A stretch of 64,000 nucleotides of DNA from Lophium mytilinum (Eukaryota): assembly GCA_010093605.1 (NCBI GenBank), contig MU004189.1, positions 565,834 to 629,833 of the forward strand, given 5' to 3'. The notes under the pieces were generated by a model. The model saw only the letters and a program-made list of their open reading frames with translations, was not told where the DNA came from and made no database searches. Shown piece after piece: positions 1 through 64,000 of this stretch. The first letter of the stretch is position 1. Each line of letters starts with the position of its first letter. The translations under genes and the position numbers were made by a program.

Positions 1-2
1 AT

Positions 3-476
3 GGAGGGCTGTCGCCGGTCGATTTTGAAGATGTTGAAGGGAACTTCAGGACTGTCATGAATGGTATATACGAGTTCATTTTCCAGCCTCCCTACGACAT
101 CGTCCCTGGTATGGACAACATCGCTGCCGCTATTACGAATAGCATACGGAGGAAAAGCGACGGGACAGAATTAGCAAAGGGCAGTGCTTGGGCTCCTCAG
201 ACGTTTGTTCGAATCAGATGGATATGGATCTTGCTTCCCGCCCTTCTGCTTATTTTCAGCTTTGTTTTCTTGGTAGGGACGATCGTGAAGAGCACGAGAC
301 AAAATGTTGCTGTATGGAAGACATCCGCCTTGGCGACCCTCCTTCACGGGTTATCTGGAGATGCACGTCACATGCTGGACCCAGAAACGCCGGCCAGCGA
401 AGTTGAGGCGACTGCTCAGAGGGTCTTAGTAGTTTTGTCTTCTGAGAAGGACACTTCCAAGCTGGTTTTGGTCTAA
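3..476 (+). CDS. 3' end of a DUF3176-like fungal membrane protein (truncated by the window edge)
   Basis: Frame open from position 3. C-terminal pattern 'NIAAAITNSIR..G.AW..TFVRIRWIWILLP..VWKTSALATLLHGL' is typical of this family. Confidence 0.7.
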   Translation, partial: GGLSPVDFEDVEGNFRTVMNGIYEFIFQPPYDIVPGMDNIAAAITNSIRRKSDGTELAKGSAWAPQTFVRIRWIWILLPALLLIFSFVFLVGTIVKSTRQNVAVWKTSALATLLHGLSGDARHMLDPETPASEVEATAQRVLVVLSSEKDTSKLVLV

Positions 477-1637
477 GGCCTGTGGAGAGATTGTCGATTT
501 GCAGAGAGATTCATAGAAAGCGCCGTCCCTTTAAGTAAATTAAACACCTAACGCAGTATTTATAAATTGACGACTAGTTGAGTTTGAGGAAACACAAGTG
601 CTAAACGTGATTGCTGATAGTACATAGCGTCATGAAGCCGCTTGTGGCAACACTTACTGAGTATACCGCTTACACTTGACCAGTGCCAACTTGCTATTGA
701 GCAGGACGCATATCGTATTTGCCGACCGAATGAATCGGCTAAAGCTACATGATGGACTCATGGGGTTTATGCGAGCCTAGTCAAAAGACAGAATAAGATA
801 TGTTCGCTTTTGGAACTATCTCAGCCAGGTCGATGTAATGCGGACGCGGGGGCTATAAGGTTGGATATGAGGCTTCTTAATGGCGAACGCTCGAGGTTTA
901 CGAGGTACTCGGTCTACAACCCACCTTGTGAGGTTAAGCAGTATACCATACGGAGGCGTCCCGAGGTCCTGTTAGATATGGAAGGTAGTGAAAGGGAGGT
1001 GTCACGTCGCTTGGAGCGACAATTCCACTTCGGCTTTTCATCCTAGTTGAGGATAGCTGGAGGTGTCTTGGTGACGACCCTTGACCTTCACATTCTACGA
1101 GTGGCCAGTGACCATGTCGGCTCGCGAAGGCGAACGGAGGTGTCTGCAGGCGGAGACGGAAGCTCCTACAAGGCATTGTTCATGCACTTAGCCGAGACTA
1201 ACTAGGGTAGGACTAGTGTCGATGGGGCTCTGAGCTTGATGAGACATCGGGACCCCTTGAACGTTTCGCATCCACCTTCACACTTCACGATTGCACTAGA
1301 GGTGGAGAGTGTCTCAGATGTCGCATCATACCTGATGTCCCATGGCCCGGTAAAAAGAATAGTTTTACATTCATCTTTCATCAACTATGGCGCCTAAATT
1401 GAAAACAGCCAACTCCCACGCAATATTGAACCAGGAGAAAGGCCTTGCTCCGTGATGTGCGAAGGGTCGCGCTGGACGGAGATATGATCTATGTGACATG
1501 ATGTAGTCCAGAAAGGTTCGAAGAAAGAAGCATTACATCTCAGTGCCTACCACCTCCACCAATCCTCTTCAGCTCGTGATTCATCCTCTCCGGGCACAAC
1601 GCCGGTCCTAGACATCTTCTAGATGGTGAAGTAGTCT

Positions 1638-2769
1638 CTACGCAATAAACTCGCGCGCTGTGAACTTCCTGGGTCGGCCAAAACGGCCGCCTTTGCCTTG
1701 ACCAAAGCGCTGGCCACCTTTGCCGGCTTGTCCCTTCCCACCAGCGGCGTTGCCGCCAGCAGCGGCCGAGGTCGTAGCGGCTGCCGCACTAGTAGCAGCT
1801 ACCGCACTGGATGCGGCTACGTTTCCTCCTGCATTTCCAGTATTGCCCGTATTTCCAGTATTGCCATTTTGTCCTTTTCCAGTATTGCCGCCCTTGCCGG
1901 CCGTAACTGTAAATCTCACACAGTCGTCCTGAGCACCACGTTGAGCCACGGGCATTAGCACAGGTTGATGATTGCTGGCCGAGGTCATAGAGCAGACACG
2001 ATAAGCTCCCGGCGGTAGGCCGCCAGACAATGTGGCACTTAGAAGACCATTCCCATTGCCATCATCGTTGACGCCCTTGAAGAAAGCAAACACTGTTGGA
2101 TCAGGAGGTGTGACGGTATTAATATCCCCTTTTAAGTCCTGAACAGTAATATGAGTGTGTCCGATTACTGCGCCGTTGGTGCCGATCTGTTGAGGTGCAG
2201 CGTAGTAGGTGTTGTCCGGGTTGGTGAAAGTACCAGCGTTGAGATTTTGGAGCTGGACGGAGAACGTGATGTTTTCGGGCGCTGCAGGAACGTTCGCTTG
2301 GTTGTTGGTCGGCGAGACAAAAGCTGCCGAGATCATCTTGTCCTTCGCGGGAATGTCACCCATTGCTAGCAGTCCATTAGTTCTCAAATGCCTTTGCATG
2401 AGGAAAAGGTTTACATACCAATAGGGTTGCAAGAGCCTGCCTGGGTCTGCAAGCCGTTGGTTATAGTCTTGCCCACACAGAAGTCAATGAAGTTGTTTTT
2501 CGAACTACGCTTGTTAGTCAAGCACTTGGTTGCACTAGAAAAGGAACGTACGTGAGGGAAGCGGCTTGGCCAGCTTCCGCATCAGCGAGACCATTGTCCG
2601 TCGTCTGAATGACGGCTGGATTCAACGTCGTGGATGTGCCGGTATTGGCGTTACCACCCTGGTTGCCGCCTTGGTTGCCCCCAGACTTTGCGTTGCTGAC
2701 TGCTGATGATTGGGCATTGACCAACCTGGCTGCTAGAGCCAATACAGGGATAACGGTAGTGAATCGCAT
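1638..2769 (-). CDS. Secreted Gly/Asn/Ala-rich fungal protein with a conserved Cys-containing domain (family often mislabelled 'ribosomal protein S17'); 3 exons
   Basis: Signal peptide MRFTTVIPVLALAARLVNA. GT-AG introns 2551-2505 and 2418-2366 join NNFIDFC..TNGLQ..GSCNPIAMGDIP..GHTHITVQ..HQPVLMPVAQRGAQDDC. Confidence 0.8.
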
Positions 2770-4205
2770 AATGGCGTGAGGTGACGGAGAAGAGCGATGG
2801 TTGTGAAAGAATGCACAAGTAAAAGAAAGAATACCGTCTTGCGGAGATTATAGTTGAGGCAAAAACAGACACGCTCAACGTGATCTGGAAAAGAAGGTAG
2901 AGGAATGACAGAAAGGAACGTAAGGCTCAAGAAGAGGACCTCTAGATGAAAGGCAGTGAAGGCAGTGGATGGAGAGTGGATTAAGGCGGCCATGGCAGTC
3001 TTTAAGTCCTTGGCGATGTTCGAAAGCAGCCCCAAGAATAATGCTCCTCGGTGTCCATGAAACCCGATGAAGGCGGCCCTGTCTCACGAGAGGCCGCGAG
3101 GGGTACTACAGCAGCCGCAGGCGTCGACGGAGACCACCTGGGCCGCGTCCATGAGGCTGCCGGGCCAGCTTTGCGCGAGGCATTGAGGTTTTGGCGGAAA
3201 CAGTCTTGAAGCCCATCCTGAGACCGACGTGGTTTCGTTGATGACATAGAACTAAGGCACGCTTCTTGCCGCGGGGCTAAGCCTGAAGGGGAGATCCTCG
3301 ACGGCCAGGCCATCAAGCCCAATTTCCTCTGGCTTCCATCCGTCTCAAGGACGCTGCATCCCCCATTTTGAGGCGTCGTCCATGCGACAGGCGGTAACGG
3401 GCCGGGAGCTGTGGCTCAAGCAGCAATGTCGCGAAACCCTGTTAGCTGGGAGCTGGAGGAGCTCTGACCCGCCGCGCTGTAACCACCACTTCCCCTCCCC
3501 TTCAAACCGCCATCGCACCCATCGTTTCTGCCTGAGCTTATGGCCTGGATTGCTCGCTCCCTCATGATGCTACTTGACAAATTCAGTCAAGGGCGGACTC
3601 GTATCCCGAGTCTGAGGCAAACAGAGCCGCCGCCCCTCCCCCTTCCTCCTGGCAGGCCTCCTGGTCATCTCGCTGCTCCATCCAATTCGGAAACTTTGAT
3701 GAAGAATCAATTGCAATCTACAGCCGCATGCCCCTCTGTTTTGACCTTCTCGCAAGCTTAATCCTTCATCCTTTTCGCTACACCTTCGGCGCCTCCTTAC
3801 AGTTACCTCTTACCTTTGCTCTTGACGCCGTACTCTCCGTATTAGCGCCTTTGCTCCCTCCCACTTGAGCAACGGAGAATCTAGCATAAGGATCTGCGCT
3901 GGATGTGTACCACACCTTAACACGGTTTAAGGTCCAGATCTGCTGGCCCAAAAATATCCGCCAAATTCATGCACTACCGCCAAGTTTTGGAATCACATTA
4001 AAACAGCGAAGCAGAAGCGAAAGAACTCGGCTCTTGTTGACGATTGAAACTACGGCGCGCAATGGCCGTCTCAACCGAATGTTCTATCCCTGTGCCGGTC
4101 CATACACTGCAGAAGCAGATATGATATAGCAATTGGTCCCTCTGCCCCAGAGATTACCGCCTCTGATCTTGCACTTTAGGGACAGCATCTCGACCTCGAT
4201 TCCCT

Positions 4206-5147
4206 CTAAGCCATCACTCGACCCTCCATGACTCGCACGGCTGTTCCGATCAAGTTGATGGTATCAATGCCTTGAGATTCGGCCATGATCACCTCAATCC
4301 CGATCTCACTCCGACGACCTATTTCGACGCCTTGAGTCATCTCATACTTCAGCGTCGTACCAGGCTTTCCTTCCTTCAAGGAGAGATATCCTGCCAAAGC
4401 ACTGGCTGCGCTTCCCGTGGCAGGGTCTTCCAGCAGGCCTTCGATCATCCTCGTGCGCAACTTCACAACTCCATCTTCCGAACTGCCGAGCCGGACGTAG
4501 AAGTACCAGCCTACGAACGTCTCGTTCCAACCCTCGTCAAGGTCTGTGAACTCGATGGACGAGTTGGTTGTCGACACTGCTCCCAATGCTTTCTCATCGG
4601 CCAGCTCTACCAGGACGAAGGTCATTCCCTTGACGATGGACACGACAGGAGAACTCTCTTTCAGGCTAATCTTGCTAGACTCCTCTGCTGCCTTAAGGTT
4701 CGGTTGGAACTGACGGAGAGATTCTCGACTGCATGTTCGCTGATGAATGTTGACATTGTGCGGTATAGAGGCTTTAGTGGTCTCATCCCGGATGTTGTAT
4801 TGAAGGTCAATCTTGCCGGCTTTTACATTGAAGATGGCCTTGATGGTTTCGTCGCTCGCATGTGCTCCCGATTCGGCAATCTCTGAGAGCACGTGACAAG
4901 CCGTACCAATTGTTGGATGTCCCGCGAACGGGATCTCTCCGTTGGTAAGAAATATATCAACCGTCCACTCATACGCCTCGGTGCTGCGCTCATGCAAGAA
5001 GGTCGATTCCGACAGATTAAACTCCTTTGCAATAGCTTGCTTCTGATCTTGAGTCACCGATGCCGATTTCGGGATTTTGATGATCGCCAAAGGGTTCCCT
5101 TCGTATCGGGTCTTGGTGAAGACGTCCACGGTCACGAATTCGTACGC
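4206..5147 (-). CDS. PhzF/diaminopimelate epimerase-like protein
   Basis: Intronless ORF with VDVF..GNPLA, FNLSESTF, EIPFAGHPTIG and EDPATGSA motifs. Confidence 0.9.
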   Translation of the reverse strand, partial: AYEFVTVDVFTKTRYEGNPLAIIKIPKSASVTQDQKQAIAKEFNLSESTFLHERSTEAYEWTVDIFLTNGEIPFAGHPTIGTACHVLSEIAESGAHASDETIKAIFNVKAGKIDLQYNIRDETTKASIPHNVNIHQRTCSRESLRQFQPNLKAAEESSKISLKESSPVVSIVKGMTFVLVELADEKALGAVSTTNSSIEFTDLDEGWNETFVGWYFYVRLGSSEDGVVKLRTRMIEGLLEDPATGSAASALAGYLSLKEGKPGTTLKYEMTQGVEIGRRSEIGIEVIMAESQGIDTINLIGTAVRVMEGRVMA

Positions 5148-7889
5148 CATCGCGCTTGTATTTTCAGGAGTTATGGCGCAAGATGACAATCCTCTAACTC
5201 TGGAACAAATATGATGGTCTCTGGCGGCGTTGTTGCGCTGTTTTGCAGGCTGGAAAAGTTGTGCGTCTCTGGAAGGCTAACCCAAGTTTGTAAGCGTAGA
5301 TTAATAAACTTCCCATTCTTTGCATCCTGCGCCTCTTACTTTTTTTTTCCATCCGCATCACGACACGCCATCACAATCAAGTCCCGCCTCCACGTTTGCG
5401 GACTCAAATAGGGGCCGAAAGACAGGTTTGCGTGTCTCCGAGATTTCGTCACTTCTACCGATTGTCACTCGTGAATATTAGTCTTTTCGGAACATTTAAC
5501 AGCCCCTTTAAGTAGAATCTATGGACCCTTGGGATGGGACAGGAACTGGCCAATGGCGGGACATTTTTCGGGGCTGAGGCTGGTGTTGACGGAGAAAAGC
5601 AGAAGGAGGCTTATTGGATGTGGTGTCACTGTGGTGAACGCCACGGTGACGATCCACGCGGAAGCCTTCGCTGTCGGGCAGAACAATGGTGGCACCCGGA
5701 CGGGAGGATATCGTTTGAGCCACCAAAGACGCGAATTTCGAGGAGGTCGTAAATATAGGAGTCTTGATGGCTGGGTTATGTATTGTTGTGAGGTTAACTG
5801 CCGGAGTTGATCCTCTGGTAAGACGAATGACAATCCATCCAGCCTCCGGCCTCACCCATTGCTCGACTCAACGGGCTCGATTCCGGTCCCCATCTCTTCT
5901 CACGCGTCAAGGCCTCAGAGTTCAACGCGTTTGTTGTTCTCCGAGCGTTTCGGCGTGCTGGCTGTGTCCCAGCACCACCCATGCGATGGTGTCCCGTATT
6001 CATCCCACGCGTCTGGGAGGGCACTCCCAGCGATGCCAACATCAGTTGATTTGGCTTCTCTCCACACTGGCATGGCTGACACGGGCGTCCTGGCTCGATA
6101 GCCGACCGCTCCGTCTGGGCCGCGGGTAGGCCTCCGGATAAGATACAGTTCGCAGCGACTCAGCATGCTGACACTCCAGCACCTCGCCCTGGTCTTTCAC
6201 AAAGCGTGAGCGGCGATCACCAACCATCGCCTCGACTTGCACGTGTCTGCCGGCTTGCGGAGAGAGGGCCGGGGAACACGACACGAACAGGTCGCTAGCC
6301 CGCAGCGCGATACACAACAGCCCTGCCAGGCGGTGCTAGGCCGTGGGAGATGAGCAAGACGTCGCCGTGGCTTCTCCGTTTAATGATGGCGTTGGGCCAC
6401 CGTCCGAATGGGCCGCGAGTGGTGGCTGAAACCCATCGTCGTGGGAGCAGTGCGGCGGTCTGGCCGAATTGACGAGAAAAGGCGCCGATAAAGATGACGA
6501 GGCGGCGCGCTGATTGGGCCGGCGGGGTTGCATTTGAATTTTTCCAACGCTGTGCATTTTCACGTTTGAAGCCAGGGAGGCACGGCATCATGCGCTCGAT
6601 TCACGCAGCGCAACTGCGTCAGGTCGCACATGGATTGGGCGCTGCCTGGATAGGGGCATTTGTCACTTTTGCACGTGGGAGAGAAACAGGCACACGAGGT
6701 GGCCGGTGTGGATTTCGGGCGTGTTGCACTGTGCACAGTGGGCTTTTTAGCTGAGGGAAAAACGATATATATTGTGGCTTTTGACGGTGGAAGTGACGGA
6801 CGCCGGCTCCCACGACGACTTCATGGGACACCGCTGCTGGTGCCTCCCGCACCGCAGCTGAAGCCGAGAGCGCAGAGAGGGATGCCCTTGACAGCGAAAA
6901 AAGGCACAGCATCCTGGCAGCCCTCGCCGGCGGCCTGTTGCCAGGCCTGAAGGAGGGCCGGCCGACTCGCGGGCTGCGGGCTCTCTGCACGGCGCCCTTT
7001 GCAGGAGTCGTTCACACTGCTTGGAGCCACTCTGGCGGGCCCGGAGGAACGAGAAGGGCAAGGAGCGCGGCCATGGTCGAGAGGATTCTGAAGCTAAGGT
7101 TGGTGGTGCCGCCACAAGAGGACTGGGAGCGTGGGACTAGCATCCGTGTTATCCTCTTCCCCGGGAATGCCATCCCTGTCACTATCCATGTCATAACGTG
7201 CATGAGGCCTTGGCACATCTGTAAACGGCTTGAGCGCCCCTGGTGGTAGTTCCGACCGATTGACACCCCAAAAATCCTCTCCTCCTCCCTCTACTCAACA
7301 CCATCCCTCGCGCGCCCTCTGCTCTCTCTGCGTATACCTAACTCCTCCCTCCTTTGTGCCGCTCGCCCCGTGCTGCTGTCCGTCTTTCGCTTGGTGCCCC
7401 GCACGCACGTCGCCGTCGACTCGGTCGCCTCCCATTCTTTCGACGCGCACCACTGCTCTCTGCTGTTTGCTACCACACCCGTCGCCTGCGTGCAGCTTCC
7501 TCGACGCGCCATCGCATATCGACTCCGCCTCGAGGGTTATGCCAGGGCGTCTAGACTCTTCCGCCTCCCTTGCGTGCAGACTCGGCCACCCCGCCTTTTA
7601 AGCCTTCTGCACCCCACCACCCCACATTCACTTGTCCAGCAAGCCAGTCTCGTGTCTGCGACCTTTCCATTCTGTTCGAGTGTATGCACTCGCCGTCAGC
7701 TTCCATCTCCCGTTTCGGATCCGCCGCTTGATTCCAGGCCGCAGCCTGAGTTTGATTGTTGCCGAGACAGCAGCAGCCAAAACATAAACACCACCCACCA
7801 TCTTCACCCACACACATTTCCACATCCACCACCGAGCGCCTAGCTACCAGAACAACGAGCTAGGACCATCTCCACTCGTTCGAGTCACC

Positions 7890-9366
7890 ATGGCCTCGCA
7901 AATTCACTCTCGCAATGGTTCAGGAGAGAGCAACGCCTCCGGCTCTTCGTACCAGGACGCCCTGGAGCACCTGCTGCAGTACCCTGGCAACTATGAGATC
8001 CCTCTCCGCACGATGTACACCATCAATTCCGGGGCTCGTAACGGGACCCGTTCCCGTCAAGCTGCTGTAAGATCTCGTGCACAGACCCCTAACACGTCCA
8101 AGGGAGAGGATTCTCCTCTTTCCGAGAGTGAATACCCTGCTCACGAATTCACCGCCTCTCTCATGAACCAGATTTCCAAGCTACCGTCCCAACCGTGTTC
8201 GTTGCCTCCAACCTTCATCGTCGCTTTCGTCTCGAAGTGCTTCCCACTCCACCTGGATGATACCGACTTTACACAATCTCTCGCGGTTCTCGACTACATC
8301 CGCGATCTGGACACACGGAGGCGCAAGGAGTACGCAGCAGCGCTTCGTCGTCTGACGGTGCTGCCTAACACTGTGGGCACCGAGGCCGACGATTTCTCGG
8401 AGCGCTTGCCGGGCGTGGGAACCTGGGTCGCCAACTCCGAGGCGAAGAACAGCAAGGCAGATATATACTACTCCCAGCTTTGGATCGGCCTTCGTCGATG
8501 GGTATGTGCTTGGCACTTGCTCCACCTTCAAATCAATTCAGTCACTGACAATTTAGATCATGATTCATGAGATGAGCGCGGTCCCGTACAACAAGCACAA
8601 CTGTGTGGCTATGCTCAACACCCTATATCCGCCTCCTCATCCTGGTTTCGACACACAGCTCGTCAAGGGGCTGACAGCTGATGCTTACAAGCAGCAGCGC
8701 GACGGTTTCTTCAAATACATAACCGCTGTCGGGAAGCGTGGTCCAGCTTCGCTCGAGAATCTAAGGATGCAGGGCGCGTTAGAGGGGCAGCAGGACGGCT
8801 GGCGTCAGACTGCGCTTAGTCTGGAAAAATTCCTCAGTGTTGCGAAGCAGATCATCGACGACTGCAGCAATATCTATAGCATCGAGCAGTTGGAGCCAGT
8901 GCAAGAGGCACCCATTCGAAAGGGGAAGAAGACAGATTCGGGAGTGAGCTTTAGCTCGAGCAGACGACCCAGTACCAGTGCCGGAAAGGAGGTTCCACTA
9001 CCGAAATTCTCGGCGCCAACTCCACACAAACCTTCGCAAAAGGGTCTCAGCACTCTCGAAAAGATCTCTCGCGAGTTCAAGAGGATGCGAGTCAAGACGA
9101 GGCCTGATGTTGAAGAGATCGTGAAGCCTGAAAAGGTTTCGCCCCTCTTCGATATCACGGGCAACGACAATCGGAAGGCCAACCCGAAGATCAAGAAGAT
9201 GAAATCGATGGGATCTCTGCAGACCCTCAAGAAAAATAACCTGAGCGCAACTTCGCTAATTGGAATGGGAAGGAGGAAGGCCAGTGCTACCGAGGATTTC
9301 GATGCTGAAGAAATGAGACGAGCTCGCATGCAATACAACGCCAGAAGCAAGACCCTAAGGGGCTGA
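7890..9366 (+). CDS. Conserved hypothetical fungal protein; 2 exons
   Basis: ORFs 7890-8570 and 8560-9366 join through intron 8502-8556 (GTATGT..CTGAC..TAG), giving LRRW|IMIHEM. Confidence 0.8.
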
Positions 9367-10738
9367 TGAGGTCTTGAGGACCTAGGAGATACGTTGTGAT
9401 GTCCCATGACTTTACTTGAAAGATCTTGGGAACGGCAATGAGGAGGATCATGATTTTCACGGCATTCAGGTACGGTAAACGATCTCTTTTCTTGGTGTTC
9501 TGTGCGAGCAACCTGCCCAAACACCCCCCCAAAATTACGGAGCGGCATTGAAGCGATGGATCATGTTCCGATGCACCTTTTCTGCCCTGGTCTCTCAACT
9601 GGGACGAGCTCATGTTCATGTTCATGCTTTATTTTGCGACGGTATGACTTTCCTTGAATCTTTGGATTCGACCCTTGATATTCAGGCGTACCAGAGGCGA
9701 CTCTCACGAGCTGGAAAAACCCCTTTCTCTTCTTCGCTGTACTCTTCTTGTTCGCATAGGTAGGCGGTCCTCTGGGGCTGCACACCCTTTCTTTTTTTCG
9801 TCTGCATGGTTTCGGCGGGGTTCTTTGCGGATCTTGGCGCTACGGCCTGGATGAGCATAATCATGGGCGTACTAGCTTCTCGGGCTTTCCACCATCAGTG
9901 TGGGGGCAAATAAAGGAGCATGATTGTATACTTTGGGATGGGGGCTGAGATTGGAATGAGCAATATGTCTGACCCCACGGGTTGGTGGGAGTGGGCTCGC
10001 TGCGAGCCATCATATGCGCCATGCGCGCCACGATTCTGTAGGAATCGAATTAAGACTATTCACCGGTACTCACGTTTCATGCTTGCTTTGGTGAATGGTG
10101 ATCCTGGGCACTGCGGCGAGTAAATTTCATGACTGTCGAAGTCTCGTGATACCGCACCGGCTTCCCGCCGTCGGGTTTAAGATACACGACGCGGCGGCAC
10201 CCCACCTTCAATTCCTTTCAGACGGTCAACACCACCACATCCATCGACTGGGGACCACCACCAGAGTCCGACTTCCCTCTTCTGTAGCTATTATCTTGTT
10301 CCAGGTCTCAACCACAAAGTGCGCCACATCCACTCCGATCGTCGTGCTCGGATCGCCACCGCAGAGGCGCTAGGACCTGGATAACGGTCGTCAACGCAGG
10401 ACCCTGCGTGAGGATCTGCGGGGGGGCTTTGTTTGCTTTTTTTCGGGTACACGTTCTCTTATGAACTTTCATATCTCGATCTGGACGTTTGCTGTGCGGA
10501 CAGTAGCACCTTCTTAGTATTGAGTGCCTACCTGAACGAACAGCAATACGGGGTGCGTATATCGCCAGTTGATCAGTCTAATGGCTGCTAATGGACCTCC
10601 AAAGTCTTGTCTAGATTCTGTTCGAAGCGAGGAATTTATCTTGATACAGAGCTTTCGAGCGGGTCGATTGTTCGGGACTTGGGAACGGGTCGTACGAGGA
10701 GCTGGGTCCAGCTGGGAGAAAGGGAGGAGTTCGTGTTC

Positions 10739-12040
10739 ATGAGGGGCCAGGGTGGGGAAGATAATCGTGTTGTTGATGCTGCTTTGAAGCGGAAACGTGT
10801 CCAGGGGCCAGAAACGGCTGGGACTCGAGGAGAAGGGACGAAGAGGATGAGGGTGAGGGATGTTGGCGTGAGCGTGGAGGGGCACGATGAGCATATGATC
10901 ACGGCGAAAGAGAAGGCAGACACGCGTAGGAATTGGGATGCAGAAGAGGATTCGAGGTTCGACCCACCGCCTTCTGGACAAGAGCTGAGTGATTCGAAAA
11001 ACGAGAGGGCTGTGTTGGATAGACGAAGGGACCGGAGCAATAGCAAAACCACTGCTTTTGGGAGAACAACCTCTTCTTCGACCCATACAGCCACAACGCT
11101 TCCGCCCAATGATGGCCCGAATATCTCGACTAGATCCAGGCCAATTCCTACACCCACAAGCTCCAAATCGACCTCGGTATTCACCTCCGCGCCCACAAAC
11201 ACAAACATATCCACGACCTTCACGACTCCCATGGACACCACCCAACCCGTCACCCGCGCCGCCCTCCCCACCCGCAAGATATTCGACGCCTGGAACTCCT
11301 CCTCCACCGGCCACCAACGCGCCGAAAACCGCCTCGGCGGCAGCACCGATTGGCGGCACTCACGCCAAAAGAAACTCAGCGCGCAATTCACCAGCGGCAT
11401 GCACGGCGGCCGCCGCATCGCCGACACCGTGGGCGCCGGAAGCTTCACCTTCGGCAAAGACGGGCGGAAAGCAAACGGCGGGTGGGAAGCCGGCGCCAGC
11501 GGGCTCAGGGGCGCCGGGCAATCAGACGTGAAAAGCTGGCTCACTCAGGAGCGGAAGAGGGACACTAAGAGCGTTGTGCTTCTCGACAAACAAACAGATG
11601 ATGGCAATAGGGGGACGAGAGAGGAGGACCCAAACACCAACACCATTCCCGACCCTCAGCTCCCCCAGATCTTCACGTCGCTGACGTTCTACATTAATGG
11701 CTCCACCGCCCCTCTCGTCTCCGACCACAAACTCAAGCGCCTCCTCGCCTCCCACGGCGCGGCCCTCGCCCAGGGCCTCGCGCGCCGCTCCGTCACACAC
11801 GTCGTGCTGGGGACTGAGAACGCGCGGGGTGGGGTAGGCGGCGGGCTTGCGGGGACGAAGATCCAGAAGGAGGTCGCGCGGACGGGGGGCAAGGCGGTGC
11901 GCTTCGTGGGCGTGGAGTGGGTGCTGGAGAGCATCAAGGCCGGGAGGCGGTTGCCGGAGTCGCGGTTCGAAGGGTTGAAGCTGGCGCCGGAAGGGCAGGG
12001 GAGTGTGTTGGAGGCTTTTAGGGTGAGAGAAGGTGGGTGA
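10739..12040 (+). CDS. BRCT-domain protein (stand-alone Rev1-type BRCT); start uncertain
   Basis: C-terminal IFTSLTFYING..LKRLLASHG..VTHVV..VGVEWVLESIKAGRRLPE fits a BRCT fold. It is preceded by a conserved-looking FDAWNSSSTGHQ block. Confidence 0.75.
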   Translation: MRGQGGEDNRVVDAALKRKRVQGPETAGTRGEGTKRMRVRDVGVSVEGHDEHMITAKEKADTRRNWDAEEDSRFDPPPSGQELSDSKNERAVLDRRRDRSNSKTTAFGRTTSSSTHTATTLPPNDGPNISTRSRPIPTPTSSKSTSVFTSAPTNTNISTTFTTPMDTTQPVTRAALPTRKIFDAWNSSSTGHQRAENRLGGSTDWRHSRQKKLSAQFTSGMHGGRRIADTVGAGSFTFGKDGRKANGGWEAGASGLRGAGQSDVKSWLTQERKRDTKSVVLLDKQTDDGNRGTREEDPNTNTIPDPQLPQIFTSLTFYINGSTAPLVSDHKLKRLLASHGAALAQGLARRSVTHVVLGTENARGGVGGGLAGTKIQKEVARTGGKAVRFVGVEWVLESIKAGRRLPESRFEGLKLAPEGQGSVLEAFRVREGG

Positions 12041-12523
12041 GTTTTGCAGGTTGGACGAGGTTATAAGGTATGAGTGATGATTATGGCACGGTTTGGTGGG
12101 TTTGTTGGATAGAGAGGGCTTACGAAGACGACGTCGATATGAACGAGATGTATAATGACGAGGTAGAAAGGAGTGCGACATATCCTTTTTGCATCTTTCG
12201 ATGTGTTATTGCTACTACCTCGATATTCTATACGACTCAGACGCTGACTGTCTCACTAATCAACGAGTCGGCGATATAAGAGGCGATAAGGTTCCATGAC
12301 CTCAGGGAGGCTATCTAGAAGCCCATCGAGTAATAGGGTACACGTGATGTTGCCGGGTAGGTTGAACTTTCAAGAATGAGAGTTGATTATTGAGATGTAC
12401 CTCACGAAGCCTCCCCCGACTTTTACGCACCAAAGTGATCAAAAAGACAGACGCAGAACTCCAAGCTAAACTTGAAAGTCAAAAACGGTGTCCAGCGACA
12501 AAGTAGAGACAGAAGGAACCACT

Positions 12524-13537
12524 CTAGACATCCATGCCCATGAAAATCCAGGAATCACTCGTAATCTCGTCTCCATTGGTCCATTCGTCGAGTGTCGTCA
12601 GGCTGAAACCAACCCAGCCAAGGTCCCTCGAAAGAGTGCTCATGGCGTGGGACTCGGTGTGTCGGTCCAGGCAGACGACGAGTTGGGAGCATTCGAACGA
12701 AGGAATGTCGCAAAGTTCGAGGAGGGCCATCAAGCTGCAGTCAGAATTAAATTCGATGATCCCAATATGTTACACGAGGGTCATGCACTTACCCAGGCTT
12801 GAGATCATTTCCAACGACCTGATTGTCAAAGAAAACGAACATAGCTCTCTCCCCATCCTTCTCCGCCACAAACCCTCTAAATCGAGTGCCCCCAACATAG
12901 TCGAACATTTCCATCCAGTCAGTCACCAGCCCTCCACTCTCGACAAAGCCATCCATTTCAGGTGACGGTAAACCACGCGTGCTGTGCGCATAGCGAGCGT
13001 GGGCGTTGATGTCGGAGCCAAAGGCGCTAGTAGTAATGTTGTAGTTTTGCACACCCGCCACAAGCGAGTCCTGATCGGCCGAGTTCCCCTCACCCAGGAA
13101 AACAGCCCTCAGTGTCCCGCAGAAGAGTCTCTCACACTCCTCCGTGATGGTGTATGCAGCCCCCCCTCTACGCGCCCTGCCACTGCGGCTCCCGTTGTCC
13201 GAAGCGGGGCGCTTGGTGGCGTGACTGTTGTAGGCGGCGAGGGGGGGACTCTGCGGTGGCGATGGCATTCCCTGGTGGAAGAGTCAGTTTTAACGTCTTT
13301 GTTGCGTGTCATAGCTTTGGGATTTGGGGAGTACTCACCGAGCTCACCTCAGGAACGCCAATCGACCCCGCCAGCCCCCGTAGTGGAGTAGTGGTATCCT
13401 TGGAGCGCGGTAGTGGCGGCGTCGACGACGTAGCAGCTGGCGCGGATGTTGGAGTGGGTGTCTTCGTAATTCATGGCGGCGGCGTGAGAATTACTACTAC
13501 TAGTACTAGAGTAGGGTTTGGAAGTAGGTTTCGCCAT
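12524..13537 (-). CDS. OAZ1: Ornithine decarboxylase antizyme, requiring a +1 ribosomal frameshift at TCC-TGA (13354-13349)
   Basis: ORF1 13537-13349 (62 aa) ends ..GVDWRS*. The +1 frame continues EVSS|GMPSPPQSPP across intron 13338-13272; intron 12792-12735 then leads to the antizyme domain GLMALLELC..LVVCLDR..RDLGWVGF..WIFMGMDV. Confidence 0.93.
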
Positions 13538-14203
13538 TGGTAAGGTTTGCCACGGTTGCGCTTGAAGGGGACTTCTGGGGTATCCGGTGTGTCTGTTGAC
13601 GGTGACTATGGAAGCCAAACGGTAGCGAGTTGAGATTGAGGATGTTGTGAAGCGTTGGTGGTGTTCAAGAGGAGCGGTGTCGTGGTGGTTGGGTTGGAGA
13701 TCCTGGGAAAGAAGGTGAGGTTAAAGTGGAGTCAAGTGCGCTCGGCTTTCTTTCGGTCCGCTCCTTTCGCCACTAGTTTACCAATCACGTCAATTCACCG
13801 TTCCTGACTACACCCTTCGATTTTCAGCTTCTTTTAGATACTGAAGTCTCAATTTCGTGCCAATTGTAGGTTTGTCTCAGAGCTCTAGAATGGGCAACAT
13901 GGTAGGAGTCAGAGAATCAAGGATTCCAGCAGCATACCTTTGTAGAGTCTTATTTATGTAGGCTGACGGGGGGCCCAGGCAAAGACGAGTCAAGGCATCC
14001 TACCCCTCAACAGATCTCCCCTGCAGAGGCATAGAGTCAGCGTCAACGTCAATCCCTTCTGTAAAACCATCATTAGTATATGAGAATCAAAGTTATTGAT
14101 AACTTATACCTACGGTCAAGCACAAAGCCGTGTCCGATTTCCCACTGCATCATCTATTCAAATTTCTTCTTTTTCCATTACATCTGTCCCCATCTCATCT
14201 AAT

Positions 14204-16093
14204 ATGGCAACCTCTCTGCTCATATCCCTCTTCTTGATACCATGCACATTCCTCGCCTGGAACATCTACACCTTCTCTATCAACTACTCCCGCGCCCGTA
14301 AAATTGGCCTCCCCATCATCATCCGGCCCTTCGACCAATTGAATCCACTGTGGATCCTAGTCGGCCGCTTTCTCCTCCCCATCTTCGAGCGTGTCCCCTT
14401 CGGCTCTGGAAACTTCACACGGTTCTGCCGCCACGGCTTTGAAATTCGTGACACCTACCACTGGGTCGACGAGTTCGGCGACGCATTCGTCACAGTATCG
14501 CCAGCTAAGATCTGGCTTTGTATCGCCGATCCAGACACCATATCTGAGATTATCGCGCGCAGCCGGAAAGAATTCGATCGGCCAATGGAGACCATGGAGA
14601 TGCTGAATGTGCTTGGGAAGAATGTTAGTTCGGTGCAGGGCGCGGAGTGGCAGCGGCAGCGCAAGATTGTGAACATTCCGTTCAATGAACAGAACAATCG
14701 CATCGTCTTTGATGAGGCGTTGAGACAGGGTGCTGGGATGATTAAGTATTGGACGTCGCGGCCTGGAAATGTTATGGACGATGTGCTGGAGGACTCGAAG
14801 ACTTTTACGTTGAATGTGCTCTCTGGTGCTGGGTTTGGCAGATCGGCGCCTTTTGCTGGTTTTGATGAGCAGCAGAGAAGTACGGACAGTGGCTTTGCGA
14901 GGAAGAATAGGGAGAACTTGTCCACGATACTGGATTACATTCTCTTAATCTTGGTGGTTGGTCCTAGGTTGCTGACTGCCCCGTTTATGCCTAAAGCCGT
15001 TAGTAGGATCGGACAAGCAGTCTCAGATTTCAAGGAGTATGTAAGCAACATCGTATCTGAAGAGAAGAGTTTGATACGACAGGGAAAATCATCTGCTTCA
15101 AGCCTTGTTGCTTCCCTCATTCGAGCTTCTGAGCAAGCTAGCGACAAAGAAGGCGCCAAAGCAGCACTGTCCGAGAGTGAGATATTCGGGAACATATTTA
15201 TCTTTCACTTTGCGGGATACGACACAACCGCATTGTCACTATCGACGGCATTCGTGTTTCTTGCGGCGTGTCCTGATGTCCAGGATTGGATATCAGATGA
15301 GATCCGCTGTGTCTTGCCGAACGACGATCAATCGACTTGGAACTATGCAGAAGCCTTTCCAAGATTCAAGCGCTGTGTAGCCGTGTTGGTATGAAGTTAT
15401 TCCATTTGATTTCGAAGCATGGCAGTATTTTATGAGCATTCTTCCTACCTGTACTTGTTACCAAATTTTTGCACATCTCATTCATTCAAGTCTCTTCCGA
15501 CTTCCTCCCTTTTCTTTCGCCTAAACATTTCTCTTGCCTCCAAGCTAACCAAACACCACCAGTACGAAACACTCCGCCTCTACAACCCAACCCTCGGCTT
15601 CCTCAGAATGTCCATGCTCTCCACCCCAACCACCCTCACAATCAACAACCAGCCCTACACGCTTCCGCCAAAAACGATCTTCAATGTCAACTCTATGGCT
15701 TTAGCAACGCACCCACGCTACTGGGGCGCCGACTCTCTCGCGTGGAATCCGAAACGCTGGACCACTGCCACGAATACCACGTCTAGCTCGTCCGCTTCCA
15801 CCACCACTGCCACCATCAATGCCGAAACCCTGCTCGCACCCCCAAAAGCCACCTTCCTCCCCTGGGCCGACGGTCCGCGCGTGTGTCCCGGGAAGAAGTT
15901 CGCGCAAGTCGAGTTCGTGGGACTGATGTGTGCGCTGTTTCGGGATCACAGGGTAGAGCCGGTTCTAAAGGCTGGAGAGAGCATGTCCGAAGCGCGGGAG
16001 CGGACGTTGGCAGTCGCGAGAGACCAGGAGATGTATTTGCTTATGGAGATGCGGAGGCCAGGGGATGCGAAGTTGAAATGGTTGAGGCGGTAA
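14204..16093 (+). CDS. Cytochrome P450; 2 exons
   Basis: N-terminal TM anchor, I-helix FAGYDTT, ETLR, PKRW and heme motif WADGPRVCPG. Intron 15389-15562. Confidence 0.92.
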
Positions 16094-16256
16094 GTTGGGA
16101 TGTTGCCGGTGCTTGATGTCATCTCCTTTCTATCCGCCGGTGTATCCCTCTACAATCCTTCAGGTCCTCACTCTATAGGGCTATTACAGTCGATTCGAGA
16201 ACACGGTCGTCCGCTGTCTTCTAGTGTAGTGTTGGATCGGAAAGTACTATAGGCAC

Positions 16257-16296
16257 CCCTGTATAAGTGGATCCGTCCCTGTATTAGTGGATCCGT
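16257..16296. repeat. 20-bp direct repeat x2
   Basis: CCCTGTATAAGTGGATCCGT / CCCTGTATTAGTGGATCCGT, one mismatch. Confidence 0.9.
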
Positions 16297-16472
16297 CGAA
16301 TTTCCGATGTGAAGGATCTCTCGAGCTAAATTTCCGCTGGCTCTAGCTGGGGAAACGATCTCGCTCCCGGTAGCTGTTGGTCACAAAGGACAAGATCGCG
16401 TTCATCCTTGGAGGCAGTTTCCCAGGGCCGCCCAGAAGAAAATTCCAAAAGTCGATTTCTCAATCTCCAATA

Positions 16473-17685
16473 TCACTGCGACGGCCACATCTGAAGACCC
16501 TCAGGAGGCCTCGGCCAATCGCGATCCCCGCACTGGCCAAAATATTCGCACGCACACTGTTGCGGAGGAGGACAACTATATCGAATCAGCACAACCCTCG
16601 TCCACACACATCTGCAAAATCTGAACCAACTTACTGCACAGCATCGCCCGTCATTATGAACGCCCACAACTTCTCCAACACCCTTCCACTAACATCATCA
16701 ATCAAAGTCGTATTCAAAATCCACTCTCTCATCCCTTCATACGCCTTCTTTTCTCTCTTTTGAATCGCCTCTCTTGTTACCGCAAACTGCGCACAGCACT
16801 GCGATGCGATTGTCTCCGGCACCGCCACCCCGGGAAACAGTGTCTCCCATGCATCGGAGATTCCACGCTCGGCGTCTTCCCGATGCACGCCGGGACCCCA
16901 TTGCACGGCGTCGTGGGTCACGGGGCGGATCTCAGCGGGACAGGATGGGTACCAGTCGCAGCGCAAGGGAACGTATCCGGCGGATTCGAGAGCGGGGAGG
17001 CGGAGGGAGCGGACAAGGGCGACGATATCACCTTCTTGGTGCCAGCTGCTACGGTGGCCATGCACGAAGATTACGCGCCGGGGGAGCTGAGCCCAGTTGT
17101 TGATGATGAAGGTCAGGTAGACCATGGCTTCGTGGCCTTTGTTTTGGGGGACACTGAGTTCGGGGGGTGGGGAGGGGTTGTTCACAACGTAGGGATACAG
17201 AGTCCAGCTGGGTGATGTTAGTGCGTGGACGGAATTGGGGTAAGGCGGCGTTCGTACTTGTCTGCTAACTCGTGCATCCAGGAAATGTCGGTTGTGTCCA
17301 TTGCAGCAGCGACAATCGCACCGAGAGGCTCCTTGACATTGTTTTCTGCTTGCTGAGTTGGACTGGAAGATGCAGATGCTGTTGCTGCTATAGCGGTCTT
17401 CAATGCCGTTGAAGTCTTGAAGGTGGATAAGGACGGTTCCCGGAATATGGGGGTTGATGAGACAGCGGTAGCAGACGTCGCAACACTAGATGCTAACGAT
17501 TCGATAGAAGCAGACGTCGAATGAGCTATACTCGCAGTCACGGCGATAGGCGCATCATGACGAACAAACGGAAGCTTCCTGTAGTCTGAAAACTGATACA
17601 AACTGATGAGGAGGAGGACACAACTAGCGGCAACGGCGAGAATCCTCAGCCTTCCACTCAAAGACAGCCCGGTAAAAGTTATCAT
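16473..17685 (-). CDS. DUF3431-domain type II membrane protein; 3 exons
   Basis: NKGHEAMVYLTFII, FVHGHRSSWH, CCAQFAV and SGRVLEKLW motifs. Introns 17257-17208 and 16634-16576. Confidence 0.88.
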
Positions 17686-19443
17686 GACAGCGGATATTTG
17701 AGAAACGAAACAAGGACGATTTGAAAGAGCCAAGAGTAAGAACACATGTACAAAAGAAAGTCGGAAGCAAGGGAGCAACCACAAGTAGTGTGGGGTGCAG
17801 ACGCGCGGAAGGACTTGGAAGGATTTGGCATGAAACGGCTGCGGCAGACGTGCAATAGATTGGCATCGCTGTTCCCGACAGGGCTGGAACCTGCGGTGCG
17901 CCCATTGCGGCGTTGGAAAAAACCGTGCCGCACGCCTTCATACCCAGGTTGTCGATTATTGGCGAGATGCTCGTGATGGCTGAAGAACCCTAGCGCGTGT
18001 TGGCGTTCAACTTTCTGTGATTGGTTAGCGGCTGTACCCCTGGAAGACGCTGCAGAAACGGAAAAAGATGACTGATCAATCTATACGAGCAGCATTATCG
18101 CTTTATGTTGGCGCAAGAGCACGGAGTACCACATCTTCTCACAAAGTACCTCTCCTCCTTGCTCAGCATCTTAAAAGTGATGAGATGCTGGGCTCCATCT
18201 CGATAATCGATTCAGCTCCACAGAATATTCAAGCTTTTCCAAACTGAGTACCATCGCCTAGACAGTTTACTAGCACCGTGTCCGTCCATATCAAGCCTTT
18301 AAGCGCGCGCCATGGCCTGCGGGCGATCATAAGCCTGGTAACGACCTCCAACAACTCATGCAGGTGCCTGGCGGACCAATTCTGCCTTCTTTATTGCTGC
18401 GTTAATGTCGAGACATATATGCTAGCATCGGTTGGTCCCTAGACGCATCTTAAAATTATCTCCCTAGCGTACCAAGTGGTTACTGTGTTACAATGGCTTT
18501 TTCATCTTTGCTTGAAATTGATAATCTCAATCTTGTGGAGCTCCCGTGCTATATCTTATAGAAAGCCACCTGCAGGCTATCCACGGGAGGCGCCTAGGGG
18601 CTATACATACGCTCGTCTTACTCTAACCAATAACTTCGTGGACAGAACAATAAAAATGGTGAATAGATATCTAGTCTTCCATAATAACAATGTCCTACCT
18701 ACAAGAGCTGTAGCATGCGCCCTTCTGTTACATTTCTAAGCGCTAGACCTTGTTACGTATCGCCAGTCTTACTGCTTTACAAGCCGAAGCATAGCGGTCT
18801 CAGCCTCGTTGCTGTGCTGCAACCTAACGGCAGAGTAGATTACCTAGCCTCCTGCGCACGACATGCCTGCCACCACTTAGCACCCTACGCCCGACGGTAG
18901 CAGTAAAGGCAGCACCAACGCGACCAACAGGCTGCGAGTGATGCATCGTACCTCCACCACATCTGAAGAAACAGGGTGTGATACCTTTGTAGTCGAGTAA
19001 TCAGCTATTTCGGGGTCGTGGCACAATCCGTGCCTGCTTCGCCGGACCCACTAATGAAACGTGCCGCTCGCGTCTCCTACTCTCGCTATCCCACAGCAGC
19101 CCATAGACGCAGCAGCAAGGGTAAAAATTCGGCACTAGAAGCCGAGAAGAGAAATTATACAGGCTAGAATAGCCTTTTGCAGGTCCATAGAGCCTTTTGT
19201 TACGCAGCATTTGCGAAATACACCGACCATAGCATACTTCAAGGGGCTGTTCCTGCTAGGTAGAGCTGCATGCTCGGGGTTTGATATTCCCTGCAGACGC
19301 TGTGCCTCACCCCGACAATTTCAACCCCAGCATGTTGGGACACTGATGAGCTCTGCCGCAGAGGCAACGTTGCCGAAAGTTTAAGATTCCTAGATGTTTC
19401 CGTCTTCTCATGTACCTGCTGCTCGATATCACTATCGGCGGCA

Positions 19444-20418
19444 ATGGTGTTGAATTCTGGTGCTGCGTTTGCCCTTTTCCTTGTACTGCAACATCTCATC
19501 ACCGCTTGCAGCGCCGCCTCGTGCTTTGCCTTCGACGGCCTCGAATATGGACCCGATAACCAGGTCTGTCCAGGCTCATCGGCGTGCTGCGGGTATAACG
19601 CGACCTGCCTCCCTAATCGCCTCTGCCACAACAACGGAGATCTCGAGACGACGCTGGTTCGAGGACCATGCGCTGTGGATCCGTGGAATGACAACGTGTG
19701 CGCTCAGATTTGCCTGTATAGTGAGTTAGACAGAGACTCTCTTGAGAGCCTCGCGAATGCTGACAGTAAAGACGAGTCCGACAACGGAGGCCTCTTCCCC
19801 CGCGTCTTCGTGTGCCAAAATGGAAGTCTTTGCTGCGACAACGACCGGCAGTGCTGTCAGAGCAATCGTGGAGTATTCCTCGATGAGCATGGAAATATCC
19901 TTACTGCGAATCCCACGAGTTCTACGAGCACAGTGAAGTCGACTACGTCTTCCAGCATTACGTCGTCATTAACTGCCTCGACGTCAACTCAACAGGCTTC
20001 CACAACATCTTCCTTGTCCCCAACATCCCAGACTCCAACGAGTTCCTCGAGCCTAGGGTCGAGTTCCTCAAGCTCAGGGTCGAGTTCCTCAAGCCCAGGA
20101 TCGCAAGGACTGTCCACCGAGTCCATGGTCGGCCTTGGAGTCGGCGTTCCATTCGGCATCGCGGTTCTCATAGGACTAGGAGCCATAGCCTACTTTCTAC
20201 GACGACGGGATCAAGCGAGATCTCTCTCCGATCGTGTTGAGCTAGTATCATCTGCACGGCCCTATGGAACTGACCAGCACGCATCGCAGGCAGTGTATGC
20301 GGGCGCCGCTCTGCCTCATAAACCTTGGGCCGGGTACGAAGACAGACATGAAATTGTACGGTACGAGATGACGGCTGAATCTCTTTCGCCCAGGGAATTA
20401 CCATCCCCCTATAAGTAA
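19444..20418 (+). CDS. Single-pass cell-surface protein (signal peptide, Cys-rich domain, Ser/Thr stalk, TM helix; Mid2-like architecture)
   Basis: Domain order visible in the ORF. Probable 51-nt intron at 19721-19771. A 21-bp x3 repeat near 20040-20100 encodes part of the Ser stalk. Confidence 0.8.
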   Translation: MVLNSGAAFALFLVLQHLITACSAASCFAFDGLEYGPDNQVCPGSSACCGYNATCLPNRLCHNNGDLETTLVRGPCAVDPWNDNVCAQICLYSELDRDSLESLANADSKDESDNGGLFPRVFVCQNGSLCCDNDRQCCQSNRGVFLDEHGNILTANPTSSTSTVKSTTSSSITSSLTASTSTQQASTTSSLSPTSQTPTSSSSLGSSSSSSGSSSSSPGSQGLSTESMVGLGVGVPFGIAVLIGLGAIAYFLRRRDQARSLSDRVELVSSARPYGTDQHASQAVYAGAALPHKPWAGYEDRHEIVRYEMTAESLSPRELPSPYK

Positions 20419-20726
20419 CACAGCGAGTGACAGGGTTGCTGTAGAAAGAAGTTGTATTTGAAACGCGTAGAGATGTATGCTGGGAAGTAGAAGGGATAGA
20501 AATACCATGGTGTAATCACAAACCTAAAACCAACCAATTAATTCGACAAAGCGACGACTTCTACGTGCAACAAGCCTCAGCTAACGTATCTTCATGCTGA
20601 TGCGTCATCCTCAAAAAGCCAAGTCCTCGAATACGACTACTGGCGTAGCGTCGGTCTCGCGCTCAGTCCGAAGTCCGACCCGAGCGTCATGGATGGCATC
20701 AACACCAATTCCCTCTTTCAGACGCC

Positions 20727-20925
20727 GCACGTCCTTTTATTACTGTTCCTGTAAAGGCTTCAAAACCAGCGTCCAGAAAGCTTGGAACCCTAACCAAGCC
20801 CGCAGGCAGCGCACGTCCTTAAATTACTGCCTATAGAAGGTGTTGCATCACCGCCCTTTCAAGCCTTACAAATAGTCGAAACGGCGAAAGAGATGCACGT
20901 CCTTAAATTACTGTGTCTGTAAAGG
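20727..20925. repeat. Three ~31-bp motifs at an exact 84-bp period
   Basis: GCACGTCCTT(T/A)(T/A)ATTACTG..AAGG at 20727, 20811 and 20895. Confidence 0.9.
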
Positions 20926-21026
20926 CGCCGGAGCAGAGGAGATAGAGCCTTATGAATCAGCGACCGAGACGCCGAAGGGAGATGTGGCTTCATAACGAGG
21001 CCATGAAGGTTGAGAATGGGCTGAGG

Positions 21027-21036
21027 TATATATAAG
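21027..21036 (+). promoter_or_regulatory. Putative TATA box of the alpha/beta hydrolase gene
   Basis: TATATATAAG about 165 bp upstream of ATG 21194. Confidence 0.5.
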
Positions 21037-21193
21037 GCCAAGCTTTGGACGGTGAAAAACATCAACCACAAAGTTCTCCTGTCTTATCAACAACGCAAAC
21101 TCTATACTCTCATATATCTCTTATCAATACTCATCGATCTCGATCACAGTTCCCAGCTTCTCAGTAAACATAATCCCCCCTCAAGCCTTCACA

Positions 21194-22129
21194 ATGGTAT
21201 CTCCCAGCCCTGAAACCCGTTTCATCGACTTCACCCGCCACACCATCCCCTACAAAACCATCAACAACCAACCCATCGTCGCCGAGATCCTCATCCCCAA
21301 AAATATCACGCCAGGCGCGCACCCCATCCTCGCCCAATTTCATGGCGGTGGCCTCTTCACGGGTAAAGCTCTGTACCCCGACTGGTTCCCCCCCTACCTC
21401 GTCTCCTTCGCCCTCGCCAACTCCGCCATCATCGTCGCCCCCAACCACCGCCTCCTCCCCGAGCACTCGGGCGCCGACATCCTCGACGACCTCGCCGACT
21501 TCTGGACCTGGCTCCAGGGCCCGTTTCCGGCGCTGCTGGGCTCCAAGGCCGCGGGCGTCACCGCTGACCTCGACCACATCCTCGTGTCGGGCGAGAGCGC
21601 GGGCGGCTGGATGGCGCTGCAGTCCGTGTACTTGCTCCCCGAGGGGACGATCAAGGCGATGCACCTCCCGTACCCGATGACGCAGCCGCTTCCCCCGAGC
21701 GGGAAGACTGAGTTGTTTGGGGTGCCGCTGCCCGACGCTGCGGCAGTTGACGCGTGGCTCGCGGGGATGGAACCGGGGGTTGTGATGAGCGGTGCGAATC
21801 CCCCCGAGCGGTTGCTGGAAGGGATGGCATTGATGCAGCAGCCGGGGCGGCGGCTGCAGTTCTTGGGCGATGGGAAGCGGTTCAATCCGTACGAGCGGTT
21901 GGATGATGCGACGTGGTTGCCGAGGACGTGGGTGATTCATGGCGCGGAGGATTCGGTTGTGAGCGTGGACTTTTCTGTGAAGTTTGAGGAGAAGGCGGAG
22001 AGGCTGTTCCCCGGGAAAACGAGGTTGACGGTGAAGCCGGGGAATCATGGCTTCGATGGGGAACTCGATCCAGAGAAGGACGAGTGGCTGAAGGAGGGAT
22101 TGGAATGGGTGAGGGAGGCGTGGTTGTAA
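21194..22129 (+). CDS. Alpha/beta hydrolase (HSL-like esterase)
   Basis: Intronless. HGGG oxyanion motif, GESAG nucleophile elbow, HGAED and HGFD. Confidence 0.9.
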   Translation: MVSPSPETRFIDFTRHTIPYKTINNQPIVAEILIPKNITPGAHPILAQFHGGGLFTGKALYPDWFPPYLVSFALANSAIIVAPNHRLLPEHSGADILDDLADFWTWLQGPFPALLGSKAAGVTADLDHILVSGESAGGWMALQSVYLLPEGTIKAMHLPYPMTQPLPPSGKTELFGVPLPDAAAVDAWLAGMEPGVVMSGANPPERLLEGMALMQQPGRRLQFLGDGKRFNPYERLDDATWLPRTWVIHGAEDSVVSVDFSVKFEEKAERLFPGKTRLTVKPGNHGFDGELDPEKDEWLKEGLEWVREAWL

Positions 22130-22340
22130 GGGTGCAGCAAGCTGAAGCTCGAAGTGAAATACTTCGTAGTTACATTATGCTATTTAAGCTGATTGATATT
22201 TGTACCTATGGGTGTAATCAACGGATTATTCGGGAGATTGGATACTGTAATAATGCTTGCCTTCAAATCCCCCATTATCCACCTCAAGATATTCAGGTAC
22301 TCTCAAATATTCCTTTCCGCGCTCATGTAGACCATTGCCC

Positions 22341-25287
22341 TCACAGCCCACCCGTCGCATCACCTGCACCCCCAGGATACATCGGCACAGTCAGCCTTTG
22401 CATGAAGCCTCTCCTCCTCGGGTCCTCCTCTCCTGCACTCGCATCGCTCTTTTCATCCTCGCTTAGCCCCCTTTCATCGACCATGACCCCGCTTGCTCCT
22501 CCTCCACTGGCTGGCCTGCCAAAACTCGCTGGCCTTCCGCTTCCGCTACCGCCCCCGCTTCCATATCCAATTCCATCATCACTTCGAGTGGGGCTAAGAC
22601 TCCTGAGCCTCCTCAACGGAATGCTCCGCCCAATGCGAGTCGCAGCCGCGGGATCCACCTCCGCCAATGCTACCGGCGTCGCAAGAGATAGTAGCTCGCC
22701 CACAGCCCCCAGATCCGCATCGAACGCTGCACTCTCCAAGTCAGGAGCGCTGGCCGATCCACCTTTCGCCGGCATGACCTGTATGTGGCCCAGCCATCGA
22801 CGAACCAGGAAGCGCTTGACGCGACTCCAAACTCCAAGTTCCTCGCTGGCGGCATCATAGCCCTTAGCCGCGATAGTGCGCTCGGGTGCGAACCAGGATG
22901 TGACAAGGCGCCACTGGATGCCAGAGAGCCAGCCAACCGGGACAAGGTCGGTGCGAGGACCGCGACGGGACCAGAGGGATGGGTGGTTGGCGCTCAATTC
23001 GTGGAAGAGGGTTTCATAGACGCCACGGCGAAGGGGGTCCTGGCGTTGGGAGGCGAGGGTATGTTTGATCCCGTACCAGCCGATGAGGACGGTGATCATC
23101 AGTGGGAAGGCGCTGATGAAGAACCATTTGATTGAGGGATCGTTGCTGAAAGTGTCAACGTTCATACCAAAGAAGCCGACCACAAACGTGAGAGGGAGAA
23201 ATATGAACGTGATCCAAGAGAGACGCCACATGGAGGTTCCAAGCTGGAGACTGTGGCGAGCGTCGCGGATGCCAACTGATTTGTACATTAGGTCGCTGAG
23301 ATTAGTAGTTGGCTTTACGATGCCCTCCTCTATCAGGTTGGACAGTTTGTCGAATTCGTCTGCTGTGTTTTCCAACCACGCTTCTTGTTGTGGCGGGTCT
23401 TCATCGGCGAGTTCCTTGAGGTGATTTTTCATCTCCTTAATGATATTGACGTGGATGTACATGAGGCGTTCCACTTTCAACCAAAGACTAGAATTAGTCC
23501 ACAGTTCAGGTGCTCTAGACTCGTCTGCCGGGTTCTCGTAGATTTTGTCTTCCTACTTTACATTAATTAATGTGTCTCACGGTTGTGGGACCAGGCCCAC
23601 TTACTAAGATACCGACATGCGTCTCGCAAATGTTGAGATACTTCTCCCACGAGAATGCTAGCGCTTTGAATATATCTCGTAAGATGAAATCCATGCACTC
23701 GAGGGCTAAGCGCTCGTCGTTTGATATTTCTTCGCGCGGTAGGTAGAAAGTCAGCCGCCGCCATCTGCTTTCGATTTCTTGCCGGGCTCCAATCAAGGTG
23801 TCCTCTACACACCCGGACTGAGAATGCTCGAAAATTATGATGGTGCTGCCTGTGATCTACAAGTCAGAAAATGCTGCATTCACTTCAAAAGGAAGGGAAG
23901 TGTAAATAAAAGTAGGTCAGCCGAGTAAGGAACATCATACCATTATCAAGCGATTGTAGCTTTGGGATATAGTTCTCGTGCCCATTCGCGCCTTTGTCAT
24001 TGCTATACTGCCTCCGCAATCTTTGATACTCCCTTACTTCGTTCTCGTTGTATGGGTTTCGGATGTCCGGATCCATAGGAAGTGCTGCCTCTCCTTCGCT
24101 TCGCTGTATGTACACGCTCAGTCGCTGCACAAAGGAGTCGTAACCATAGGTTGGGGTGTCAAACGCGTCAAAGTGATTAAGTTCTTGGAACTTCATGAGA
24201 GCGGCATTCTTGTTAAAGCGCCCTTTATCGTAATGACGCAGGTAGTCGAGGCCGAAGGCTGCGCGTGAGATGCCACGCCACGGGTCACGCTGAGTGCGAA
24301 AGGTTTTCCCATTGAGAACAGGTTTTCCTCCACGGCGCTGGGGCCGTTCATACTTCGCCCAGCGACCGAATGTGGTGCCCACTAGGTCGTCGTGATGGTC
24401 AATGTTGAATTTGCGGAGGAGAAAGCGTGTGGCCCACGAAGCATTTTGGACGTGTCTTGAGGCATATTAGAGTCAGAATTACTAGCATTAGGAACCGAGG
24501 AAGCACGGAGTAATGGAACATGACCTACATGACCCTCAGCGCAGCTTGGTGAGATAGATCTTGCTACTCCGATGTTAATGCGGCCCTTTCAGCTCAAAGA
24601 ATGCACTCAACATACATTCGCATAGAACCTCCTCAGTCCGTCCACATCTCCAAATTCCTGCGCGACAATCTTTCGCCGTCCGTTTTGTGTATGTTCTGCC
24701 TGACCTTAGCTCATGTACCATTTCCTGCCCTGGTCGACCTTCCACATTTTCACCATTCACGCTTCCCAACCACTTGAGACAAGAACGCACCTCTAGCCAC
24801 ATAATCAATCAACAGCACACGTCCGTTCTTCCAACTATCCTTTGTCCACTTCTCCTTCCACTCTATACCAGGACTGTGTCTCCGTCTATGCCAGGTCGAA
24901 GTGCGTCGCGCACGCAGACTCGCCGGGTCAGGGTCTTGAGGGTTTTGCGCCTCGTTTGGTGGGAATTGGAAGTTGCTTCGGAACCCAGTGGTGGAGGCGG
25001 AAGCTGAGGCAGTAGTAGTCGAAGGACCGGAGTCTGCAAGGAAGAATGAATCAGTAAGGTGTCTCTTCGTAAAGCTTGAAGCTTGAAGCTTGAGCACGCG
25101 TAGCGTGTCGTTCTAGCTGTTGGAACAACCCACCTTCAGGCTTCACACTCTCCCTCCTCGGCACTGCCCCCGTAGTGGTGTCTTCAATGGTAATCGGCGG
25201 GGGATCCGATTTGGAGCGTTTCGAGCTCGATGGTAGAGCCGGTTGAAGTGGAGGCGTAGACTTCGGAGGCGGCCTCGAGCTCGCCAT
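22341..25287 (-). CDS. CorA-like Mg2+ transporter; multi-exon
   Basis: C-terminal LSWITFIFLPLTFVVGFFGMN followed by a second TM helix. Upstream ORF pieces join in frame through GT-AG introns (e.g. 25133-25034, donor at 24790, two micro-exons near 24530-24695). Confidence 0.85.
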
Positions 25288-26475
25288 GCTTCATTAATTG
25301 AGAACAGTACAGTTAAACAAACACAAGCTATCTCAGCTAGCAAGCGTCGCCAATCAGTGGACGAGCGCAATGAGTAGCGCGAGAGAATAAATAGAAAAGT
25401 CACCGCAAAGGTCGCACGCGTCGTGAAGTAGTGAATTGCGCGCCAGCATGCTGACAGCAAGGCTGCGTGTATAAGGCTACGTATATACGGTAGTAGCAGG
25501 AGAAGTATCGATCTAGGCAGCGTAGCGGGCTGCGGTTTCCTTTACGTGCGCGAAATGCAGCGTTCCGCTCCCGCTGCCGTGGTATTTGGGGGCCGATGAA
25601 CACCGGTGGTCAGCCTTGGAGGCTGATCCCTTGTGGTCATCTGCCATCTTGATCGCCGCTTTGGGAGTTCACGGTGTGGCAGACGATCCTTCGATGCAGC
25701 CATGGCGGAGGTGGGTAAGAAAGAGCAAGGTTAGATGTACGCCTGATGGTGAAGGATCATCGAGTAAGATTCTATCAATATCTTCGTGTCTTTGACCTGA
25801 GGAGGTCCTTGATTGGCCCAACCTCGAAAGAGTAGATAGTACGTTTGAACAACCAATACATCTTGCACTATCCTATAGCCATGATAGGATGTCTATACTC
25901 AGTTACTCATCCTGTAATTAAGGAATAACATGATGGCAAAGGTAATATATGTCACGTGATGACGAACTCGAACTCCCCTCCGCAGGAAATGGCAGTCTCC
26001 CTCCTATATTCCCGGGCCACAAGAACCAGAGCCTATCACCATTACCCATCACCCAATACAATACAATCAGACTGTACTAATGATACAGCGTCGTCCGAAA
26101 TATATACCTCACTCAATCAGATACTCGAGCATACCTGATCTAGATAAGACGTAAAAACGGCCATCGAAGGTACTAGTTCCAGACGGTATACCTAATTACG
26201 TTAGTGAATATTGATGCTACTCCGAGTCCTACTCCGGAGTCTTTGATTCCTTTCCGTGATACACCTCAGTGCATTACTTACTCTAAGGTTAGCCATCTAT
26301 CCACTTGTTATTCAAAGGGCGTGTGTAAGGTAGTCTTGGCTAACATCGTCAGTTTGTGTTCATATCCGGGATATAAGACCCTTTTCATATGCCTTACATA
26401 TGAATCTCTGTGACAGTCCCCCTTAAACAACTATACTACTCTATCTACTCAAACTACCGTAAATTCCTATTTATC

Positions 26476-27830
26476 ATGTACTTCAACTCCTCCGCCGCTA
26501 TATACCAAACCAACACCACCCTCAACCCCGCAGTCTTCCCCTTTCACCGCCGCCTCCCAGGCTACAACACTACCCGCCTCGTCCCCCTCCCCGACGTCGC
26601 CAAAGAACTGGGCCTCGGACATGTCCTCCTTAAAGATGAATCCGACCGCTTCAGACTACCCGCGTTTAAGATCCTAGGCGCATCGTGGGCAATCCACCGC
26701 GCCATAGCCACTCAGTCAGCTCTCGACCTCTCTTCCTCAATTGAGGCCGTCAGCACAGCGGCGAAAGATGCGGGAATCAAACTCGTGACGTGCTCAGAGG
26801 GGAACTGGGGACGGGCTGTTGCGCGGATGGCAAAATATTTAGGCATCCCCGCAACAATTTTCGTGCCGAAGTTCATGGATCTGGCCACGCAAGGGCGGAT
26901 TGGGAGTGAAGGGGCGACGGTGGAGGTTGTGCAAGGAAATTACGATGATTCTATTGTGGCGGCAAGAGAAGAGGCGAAGAAGCCGGGGCGGTTGTTGGTG
27001 ATGGATACGAGTTGGGACGGATATGAGACAATCCCGCAGGTAAAGATGCAATTCACTTTCCGTCAACTTATTACTCCCATTACTCCCTTTACTCCCATTA
27101 TTACCTTTACTTACATTACTCCCTTTACTCTCTTTACTTACATTACTCTCATTACTTACATTACGCTCTTTACTCACATTACTCCCTTTACTCACATTAC
27201 TCCCATTACTCCCATTACTCACATTACTCACATTACTCACATTACTCACATTACTCACATTACTCACATTACTCCCATAACTTACTGATGTTTATCTATC
27301 CATAGTGGGTTGTCGAAGGCTACTCCACCATGCTCACAGAAACGGATGCACAAGTCCAAGAACTCACGGGCAAGACAGCCACCTTTGCCATCGCCTCTGT
27401 CGGCGTCGGCTCATGGGCGCAGTCAGTCGTCATGCACTACAAAACTCATTCCGCTCGAGCAACGGTCGTTACAGTGGAGCCAGATACGGCGGCCTGTCTG
27501 CAGGCGTCGCTCCAGGCAGGTAAGATCACTACGGTGGATACTGCTGAAAGCATCATGTGCGGGATGAACTGCGGCACTGTTTCTACGACAGCGTGGCCTG
27601 TGCTCCGCGCTGGCGTGGGGATCAGTGTTGCTATCACGGACGTTGAAGCGCATGAATCTGTGCAGTATTTGCATGCGAGGGGAGTCATGGTAGGGCCATG
27701 TGGTGCAGCGACTTTGGGAGCGCTGAGGAGGCTTTGTAAGGAGGAGAAGGGAAGGTTAGGGCTGGGGAAGGAGTCTGTGGTGGTTTTGTTTAGTACGGAG
27801 GGGGCGAGGGAGTATGTGGCTCCGAAGTAA
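26476..27830 (+). CDS. Diaminopropionate ammonia-lyase-like PLP enzyme (fold type II); 2 exons
   Basis: LKDESDRFRLPAFKILGASWA, SEGNWGRAVA, GVGSWA and SIMCGMNCG. Intron 27040-27305 gives IPQ|WVVEGY. Confidence 0.88.
27070..27285. repeat. Intronic 9-bp tandem repeat, 24 copies, consensus (A/T)TTACT(C/T)(A/C)C
   Basis: 216 bp = 24 x 9, e.g. ATTACTCAC x6 near the 3' end. Confidence 0.95.
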
Positions 27831-27874
27831 CCAGACAAGGGTGGGGATCTCGATAGACAATTTAAGATGAATGT

Positions 27875-28395
27875 TTAGGCTAAAGGGAACTCACAGATGA
27901 AGGATGAGCACGATATTGCCAGAAAATTGGATACTGGTTGCTCGAAAGACACGATGTGTTTCCGTTCTTCATGACACTCAAAAGAAGACGTGATTGATGA
28001 TATGGTTTCAGCTGCACATCTCCACAACTCTGGTCCCAACGGCAAAACTCGCGAGCTGCGGCTTATATCCTCACTCACTTGTTCAAGAACCGCAGACGTG
28101 GCAGCAATGTAAGACATGCTAATCGGTTCGCAGAGATCGAAGGGCTGATTCCGAGGGTAGGAATACGTAAGTAGGCCTCGACAGCACAACTCAGGGTTGC
28201 TCGTCATGAGCTTCCAGGTGTCAGAGGTCACGCGGTAGTGGGTGCTGTTGGTTTCGCCGCCCCATCTGTGGTGGATGCTTATGGGACGGGTTTGGTGGTG
28301 GAATACTAGACACGTCAGTAGAGTAACATCGGAGTGGAATGAGGTTCTACCGACGACTAAGACGCACTGCTGTTGAGTTTGTGGCAAGCTACCAT
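27875..28395 (-). CDS. Possible small spliced orphan gene or relic
   Basis: ATG 28395 and intron 28367-28306 (GTGCGT..CTGAC..TAG) splice in frame into ORF 27875-28305. No recognisable domain. Confidence 0.25.
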
Positions 28396-28884
28396 GGTAA
28401 TGTGTGTGGGAGTTTTGGTCGCGACATCTCCATGAAATGTACCTTAAAGAAGCAGCATCATAGAACTATGCGGTTAAGAGCAACTTCAGGAATGATCATA
28501 AGGCGATGATGTCGAGTGATTATATAATATTCTTTTGAGGAGAGATTTGAACGCTATTAATGTATGTACATCGTGAAAATGGTATCGTGATTGAGGAGGC
28601 CAGGAACTCCTCATAATGCCGGAAATTCATGCAAACTTTCTGCGCTTGAATTCAAAAAAGAGACTTCTATGCATAAACACGTGCGTCTCACCACATATGC
28701 AGCCTCCATGGCGCATTAACAACGCGAAATGGTTCGACCATCTACCTGGGCTCAGGACAAAGGCGAGAGCTGCCTCTTTGAATGGCCTAAGAGAGTGGTA
28801 CTCCAGCGTTTTGCGAGGCGGCGCGGAGCTCTATGCAGGCGGACAGCTCGTTCTCGATCGTCTGAAAAAGACCTTTCCATCCTC

Positions 28885-30401
28885 TTAGATGATAGCCTTA
28901 ATTTTCCATCCAGTCTTCGCAATTCTTGCTGCTACCAGTGTTAGTCCTCCACAGATCAAACAAGTGCCAGCGAACATCTGGGCATGTAGGTAGTTGCCGT
29001 GGTTAGACTGGATGAGTGCGCCAGCAAGAGGCGGTCCTGTGAGACAAGCTACCGAGACGATGGAAAAACCCATGCCCATACGTACTCCAGCTTTGCTGAG
29101 GTCCGTCGTCAAGCTCGACAGCGTCGCCGGAAACATACTTTGCATGGCAGCGGCAAAGAGACCATATATGACTGAAAAGGCGTAGAGACCGCCAGTAGAG
29201 GTTACGCCAGCCCATGAGTATATCAATATTCCAGAGAGGAAGGCGAAAGGAATGATCATGTTCAAGGGGCCAACACGATCGGCGAAGAAGTTTGGTACAA
29301 TGCGGCCGACGTATCCGACTCCGTTCATGATCATCAATAGGTATATGGAGTCCTTGTTGCTCATACCAATGATATCTCTTCCGTATGCCCCAACCTGTGG
29401 ATTCTATCAGCATTGGGCTCGTTGCAGTATTGCTACCGCGATATACGTACGTAATAGAAAGCGAAGTAAAGCGCCCAGAAATTGAGAAACATTCCAACGC
29501 AGTAGAGCACATAAGTAGGCTCTTTCAGAGCAGCCCATTCAACTAGCGGGCCTGCTTTCCGCGGAGGTAATCGTGGTTTCAAAAACGCACAGGCAACAGA
29601 AGCTTGAGCAATAGTGACAAACCCTATAACTCGCATTGTCCAACCAAATCCGATTTGATCTAGTAGTTGGGTCGCAATGGCTGGATAGATCTAAAAATAC
29701 TTAGTATTAGGGGCGAGAGAGGCAAACGCAAAACTGACTAGTCCGCCTGTAGCTGAGCCAGCAGCTGCTAAGCCTATGGCTAACGACTTGTTCTTGCTGA
29801 AATATGTGGAAAGCAAAGACATCGTGGGACAGAATTGAAGCCCATTTCCAATTCCTGTGCAGACACCTTGTGCTAGGAACAGCTGCCAGTATTTTGTCGA
29901 AAGCGATGTCATGAAGATACCGAGGACTTGGAAGAATACTCCCAGCATGAATACTGGGCGGAAGAGACCCGCATCAGTTGCTCTACCTGAGAATGTGCCG
30001 ATGAAGAATAGGAGGAAGATCTGGCAAGATCCGACCCATGATATATCGGATGGTGGATGGCCGAGTGTGCCCGAGTAGTAGCTTTGAAATACGCCGTAAG
30101 AGCTGATTTGTCCCCAGGTTTCACATATTACAAGATGGGCCACGGCGACCTGGATCCATGCTTTTCCTCCATCTGGGGGTGGTCCAGGATCTTTGTGCAA
30201 GGAGACGTTGGACCTAAGACGATCAAGTACACCGCCATTGCTCGTTTCTATCGCCTTGGGTTCCACTGGTTGAAATGACTGAGAGGGCTCCCCTACAGAC
30301 TGTTCGCGGTCCACGGTCATATCGTCTCTGTCTGACCAGTCACGTTCTTTTTCTTCAAGCTCTGGAGTCAGTACCCCGCTCTGGCGTTGCTTCTCAGTCA
30401 T
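28885..30401 (-). CDS. MFS monocarboxylate-porter (MCH-like) transporter; 3 exons
   Basis: PPDGG..AW, SYGVFQ.YY, DISWVGS and RMGMGFS..GPPLAG. Introns near 29738-29691 and 29449-29395. Confidence 0.9.
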
Positions 30402-31027
30402 AATGTTGGGAATTGTGGGCAACGAATGAAGTGATTTCGCGCATTGAAGTATGCATACAATGAGGAAATGAAGGCAGAGAAAGTGTATATTATATTATCA
30501 TAGGATGGTGATAGCAGGTATGACACATCCTCACCGGCCTTTACTTTGTAGTAGTCCGATGGCGGAGAACCATGGCAATTAATTTTTGGAGATCAAGGCG
30601 CTGTCACCAAAGGGCGTAAGCCTAGTCGATCTGTGGGTCCTGTCCGCGGCCGATGCTGGGTGCTGTACATCGGGAATAAGGCCGCTGCCGTATTTGCCGT
30701 TCGGGAGGGCCGCCGAGATGTAGAGGTCTTATCCAATCCAACTGTGTTGATGATTCTACTCTGATATGTTGAGATATTCTTCACGGGAAGGCGCCTTTTT
30801 CCCCACGAGTCTGAACGAGAGGTATAGCTATGGTAAAGAATGGTAAAGAAAGAAGCACTGCGCGGCCCTGAGGCCTTTGATGAGAATACAAGACCCGAGG
30901 AGATGTTGTAGAAACCCTCACGTAACTGCAAAGCACTGACCGGTAAATGGTCAAAGCGCCAGGTGGTCATCACCTCAAGGCACAACTTCACGAGCATTCT
31001 ACGGCAGCATCCGCGTGCGCGTACATC

Positions 31028-32044
31028 ATGGCACCATCCTCAGGACTAGCACGGACAGTCTTCATAAATCCGGCCAGAATCGTTGTCACAGCATCCTGGC
31101 TCTATCCCCTGAAGGTATGCGCACATGTTTATGAATCATTAACCAGTCTGACTCAAACAGGGCATTGTATATTTCGCAGGCCATTCATTCCTATGGCCCC
31201 TACTGCGAGCGCGTCTCCTCCCTGCCTTCCTCCTCAGTATCTTTGTGCTGTTCAACCTCTTTTTCTGGACCTACCTACCTCAAGTCGCTTTCCTCGCCAT
31301 CTTCCACCATGCGGGCGCATGGGTGAATGGAACGTTTCTAGTCCTCGGGGAGGGTGCAGCGATCGTAGCACTACTCTTTGAAGCGTTTTTCGTGGTATGA
31401 CCATACAAGGTGGACCTGCGCCAACTAGCCAACGCTGACAAGCTGTAGGATGAATCACAGCTTGATACCTTCGACTCGATATTGGTCAATAAAGGCTGGG
31501 ATGACTTGGTAGCTACTAGGCGGCCGGTTTCGATTGAGGGTGAGAACCCGTTGAAAAGACTAGGGAAGCCAACTCGGTCTTCGGTGTATGGACCTTTCTC
31601 GCTGCGGCAGATTGTGGAGTTCATCGTCCTGCTACCCCTCAACTTCATACCGTTTGTGGGAGTACCTCTATTCTTGATCCTTACTGGATACCGGGCGGGG
31701 CCGTTGCAGCATTGGCGATACTTCCAGCTGCATGACTTGGACAAGAAGCAGAGGAGAGCGTTCGTCAGAGGACGGCAATGGCAGTACACCTGGTAAGTGA
31801 AACAGGAGGCCCCCTTCTAGCAGGTGTTATGTAGACTGACATGCATAGGTTTGGAACGGTGGCATTGTTACTCCAGCTTATTCCAGTTCTTTCAATGTTC
31901 TTCCTGATGACGACAGCTGCAGGGTCGGCCCTGTGGGCTGCTGATCTCGAAACCCAGTTGCAGAGAGAAGAAGCACAGAGCACGGTGGTGGGACCGAGTT
32001 ATACAGATGACTCCCAACACGGAGTTGAAGACAATCCTGTTTGA
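31028..32044 (+). CDS. EI24-domain membrane protein (Lds1/Rrt8-like); 4 exons
   Basis: WLYPLK|GIVYF, LPLNFIPFVG, HWRYFQL and FG.VALLLQLIP. GT-AG introns with donors at 31115, 31395 and 31793. Confidence 0.82.
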
Positions 32045-32538
32045 TCAATACAGATGCTCTTAGAGGCCTTGTGTGTATGAATCTGTAAACTACCATCACT
32101 GTTCTTTTCGGTTAGGACGAACGTGATATTGCATTCTCGATTTAACTGCTTTTCTTCTACTACTCTTTTACAGAGCCGACCTTTCGCTTTTCATCTTGAA
32201 CTCAGACAAGCACCGTTGAAATGACAGGGACGTTATGAGATCAGTACTTGGTGGTGTTCTCGAGTACTTATATACCATACTTTTAGCACAGATGACTCTC
32301 TAAAGCTCTACTGAGCTAGCTACTGAAAACCTACAATAAGAAGTAATCTGCTAGTAGGACAACCTTGGGAGGGTCTGTGGGGTGCTTCTGGAGACGCAGC
32401 AGATTGAAATGATACATCACGTGACTGCGCCGGATGAATGTCGGTAATCTTTGGCGCCCTCTCATCAACAAGTCCCAGCCACACCAACGCGTTCTTCTCC
32501 TTCATCAACACCACCTCATCCACACCACCCACCCCACC

Positions 32539-34367
32539 ATGTTCTACTCCGAGACCCTGCTGTCCAGAGAGGGGCCGCTGGCCCGTGTCTGGCTGGCTGC
32601 CAACATGGAGCGTAAGCTCTCGAAGAACATGATCGTGAGCTCAAACATAACGCAGAACGTTAATACCATCGTCGGGAAGGACCAGGCGGACCAGGCGCCG
32701 ATCGCCCTGCGACTCAGTGGCCAGCTGCTGCTCGGCGTGGTGCGCATCTACAGCCGGAAGGCGCGCTATCTGTTGGAAGACTGCAATGAAGCACTCCTGA
32801 AGCTTAAGATGGTCAGTCGCGTCATTTTGCGACTTTGCGCAATTCGCATTTTCTAACAATTGGATAGGCTTTTAGGTCTAGCAATGATGTCGATATCCCC
32901 GCGAACCAGACCCACGCCGCGAATCCGAAGTCTCTGTTGCTTGTTGATCAGGTTACTGATATGGACCTCTTTTTGGCGCCGCCGGATCCCTTTATGCTTC
33001 AAACTCAATCACAGCTACGGGGTGACCTAGGGGCTGCGCAAGATCCGAACTACTTGATATACAGCCAGCAGGTTCTATCTACAAGCATTGAGGAGCCTAC
33101 GGAGGATACTGTTGAAGCTCTGGACAATGACATCGACCTTAATTTTGACGATGACCTTCTGGATGGAACGAGCATGGGAATCGAAATGGCCAGAGATGCC
33201 CCGCTTGAGCGAAACGCGTCGGAGGAGTTTGGCGATAGCGCGAAGCCACTAGACGACGATGTGCAGCTGAATTTTGGAGATGATGACCTCATTGTAGAGG
33301 ATACCTCCCTGTTCCAGGGAGCCTTGGATCACAATGACCCGGACACGCCTAATACACCTCACTTTCCTGACCTGGGTGACGTGGGTGCAGACCGCCGGCA
33401 ACGGGACACACTATCGCCGCTATCTTCCATTCGTTCCAGCGTGGAACGAGAGCTGGAACAGACGGTCAATGGGGGACAAAATACGACTCTTTTCGAACCT
33501 CAGGACGAGGAAGATGAGACCCTGCACCAACAGGCCCACAAGGCTAAGCGGCGCAAACTCTTGCATGCTGATGCGGACACCGAAATCCACTCTAACCAGA
33601 TCAGGGCGCAGCAGAACGATCGATCGAAGATCCTGAAAGCCGCTTCCTTCTTACCGCGGGATCCCATGCTCCTCGCGCTCATGACCATGCAAAAGACAGG
33701 AGGGTTTGTCTCGAGTATCTTGGGTGAAGGTCGCAACATTGGTTGGGCACCGGAACTCAGGGATCTCTTGTCACTGGAAGTCGTAAAGCGTTCGGGGGAG
33801 CTGAAGCGGAAACGAAAGACCGAGGAAGACGACGCTCCTGTGGATATCAATCTCGACGACAATGACGAGACGATTCTAGCCAACGACGACACCCTCACCG
33901 GCATTCAGGATGATATCATTGAGCTCCCCGAAGATGCGCCAGCACCACCCCCACTCGAATTGGATGAGGAGGAAGCATTATCCCCCATTCCCGATAATTT
34001 CGACGACACAACAGCTCCTTTCTTGCACCCGGCCGACAGCGGCCCTATCTCACTAGGCACGAAGAATGCCGTTCATCTACTCCGCGAGAGGTTCGGACCA
34101 GCTGCTGCGGAGAGCGAATCTGAGAGGCTGAAGACCAGCGTGCTGTTCCAAGATATGTTGCCGGAGGAGAAGACGACTAAGGCCGATGCGACACGGATGT
34201 TCTTTGAGATGTTAGTGCTGGCTACTAAGTCTGCTATCAAGGTAGAACAGCCAGTCGACCAACTTGGTGGACCTCTTCGGTTCAGAGCCCAGCGAGGGCT
34301 TTGGGGAGATTGGGCTGAGGCGGAGGCTGGCGGAGAGATTGCAGCGGCTGTCGAGGCTGCAGCGTAA
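32539..34367 (+). CDS. RAD21: Cohesin kleisin subunit Rad21/Scc1
   Basis: MFYSETLLS..GPLARVWLAA..ALRLSGQLLLGVVRIY and C-terminal ATRMFFEMLVLATK..VEQ. Intron 32812-32868. Confidence 0.95.
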
Positions 34368-35040
34368 ATAGGCTTTGAAGGATTGGACGTTGGACTGGAC
34401 GAGTTTGAAGTCTTATTATGAGGGATTGGGGGTTGGAGTTGGCGGATTCTGGCCTGATTTGGGCTATATCATATGGGAGTTGCGGTTGGAGGTTTTCCTA
34501 AGCAGGTGGGCGTTTTGATGCGGAGGGCCTGGACTTTACTTCCTATCATTGTTTTCAATACGTATTGTTGAATAAGCTCTGGACTAGTTCTCTCGTATTA
34601 GGTAGATACCAGCTCTAATGCAGTCAAGATTTGGATGCACGGTTTAAAGTTTGCTCGTAGTTCTAGCACTGCGACCTAAGTCTGCATGCACTCGAGTGTC
34701 TTTGTTCAAGGTCCCACGATGCATTTCGAGTATTTAGTATGAACGAAATTTAATTGACTAAGCATAGATGGCCGGCGAAACCATCCAAGCTACCTTACGC
34801 GTTATTATCACATAGTGCTCACATTACATACTAGGTCAAGTGAATCTGTATGGGCCATTCATAACTTTGCTGGTGAGAGGTTTCCATCACGTGGGGCCTG
34901 AATACGGTTAGCGTCTCGCTTCATTGCCAAGACATTTCTGCCCTCCCACGAAACTTTGGAATTCATCGAACCTCGCCGTCGCCAGCCATCGCCAACTTAT
35001 TCCACCTCTCCAATCGACAATCCACCCACCTCCACTCACA

Positions 35041-35990
35041 ATGGCCCCCAAGAAGAACAAGAAGACCGCTGACTCGTAAGCCTGCCTTGTCACGAAAGGT
35101 CGTTCAGCTCCATCCCAATCTAACTCGTAAAAAGGATCAACTCGCGCCTTGCGCTTGTGATGAAGTCTGGAAAGTAAGAAAAGCGCCTCTCAATTACACA
35201 AATCCCGGCCGTACAGTGGCTAACACAACTTCTTAGGGTTACTTTGGGCTACAAGTCGACACTCAAGTCGTACGTCTTAACCCCATTCCTGCTGATGCCG
35301 CAATACCCCATTCCCTACCCCTCCAGTACCAAACCATATCTACGACATACGACCCCTTCCCCCGTCTGAATACACGAAAAATCCCGCCCTCTCACTCCGC
35401 TACACGAACTCCGGAGACTCGTTATGTTCGTCCAGCACGCAGATCTCTAACACCCGTCCAGGCTTCGATCCGGAAAGGCTAAGCTTGTCATCATCGCCGG
35501 CAACAGCCCCCCACTGAGGAAGAGCGAGCTCGAATGTACGTTTTACTTCCAATTGCCCTCATGAGCGACTTTTATATCCCTTTAGTATCTCCCCGTGGCG
35601 AATCGAAATAGCTCATACAGTTACTAACTTTTTCCAGACTACAGCATGCTCTCCAAGACCTCCGTGCATCATTTCTCCGGCAACAACGTACGTCTACAAC
35701 CCTAATCCTGCCTCACGGCCTAACGACGGGGCCACTATCATGGTCGGTCCCCGAGGGCAAGCCCTGAGAAGATGTCTCTCCCCGCAGAGACTTCGGAGGG
35801 CTATGCATCATACTAACGCGCTGGATTATAAAGATCGAATTGGGCACTGCCTGCGGTAAACTCTTCCGCTGCTCGACCATGGCTATCTTGGATGCTGGTA
35901 AGTTGCAGAATATCTCTCGGTTTTAAGGATTCCGATTAGTACTAACACGGCCTAGGTGACTCCGACATCCTGAGCACGAGCACCGCATAA
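35041..35990 (+). CDS. RPL30: 60S ribosomal protein eL30; 7 exons, 109 aa (not in the ORF track)
   Basis: Exons 35041-35075, 35135-35173, 35237-35269, 35462-35535, 35638-35687, 35834-35897 and 35956-35990 (330 nt) translate to [109 protein letters not shown]. Confidence 0.97.
35761..35801 (+). promoter_or_regulatory. Kink-turn RNA hairpin in RPL30 intron 5 (putative eL30 binding site)
   Basis: GCCC-UGA-GA-AGAUGUCUCU-CCCCGC-AGAGACUUCG-GA-GGGC: 4-bp C-stem, 3-nt bulge, tandem G.A/A.G pairs, then a long NC stem. Confidence 0.75.
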
Positions 35991-36388
35991 ACGTGAGACG
36001 AGGGATGAGTGGGACCGGTTCTAGAAAACTTTTATGGCTCAATTGGAATGGTCAGCGGTGTTCGAGGCGCCGGCTTAAGTGCGGACGGCGTGATACCCGC
36101 CCTGCGGCATCAAGTTAGCGCTCATGAATCAAAAAGATCAGTAGTGCTCAGCACACAATTCACATCTTGTCGTGCTGCCTGCCACAATATCTTCCCAGGC
36201 AGTCGAAGTGAAACATTTCAGACTCAGCGCCGCAGTAACCACACTTCGGTTCGAGGACATCCAACTCGAAGCCCGTTAGGCGATCCATAGTCGCAAAGAA
36301 TACGGCCGATAGCAGCTCCCAAATGCCATCTCCAAGGGGCAAGCAGCAAAATAACCTTCCCCGAAGCACCCTTCACTACCCCCCATTC

Positions 36389-37264
36389 CTACCACGCGAC
36401 GCTGCTCATCCTCTCCCTCCGCCCCAACCTGCCCCCTTCCCTCCAATTCTCCTCCTGTGGTGGTGGCACAAACTTGACCCGCCCCTCGGCGGTATTCCCC
36501 TCACTAACCCTCCTCTCCCCCCTAACCCGCGGCACCTCCTCCCTCACCTCCTGAACCGGCCCTACACGACTCTCAAACCGTGGCGGCAAGTATAGCGGCG
36601 ACAAGCGCGCGGCGTCCACTGGCACAAATGTGGGCGACAGGCGGGTTATGTCCAGGAACTCGTGCGCTGTGAGCAGGTCGTTGTCCGAGTCGACGGTGGT
36701 GGCGGAGATGCGGCGGATCTCGGGGATTATGTAGTGCGTCGGGGGGAAGAGCGGGCGGGTCGTTGAGGAGCGGCGGCGGGTGGGGGTCGGAGAGTGGATG
36801 ATGTGCGGACTGGGTGGCGGAGAGGCGAAGAAGGGGTTTGTTGAGCTGCGTCTGGGCGGTGGGGAGTAGAGTGGAGCGTTGTGCATGGTGGCGAGGGTGC
36901 CGGGGTGGGGGAGGATGGGGCGGGGAGGGGTGGGCGCTTTGGGGGGCGTAGTTGGCGTTCGTGTCGATGTCGGGGATGACGACGTTCGGTTCGTTGAAAG
37001 GGAGGTCGAGGTGCGGATGCCGGGGAGTAGCTGCGGAGGAGTGGTGGCCCTGTCGGCTTGAGGTTGCAGGTGATATCGAGATGTCGATGATGATGCAGTT
37101 GGGCTTGCTTTGTATGGGTGCGGGCTGGTCGTCTTGTTTTTCGAGGGCGCAAAGCCGCAAAGCGCAAAACAGCCGTCGTCGTGGTTGGATGAGGTGGAAG
37201 GGGTTAGGGACGTTTTCCTTCGCCGGACGGGCAGCGCGCGCGATACGGCCGGGCCGTCTAGCAT
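36389..37264 (-). CDS. Hypothetical Pro/Ser/Thr-rich protein
   Basis: 291-codon ORF starting at ATG, mostly low complexity, with a more ordered block IPEIRRISATT..LLTAHEFL. Confidence 0.5.
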   Translation of the reverse strand: MLDGPAVSRALPVRRRKTSLTPSTSSNHDDGCFALCGFAPSKNKTTSPHPYKASPTASSSTSRYHLQPQADRATTPPQLLPGIRTSTSLSTNRTSSSPTSTRTPTTPPKAPTPPRPILPHPGTLATMHNAPLYSPPPRRSSTNPFFASPPPSPHIIHSPTPTRRRSSTTRPLFPPTHYIIPEIRRISATTVDSDNDLLTAHEFLDITRLSPTFVPVDAARLSPLYLPPRFESRVGPVQEVREEVPRVRGERRVSEGNTAEGRVKFVPPPQEENWREGGRLGRRERMSSVAW

Positions 37265-37750
37265 GAAGAGATCGGGGAGTGAAGTTCCTCCTGGGTGTGT
37301 ACGCTGGTGTCGATATTCATATAGGACTTTTAGAGATTCGCCATAGGACTTGTAGATGGCAAAGCAGATGTGTAGGGGAGGGTGCTGGATCAGGTGGCAC
37401 TTGTGATTCAGGAAAGAGCAGCTGGAGTCAAATCAGCTTGAGCAGAGTGAGACTCTTGTTGACCGCATGGTGAGTGGTAATGCTCCTTCCGGTATAACTG
37501 AGACACGACCGAAGCTTCTTTCACCATCGCGATGAGTAGATGGTAGTGTTACAGAAGAAGAGACAGCTTAAGGGTGGGTCGGCCGAACCCATAATGGAAG
37601 ATAACTATTGACTATAAGAATAAGAGACAAATCCTTGTTGCTCGTATCCACCTAGTGTCAAAGACGACGGACGTAAAAGCGTAACGAAATCTTCCTTTTC
37701 CACCAGATCAGCGATCGCGTCACCCTATTGAGATTATGCAGATGCAACAC

Positions 37751-38543
37751 TCAGCACGTGTTCAACATGCTCGTCAACGCGGACTTCTCCGCCGACGTGA
37801 TAGTCAGATCGTAGACGTACTTGACCTTTACCCACATCTTTGCGTAGGTGCAATAGTACGAGGCTGAAAAATATGCTGTTAGCTTGGAATGCTCGCCTAT
37901 GGGTTCGTGAACAAAAGGACTTACTCAGAGGAGGCTTCCAGTCCTCAGGTCCACTGTCACTCTTGGCTTCGTTGACGTTATCTGTTACAGCAAGCAGTTG
38001 AGGGTTAGTCAGGTCGTTGGCGAATGCCTGACGTTGCGCGGTAGTCCATGAAGCGGCACCAGACTGGAGACAGTTATAACTTTATGTTTCTTAACTGAAT
38101 GCTGGGAAGGACTAAGCTCACCTTCCAAGCGTTCGAGAGGGGGACGAGATGGTCGATGTCCAAGTCACTAGCCGCTGTCCACGTAGCTCCATCGTAGGGA
38201 GAGTACCATGAGCCACTTGTAGAAGCACAGGCAGAGTTCGTGACGACACTAGTGCCGTCGCGCTTGAGGACAGTTTCTCGTGTGTTGCAGGTACTGTATT
38301 GTTAGACGATTTGATGAAAATAGGGAATTGAATGCATTACCCGCTTATGGTGATCCAGTGAGGGAACAGGTCTCGAGAGTATCCGTCCTGCGAGCCCTGA
38401 GCCGCAACGGTCAGGGCAGCCAAATTGCTCTTAGCAGTCGCCTTGGTAGGGACGCCAGGTGGTGAAGGAGCTGGAGCAGGTGCAGGCAGCGCGTGGACTA
38501 CGGACGAGCCCGCAAGAAGACCAATGGCAAGAAGCATCTTCAT
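37751..38543 (-). CDS. Secreted DUF1524/HNH-type extracellular nuclease; 4 exons
   Basis: Signal peptide; GYSRDLFPHW, CNTRETVLKRDG, WYSPYDG, LDIDHLVPLSNAW, FANDL..PQLLAVTDNVN and YAKMWVKVK. Three GT-AG introns. Confidence 0.9.
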
Positions 38544-39398
38544 GTTTGCGGGGGAATTTCTGACAATCGAGGCCCAACCTTGAAATCAGATGCTGATCTT
38601 GGCTGGCTGGAGAAAAGTGATACCACGATCTTCGCCACCTTTAAATAATACTTCACTGTCGGAAGCTCCCGCGATTCTGGAATGAATATTAGTAGTTGCA
38701 GGCTAACGATAGCAACGCATCCGAGCGTATCCTGAAATACAGGCTCCATTATAGCGACGACGAGATCAAAGTGGAAGGTCCAGGGAGATGCCAAGAGTGA
38801 TATGCAAGGCGCGTAGAGACTGTGTTCCTGAGTAGTGAATGGAGCTGCTCCATTTGGTGTCCGGGACCGCCCTTTATGCAAGGACAGCGTGCTTGGCGAG
38901 ATCGTTGGAGGGGTTCAGAGGCGGGATATTGGAGTGGAGGGCGCGGTAGGCGACACGATGGGCGGGGATCTCTTATCATTCGTTCTGGGGTGCAGATCGC
39001 CTTCGGGTGTTATTTCATGGTCCCTGCCCGAAACACAAGCTTCGTGATGCGCACTAGAACATTTATGCCCTGTCTGCCGTCGGGCCGATGCCGTGATCTG
39101 TAGGAGAGTGCCAGGTAAGGTCAATATGATTGCAGCCATGTGCCAGTCGAATAAGGCTCAATCCTCCGATTCGACGGCCGTTGTTTATTCCACCCCATAC
39201 CGTGGACTGATGCCGCATTTTTCTTTCTCCACAGATTTGATATTGAACTTGGCATGACTAAAAGCATCTCGTGGACGGGGTATAGGTACCTAGTAATCCT
39301 ACAAAATTCTGCCCGGATATTTCTCTAATGCGCCAGGTGCTCCAGATAGCGCCTCTGATTGATTGAACCACGCGTGTTGTCCTTGCCAGGGCTTGCCA

Positions 39399-41144
39399 CT
39401 ACTCGTCGCTTAGAGTGAAATCGAAGTCCTTGAACGCCGACTTGAACGCCGCAACATCCGCTTCCTCCTGCACATGCGTCTGTCCACAATCGTGCCAGTC
39501 GATACGCTGCTCCAACCCCAGAAGCTTGGCCAAAACTCTTCGTCCGAACTGTAGGTCGAACCTGAATGATGCATCCAGGGGAAGCACGAGGCTTGTTTCC
39601 TTGCCCTCGCTAGCATCACCTTCCGAACTAGACCAGATGACGACTCTGAAGAAGTCATTGGATTCCTCGAAGCCGTCGCCAACATCCCTGGCTTCGAACT
39701 TCGGGTATTTCTGATTCTCAGCTTCCACCTTGAAGGCGGCCTCTACTAAGCCCCGGCGAACAAGATCTGCTGATACCGGAAGAAATTGCCAATGAGTGTG
39801 GACGCCGCCTGATCTACTGACTTCCCAAGTGACTGACCCCAGCTCTGATCCGGTCAGGGAGATGAGCATGTTGTGGATGGCGTTGCGATATTTGTTCATC
39901 TCTTTGTAAGTTCCATGGCGAGACTCTTCTTCGATAGACGCCAAGGTAGCTTCGTGGGTTAGTGGAATGATAAGTATGTGACATGGGAACGCCAATTTGG
40001 GAAATGTTTGTCCGGTGCTAAGTGGTCCTTTAGCCGTCGTTAGATACGCGTTGTCGCCGATTGAGGTTATAAGGTGAGTTGCCAGATTGGGATTCGAAAG
40101 ACAGAAAAAACATTCGCCAGCTGTAGGAGGTGCCCGACGACGCTTGTTTCCTCGGCCGTGGCCGCTGTCAGCAAAGCGAAAAGACGACGCCTGACTCGGC
40201 TGCGCAGGCCGCTTTTTACCCGCCATAGATAGCGGCGAAGCAGTTGCCCCAGCGGGTACGGCTACAGGCGAAGCGGCAGTTGGATCTAGTGAGAAGGCGT
40301 ATATCCACTTCTGCTTCTTTGGGTTTCCGAATGGAGCCATGCTGAAGAAGCGAGTGATTGGGAACGTGTCCGGTGATTCCTCGGTTGGTGTGTGGAAGAA
40401 CGGCTCCCGCTCGAAGAAAGTGTCCATAGAAATGGAGAAATGATAGCGCGGCTTTAGTGTCGAACTTAGATCGGCAATGCATTGTTGAGATGGTGGCTCT
40501 CCTAGGTCAGACTGGAACTCGAGCTTCGACCCCGTCCTGATGCCTGCTGGCCATTCGCTAGTCACTAGGATATCGGCTGTATTGGCTCCACGCAATGCTC
40601 GCGCATCCCCCTCGCCATAGAACGGTGGGTATTTGTCTTTCGACGCACCACCAATGATGTTAGGGTCTAGGTTCCCACCAAGGGCCACAATGCGGATGCC
40701 CTCAGAGGTCTTGATGGTAGTTCGCTTGCCGAGGAAATAGAGATTAGAACACAATTCACCAGCAGAGCTTTCCAACTTCTCAATGACGTTTTCGGGGAGA
40801 CCTTGTTTGCCAAGAGCAAAGTAAACTGGGAGGGGGATATCAATGTTTCCTTGGATGAGGGACTGCGCGTTATCCCGATCTTGCGATGTAGCTGTTACGG
40901 GGTCCGCAAAGAGGTCCCCTACGATTATTGCAAGTGAGAAGGCGTTTTTAGCATGCAGGGCTGATATTTTGCTGAAAACGGCTGGAAATTGGCCGTAAAC
41001 ACCACCAACCACGAGACTGTATTTGTTAGAAAGCTCACTGTAAGACTATACGCAGGAACGAAACAAAAGAAGAATGACAAGAAAATGATGTATATTAAAA
41101 GAGGGATCAACAAGGCATAATTGCACTCACATCTTCGAGGCCAT
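39399..41144 (-). CDS. DRN1: CWF19L1/Drn1-like protein (pseudo-metallophosphoesterase plus CwfJ domains)
   Basis: MASKI|LVVGG with intron 41130-41017; LKPRYHF, FFEREPF, CFFCLSNP, AKGPL, HTHWQ and QFGRRVLA. Confidence 0.9.
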
Positions 41145-41400
41145 ACTGAATCTTTACTTAAGGTCACCGAGTGAGGCTTAGAGGCTGGTCAATCGCTCAT
41201 CTGTGATACATTGTAATGGTGAGAGATGGCTAGGCGGATGTCTAAGTTCAAGTATTGTGGTGAATCAACGTCAAGTTTTCTGGTGGTGGTCGTAGCGCGC
41301 TTGCAGGGATCCTCGATCAGGGATGGCGCGAAATCTTGGCATCCATCTTTTTTTTGGACTTGACGCCGCGGGCATGAATCTTGACAGCCAAACCGCAAAG

Positions 41401-44400
41401 ATGGCCATAATGTCGCGAGGCCGGCCAGAAAAGCCCTTCCGGCCGAAGAATACGAAAGGCGGAACCCCTTCCTCTCGAAAACATCACTTCGAATCCTTCT
41501 CTCAGCGCATTGCAAAGCTCAACATCGACCCAGTCCGCCGAGTCCGCCGCCCCACCGACGACGACGGAGACGTTACTGCGAACTTCTCATACTTCAAGAC
41601 CTCCTTGGACGACTGGAGGGACCGCAACATCTCCGAAGGCTTTACCAAATTCTCCCGAGAAGTCAACTCTCTCTCCGAAAGCCTCCCGCAAATCCTACAC
41701 CATGGGGACCGCATCCTGGATATATTGCTGGAATACATTGAGAAGGGGGATATCTGGAGTTTGGAACCGCTCTTGAGCCTTGTGGGCCACTTTGCGCATG
41801 ATCTGGGTGTTCGATTCGAGAAACACTTTGCGCGGACAGTGTCGACTGTTTCCCAGCTTGCTGCCGCCCGACAAGAACCTGAGATTATCGAATGGAGCTT
41901 TACATGCCTGGCATGGCTCTTCAAGTATCTTTCGCGGCTTCTCGTACCTGATTTGCGACCCCTTTTCGATCTCATGGCACCGTTGCTCGGAAAACGACAA
42001 CAGAAATATTTCGTGATGAGGTTCGCCGCCGAATCTCTAAGCTTTCTATTCCGGAAAGCAGCAGCATCATATCACAGGGATAAAGCCCCACTGGAAAATA
42101 TCTTCGAACATATCGTCAAAGATTTGCAGAGCTTTTCGGACCAAAAGAACATCGATCAGTATAAGCAAGGCCTGATGGTGCTCATCACGGAGTCCGTAAA
42201 AGGTGTACAGAACGGAGTACATTCAGGTGGTCAAGTCATCGTGCAGGAACTGATGAGTCAAAGCTACGCTTCGCTCAAATCTAGCGAGTATCAAGAGTTG
42301 TCTTCATCTATTGAGGATGTTCTGAAAGGCGTGGTGACTGCGCTGATTCATCACACCAACTCCACTACCTTCAAACCTCTTCTTACTGCAGTTCTCGGGC
42401 AGATCAGGCTTCATGACTCTCCGGAAAGAGAGGACTGCATCCGACTCTCCGCTCAGCTGATCTTCTTGGTCTCTGGAGTGCGGAAAGGTAATCGTGTTGA
42501 GGATTGGAAAGACGTTCTAGAGACCCTAGATTCTATCACCGCTGGAATTGAAGAAAATCGGTATAAAACAGCCTCCGCCGACGTGCTAAGTGCGTATGCG
42601 GTTGTCTTTCAGAGCTGCCCTCTAGAATCATCAATATCCCACCTCGGAGTTCTTGAACGCTTCACAACTGAACCTTGGGAGTCTCATTTTTTGCCATTTT
42701 GCATGTTCTTTGCGAAATTGGGCCCCGAGCGATTTGGGACCTTGGTGTTGCCGCATTTTAGAAGGTATGCATTAACGTATCTGAACACGAGCATGAACTA
42801 ACGCGAGACTAGATTCATTGCTTCAAAGTGGCAGACCTATGGTGATGAACTGTGTGTTATATTGCCTCGCCTAGCACAAAGCTCGGCCGTCCCATCTCAA
42901 AGCTTGAAGTGCCCCCTTGATTGGCAAGAACATGCGGTCACCCTATTAAACACAGTTGCCGAGACCACCCATATACACGAGGATGTGCTTGTCTATAAAT
43001 TTAATGGCTTCATTTCCGCAAGTCAGACTCTGGTAATAAGTTCTTCTCACAAGGAGAATATCTTAAAATTTCTGTCGAGTCTTTTCAACCGAGTGTTACA
43101 TTCGCCCCAATCTAGCACCGAATCGCCGAGAAACATATTCGCTCTCGGCACCGGCTTCTCGTACCTGATTGAAAACGGTCACGATTTTGAATCACTCCAG
43201 GGTCAATGGCAACCGCTATGTTCCTCGTCCGCAAGCTATGAGAATCATGTGCATTATTGGCAAGCACTTCTCTCGCTGATAACCAAGGCACCAAAGGCCT
43301 TGGACTTCAAAGGCCCGCATATGGACATCTTGAAAGCTGCCTTGTTGCCATGTCTTGGATCACCCTCTCACGCTTTACGGCTGGCAGCATTGGAAGTACT
43401 TAGTGTTATTGTTTCAACTCTGCAAGACGAAATATCCGAGATACTATCCACGGCTATTCTGATCGAAGAAAGTCCTATCGGTATAGAAACATCACGCTCA
43501 CTATCTATGAATATGAGAAAGCTAGCCACCACTTACAAATCCGTGGCTTCGGACCCTTGGCTTTCAACAGCGATCCCACATTTCTGCTTTGGGCTTCTGC
43601 ATGTTAAGTTCACCCAACTCTGGGATGATTCATGCTCAGCCTTGAAAGAAATGTGCGCGACTAGCGAAGGAGAAGCGGCAGTCTCACAAATTGCGTTTGC
43701 CTGGCTGGAAAGCATTCCCGACCACCCGGAAGTCCAAACTCCGAAAGACGATGAGGCCAAGTCTACAGCGCGCATGTCTGAGTTTGAATGCAGCAATGTC
43801 AATCATCTAAGCATTGTCATCGAGGATTCGCAGAAAATCCATGACGAAGCTTCTTCGCAGCTAAAAGACCTCTTCGATACCCAGCACCAACCGGTTCATT
43901 TGATTTCTCCTGCAAATAGAACTCAAGCACTTCGCGTTCTTAATGCAATTCCACAGGTCGCTGAGAAACGATCAAGACTCTTAGTCCCTGTACTTCTCGA
44001 CTGGGTATCACATACGGATCCGCATGCTCACTTAGAAAGCCCCGAGGATGATGCCGTGGGCGTCGAAGATGCGCAGCCACTTCGATGGGCTCGAAAAGAA
44101 CAAAAAGCTATGCTTTTGCTGTTCGCGCAATTCGTTAATCCCAAGGTCTTGTACAAGTCGAACGAAGTCTACTCAACGCTCCTTTCTCTTCTCGAAAATG
44201 GAGACGTTGAAATCCAAAAGTCCGCTCTCAAGGCTATTCTGACGTGGAAAAACGCTGCAGTCAACCGTTACGAGGAGAATCTTTTCAATCTCCTGGACGA
44301 GGCCCGATTCCGGGAGCAGATCTCTGTATTTCTAGATATTGGCAACGATGAAGATAATATCCAAGAAGACCACCGTGAAGCGCTTCTTCCCATCATACTA

Positions 44401-47400
44401 CGACTGCTCTTTGGCAGAGTCGTTAGTCGATCTGGGTCAGCAAGCGGAAAACGAGGCCAAGAATCCCGACGAAAGGCCGTTTTCATAGCCTTGACAAGAT
44501 TAGGAGAGGGCTCCACCGCTCAGTTTTTGGATATTGCTCTTAGCCATCTCAAGGACATTTCAATTGCCCAGAACGAAGTTCTCAGCGAAGAGATTATCAG
44601 ACAAGACATCCTGGAACCCAGGAAGCATTTTGGGCTCCTAAACATGTTCGAAGACTTCATCAGCACTCTTCAAGCTACGGTTCTGCCATATGTCCCAAGA
44701 ATAGTGGATCCTCTACTATACTGCTTGATTCGGGCTAGCCGTGGTATCAGTGAACACGACGTCGGAGTTTCTCTTCCTCAGCATTCTCCATTGTCACTGC
44801 TCAAATCTATTAGACAAGTAGGATTCCACTCTCTGAATATGCTTTTCGAAAGCTGTTCAGATTTCGCTTGGAAACCCTATGTGCCTGTTATAATCCAGGA
44901 GCTAGTCGAACCAAGGCTAGAACGACTACCCAACGAGACAGCCCACTCCATTTCTGGGCTTCTCAGACTATTCTCGGTCTGGGCCAAGTCACTCTCGACC
45001 GCATTGTTTCTCGTCAATAACAATCCCGATGTCTTAACTAAGATTCTGGAATGCCTTGAGGTTCCTTCCGCGAAAGACGAGGTCAAGCTATTCGTGCTGA
45101 ATGATATCTTGCGCAGTATTGTTAAGCTTGTCGACATCGGTAACGAGGTATCCACTGCCAATGCGGACGACTTGAGGGATGAAGTCCGAGTTCGAATCCT
45201 CGAGCCATATTCCAACACGTTCTTGACTCAGATTGGAAATCTACTCCGAAAAAGCCCCAGTAAAGATCTTTTGGAGACTGCTGTTGGCTGTGTCGCCGAT
45301 CTGGCACCATTCGTCGTCGGTTCCTCCGAGTCACAAAACTTGATTGAGATAGCAACTTTCCTTCTACGTCAACCTACCAAGCGTGTCAACCCACAAACCA
45401 AAGGAACTCTGCTGAAGATCCTCCACGAGTTCATTCCTCGGTGTGATCTTGCGGCCACAGGTATATTTGACGACATATTTAGTGTTACAAGCTCGCTGTT
45501 CGCCTTCTTTAAGGATCGGCCAAACAGACAAGTCCTTTGCGCTATAATGAAAGATTTATCCGGAAGCCATTTCGATCTGCAGGAGGTTGCGGATATCTGT
45601 ACGGGACTTAATTCTTTCTCCATTGATAGACTCGATGAACCCGACTTTGAACGACGATCTCGAGCCTTCGGCGTAGTTAACGAAGAACATTATTCCTCCT
45701 ATACAGTCAGGCAATGGCGCCCACTGGTCTTCAACATGCTGTACTACATCAAAGACAGCGAAGAATTGAGTATTCGGGTTAATGCGTCATACTCCCTTCG
45801 ACGTTTCATCGAAGCTGCTTCCACAGACAGCAATAGTAGCTCTATTGATGACTTCAAAGGTCTGATATCGGAAACTATCCTCCCAGGGCTCCAACAAGGC
45901 TTTCGTGAGCATTCTGAGCTGGTCAGATCGGAGTACCTCTCGGTTCTTGCGCAGCTAGTACGGCGCTTCCCAACTTGGTCTCCTGTTTCTGATCTCCACA
46001 TTCTTCTAGCAGGAGATGATGACGAAGCTTCTTTCTTTACGAATGTGCTACATATTCAGCAGCACCGACGATCTAGGGCACTTCGAAGGCTCGCAACTGA
46101 GGCTCAAACCGGCCAAATTGGTAGTGGCAACTTAGCGCACCTCTTCATACCGCTCATCGAGCATTTCATCTTCGATAAGTCGGATGATGAAAGTGCCCAC
46201 AATCTTGCAGGAGAGGCGATACGAACCATCAGTTCGCTTGCCCAATATCTTGAATGGCCGCAGTACAGAGCTCTTCTTGTCCGATTTTCGAGCTATATCA
46301 AGAGCAAAGAGGACATGGAGAAGACCGTCATAAGACTCGTTGGAGGTATCATGGATGCGCTCAGTCATGCTGGGATTTCCAAGGGATACATCGAGCCTCG
46401 ATCAACACCTGAAGCCAAAGAAGTAGATCCTCCGATTACCACAGATGCGGACCCGGCCAATGGTATTGATGCAGAGATTGCTATTACACTCAGTCTACCG
46501 CAAACTAAACTAGCAATGACTCTTCCAGCCCAGGGAAAGCTTTCGCATGACCTTCTCTCAAACATTCTTCCATCCCTGATGGACTTTCTGAACAAGAAAG
46601 ACGAGTCCACTGTTAGCCTTCGTGTTCCGATCGCTGTTGCGGTAACTAAGGTTCTCCGCGTATTGCCTCCCGATCAGTTTGCGGAAAAGCTGCCTTCCGT
46701 TCTTTTGGACGTTTGCCACATCTTGAAAAGTAAATCGCAAGACGCCCGAGACATGACAAGAAACACTTTAGGCGAGATTGCGACTCTGATTGGACCCACT
46801 TACTTTGGTTTTATCCTCAAAGCCTTGCGAGGTGCTCTTCAACGGGGTTATCAGCTGCATGTTCTCTCCTTCACAATGCATACACTTTTGAACAAGATTT
46901 CAACTCCTACTGATGACCTTGCTTATCAACTGGCTCCTGGAGATCTCGACTACTGCCTACGAGACATTGTAGCGATCATCATGGACGATATCTTTGGTGT
47001 TACTGGACAAGAGAAGGATGCAGAGGAATATATCAGTAAGATGCGAGAAGTGAAAAGTAGCAAGAGTTTCGACTCTATGGAGCTCATCGCGAAGGGGACA
47101 ACGCTGAATCATCTCGTTGACCTGGTCCGGCCAATCATGGCGCTGCTTCTGGAGAAGCTGAACATCAAGATGGCTCGAAAGATTGACGAGCTACTCCGCC
47201 GAATAGGCTTGGGTATACAGCTGAACGCCGCCGTCAAGAACCGAGATATCCTAGTGTTCTGCTACCAGCTGATCCAAGAAGTCAACGATATGCAGCACCA
47301 ATCTAGTACACCGGACGATGATGAGCGGACGAAAAGGTATCTCATAACTATGAAGTCGTCCCGTGGTTCAGGAAAGGGCGCAAGGGCCTCTCATTTCTAC

Positions 47401-49428
47401 AAGATGATACGATTCTCCATGGACATTCTTCAATCCGTTCTTCGCAAACAGGACTCACTTCAAACACCACAGAATGTCGCAGGTTTCATACCGATCATCA
47501 GCAACTTCCTCATTCAAGGACAAGAAGAAGTTCAAGTCTCAGCCATGCGCCTCCTCACAACCATCATCAAGGTGCCCCTTCCCCTAATCGACAAGAATGC
47601 TCCACTCTACGTCGCCGAAGCTGTTCAAAGTATCAAGAACTCACCGTCAAGCAACACGGAATTGGCGCAGGCAGCCTTGAAGCTGATCTCTGCAATCCTT
47701 CGTGAGAGGCGAGATGTCAAGGTTAAGGAAAAGGACATTGCCTATCTTCTCAAGCAACTCAAGCCTGATCTCGACGAGCCAGACCGTCAAGGTGTAACTT
47801 TCAATTTCCTGAGAGCAGTGATGGCACGCAAAATAGCAATACCGGAGGTTTACGAGGTAATCGATGTGGTTGCTGCCATGATGGTCACCAATCAGACGCG
47901 AGGCTCGAGAGATGCAGCGCGGAGTGTGTATTTCCAGTTCTTTATGGAATATCCCCAGGCTGAGAAGAGATTCGAGAAGCAACTCGAGTTCTTGATAAAG
48001 AACTTGAGCTACAAGTATGTTGAGGGAAGACAATCTGTGATGGAAGTCGTCAATCTTTTGGTCACCAAGGTCGGCGACAAAAAGATCCAGGAAATCCTCA
48101 AGTTGGTCTTCATACCGCTTGCGGTTCAGATGTTCAACGATGAGTCTAAGGAATGTCGGGAGATGGCGAGTGCTCTCTTGAAGAAGGTTTTTGAACGCGC
48201 GGATGGCGAGGAGACGAAACGGATCATTGAGCAGCTCAAGAGGTGGATGGAGCAGGACAACAAAGGTCTCAAGCGACTGTCGATGCAGAGCTTCGGACTG
48301 TTCGTTGAAGTTACAGAGGGCCAGTCGAAGGAAGTCGGGTACGTACTCGATCACATCGAGCAAAACATCGCAGACCACGCCGACCTAGACGAGGATGGAT
48401 CATGGGAGCTCGTCTTCTATTCCCTGAACACTTTTTCAAAACTTTGCAAATACGCTCCCAGCAAAACATTCGCTGTAGGTATGGAAGGTCTATGGGCTTC
48501 AGTCCGCAGATGCATATCCTTCCCACACGTATGGGTCAAAGTCACAGCTGCCCGACTAATCCAGCGATACTTCGGCGACTTCGCCTCCAAAAACGCTGAG
48601 ACCGGACTGGACTCGCTTCCTCTCATCGGCTCCGGCGGTCTGGAGCTCAATGGCGGAGAAATGCTCGACATCATGAACGGCACCATAAAGGTCCTCCGTG
48701 TCCCCAAATCCAGCGACGAACTCTCACGCGTATCCGAGGAACTCTGCGCCGACAGCATCCGCAACCTCGCCTTCCTCGCACGCTGCTTCGCCGCCAACGG
48801 GCTCAAATACAACCGTCGCAAAGTCACAGCCGACGAGAATGAGGATGAGGAAGAGGAAGAAGGCCCTGCCCAGGACTCCGACCCGGACGACTTCAACGGC
48901 TTCTCCCCCGAGCCCGAGACGCTCCCAACAGCCCTCCACACCCTCCTATCCCGCCTCGCGCACCTCCTCCGATCTGAAACCAAAATAATGCGCCTTGAAG
49001 CGCTGTTTCCCAAAACCGCGACCCTGGCTTTGCTCTTCTCTCTTTGCTCATCCCTACCTACTGAATCTCTGAAACCCTCTTTACCACTCCTCCTCTCCCC
49101 GCTGCTCACGCTTATCGACCCCGCCACCACGGTGCCGCGGTCTACTGATCCCGCATTCAACGACGCGTACAAAGCACTCACGGAAAAAGCGCAAGAGATT
49201 TTGGCAACACTGCAAAAGAGACTAGGGACGACGGCGTACGTGGCCGTGGTAGGAGAAGTGCAGCGAGGGATCCGTGAGAGGCGGGACGGGAGGAGGGCGA
49301 AGAGGCGGGTTGAGGCTGTGTCGAAGCCAGAGGAGTTTGGGAGGGAGAAGAGGCGGCGGCAGGATGTCAAGAGGGTTAAACGCAAGGAGAAGGGGAGTGA
49401 GGCTAGGGGTGCGAGGAGGGGGTGGTGA
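41401..49428 (+). CDS. UTP20: U3 snoRNP/SSU processome HEAT-repeat protein Utp20
   Basis: N-terminal HHFESFSQRIAKLNIDP, DRIM-like region, LQRGYQLHVLSF and basic C-terminus. Intron 42765-42812; about 2,660 aa. Confidence 0.95.
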
Positions 49429-49799
49429 GAGAGAGCGATGGAAGGTGGGATGGAGTTGTGTGGATGTGGAGTTTGGGATATCGGTAAATCATGAGGCCTT
49501 CAGGAGCCTCCGGAAAATGGCATCTTCCATATGATAGGTTAGCATGTTAATGAAAGCATTCCTGCGTTTATTCAACCCCATTCTAAGCATGTGTGTTCGA
49601 GGATTTTTGCACGCTCAATCACAGCAGGTCCTGCCTATCGAAGTATTGTGATAATAGAGTACATTCGCGTCCTATGCAATAGTGTTACCTTGCCTTGTAT
49701 ATCAATACCCAAGCCCATGATATCTCAGAGATCCCTATGCTGTGACCAAAACGCCCCTCTCATGCTTAAGACCCAAGAAAACGAGAATACCAACCCCCT

Positions 49800-52683
49800 T
49801 CAGATCCCTACCCCCGCTCCCCTTCCCTGGGTATGCGCGCCCCCAAACTGCGCCAAAATTCCCAAGACACCGCCCTGCCCCCCCTTCCTCGCCTCCTCCT
49901 GCGCCTCCGCCTCCGCCTCGTCCTCCGCCTGTGCGAGCTTCGTCGTCTTCCACGAGTCCCCAAAGCTGCTGTCCTCCTCCATGATGCGGCTCGAGTTTCG
50001 CGTGGGGAGGTCAGCTTCATCGAGCTCGTCGGGGTCCTCAATGCCGGTGAGGGGGTTGCGATATTTCGCTTGCGCCTTTTGGAGCGGGGAGTTGCGGGGC
50101 TGGTGGTGCGGGTCTAGGAGAATGGAGTTCATGGGGGATGCGCGGCCGGGAGCGGGCATGTTTCGTGAGGTGCGGCGCTGGGCGGACTGGCGGCCAGAGG
50201 TGCCTCTGCTCGTGGAGCGGGCGGCTGCCATTTCAGACGGCAGGGCTTGTGTAGAAGCGCCAGCAAGAGCGCTGGGGAAGACCGGGGGAGGGTAGTGTGG
50301 TCGTTGGTTTTGTATGTGTCCGGCGTTGTGGCCACGATTGGTTGGTCCATAGTTGTCTAGGAATCCGTAGTATGACGCGAGCATCTTATTGTCTTTGGTC
50401 GTGTAGTAGTCTTCTCGTAGCCCAGAGTCTTCGCGGTCATTTGCATGATTGTTCTCTCCGCCGCGCTTAAAGTCAAAAACGGCAAAGGAGCAGACAGAGC
50501 CTAGGCCATCTACGTGGAGGGTAAATTCGCGGAAAAAGTCGACGATGCGCTCGGTGCTATTCGTCAATTTGAAGGCGAGAATGTAAGGCGTGATGAGTAT
50601 GCTCAAGAGCTCTTCAATGAAGATGACGATTTTGAGTTGATAAAGGGAAGAGAACTCATTGCGAACTTCGTCGGTGTTCAGTCGATCTTTCCAAGAAGCG
50701 GGCTCGTAGCGAGTGCACGCGATAACCTGCTTTATTGCGAACTCGGCGTCGGCGACCTGTTCATCTTTCCTGCTGCTGCTCCGTGCTATCCCGTAGATGA
50801 CTCCGAAGATGCCGAGATAGAAGATAACGCTTCTTCCAGCCGTGATCTCGAACCCGAGGAACAGCTCGGAATCCCACAGCGTGATAATGCCGAGAACGGC
50901 GGCGAATGCGCCAGCAACGAACGCCACGAAGCCAGCAAGCTGCTCCGTCTTGTCCTTGGGAAACGTCGCAAGGTATCGGTCGGCGAAGGGATATGCCATC
51001 TTCTCCCGCCGTTCGAACTGGTGCGGCAACTCATTGAATTCACGGAACTTCCACTGCGCCAAGGGCGTGAACATTCGGGTGTTCAGTTGTGAGGGGTCCT
51101 TGTGGTACTCCTGCCCGTACATGTGAGTTTTGTATTCTTTAGAGCGCTCTCACGCAAACTTACTGTGAAGTATTTGAATAGTAATGACGTTACGAAGAAC
51201 AGAACAGCGACCGGCGCACAGACTACGCTTATTATAGCGGTATTCCGAAACCTTGCATTCAGTTTGTCAACCAGCTCTCGTCGGTTGGACTCCTTAAGGA
51301 ATTTGGGATCTATCTCGTTGTTCTGACCAAATGCAAAGTCGATCACAGAAAGTCCCACATGCCATTCCGTAGTTCGGGAGAAGAAATTGCGTGTTCCTAA
51401 GAAAGGTATTTGAACGCCAAGATCCATGACCTCCTTGTTGAATATTGCGATAAGGTAGTTTTCGCGTCGCATGACGCGGTTGGCAATGTCGTGAGCATCC
51501 ATCCGTTGTCGCGACTTGTCTTGCAGAATCCTGCGGGCTCGAGGTGATATATTCTGTGCTGTCGAATAATTAGAATCCCTAAGCGCCATCAAGCGACTGA
51601 CAATCAACTGCCAGCTAGCAGACTGAATATTTCGATCCGGTATGTCCAGCAGGTAGTGATAGAAATTGTACATGTTCCACAGAGCAGGGATTTCCCTCAA
51701 GAGGCCGGCGAGCTGAACGAACCAAGTGACGATGAATATGTATATGAAGAGTTTCCAAAATCCGTGAATCCTGATAAATAATTAGCCACAAGCACTCCAT
51801 ATTGAGAAGTCATCGCTTACTGCTGAGTACATTTCGGCACCAGGACTTCCTCCATCGTTTTGCTACTTGATAGCTTCCAGAAGTTGACGCAAAATAAAAG
51901 GAACGTCAGGAAGCCTGTAAGAAATGCAGATTGCCTAAGCTTTGTCAGTAGAGACACATAAATGCGGACAACAGTAAGCTCTTACAGGAGAGCCAAAACT
52001 CTAGACAGTAGGATGGACCAAATTCCATGACCGTGATAGTATTGGCAGACTTTTCGGAGAAAATCATCAAGATCCTGGACGTTGACCCACATCCACATTG
52101 CCCTCTCTTTGGGATCGTTTGAAAGCTGGCCCGCACCAGCTGGAAGAGGCCTCCTGGCAGTGCGTGGTAAGTTTCGATCATCGTTATGAAGCCGTTGTTG
52201 GGCTTGGGCAGTCTCCCACTGAGTTCTCGTCTGGCGACTAGCAAATCCTGGCACAGGAGGAGGTAGAGAGGGATCAGGTCGGCGGTTCGCTGGAGTGCTT
52301 TGGCGCCGAGGCTCATCTGCCCCTTCAAGAAGCAGGGACTCCGGAACATCGTCGTCGTCATCGGAGTGCGCTCCTCTCCGCGTAGCAGAGGTTCCCCGTC
52401 CATGTTTTGCCCTGGATCCTGTGTGTGGTCCGCTCGTCCTTCGTTCTTTGTGGAGAAAGGCAGTGCTCTCAGTTGTGATATGACTGCTCGTTGCGTCGGC
52501 CAACAGATGGTCTAAGTCCTGTTCCTGAAAGCGTTCTCCAAGATTCTCCTCGTCTATGTCCATACCAAGTCCATCCTCAATATCGGAGGGGTCGGAGGGG
52601 CTGCGCCGGTGTCGAGGGTCGTAATTAGGGTGTTCGTCGGAGGCAGAAGGCAGGAGCCTCGAGAGGATGTTGGAGGCCATCAT
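49800..52683 (-). CDS. ATG9: Autophagy scramblase Atg9; 4 exons
   Basis: W.NVQDLD.FL, RMDAHDIANRVMRRENYLIA, WKFREFNEL.H and IVDFFREFTLHVDGLG.VCSFA. Confidence 0.95.
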
Positions 52684-53160
52684 AGTGGAGGAGCAGTTGG
52701 GGGTGGTGCAGAAGCCTGCGGCCGCTGCGGGAGGTGTGGGGAGCTGTTGCAGGCGCGGAGGGCGGAGGTGAAGAGGGGATCAGTGAGAGATCCACGCATG
52801 TCCAGGCTCGCATCCATGGGTCCTGGGTCATTAGTGCATGGCTCAGCAATCGCCGTGATTAAGTGTCAGGAAGGGCGTTTGAGGTCAGGTGGAAGGGTGT
52901 CGAATCGTGGTCGCCTGGCGAGTTGACTCTAGCTGTAGTCCCGTCTCTAGGCGTGCCCAACGTGTGATGCAACTGGTCATCGCCCCGTCGTTTGCGGGCA
53001 TGTGGCATGGCCGCTGCAGGCACCTGAAACTTGATATAAAGTAGTAGCTTCCAACTACCACTTACTCGCCTTGCCATCTCCCTCGGATCGGAAAAACCCG
53101 CACCCGTCGCCAGCCTGTCATCAAATTCAATGCACCAGACCTGTGATATGATACTCGGAA

Positions 53161-55299
53161 ATGGCGAGCAGTTACTTCCAGGAGAGGTCCGCGCCCGCGT
53201 CGCCAGACCTCCTGTCGCCGGCCACGCCCTCTCTCGGCGTCTCGTCCCGAAGCTCCAATGCTCTGTCAGGCAGGATCACAAGCGTCCTGTCGGCGTCATA
53301 TGCTGATCTCGATATCCGAGACGCTTTAGAGACCCTCAATGGCAGGGGCATTCGCAATACTGCAGAGACAAGGCGGCAGTTGAGGCTAGATGTCCAGAAA
53401 GAGGTTATCCAATGCAATGGGGACATTGTGAAGGATTTTGGTCAAGTTGCAGAGGTCAGTCATTCATATCATCACTCGTGCCGGTTTTGACTCGAGACGA
53501 AGCAACTAAAACGAATTGGCACGGCAATTTCGAACCTGAACCAGAGCTGTGCGGACTTGCGTGGACACATTTCTGCGGCAACCCACGAAACTGGCCCCGT
53601 CTTGGAGGAGGCAACCAGCCTTATGAATCAGAAAAAGCAAGTTGAGACGAAACAGCATGTGCTAGATGCGTTTAGTTCACACTTTGTCATATCCGATGAG
53701 GAAGCCACCGTATTGACATCCACCGCCGAGCCTGTGAACGAGGAGTTTTTCCAGACACTCACCAGGGCAAAGAAGATTCATCATGACTGCGAAGTACTCC
53801 TAGGGACTGAGGATCAGCGACTTGGCCTTGAGATTCTCGAGCAAAGTTCTAAGCAGCTGAATTCAGCCTTTCAAAAGTTGTACCGCTGGATTCAGCGTGA
53901 GTTCAAGACGCTGGACCTAGAGAATCCTCAGATCAATGCCTCCATACGGAGGTCTCTGCGAGTGCTGGCAGAGCGACCAACGCTATTCCAAAGCTGCTTG
54001 GACTTTTTCGCGGAAGCACGGGAAAACATACTCTCGGATTCCTTCTACACTGCCCTGACCGGATCCGCTTCGGATTTGCAGAGCATGTCTACCATGAAGC
54101 CGATCGAATTCCATGCCCATGACCCCCTCCGATACGTGGGCGACATGCTCGCCTGGGCCCATTCGGCTACCGTTTCGGAGAGAGAGGCACTCGAAGTCTT
54201 ATTCATTTCGGAGGGCGACGAGATTGCCCGCGGAATCCAAGCAGGTCTCGAGAGTGAACCTTGGTCGCGTCCAGATGGGGACGAGGAGATTTTCGATGGT
54301 CGAAAGGCACTGAATCAACTCGTCAGTCGCGACCTTACAGGAGTTGCGCGGCTGTTGCGGCAGCGAACCGAACAAGTCATACAGAGTCACGAAGATGCAA
54401 CGCTTGCGTACAAAATTGCGAATCTCATTGCTTTTTATAAGAACACCTTCTCCAGGCTACTCGGCAATGACTCCGAGGTGCTCGATGTCTTTACTGGGCT
54501 GGAGGAATCGGCAATGAGGCAATTCCGTGCAAATATGAGAGACCAGGTTGCTGCTGTCCAGAGCGAGCTTGCAGTTGCTCCGGAAGACTTGTCACCACCA
54601 GACTTCCTTGAAGATGCACTTCAAATGCTCAAGGCTTTAGCTAAGAGCTACGACACATCTATTGCCGCAACCGACGAAGGAGACAACGGATTCCAAGTCG
54701 TCCTGTCGGAAGCCCTTGACCCTTTTTTGAGCGGATGTGAAAACTTATACAAGAGACTCGCTGATCCCAAGAACGACATATTTGCCGTCAACTGTTTATT
54801 AGAGGCTAAGAACATTCTCACGCCTTACTCATTCGCGAGTGATCGCATTAGTGAGATGGAAGATACTAATGGCGAGCACTCCGCTAAGCTGGTGGAGTCT
54901 CAGCATCGATACTTGACATACGAATCTGGCATTGACGTCTTGCTGGAAGCGGTCAGCGGAATGTCCGACTCTGCGGAAGACATCGCAACGCTTGCTTCGC
55001 TGGAGCCCTTCAAGCCAGAGAACTTGATTGCCACAAGCCAGCAGCTAGACGACTTCCTCCCTTCAGCACTTATGGACGCGGCAGAGAATATCAAAAGATT
55101 GAGAAACTCAAGAATGGTTCAGAAAATCACGGAGGAAGCAGCAGGCAAGTTCTGCGAGGATTTCGAGTTCCTTGAGAGCAAAATCATAGCAGCGGATGAG
55201 TTGCTGGACGACGAAAGCGAATCGGAAGAGCAGCCAGTGGTGAGGCTGAGGGATATTTTCCCTCGCACAAGCGGTGAGATTCGGGTTCTTCTAAGCTAG
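53161..55299 (+). CDS. COG6: Conserved oligomeric Golgi complex subunit 6
   Basis: [23 protein letters not shown] and C-terminal [12 protein letters not shown]. Intron 53455-53502. Confidence 0.95.
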
Positions 55300-55469
55300 A
55301 AGGAATACGCTAGAGGGCGCTTCTTGTTGAAGCCATCGCCCGTGGCTTGTAGGGTAGAAATGCAGCCTAGTTTGGTTCATAACTCAAGTCGACCCTGGGG
55401 AAAGCAAGTCCGGATAGCCAAATGACACCTCATGTCTGCTGAGTAATTCAAACCGTGTCCGCAAAACGC

Positions 55470-55880
55470 TCAAGCCTGCGGCTTCTTCTTTTCCCACTCC
55501 TCGGGCGTATGACACTTGGGCGACCATGCATGTATCGCAGCGATCTCCTCCTTCAATGCGGCATTCACAAGTCGGTGTCTTGCCAGCGTTGTCTTCTTCG
55601 TGAACTGAGGCGATACAATGATAGCTTCAATCATTTGCCCACATCCATCTAGATTGGCATTTGCGGTTAGCGGCTGAACAATTTGCGAGGACCCATAGAA
55701 AATCTTGATAGAAAGTTTGATCAAGGAACGAAATAACCACCCTCATCGTCCACAACTAGATAGAATACCTTTATCGTCGATTTCCACATGGGTAGCCTCT
55801 AGTTTCTCAATCAATTTGCTCTTTAGCACCTCGGGTGTTATGCGCTGCGTCTCAGCAAGCTCGCCAGACGTGGAAGCCAT
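55470..55880 (-). CDS. BolA-family protein (Bol2/Fra2-like); 2 exons
   Basis: [46 protein letters not shown]. Intron 55768-55650. Confidence 0.9.
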
Positions 55881-56182
55881 AGTTGCGGGAGTTGACTCGT
55901 TGATGTGGAGGTTGCTGAGGGTTTGGGGCAAGCGCGGGTCCATGGCTGATATTATGAATTTTATCAATCTAATCTGATGTTGCGGTTCCTTCACGCCGAA
56001 TCTCGGATGATGACGTGCTGGGGTGTGCTCGGGCCAATTTGGCATTTGATCGTTCGACGCACGTGATGTGGGGTTTAGCGTGTTTCTTCCCAGTTCGTTG
56101 ATCGGCGTTGCTTTTTTCATACAACACATTTTGGATACTCTGGAGCAGCTTCATGTTCAGAACGGTTGCAAGGGCGTTCACG

Positions 56183-57580
56183 ATGACTTCTCCTACCGCT
56201 TCGGCACCTTTCTCGAAGGCGGTGGTTCATGCTATGCGGAAGCTGTACGTTTTACCAGCGCGTGCTGCGAAGCTCTGACTGACGAATATAGCTATCCAGA
56301 AGCGTTGGCAGACAAGAGCTGGGACAATACTGGGTGTATGACCACCCCCACAGCTCAATGCTGCAACAAGAGGGCTGACAGCGTGTCCAGTGCTCCTCGA
56401 ATCTCCCTTTGACCCTCTACGGCGGCAGATGAACTCAGTACTACTCACCGTCGACCTCACAAAGGCAGTTGCAGACGAAGCAATTGAACGAAACGACTCT
56501 GTAATAGTAGCCTACCGTGCGTCTCAGCCTCCTCTCACGACATCCCAATCCCTGACAAAGCTCCAAGCATAGACCCGATCATCTTCAGAGGCCTCAAATC
56601 CATCACCCTCGCCAACAGCCAGCAGCAATCGCTACTACGATTAGCTGCTGAAGGGATAAGCGTACGGAATTATAGAACCATACATATGACTTTCACTAAC
56701 AATGGTCAGGTATACAGCCCTCACACAGCCATCGACGCCGCCCCCGGAGGTCTAGGAGATTGGCTCGCGGACATCATCACGGGCGAGCCAGCCACAGCAC
56801 CAACAGATGGCGCCGTAATACCAGATGAGACGTCCTCAAAGTCCTCGAAGCCCTCAACACCCCAACCGCCCGAGGACGATCCGTTCCTAGAACCAAAGCG
56901 TCCAACATACCTGCTGCAACACCACCCCTCCACCGCAAACCTCCAAGATGGCGATCTGAAACTGTACGCACTCCCCTACCCCCCCCTGTAGCCGTCCAAG
57001 CTGATTGCATATGTGATACAGCGCCTCAACAGCCCACACCCGCCACCCCATCCGCCCCCTCGACCTGCCCGCCCACCCCGGCGCCGGCATGGGTCGCATC
57101 GTGCGCTTCTCCAAACCCCAATCCCTCCCGTCCCTCATCGAGCGCATCGGCCGCGGGCTCGGCAACCCAAAAGGCTTCCCGATTGCCATCCCGCAGGGCA
57201 AACAAATCCCCGACATGTCCATCTCCTCCGTCGGCATCTGCGCGGGGTCCGGCGGCGAGCTGCTCTCCGGCTTAGACGTCGATCTACTGTTCACGGGCGA
57301 GATGTCGCATCACGAGGCTTTGGCAGCAATCGAGAAGGGGCAGTGCGTTGTTACGCTGTTTCATAGTAATAGCGAGAGGGGGTTCTTGCATAGTGTGTTG
57401 AGGCAGCAGTTGCTGGAGGCTGTTAAGGCGGAGTGGGAGGTTGTGCGGAAGCAGGAGAGGGAAAGGGAAGGCGTAGAAGAAGAGGTGCTGGAAGCGTTGG
57501 AGGATGAGTACGTGGGGGTGGAGGTTAGTGAGAGGGATAGGGATCCGTATGGGATTGTTGTGTCGAAGGTTTATGATTAG
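56183..57580 (+). CDS. NIF3: NIF3/DUF34-family protein; 6 exons
   Basis: YPEALADKSWDNTGLLLE, AYHPIIF, VYSPHTAID, GMGR, ICAGSG, TGEMSHHE and HSNSERG. Five GT-AG introns. Confidence 0.93.
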
Positions 57581-57730
57581 GGGTGGGTGTGCGTGTGATA
57601 CCATGGGTTGGAGTGTCATCAGGTAATTTGACCTTTGTGTTGTATATTTTGCTAATAATGGATACAAAACTGCCTAGGCACATTATACGAGTCTACCAAG
57701 AAGTCCAATCAGGCAAAGGAACTAGATTGT

Positions 57731-58200
57731 TACTGAGCTGTGTAAACGGGAGATAGTTCGGATTCCAGCTCTCCTGATAGACCCGGCTCTAAATACTCTA
57801 ATTCCGTCTCCTTTTTGATGTCGAGTGCGAAAGGGTCTGAATCAGACCGCTGGAAAAGCTAACAATCTGCATACTGTCGGGATGTATAAACGGGAGCCAG
57901 TCCGCAACTTGGCGTATGTGAAAATCTAGAGCTTTAGAGGGTCTGATCTCGAATGCGTTTCGCAGTGTAAACCCCGCAAGCCTTTGAAATAGACCCATGA
58001 ATATGTATCCAGTTACATAATGTTGAGATGTATAAACGGGAGCCAGTCTGCAACTTGGCACCCTTAACAACTTCGAAGCTTTAACAGGTTTGATTTCAAG
58101 TGCTCTTTGCAATATGAATCTCGCAAGTCTTCAAGTCAGACTGTTGGAAAGGCTAACAGTTTGCAGTGTCGAGATATATGTACGGGAGCCAGCCCGCCAT
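57731..58200. repeat. Degenerate tandem array with ~146-bp period
   Basis: Core ..TAAACGGGAG(CCAG); CGGG anchors at 57747, 57891, 58037 and 58183. Confidence 0.85.
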
Positions 58201-58633
58201 CAGAACCACTCCTCGGTGTCATAATTTACACATCGCGAATCACATAGCACTCAACAGCAGGTACCGAGCATTCTCAATCCACGTCCGAGTTCCATCATCA
58301 GCAACCTTAAATCAAACGACCTCCTTCTCAGTCCCCACCCATCACCTTCCCTCAAATACCAATCCGTGTTATCCCACTCCATCCCAAACGTATCTGCCGG
58401 ACGCCACGCTGTCGATGCAAGAACAGCCGTCGGCCCTTCAAACACCATGCAATTAGACTCATCATCCGCGATCTCCCCAACAGCCCCTTTCTTAGCTTCG
58501 CAACTCTGTAAATGGACCAGTCTCATGTCCGTTCGGTCGTCAGCCCCAGTGTTACCACTCAACCCACTAACCAGCCCAAAACTCACCCATTGACAAGCGA
58601 CAAGAAGTACAATTCTATAGTCTTGCCGGTCTA

Positions 58634-60381
58634 CTACAGGATGTACCTAAACCCCTTGTTATCGATTTCCGTAACATCATGCATCCCCAGCTCAATCGCC
58701 TCCCTCTCCTGCTCCTCCGTCAACGCAATCCCATGCGCACCCTCCCTATCGCGCTTCTTATTGTCCGAATACATGTAAATATACAGCACAACCACCATCG
58801 CAAGCTTGATACAGTACCCTACCAGCATAGCAATGTACGCCGAATGGTACCCGGGCTTCTCGCTATCCTTGAACGTCTGCGGGCCGATGATATTGCCGAC
58901 GCAGTAACCCGTGAACAGCGCCGCGCCCGTCAGCTGCTTCTTAGTGTAGCCCGCGACATTCGACGACACCATTGTCAGGCTCATGCTGAAGCCCAGGCCC
59001 TGGAAGTAGCAGAGCCACAGCGCGACGAGCCGGCCCCATTTGTTGTGGCGGGGCAAGCCGACCAGCAGTCCGGCGCCGAGGATGCACATGGTGTTTGCGA
59101 AGATCATGGTGATGCAGCGGCTGTTGTTGGGGAACTTAGTGCAGATGATGCCACCAGCCATCAGGGAGAGGAATTGCACGGCGCCGCCGGGGATTTGCAT
59201 GTATTGGGTTCCGAGAGTGTCGAAGCCGAATGAACTGATTACTATGGAACCAAACTGGAAAGGGGGTTATTAGCTTGGATGATTATGAATTCGAGAGGCA
59301 GAACTTACGCTTGTCAAAGCGGAATTTGGAATCTGTGCACCGGTGGCCATGACAAACAATATCCAGGTTTTTGGATCCTTCACGGTCTGCCACGCTTGGT
59401 ACTTCTTGAAGTGGCGGTTCTTCACGCCCTGTCTATTGGCGGCTACGCGATCAACAGCGATTGCCCTCTCGTGTTCGGTCAGGAACTTGGCAGTGGATGG
59501 CAGGTCAGGTAGAACGAGCAGCGACACGATGCCCCATGCAATGCTGAGCGAGCCAAAGATGATGAAAACATACATCCAGCGCGCAATTCCCGTCTTAATA
59601 TGACCGACAGCGTATCCGATGAGTCTGCGTAAGGAGAGTGCGATATTAGCACGTGATCTGGAACGCTTTTGTGGGAAGAATGACGCCTACCCTCCAAACA
59701 TGGTCGCAATTCCGTTCGTGCAGTAGTACGTTTCCAGTCTCAGAGGCTGCTCAGCAGACGTATACCACATGCTCATGATCAGAACGAATCCCGGATTGAC
59801 GGTAGCTTCCATTGCACCGAGAAGGAAGCGGTTCGCGGCAATTCCTGCAAAATTTACGCAGGCGGGAGTCGTTATGAGGATGATACCCCATCCTTCCGAG
59901 TGTTAGTAAGGTTTATTCAATAGCTTCGTCTGAATTTTACACACCCAGGGTTGCAAATCCAAGAAATTTGGCGATGGGCAGCCGCTGCATGGCGTATCCT
60001 GCAGGATACTGAGCGAATAGGTACCCGAAATAGAATATGGAGCCTGTAAATGTGTGAGTATTTGCTCTACAAGATAACTTCAATGAACCAACCGAGCCAT
60101 GAGTAATCATCGCCTGTCAAGTGTGTGCCTTTCTGCAAGCCATAGACGCTAGCATAGTTGATGCCATTTTTGTCGAGGTATTGGAGCAGGTAAGTAATAA
60201 AAAGAACGGGGACAATTCGCAGGTCAATTTTTCTAAGAACTCGCTTCGCTTCGACAGGATCTATCTCAATGCCTTGGGCCTTTCTGAAGGTTTCGTAGCT
60301 ATCATCGAGCTCCGAGGAGCCGGCTGTGGATGGTGGGGAGGCATGGTTAATCTCCAGGTCTTTTTCGATAGACGTAGCCAT
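58634..60381 (-). CDS. MFS allantoate-permease (DAL5-like) transporter; 5 exons
   Basis: RKIDLRIVP..LQYLDK, WYTSAEQPLR, SSNVAGYTKK, GNIIGPQTF and D.TE..NKGFRY. Four GT-AG introns. Confidence 0.92.
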
Positions 60382-61789
60382 GGACTGCTAATTAAGGAGG
60401 CTTGAAAGCTTCACACCGCAGCAAGATAGAGATAGTCAGGGACCAGCGTAATATACCCTCAGGCCCATGGCCACGCTATCTTTCTGCTCACCACAGCGAA
60501 GGGAGCTCGCATCCTATTCAAGACGGTCGCCGATCGGTAAGGACTTTCTCTCCTCTTGGCTCCATCATCAACGCGGGCCAAGCGTCTTTTGGTAGTAGTG
60601 TTTCCGGCGTACGGGACGGCGGTTTCGTGGCGGGCAGTGCGGAGCTGTCCTACTTTCGACGGCACCCACGTAACGTGGACAGGGCAGCGCGCATGAACGA
60701 GCCGGTGAGCCGGGTCTTCCAGAGAATACCCGTAGAAGATATCCCCAAATGAGTGGTGATAGACAAGCCGGAGTTCTAGCAGCAGAGTGTGGTTGGTGGT
60801 TGGCAGCAGGACGAGGGCCGAACCGACCTCGCGACATTCGCTCAGATCTGACGTGCTTCATGATCGGCACCCTAAAACACAAACCCCACTACTCCATGTT
60901 GTGTTTCTCTACTAACGTAACCTTAAAGTAATAATGATAAGGTTGTGCTCGCCGTAAAAACGCACGTTGAGAAGTGCCTCATCCGGCCAGCGCTCTGGAT
61001 GATGTATTTCTGAAGTTGTATCCGTATCTTCCGCTGAAGCTCCTCTGCCAATTTCAAGTAACAAAAGCTCCCGACATGAAGGTTGGAAAGCCAACAGTGT
61101 AAGTGGTATGCAGCGAGTCTTGATCCGCACATCCCGCACTAGATCGTATGTTCCTAGATCAGTGTGTCGAAGCTTGTCAAGTTTCGAAGTCGATTGCAAG
61201 ATATGTTCGCACGGTCTAGGTCCTAATGCGTAGGGAGGTCAAGAAAAGCAAGGGTAATGATACTAAAAGGCATTGGGCACACTCCGGTTGGGGTTGTCAC
61301 AATGAGTTTCACCTTTTAGCATTGTTATAAAGTCGTGTGGTCTGTGGAGAAAGGTCAGGAAGTTTGTGATTAGAATACTTATGCGTTCCTACATCTGCGC
61401 ACGTTCTGAGCAATACTAACAGGAGAGGGGGAAGCCGAGTGCCTGACTTCTCGGTCTACCCCGTATACCGACTAGCATACAGGATAAAGCCATTAAGCAA
61501 CCTTTTGTCTGAGGCTATCTGGAGTTCGGAGGGCCGCTATTCCAATAGGTACTTCCTCCGAATAATTTTTCGGCAACATATGCGACTAACGGAACTTCAC
61601 ACACTCTGACCTCTATCGCTCTCTGTCTATTCGTTACAACAGTGCTACTTAAGACTCGTCCCTCTCAGGTAGTAGGTGCTTCGAAATTTGCTTTTGTAGT
61701 GTTTGTCTATCCACATCTACTTTTATACTTCTTGTACTTGAGCTACACTTAATGATACCAAGTCTTTCAACATTTATAAATTTTTCTTT

Positions 61790-62362
61790 ATGCCGTCACC
61801 TTCCCCTATGTCCAGCTCAGAAGGAGAATGAAGAATTGCCATCACCAAAGTCCGCGTACTCGACGGCCAAAAGCTCTGCAACCCCTCCACCGGCATCATC
61901 AAAGGGAATATCATCGATTACGATAGCTCTACTGAGGACGTGAAAGTCATCGACGGAAAGAATGGCGTGCTCCTACCCGGCCTCATCGACACCCACATCC
62001 ATCTCCATGGCGAGCTCAACCTCCACCAACTAACCAGCTACGGCGTCACGACAGCTTTCGATATGGCGGCCATGGACCTCACTTTACTCAAGACTCTCCG
62101 CGAAAAGGCAGGCCTGTCCGATATCAGAAGTGCTGGTAAACCCGCCACCAGTCCCGGAAGCCGCCACAGCTCCATGCCTGGCTATCCTGCCTCAGGCTTG
62201 TATCAAAGCCCATCAAAGGAGAGCAGTTCGCCGCGAAAAGGGCGGCCGAGGGCTCCGACTACATCAAAATTATGTCCGATGTCCCCGGGCTCGACCAAAC
62301 CACCGTGAACGCCCTCGCCGCAGCTGCACGCAAGCACGGCTCAAGAAGCGTGCGTCCATAGC
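61790..62362 (+). pseudogene. Disrupted, truncated amidohydrolase-family gene
   Basis: RIAITKVRVLDG..LLPGLIDTHIH..GVTTAFDMA. In-frame TGA at 61829-61831. A frameshift near 62218 is needed to reach EGSDYIKIMSD..VNALAAAARKHG, after which similarity ends. Confidence 0.8.
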
Positions 62363-62473
62363 ATCACCCTGCTCCACATGCAAAGCGCTGTCTAGGGCAG
62401 ATTTCATTTTCCCCGTGAGTCGGTGAGTGGCTCCTGAAATATTCTCATTTTGATCGAAAAAGATGTGAAAAGA

Positions 62474-62638
62474 ATACGCCCCGAGATTCGAACCCAAGTC
62501 CCCTGGCCTAGGGGTCGAAAAAATCAAAAATTATCAATACCGACAGATACAGACAGATACCGACAGTGTTACCAGCGCTCTGCCGATTTATAGAGGGCTT
62601 AGTGTTCACCACTGCACCACTGCACCACTCCGGCATGT
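62474..62638 (-). other. tRNA-like Pol III element (degenerate intron-containing tRNA pseudogene or SINE head)
   Basis: A-box TGGTGCAGTGG (duplicated), D-stem GTGC/ACAC, T-arm TTGGG-TTCGAAT-CTCGG, acceptor-like ACATGCC/GGCGTAT, followed by TCTTTT. Confidence 0.5.
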
Positions 62639-64000
62639 CTGTCACCCCGCATCCCGCATCCCGCACAGATAATTGGAAGACTGCCAAAATATTTCGAAAT
62701 ATATACCCTTAAAATTGCAGCCACCTTTACTTTGTCACACACATCGGCACGTGCCCGCTGGAATTATTATCCGGCACCCCCCTTAATTTTTTTACATCAC
62801 CGGTCATTGACTATGTAGTCGGGCGCACCCCAAGGATTCGCCTGCACTTTCATAGGGAGAAGGACGAATAGACCATATTGGAGCGTGGTAATAGGAAGGA
62901 CTCAAAGGATCACGAAATTGAAAGAGTGGTTGAGGTAGTTGAGATATATAATGAACCCGCAGTCTGCAGTGACATATTTACTCACTATGCTGTCCGGTCT
63001 CGCTGAAGTTGCTAATTGGAGAAAGTTTTACCAGCAGGATGCGTATCCTCTGCGCGCGCTTGTCCTCGTTCGAGGGTGGATTCCATCATCATAATTCTAT
63101 TTCAGCCTTGTTGCGGCACCACGACGCTGTGCTATACCGTTTCACCAATTTGAGTACATAAGGGCTGAAGATCACCCGAGTTGTAGGAGCCTGGCTGTGT
63201 CCGTAGCGTACGGCTGTATTCTGTATAGCATGGCGGAGGTAGTGACGCTTCGCATGCCACGCAATCGGAACCTCAGTCCCTAGAAAGGACGAGCTGGAGA
63301 AAACAAGCTTTCATGCTTACTCTGAAGCGTTAGAGTCCACTTTTATAGCCCCAGTATGGATTCTCCCTGCCCAACGTGTCCACAGATCTCCAGATGCTTG
63401 CCACAAGGAATCAGGGGAGTTGTAGTCAAATAAAGGCATTTAGCGTCTATTTGTGAAGCGAGAAAGCACATACATCAGATCTTGATATGTAATATAGAGG
63501 GACAGTGATGAAGGACTTAGCAAGTGGGAGTGGACGTTAGGTTTTTCGAAGGGGACGTCAGGAACGAGCTGCCCCTGAATATTCTACTCCACCCAATCAG
63601 ATGAATGCGCTAGCATCCCTCCACAACAACGATCAGCTGAAACTTAGTGCGACGGTTCTGCCTACAAACTCTATATGTACCCTTGTAAGATCCATGCCGC
63701 AAAGGCTTCTGAAAAGGTGAGGAAAGAAAGGTCAAGACTTACAAAACTCGCTTTCCATCAAATCATCCCAGAGACCATCTCTCCGTAAATCTCTAGGTAC
63801 CGTGTCTTAAAATCATCTACCAGATTATCATAAGAAACCCCCGAACTAAATATGACTGACCATTCTATACCTCCTGCTGATGCAACTATCGAATTTACTG
63901 CTGTGTAATTACTCCAGTTTGTCTCCTCTCCTTGTCGACCACTGATTAGCCTCCCTGTAGACTACAGACACCTTCACCTTACACCATGGTCATCCTCCTA

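Follow-up and report, generated by a model that had tools for sequence, protein, structure and literature searches.

The fifth intron of the gene for ribosomal protein eL30 in Lophium mytilinum carries, just upstream of its branch point, a hairpin that is, judged from its sequence, a perfect and deeply conserved standard kink-turn (K-turn). This hairpin, Kt-B, is preceded by a second K-turn hairpin, Kt-A. The tandem Kt-A/Kt-B module probably serves as a sensor of free eL30, such that surplus protein would block the splicing of its own message. A conserved hairpin at L30 genes and the idea of autoregulation are already in print (PMC5640933). The K-turn identity, the location in intron 5 close to the branch point, the tandem architecture and the unspliced transcript are new here. 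All positions below refer to the window, which is the whole 64-kb stretch of DNA that was analysed. The features of the gene, all on the plus strand, are as follows.

35042..35990, +, eL30 (RPL30) gene from ATG to stop (sequence read, RNA joints, ribosome-chain matches of exons 4 and 6)
35042-35075, 35135-35173, 35237-35269, 35462-35535, 35638-35687, 35834-35897 and 35956-35990, +, the seven eL30 exons
35988-35990, +, eL30 stop codon
35688..35833, +, intron 5, 146 nt, with 5' splice site GUACGU and 3' splice site AAAG (RNA joint 35687 to 35834)
35703..35705, +, in-frame UAA, six codons into a retained intron 5 (translation VRLQP, then stop)
35718..35758, +, Kt-A, the upstream K-turn hairpin, with C-stem GCCU/GGGC, bulge AAC, a G/C-rich NC stem and a 12-nt loop (pattern scan, alignment A2, model R2)
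35760..35802, +, Kt-B, K-turn hairpin with C-stem (A)GCCC/GGGC(U), bulge UGA and loop CCCCGC (sequence, alignment A1, model R1)
35811..35817, +, branch-point consensus UACUAAC with branch A at 35816 (sequence)

The structure of the gene was established from RNA contigs of four public runs, compared over 34900-36100, each run's share of the stretch being at most 0.14. Parts of the gene left uncovered were not counted as evidence, with the exception of intron 4, which is bridged by a spliced joint in run X1. All six introns are joined in these contigs and have GT..AG ends (35076-35134, 35174-35236, 35270-35461, 35536-35637, 35688-35833 and 35898-35955). The joint from 35687 to 35834 is present in runs X1, X2 and X4; X2 and X4, from two relatives, each contain one fully spliced contig, of 531 and 508 nt, respectively. 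An earlier note on this DNA had placed its hairpin in 'intron 5', and the RNA joints bear out that label, fixing 35688-35833 as the fifth of six introns in a gene of seven exons. When translated, exons 4 and 6 match eL30 chains from ribosome structures, with best E values of 1.2e-08 and 2.2e-09, respectively, and exon 6 is identical at 21 of 21 residues to PDB chain 7r81_e1, the chain for which the alignment was shown. The gene is flanked upstream by an acidic 499-codon stop-to-stop open frame (32868-34367, plus strand) and downstream by a Pro/Ser/Thr-rich open frame of 347 codons (36389-37432, minus strand).

The C-stem of Kt-B pairs G35761-C35764 with G35798-C35801, and A35760-U35802 adds one pair at its outer end. 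The bulge consists of U35765, G35766 and A35767. It is followed by the pairs G35768.A35797 and A35769.G35796 and by A35770.G35795 in the 3b.3n position. The NC stem continues with G-C, A-U, a U35773.U35792 mismatch and six Watson-Crick pairs, and is closed by the loop CCCCGC at 35780-85. On re-reading of the sequence every base and pair that the earlier note gave for 35761-35801 proved to be as stated, all the sequence features of a standard K-turn being present, and so did its 9-nt gap between the hairpin and UACUAAC. The G.A and A.G pairs of both Kt-A and Kt-B are presumably of sheared geometry.

As a single sequence, Kt-B is within chance expectation. By itself it is without significance because its fold, with an MFE of -17 kcal/mol, has a z of only -1.76 (10 of 200 shuffles fold equally well) and because a relaxed K-turn-hairpin pattern is frequent in the 64-kb window, with 40 matches on the plus and 42 on the minus strand. 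For the entire intron 5 the fold z is -1.22. Neither the gene region, searched at E up to 10, nor the 64-kb window, searched at the gathering score, matched a family of Rfam 15. At 35653-35705 of the minus strand, opposite exon 5 and the 5' splice site, there is another match to the K-turn-like pattern; it is of the long-span, chance kind.

Orthologous introns were collected by scanning JGI metagenome contigs for the back-translated beginning of exon 6 preceded by AG, the presence of a K-turn not being a criterion. The scan yielded at least 114 fungal eL30 loci, and all 114 among the matches listed encode the eL30 exon-6 peptide. An intron lies at the same codon boundary in all 114 loci listed, by construction of the anchor. 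Exon 5 was placed upstream in 106 of these 114; in the remaining eight the flank was short or a good match was lacking. With the window included, the survey comprises at least 85 distinct introns, ranging from 58 to 242 nt in length.

A strict pattern, which demands three or more base pairs in the C-stem, a bulge of 3 nt, GA...GA and an uninterrupted run of four or more NC pairs, is found in 76 of the 85 distinct introns among the matches listed. In the controls it is found in 32 of 1700 mononucleotide shuffles and in 2 of the 85 reverse complements. When one NC mismatch is allowed, at least one hairpin is found in 79 of the 85 (among the matches listed). The window's own Kt-B fails the strict pattern on account of its U.U mismatch, and passes once one NC mismatch is permitted. 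On the plus strand, the pattern scan counts 116 K-turn hairpins over the two bins of 100 nt that precede exon 6 and between 0 and 6 in each of the other bins, again among the matches listed. On the minus strand there is an excess of K-turn-like matches 200-500 nt upstream of exon 6, which was rejected as long-span chance pairing antisense to the conserved exon 4; such antisense matches recur in many loci because coding conservation carries exon 4 along. The 5' region of the gene, compared in 44-48 loci, has no recurrent K-turn and no conserved 8-mer except coding sequence.

The same restriction to one place emerges from model R1, which was built from alignment A1. R1 and the corresponding model R2 for Kt-A match their own seeds by construction, and the pattern scan provides the independent count. 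In the 64-kb window R1 has a sole match, at 35759-35803, with 40.1 bits. In loci L001-L100 (206 kb), searched at E up to 1, it has 109 matches in 96 loci, all of them on the coding strand and within about 220 nt upstream of exon 6. With 12 matches in L101-L114, the total is 108 of 114 loci among the matches listed. No hairpin of the Kt-B type was found outside eL30 intron 5 in the approximately 290 kb of fungal DNA searched.

One locus lacking an R1 match, L106, is on a contig that ends 49 nt upstream of the anchor, leaving five informative loci without the element among the matches listed. Three of these, L005, L058 and L105, have an intron of 58-73 nt at the same codon boundary, contain no K-turn in it, and have exons 4 and 5 fused. 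Their protein reads IIAANTPP in place of IIAGN, and a K-turn was found nowhere else in the two longer of these loci, L005 and L058. They probably represent another fungal lineage that is without the element. The introns of L027 and L080 are of normal length (144 and 149 nt) and contain degenerate K-turn remnants, the non-bulged strand of L027 having UA for GA. In these two the element may have been lost in a lineage-specific manner.

Alignment A1, made with MAFFT, is composed of 68 distinct hairpins, each with flanks fixed at 6 nt. All 68 have a bulge of 3 nt, with the sequence UGA in 27, UGC in 14, AGA in 13, AGC in 13 and GGA in one. The second bulge base, L2, is G in 68 of 68. Equally invariant are the G.A and A.G pairs, formed by G10, A11, G50 and A51 of the alignment (68/68), the G at 3n and the first C-stem G (-1n). 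The 3b.3n pair is A.G in 57 sequences, U.G in 10 and G.G in one; U.U occurs in 0 of 68 and G.C never. Across the survey, the internal loop takes the form (U/A)G(A/C)GA(A/U) opposite GGA in 108 of 114 loci among the matches listed. The bases of the NC stem are near-invariant as GAAG/CUUY. The C-stem has 4-6 bp and exchanges CG for UA and interchanges AU, GC, GU and UA pairs.

When the K-turn structure is imposed on A1, 92.8% of the cells are paired, a percentage that is inflated by the pairing-based filter used to choose the sequences, compared with 17-50% when the partners are slid. Changes on both sides are found in 8 of the 11 pairs, amounting to 77 cells, and none of 500 shuffles equalled the observed covariation score. 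Examples are the replacement of C-G by U-A in the C-stem (10 sequences) and of U-A by C-G in the NC stem (16 sequences). Furthermore, RNAalifold, run on A1 without a given structure, arrives at these two helices, with a 6-by-3 internal loop between them. The earlier note had proposed aligning orthologues of intron 5 and looking for covariation. That comparison comes out in its favour, since both helices covary and the GA/GA core is kept in 68 of 68. Their shared position and invariant unpaired bases argue that the Kt-B hairpins of the different loci are homologous. Because the invariant L2, 3n and -1n G exceed what the fold needs, the read-out of Kt-B by a protein would fit these data.

The hairpin beside the branch point is accompanied by another. 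The earlier note described a single K-turn in intron 5, and this description holds for Kt-B itself and fails as to number, as the pattern scan and alignment A2 both place a second, overlooked K-turn hairpin, Kt-A, at 35718-35758. It contains the pairs G35725.A35754 and A35726.G35753 and has C.C at 3b.3n. Its 3' end is one base before the extended C-stem of Kt-B. Model R2 has one match only in the window, at 35716-35760.

Alignment A2 comprises 18 sequences of the Kt-A type. In it, 94.4% of the cells are paired, a figure likewise inflated by selection through a pairing-based filter, and double changes occur in 6 of 6 NC pairs. G10, A11, G46 and A47 are invariant and the bulge is 3 nt long (both 18/18). 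The 3b.3n position holds C.C in 8 sequences, C.U in 5, U.U in 2, U.G in 2 and C.A in one. No base of the bulge is invariant, so that there is no invariant L2. The commonest type of tandem has an AAC bulge (12 of 18) and a spacing of -2 to +6 nt between its hairpins. Because the 3b.3n pair varies and L2 is not invariant, the binder of Kt-A is doubtful. Kt-A may bind an L7Ae-family protein other than eL30, or none.

Two or three non-overlapping K-turn hairpins are present in 31 of the 85 introns, or in 37 of the 85 when long NC arms are allowed (both among the matches listed). By loci, two or three K-turns occur in at least 46 of 99 among the matches listed, a count collated by hand from secondary R1 matches (13 loci) and from R2 matches with E<0.01 that are distinct from Kt-B (33 loci). 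Three hairpins are found in L017, L025 and L035; the number of hairpins thus varies by lineage. In L002, L096 and L099 the order is reversed: the GAAG-type hairpin comes first, and the other K-turn (GCUC NNC GA UGGGA...) adjoins the branch point.

The position of the element relative to the branch point is as constant as its core. In the window, UACUAAC starts 9 nt after C35801. A distance of 14 nt separates the last C-stem pair from the branch A, and another 17 nt lead from there to the 3' splice site. In the 64 introns that have a CTRAY box, among the matches listed, the distance to the branch A from the last C-stem pair of the K-turn closest to the intron's 3' end has a median of 14 nt and an interquartile range of 10-14. 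There are four outliers. Two are due to mis-assigned boxes, and the other two, L096 and L099, have a weaker K-turn between Kt-B and the branch point, which failed the pattern filter and was found by model R2. In fifteen more introns, among the matches listed, the only boxes are CTTAC- or CTCAC-like, and their distance is similar. The 'fully intronic, branch-point-proximal' element of the earlier note is therefore just that, lying inside intron 5 and keeping a short, fixed distance to the branch point across the introns compared. The MFE fold of the window sequence also shows a long-range 'zipper' helix around K-turns and branch point, which was rejected. It is no commoner than in controls, with a mean of 6.1 enclosing pairs compared with 5.7 in tail-shuffled sequences and at least five pairs in 47 compared with 44 of 79 introns.

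Retention of intron 5 breaks the reading frame in every case. It introduces an in-frame stop in 75 of the 85 introns and a frameshift in the other 10, among the matches listed.

An unspliced form of the RNA is represented in run X1, which comes from a near-identical organism: of the 23 contigs placed on the gene region, 18 agree with the window at 99% or better. The RNA label of X1 is a guess, and its spliced joints show that it contains cDNA. One unspliced contig of 107 nt extends from exon 5 across the 5' splice site (35659-35765) with 0 mismatches and a depth of 6318. The spliced joint from 35687 to 35834 has a depth of 25002, and the depth over 35761-35801 is 770. At intron 4, the spliced joint has a depth of 25000 and the intron itself is without cover. 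The contig depths give no retention ratio, and 25000 may be a ceiling. Unspliced intron-5 RNA thus exists at an appreciable level in this near-identical organism.

The autoregulatory K-turn of S. cerevisiae RPL30 has reportedly been worked out by Vilardell & Warner, Chao & Williamson (2004) and Macias (2008). According to PMC11585973, yeast L30 binds, in its own pre-mRNA, a structure made up of exon 1 and the first part of the intron; U1 can then bind, and U2 is blocked. The present element resembles this one, as far as the sources describe it, in being a K-turn in the pre-mRNA of the eL30 gene itself with G at 3n (U.G in yeast, A.G or U.G here). By analogy, the outcome would also be expected to be the same: a block to U2 recruitment and an unspliced, untranslatable RNA. 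The differences lie in position and number. The S. cerevisiae site is described as built, at the 5' splice site, from the first exon (with the 5' UTR) and the beginning of the only intron, and as persisting in the mature mRNA, on which it also works. The element described here, being wholly within intron 5 of the six, is spliced out and can act only on pre-mRNA. It starts 30 nt or more away from the 5' splice site, is 7-18 nt upstream of the branch A, and has two, sometimes three, K-turn hairpins.

Two other systems are related. In S. pombe, rpl30-1 represses the splicing of rpl30-2 (Lemieux 2011, cited in PMC4695336). There, in a third fungal lineage, an L30 protein negatively controls the splicing of an L30 pre-mRNA. 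The S. pombe control differs in acting between paralogues and through Mmi1-dependent decay, and the portion of PMC4695336 concerned with it describes no branch-point K-turn. In archaea, an L7Ae-family protein likewise represses its own gene through its own transcript, by means of a K-turn in the 5' leader of the L7Ae mRNA. This control, as presented in PMC5539422 and PMC6298567, is translational, is exerted in the 5' leader and involves no splicing.

The closest antecedent is the 'rpl30 motif' of Li & Breaker 2017 (BMC Genomics 18:785, PMC5640933), of which the paper gives 47 examples from 26 species, all Pezizomycotina among those listed. The motif is presented as a hairpin that is conserved at L30 genes and has an internal loop rich in purines; autoregulation by L30 was proposed for it. 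Its hosts in Table S1 include Aspergillus, Coccidioides, Chaetomium, Gibberella, Magnaporthe, Botryotinia, Leptosphaeria and others. Compared by the text of that paper, the element described here agrees with it (a hairpin, a purine-rich internal loop, L30 genes). It differs in location, since RNA joints place it in intron 5, whereas PMC5640933 places the motif mostly in 5' UTRs. The words 'kink' and 'K-turn' have 0 occurrences in the text of that paper, which mentions no intron 5, branch point or tandem arrangement. Because no other conserved element was found in the 5' regions of 44-48 loci, the 'rpl30 motif', matched by its description in the text, is very probably the intron-5 K-turn element. 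The 5'-UTR placement may be explained by the gene annotation of the source data. The earlier note knew of no description in filamentous ascomycetes; this claim of novelty does not stand, since both the hairpin and the idea of autoregulation were in Li & Breaker 2017. When the literature was searched for K-turns in the L30 introns of filamentous fungi, that paper was the sole result, and no other paper with the phrase 'rpl30 motif', no follow-up in the literature searched and no Rfam family were found.

The yeast L32 of the old nomenclature is presumably the present L30, in which case a precedent cited under that name is the orthologous circuit. PMC5640933 does cite yeast 'L32', the autoregulation of which it treats as a precedent set by another protein.

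The reading of the module as an eL30 sensor draws on several lines of evidence. The host gene encodes eL30, which is itself a K-turn binder of the L7Ae family and is described as binding the K-turn of helix 58 (H58) in PMC3706390. The motif is confined, in the DNA searched, to the eL30 intron, is fixed near the branch A and covaries, and unspliced RNA is present. Retention of intron 5 always breaks the reading frame. In addition, the 3b.3n pairs of Kt-B, A.G and U.G, are like those of known L30e sites and unlike those of U4 or box C/D K-turns: in PMC5061560, U.G is given for the yeast L30e pre-mRNA site and A.G for Kt-58. By this analogy, Kt-B would be suited to the same protein. The K-turns of U4, according to the same source, have mostly G.C and rarely A.G at 3b.3n.

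From these observations we infer eL30 to be the binder, a block to U2 recruitment to be its effect and decay to be the fate of the retained form. In such a circuit, eL30 made beyond the use of ribosome assembly would bind one or both K-turns, that is Kt-B, the predicted target, and perhaps Kt-A. The bound, kinked hairpins would occupy the 10-40 nt just upstream of the branch point, which is the docking place of U2 snRNP. With docking prevented, the branch point would remain unengaged and intron 5 would be retained. Translation of the retained form would stop after six codons and give no eL30, and the transcript would probably be degraded. A more far-reaching proposal is that the abutting K-turns, two and sometimes three in number and with 0-5 nt between their C helices, constitute a cooperative switch which binds several eL30 molecules and replaces the anchoring site of U2, an independently evolved and relocated form of the yeast L30 circuit. 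This we regard as possible and rather doubtful.

Other explanations start from the same hairpins. The K-turns might be bound by Snu13 (15.5K) or by another L7Ae-family protein (eL8, Nhp2 or eS12), and suppress excision of the host intron in the manner of mammalian intronic K-loop RNAs. Snu13 binds many K-turns, Kt-A is without the invariant L2 and 3n bases of Kt-B, and a 2026 preprint (10.64898/2026.08.03.742641) reports thousands of human intronic K-loop RNAs that are bound by 15.5K and suppress excision of their host introns. A general K-turn binder, however, would leave unexplained why the motif was seen only in the eL30 gene in the DNA searched. Moreover, the features of box C/D RNAs (C and D boxes, U.U at 3b.3n, a guide region) are absent from Kt-B in the 68 sequences: neither a C box (RUGAUGA) nor a D box (CUGA) is present, all 68 have YGGA on the non-bulged strand, and U.U and G.C are never found at 3b.3n. 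There is also no Rfam snoRNA match. Binding by one of these proteins is for these reasons an unlikely explanation. Many fungal ribosomal-protein introns host snoRNAs, and the intron could accordingly release a stable small RNA, snoRNA-like or another K-turn RNP, acting in trans. The loops, however, are 2-24 nt long and unconserved in sequence, which leaves no guide, and no Rfam family matches. In X1, the depth at the K-turn is 770 compared with 6318 in the 5' part of the intron, which is a weak point against such an RNA, as small structured RNAs are poorly captured. A released small RNA is accordingly very improbable.

The hairpins could also act without any protein, as a structural element that sets a constitutive splicing efficiency or presents the branch point, with no feedback. 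K-turns with A.G at 3b.3n fold in Mg2+ alone according to PMC5061560, and structured introns of yeast ribosomal-protein genes can enhance splicing, as stated in PMC12311795. Against this, the invariant L2 and the near-invariant GAAG/CUUY exceed the need of folding, no conserved zipper helix encloses the site (6.1 compared with 5.7 pairs), and the gene product is itself a K-turn binder. A purely structural role is, on this evidence, distinctly improbable, and sensing of eL30 remains the preferred reading.

Feedback of eL30 on splicing is a textbook case, the mechanism of which is known only from budding yeast, where the K-turn lies over the 5' splice site. The present analysis gives a precise identity and location, a K-turn in intron 5, to a motif that was catalogued in 2017 as a 5'-UTR hairpin. 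If the sensor reading is true, the same protein-RNA pair is found beside the branch point of an internal intron across filamentous ascomycetes. It would then become testable whether occupancy upstream of a branch point suffices to stop U2 recruitment, and how the feedback circuits of ribosomal proteins move between splice signals in evolution. Should the switch with several eL30 molecules also prove true, the same protein-RNA pair would have been coupled anew to splice signals that differ from one fungal lineage to another.
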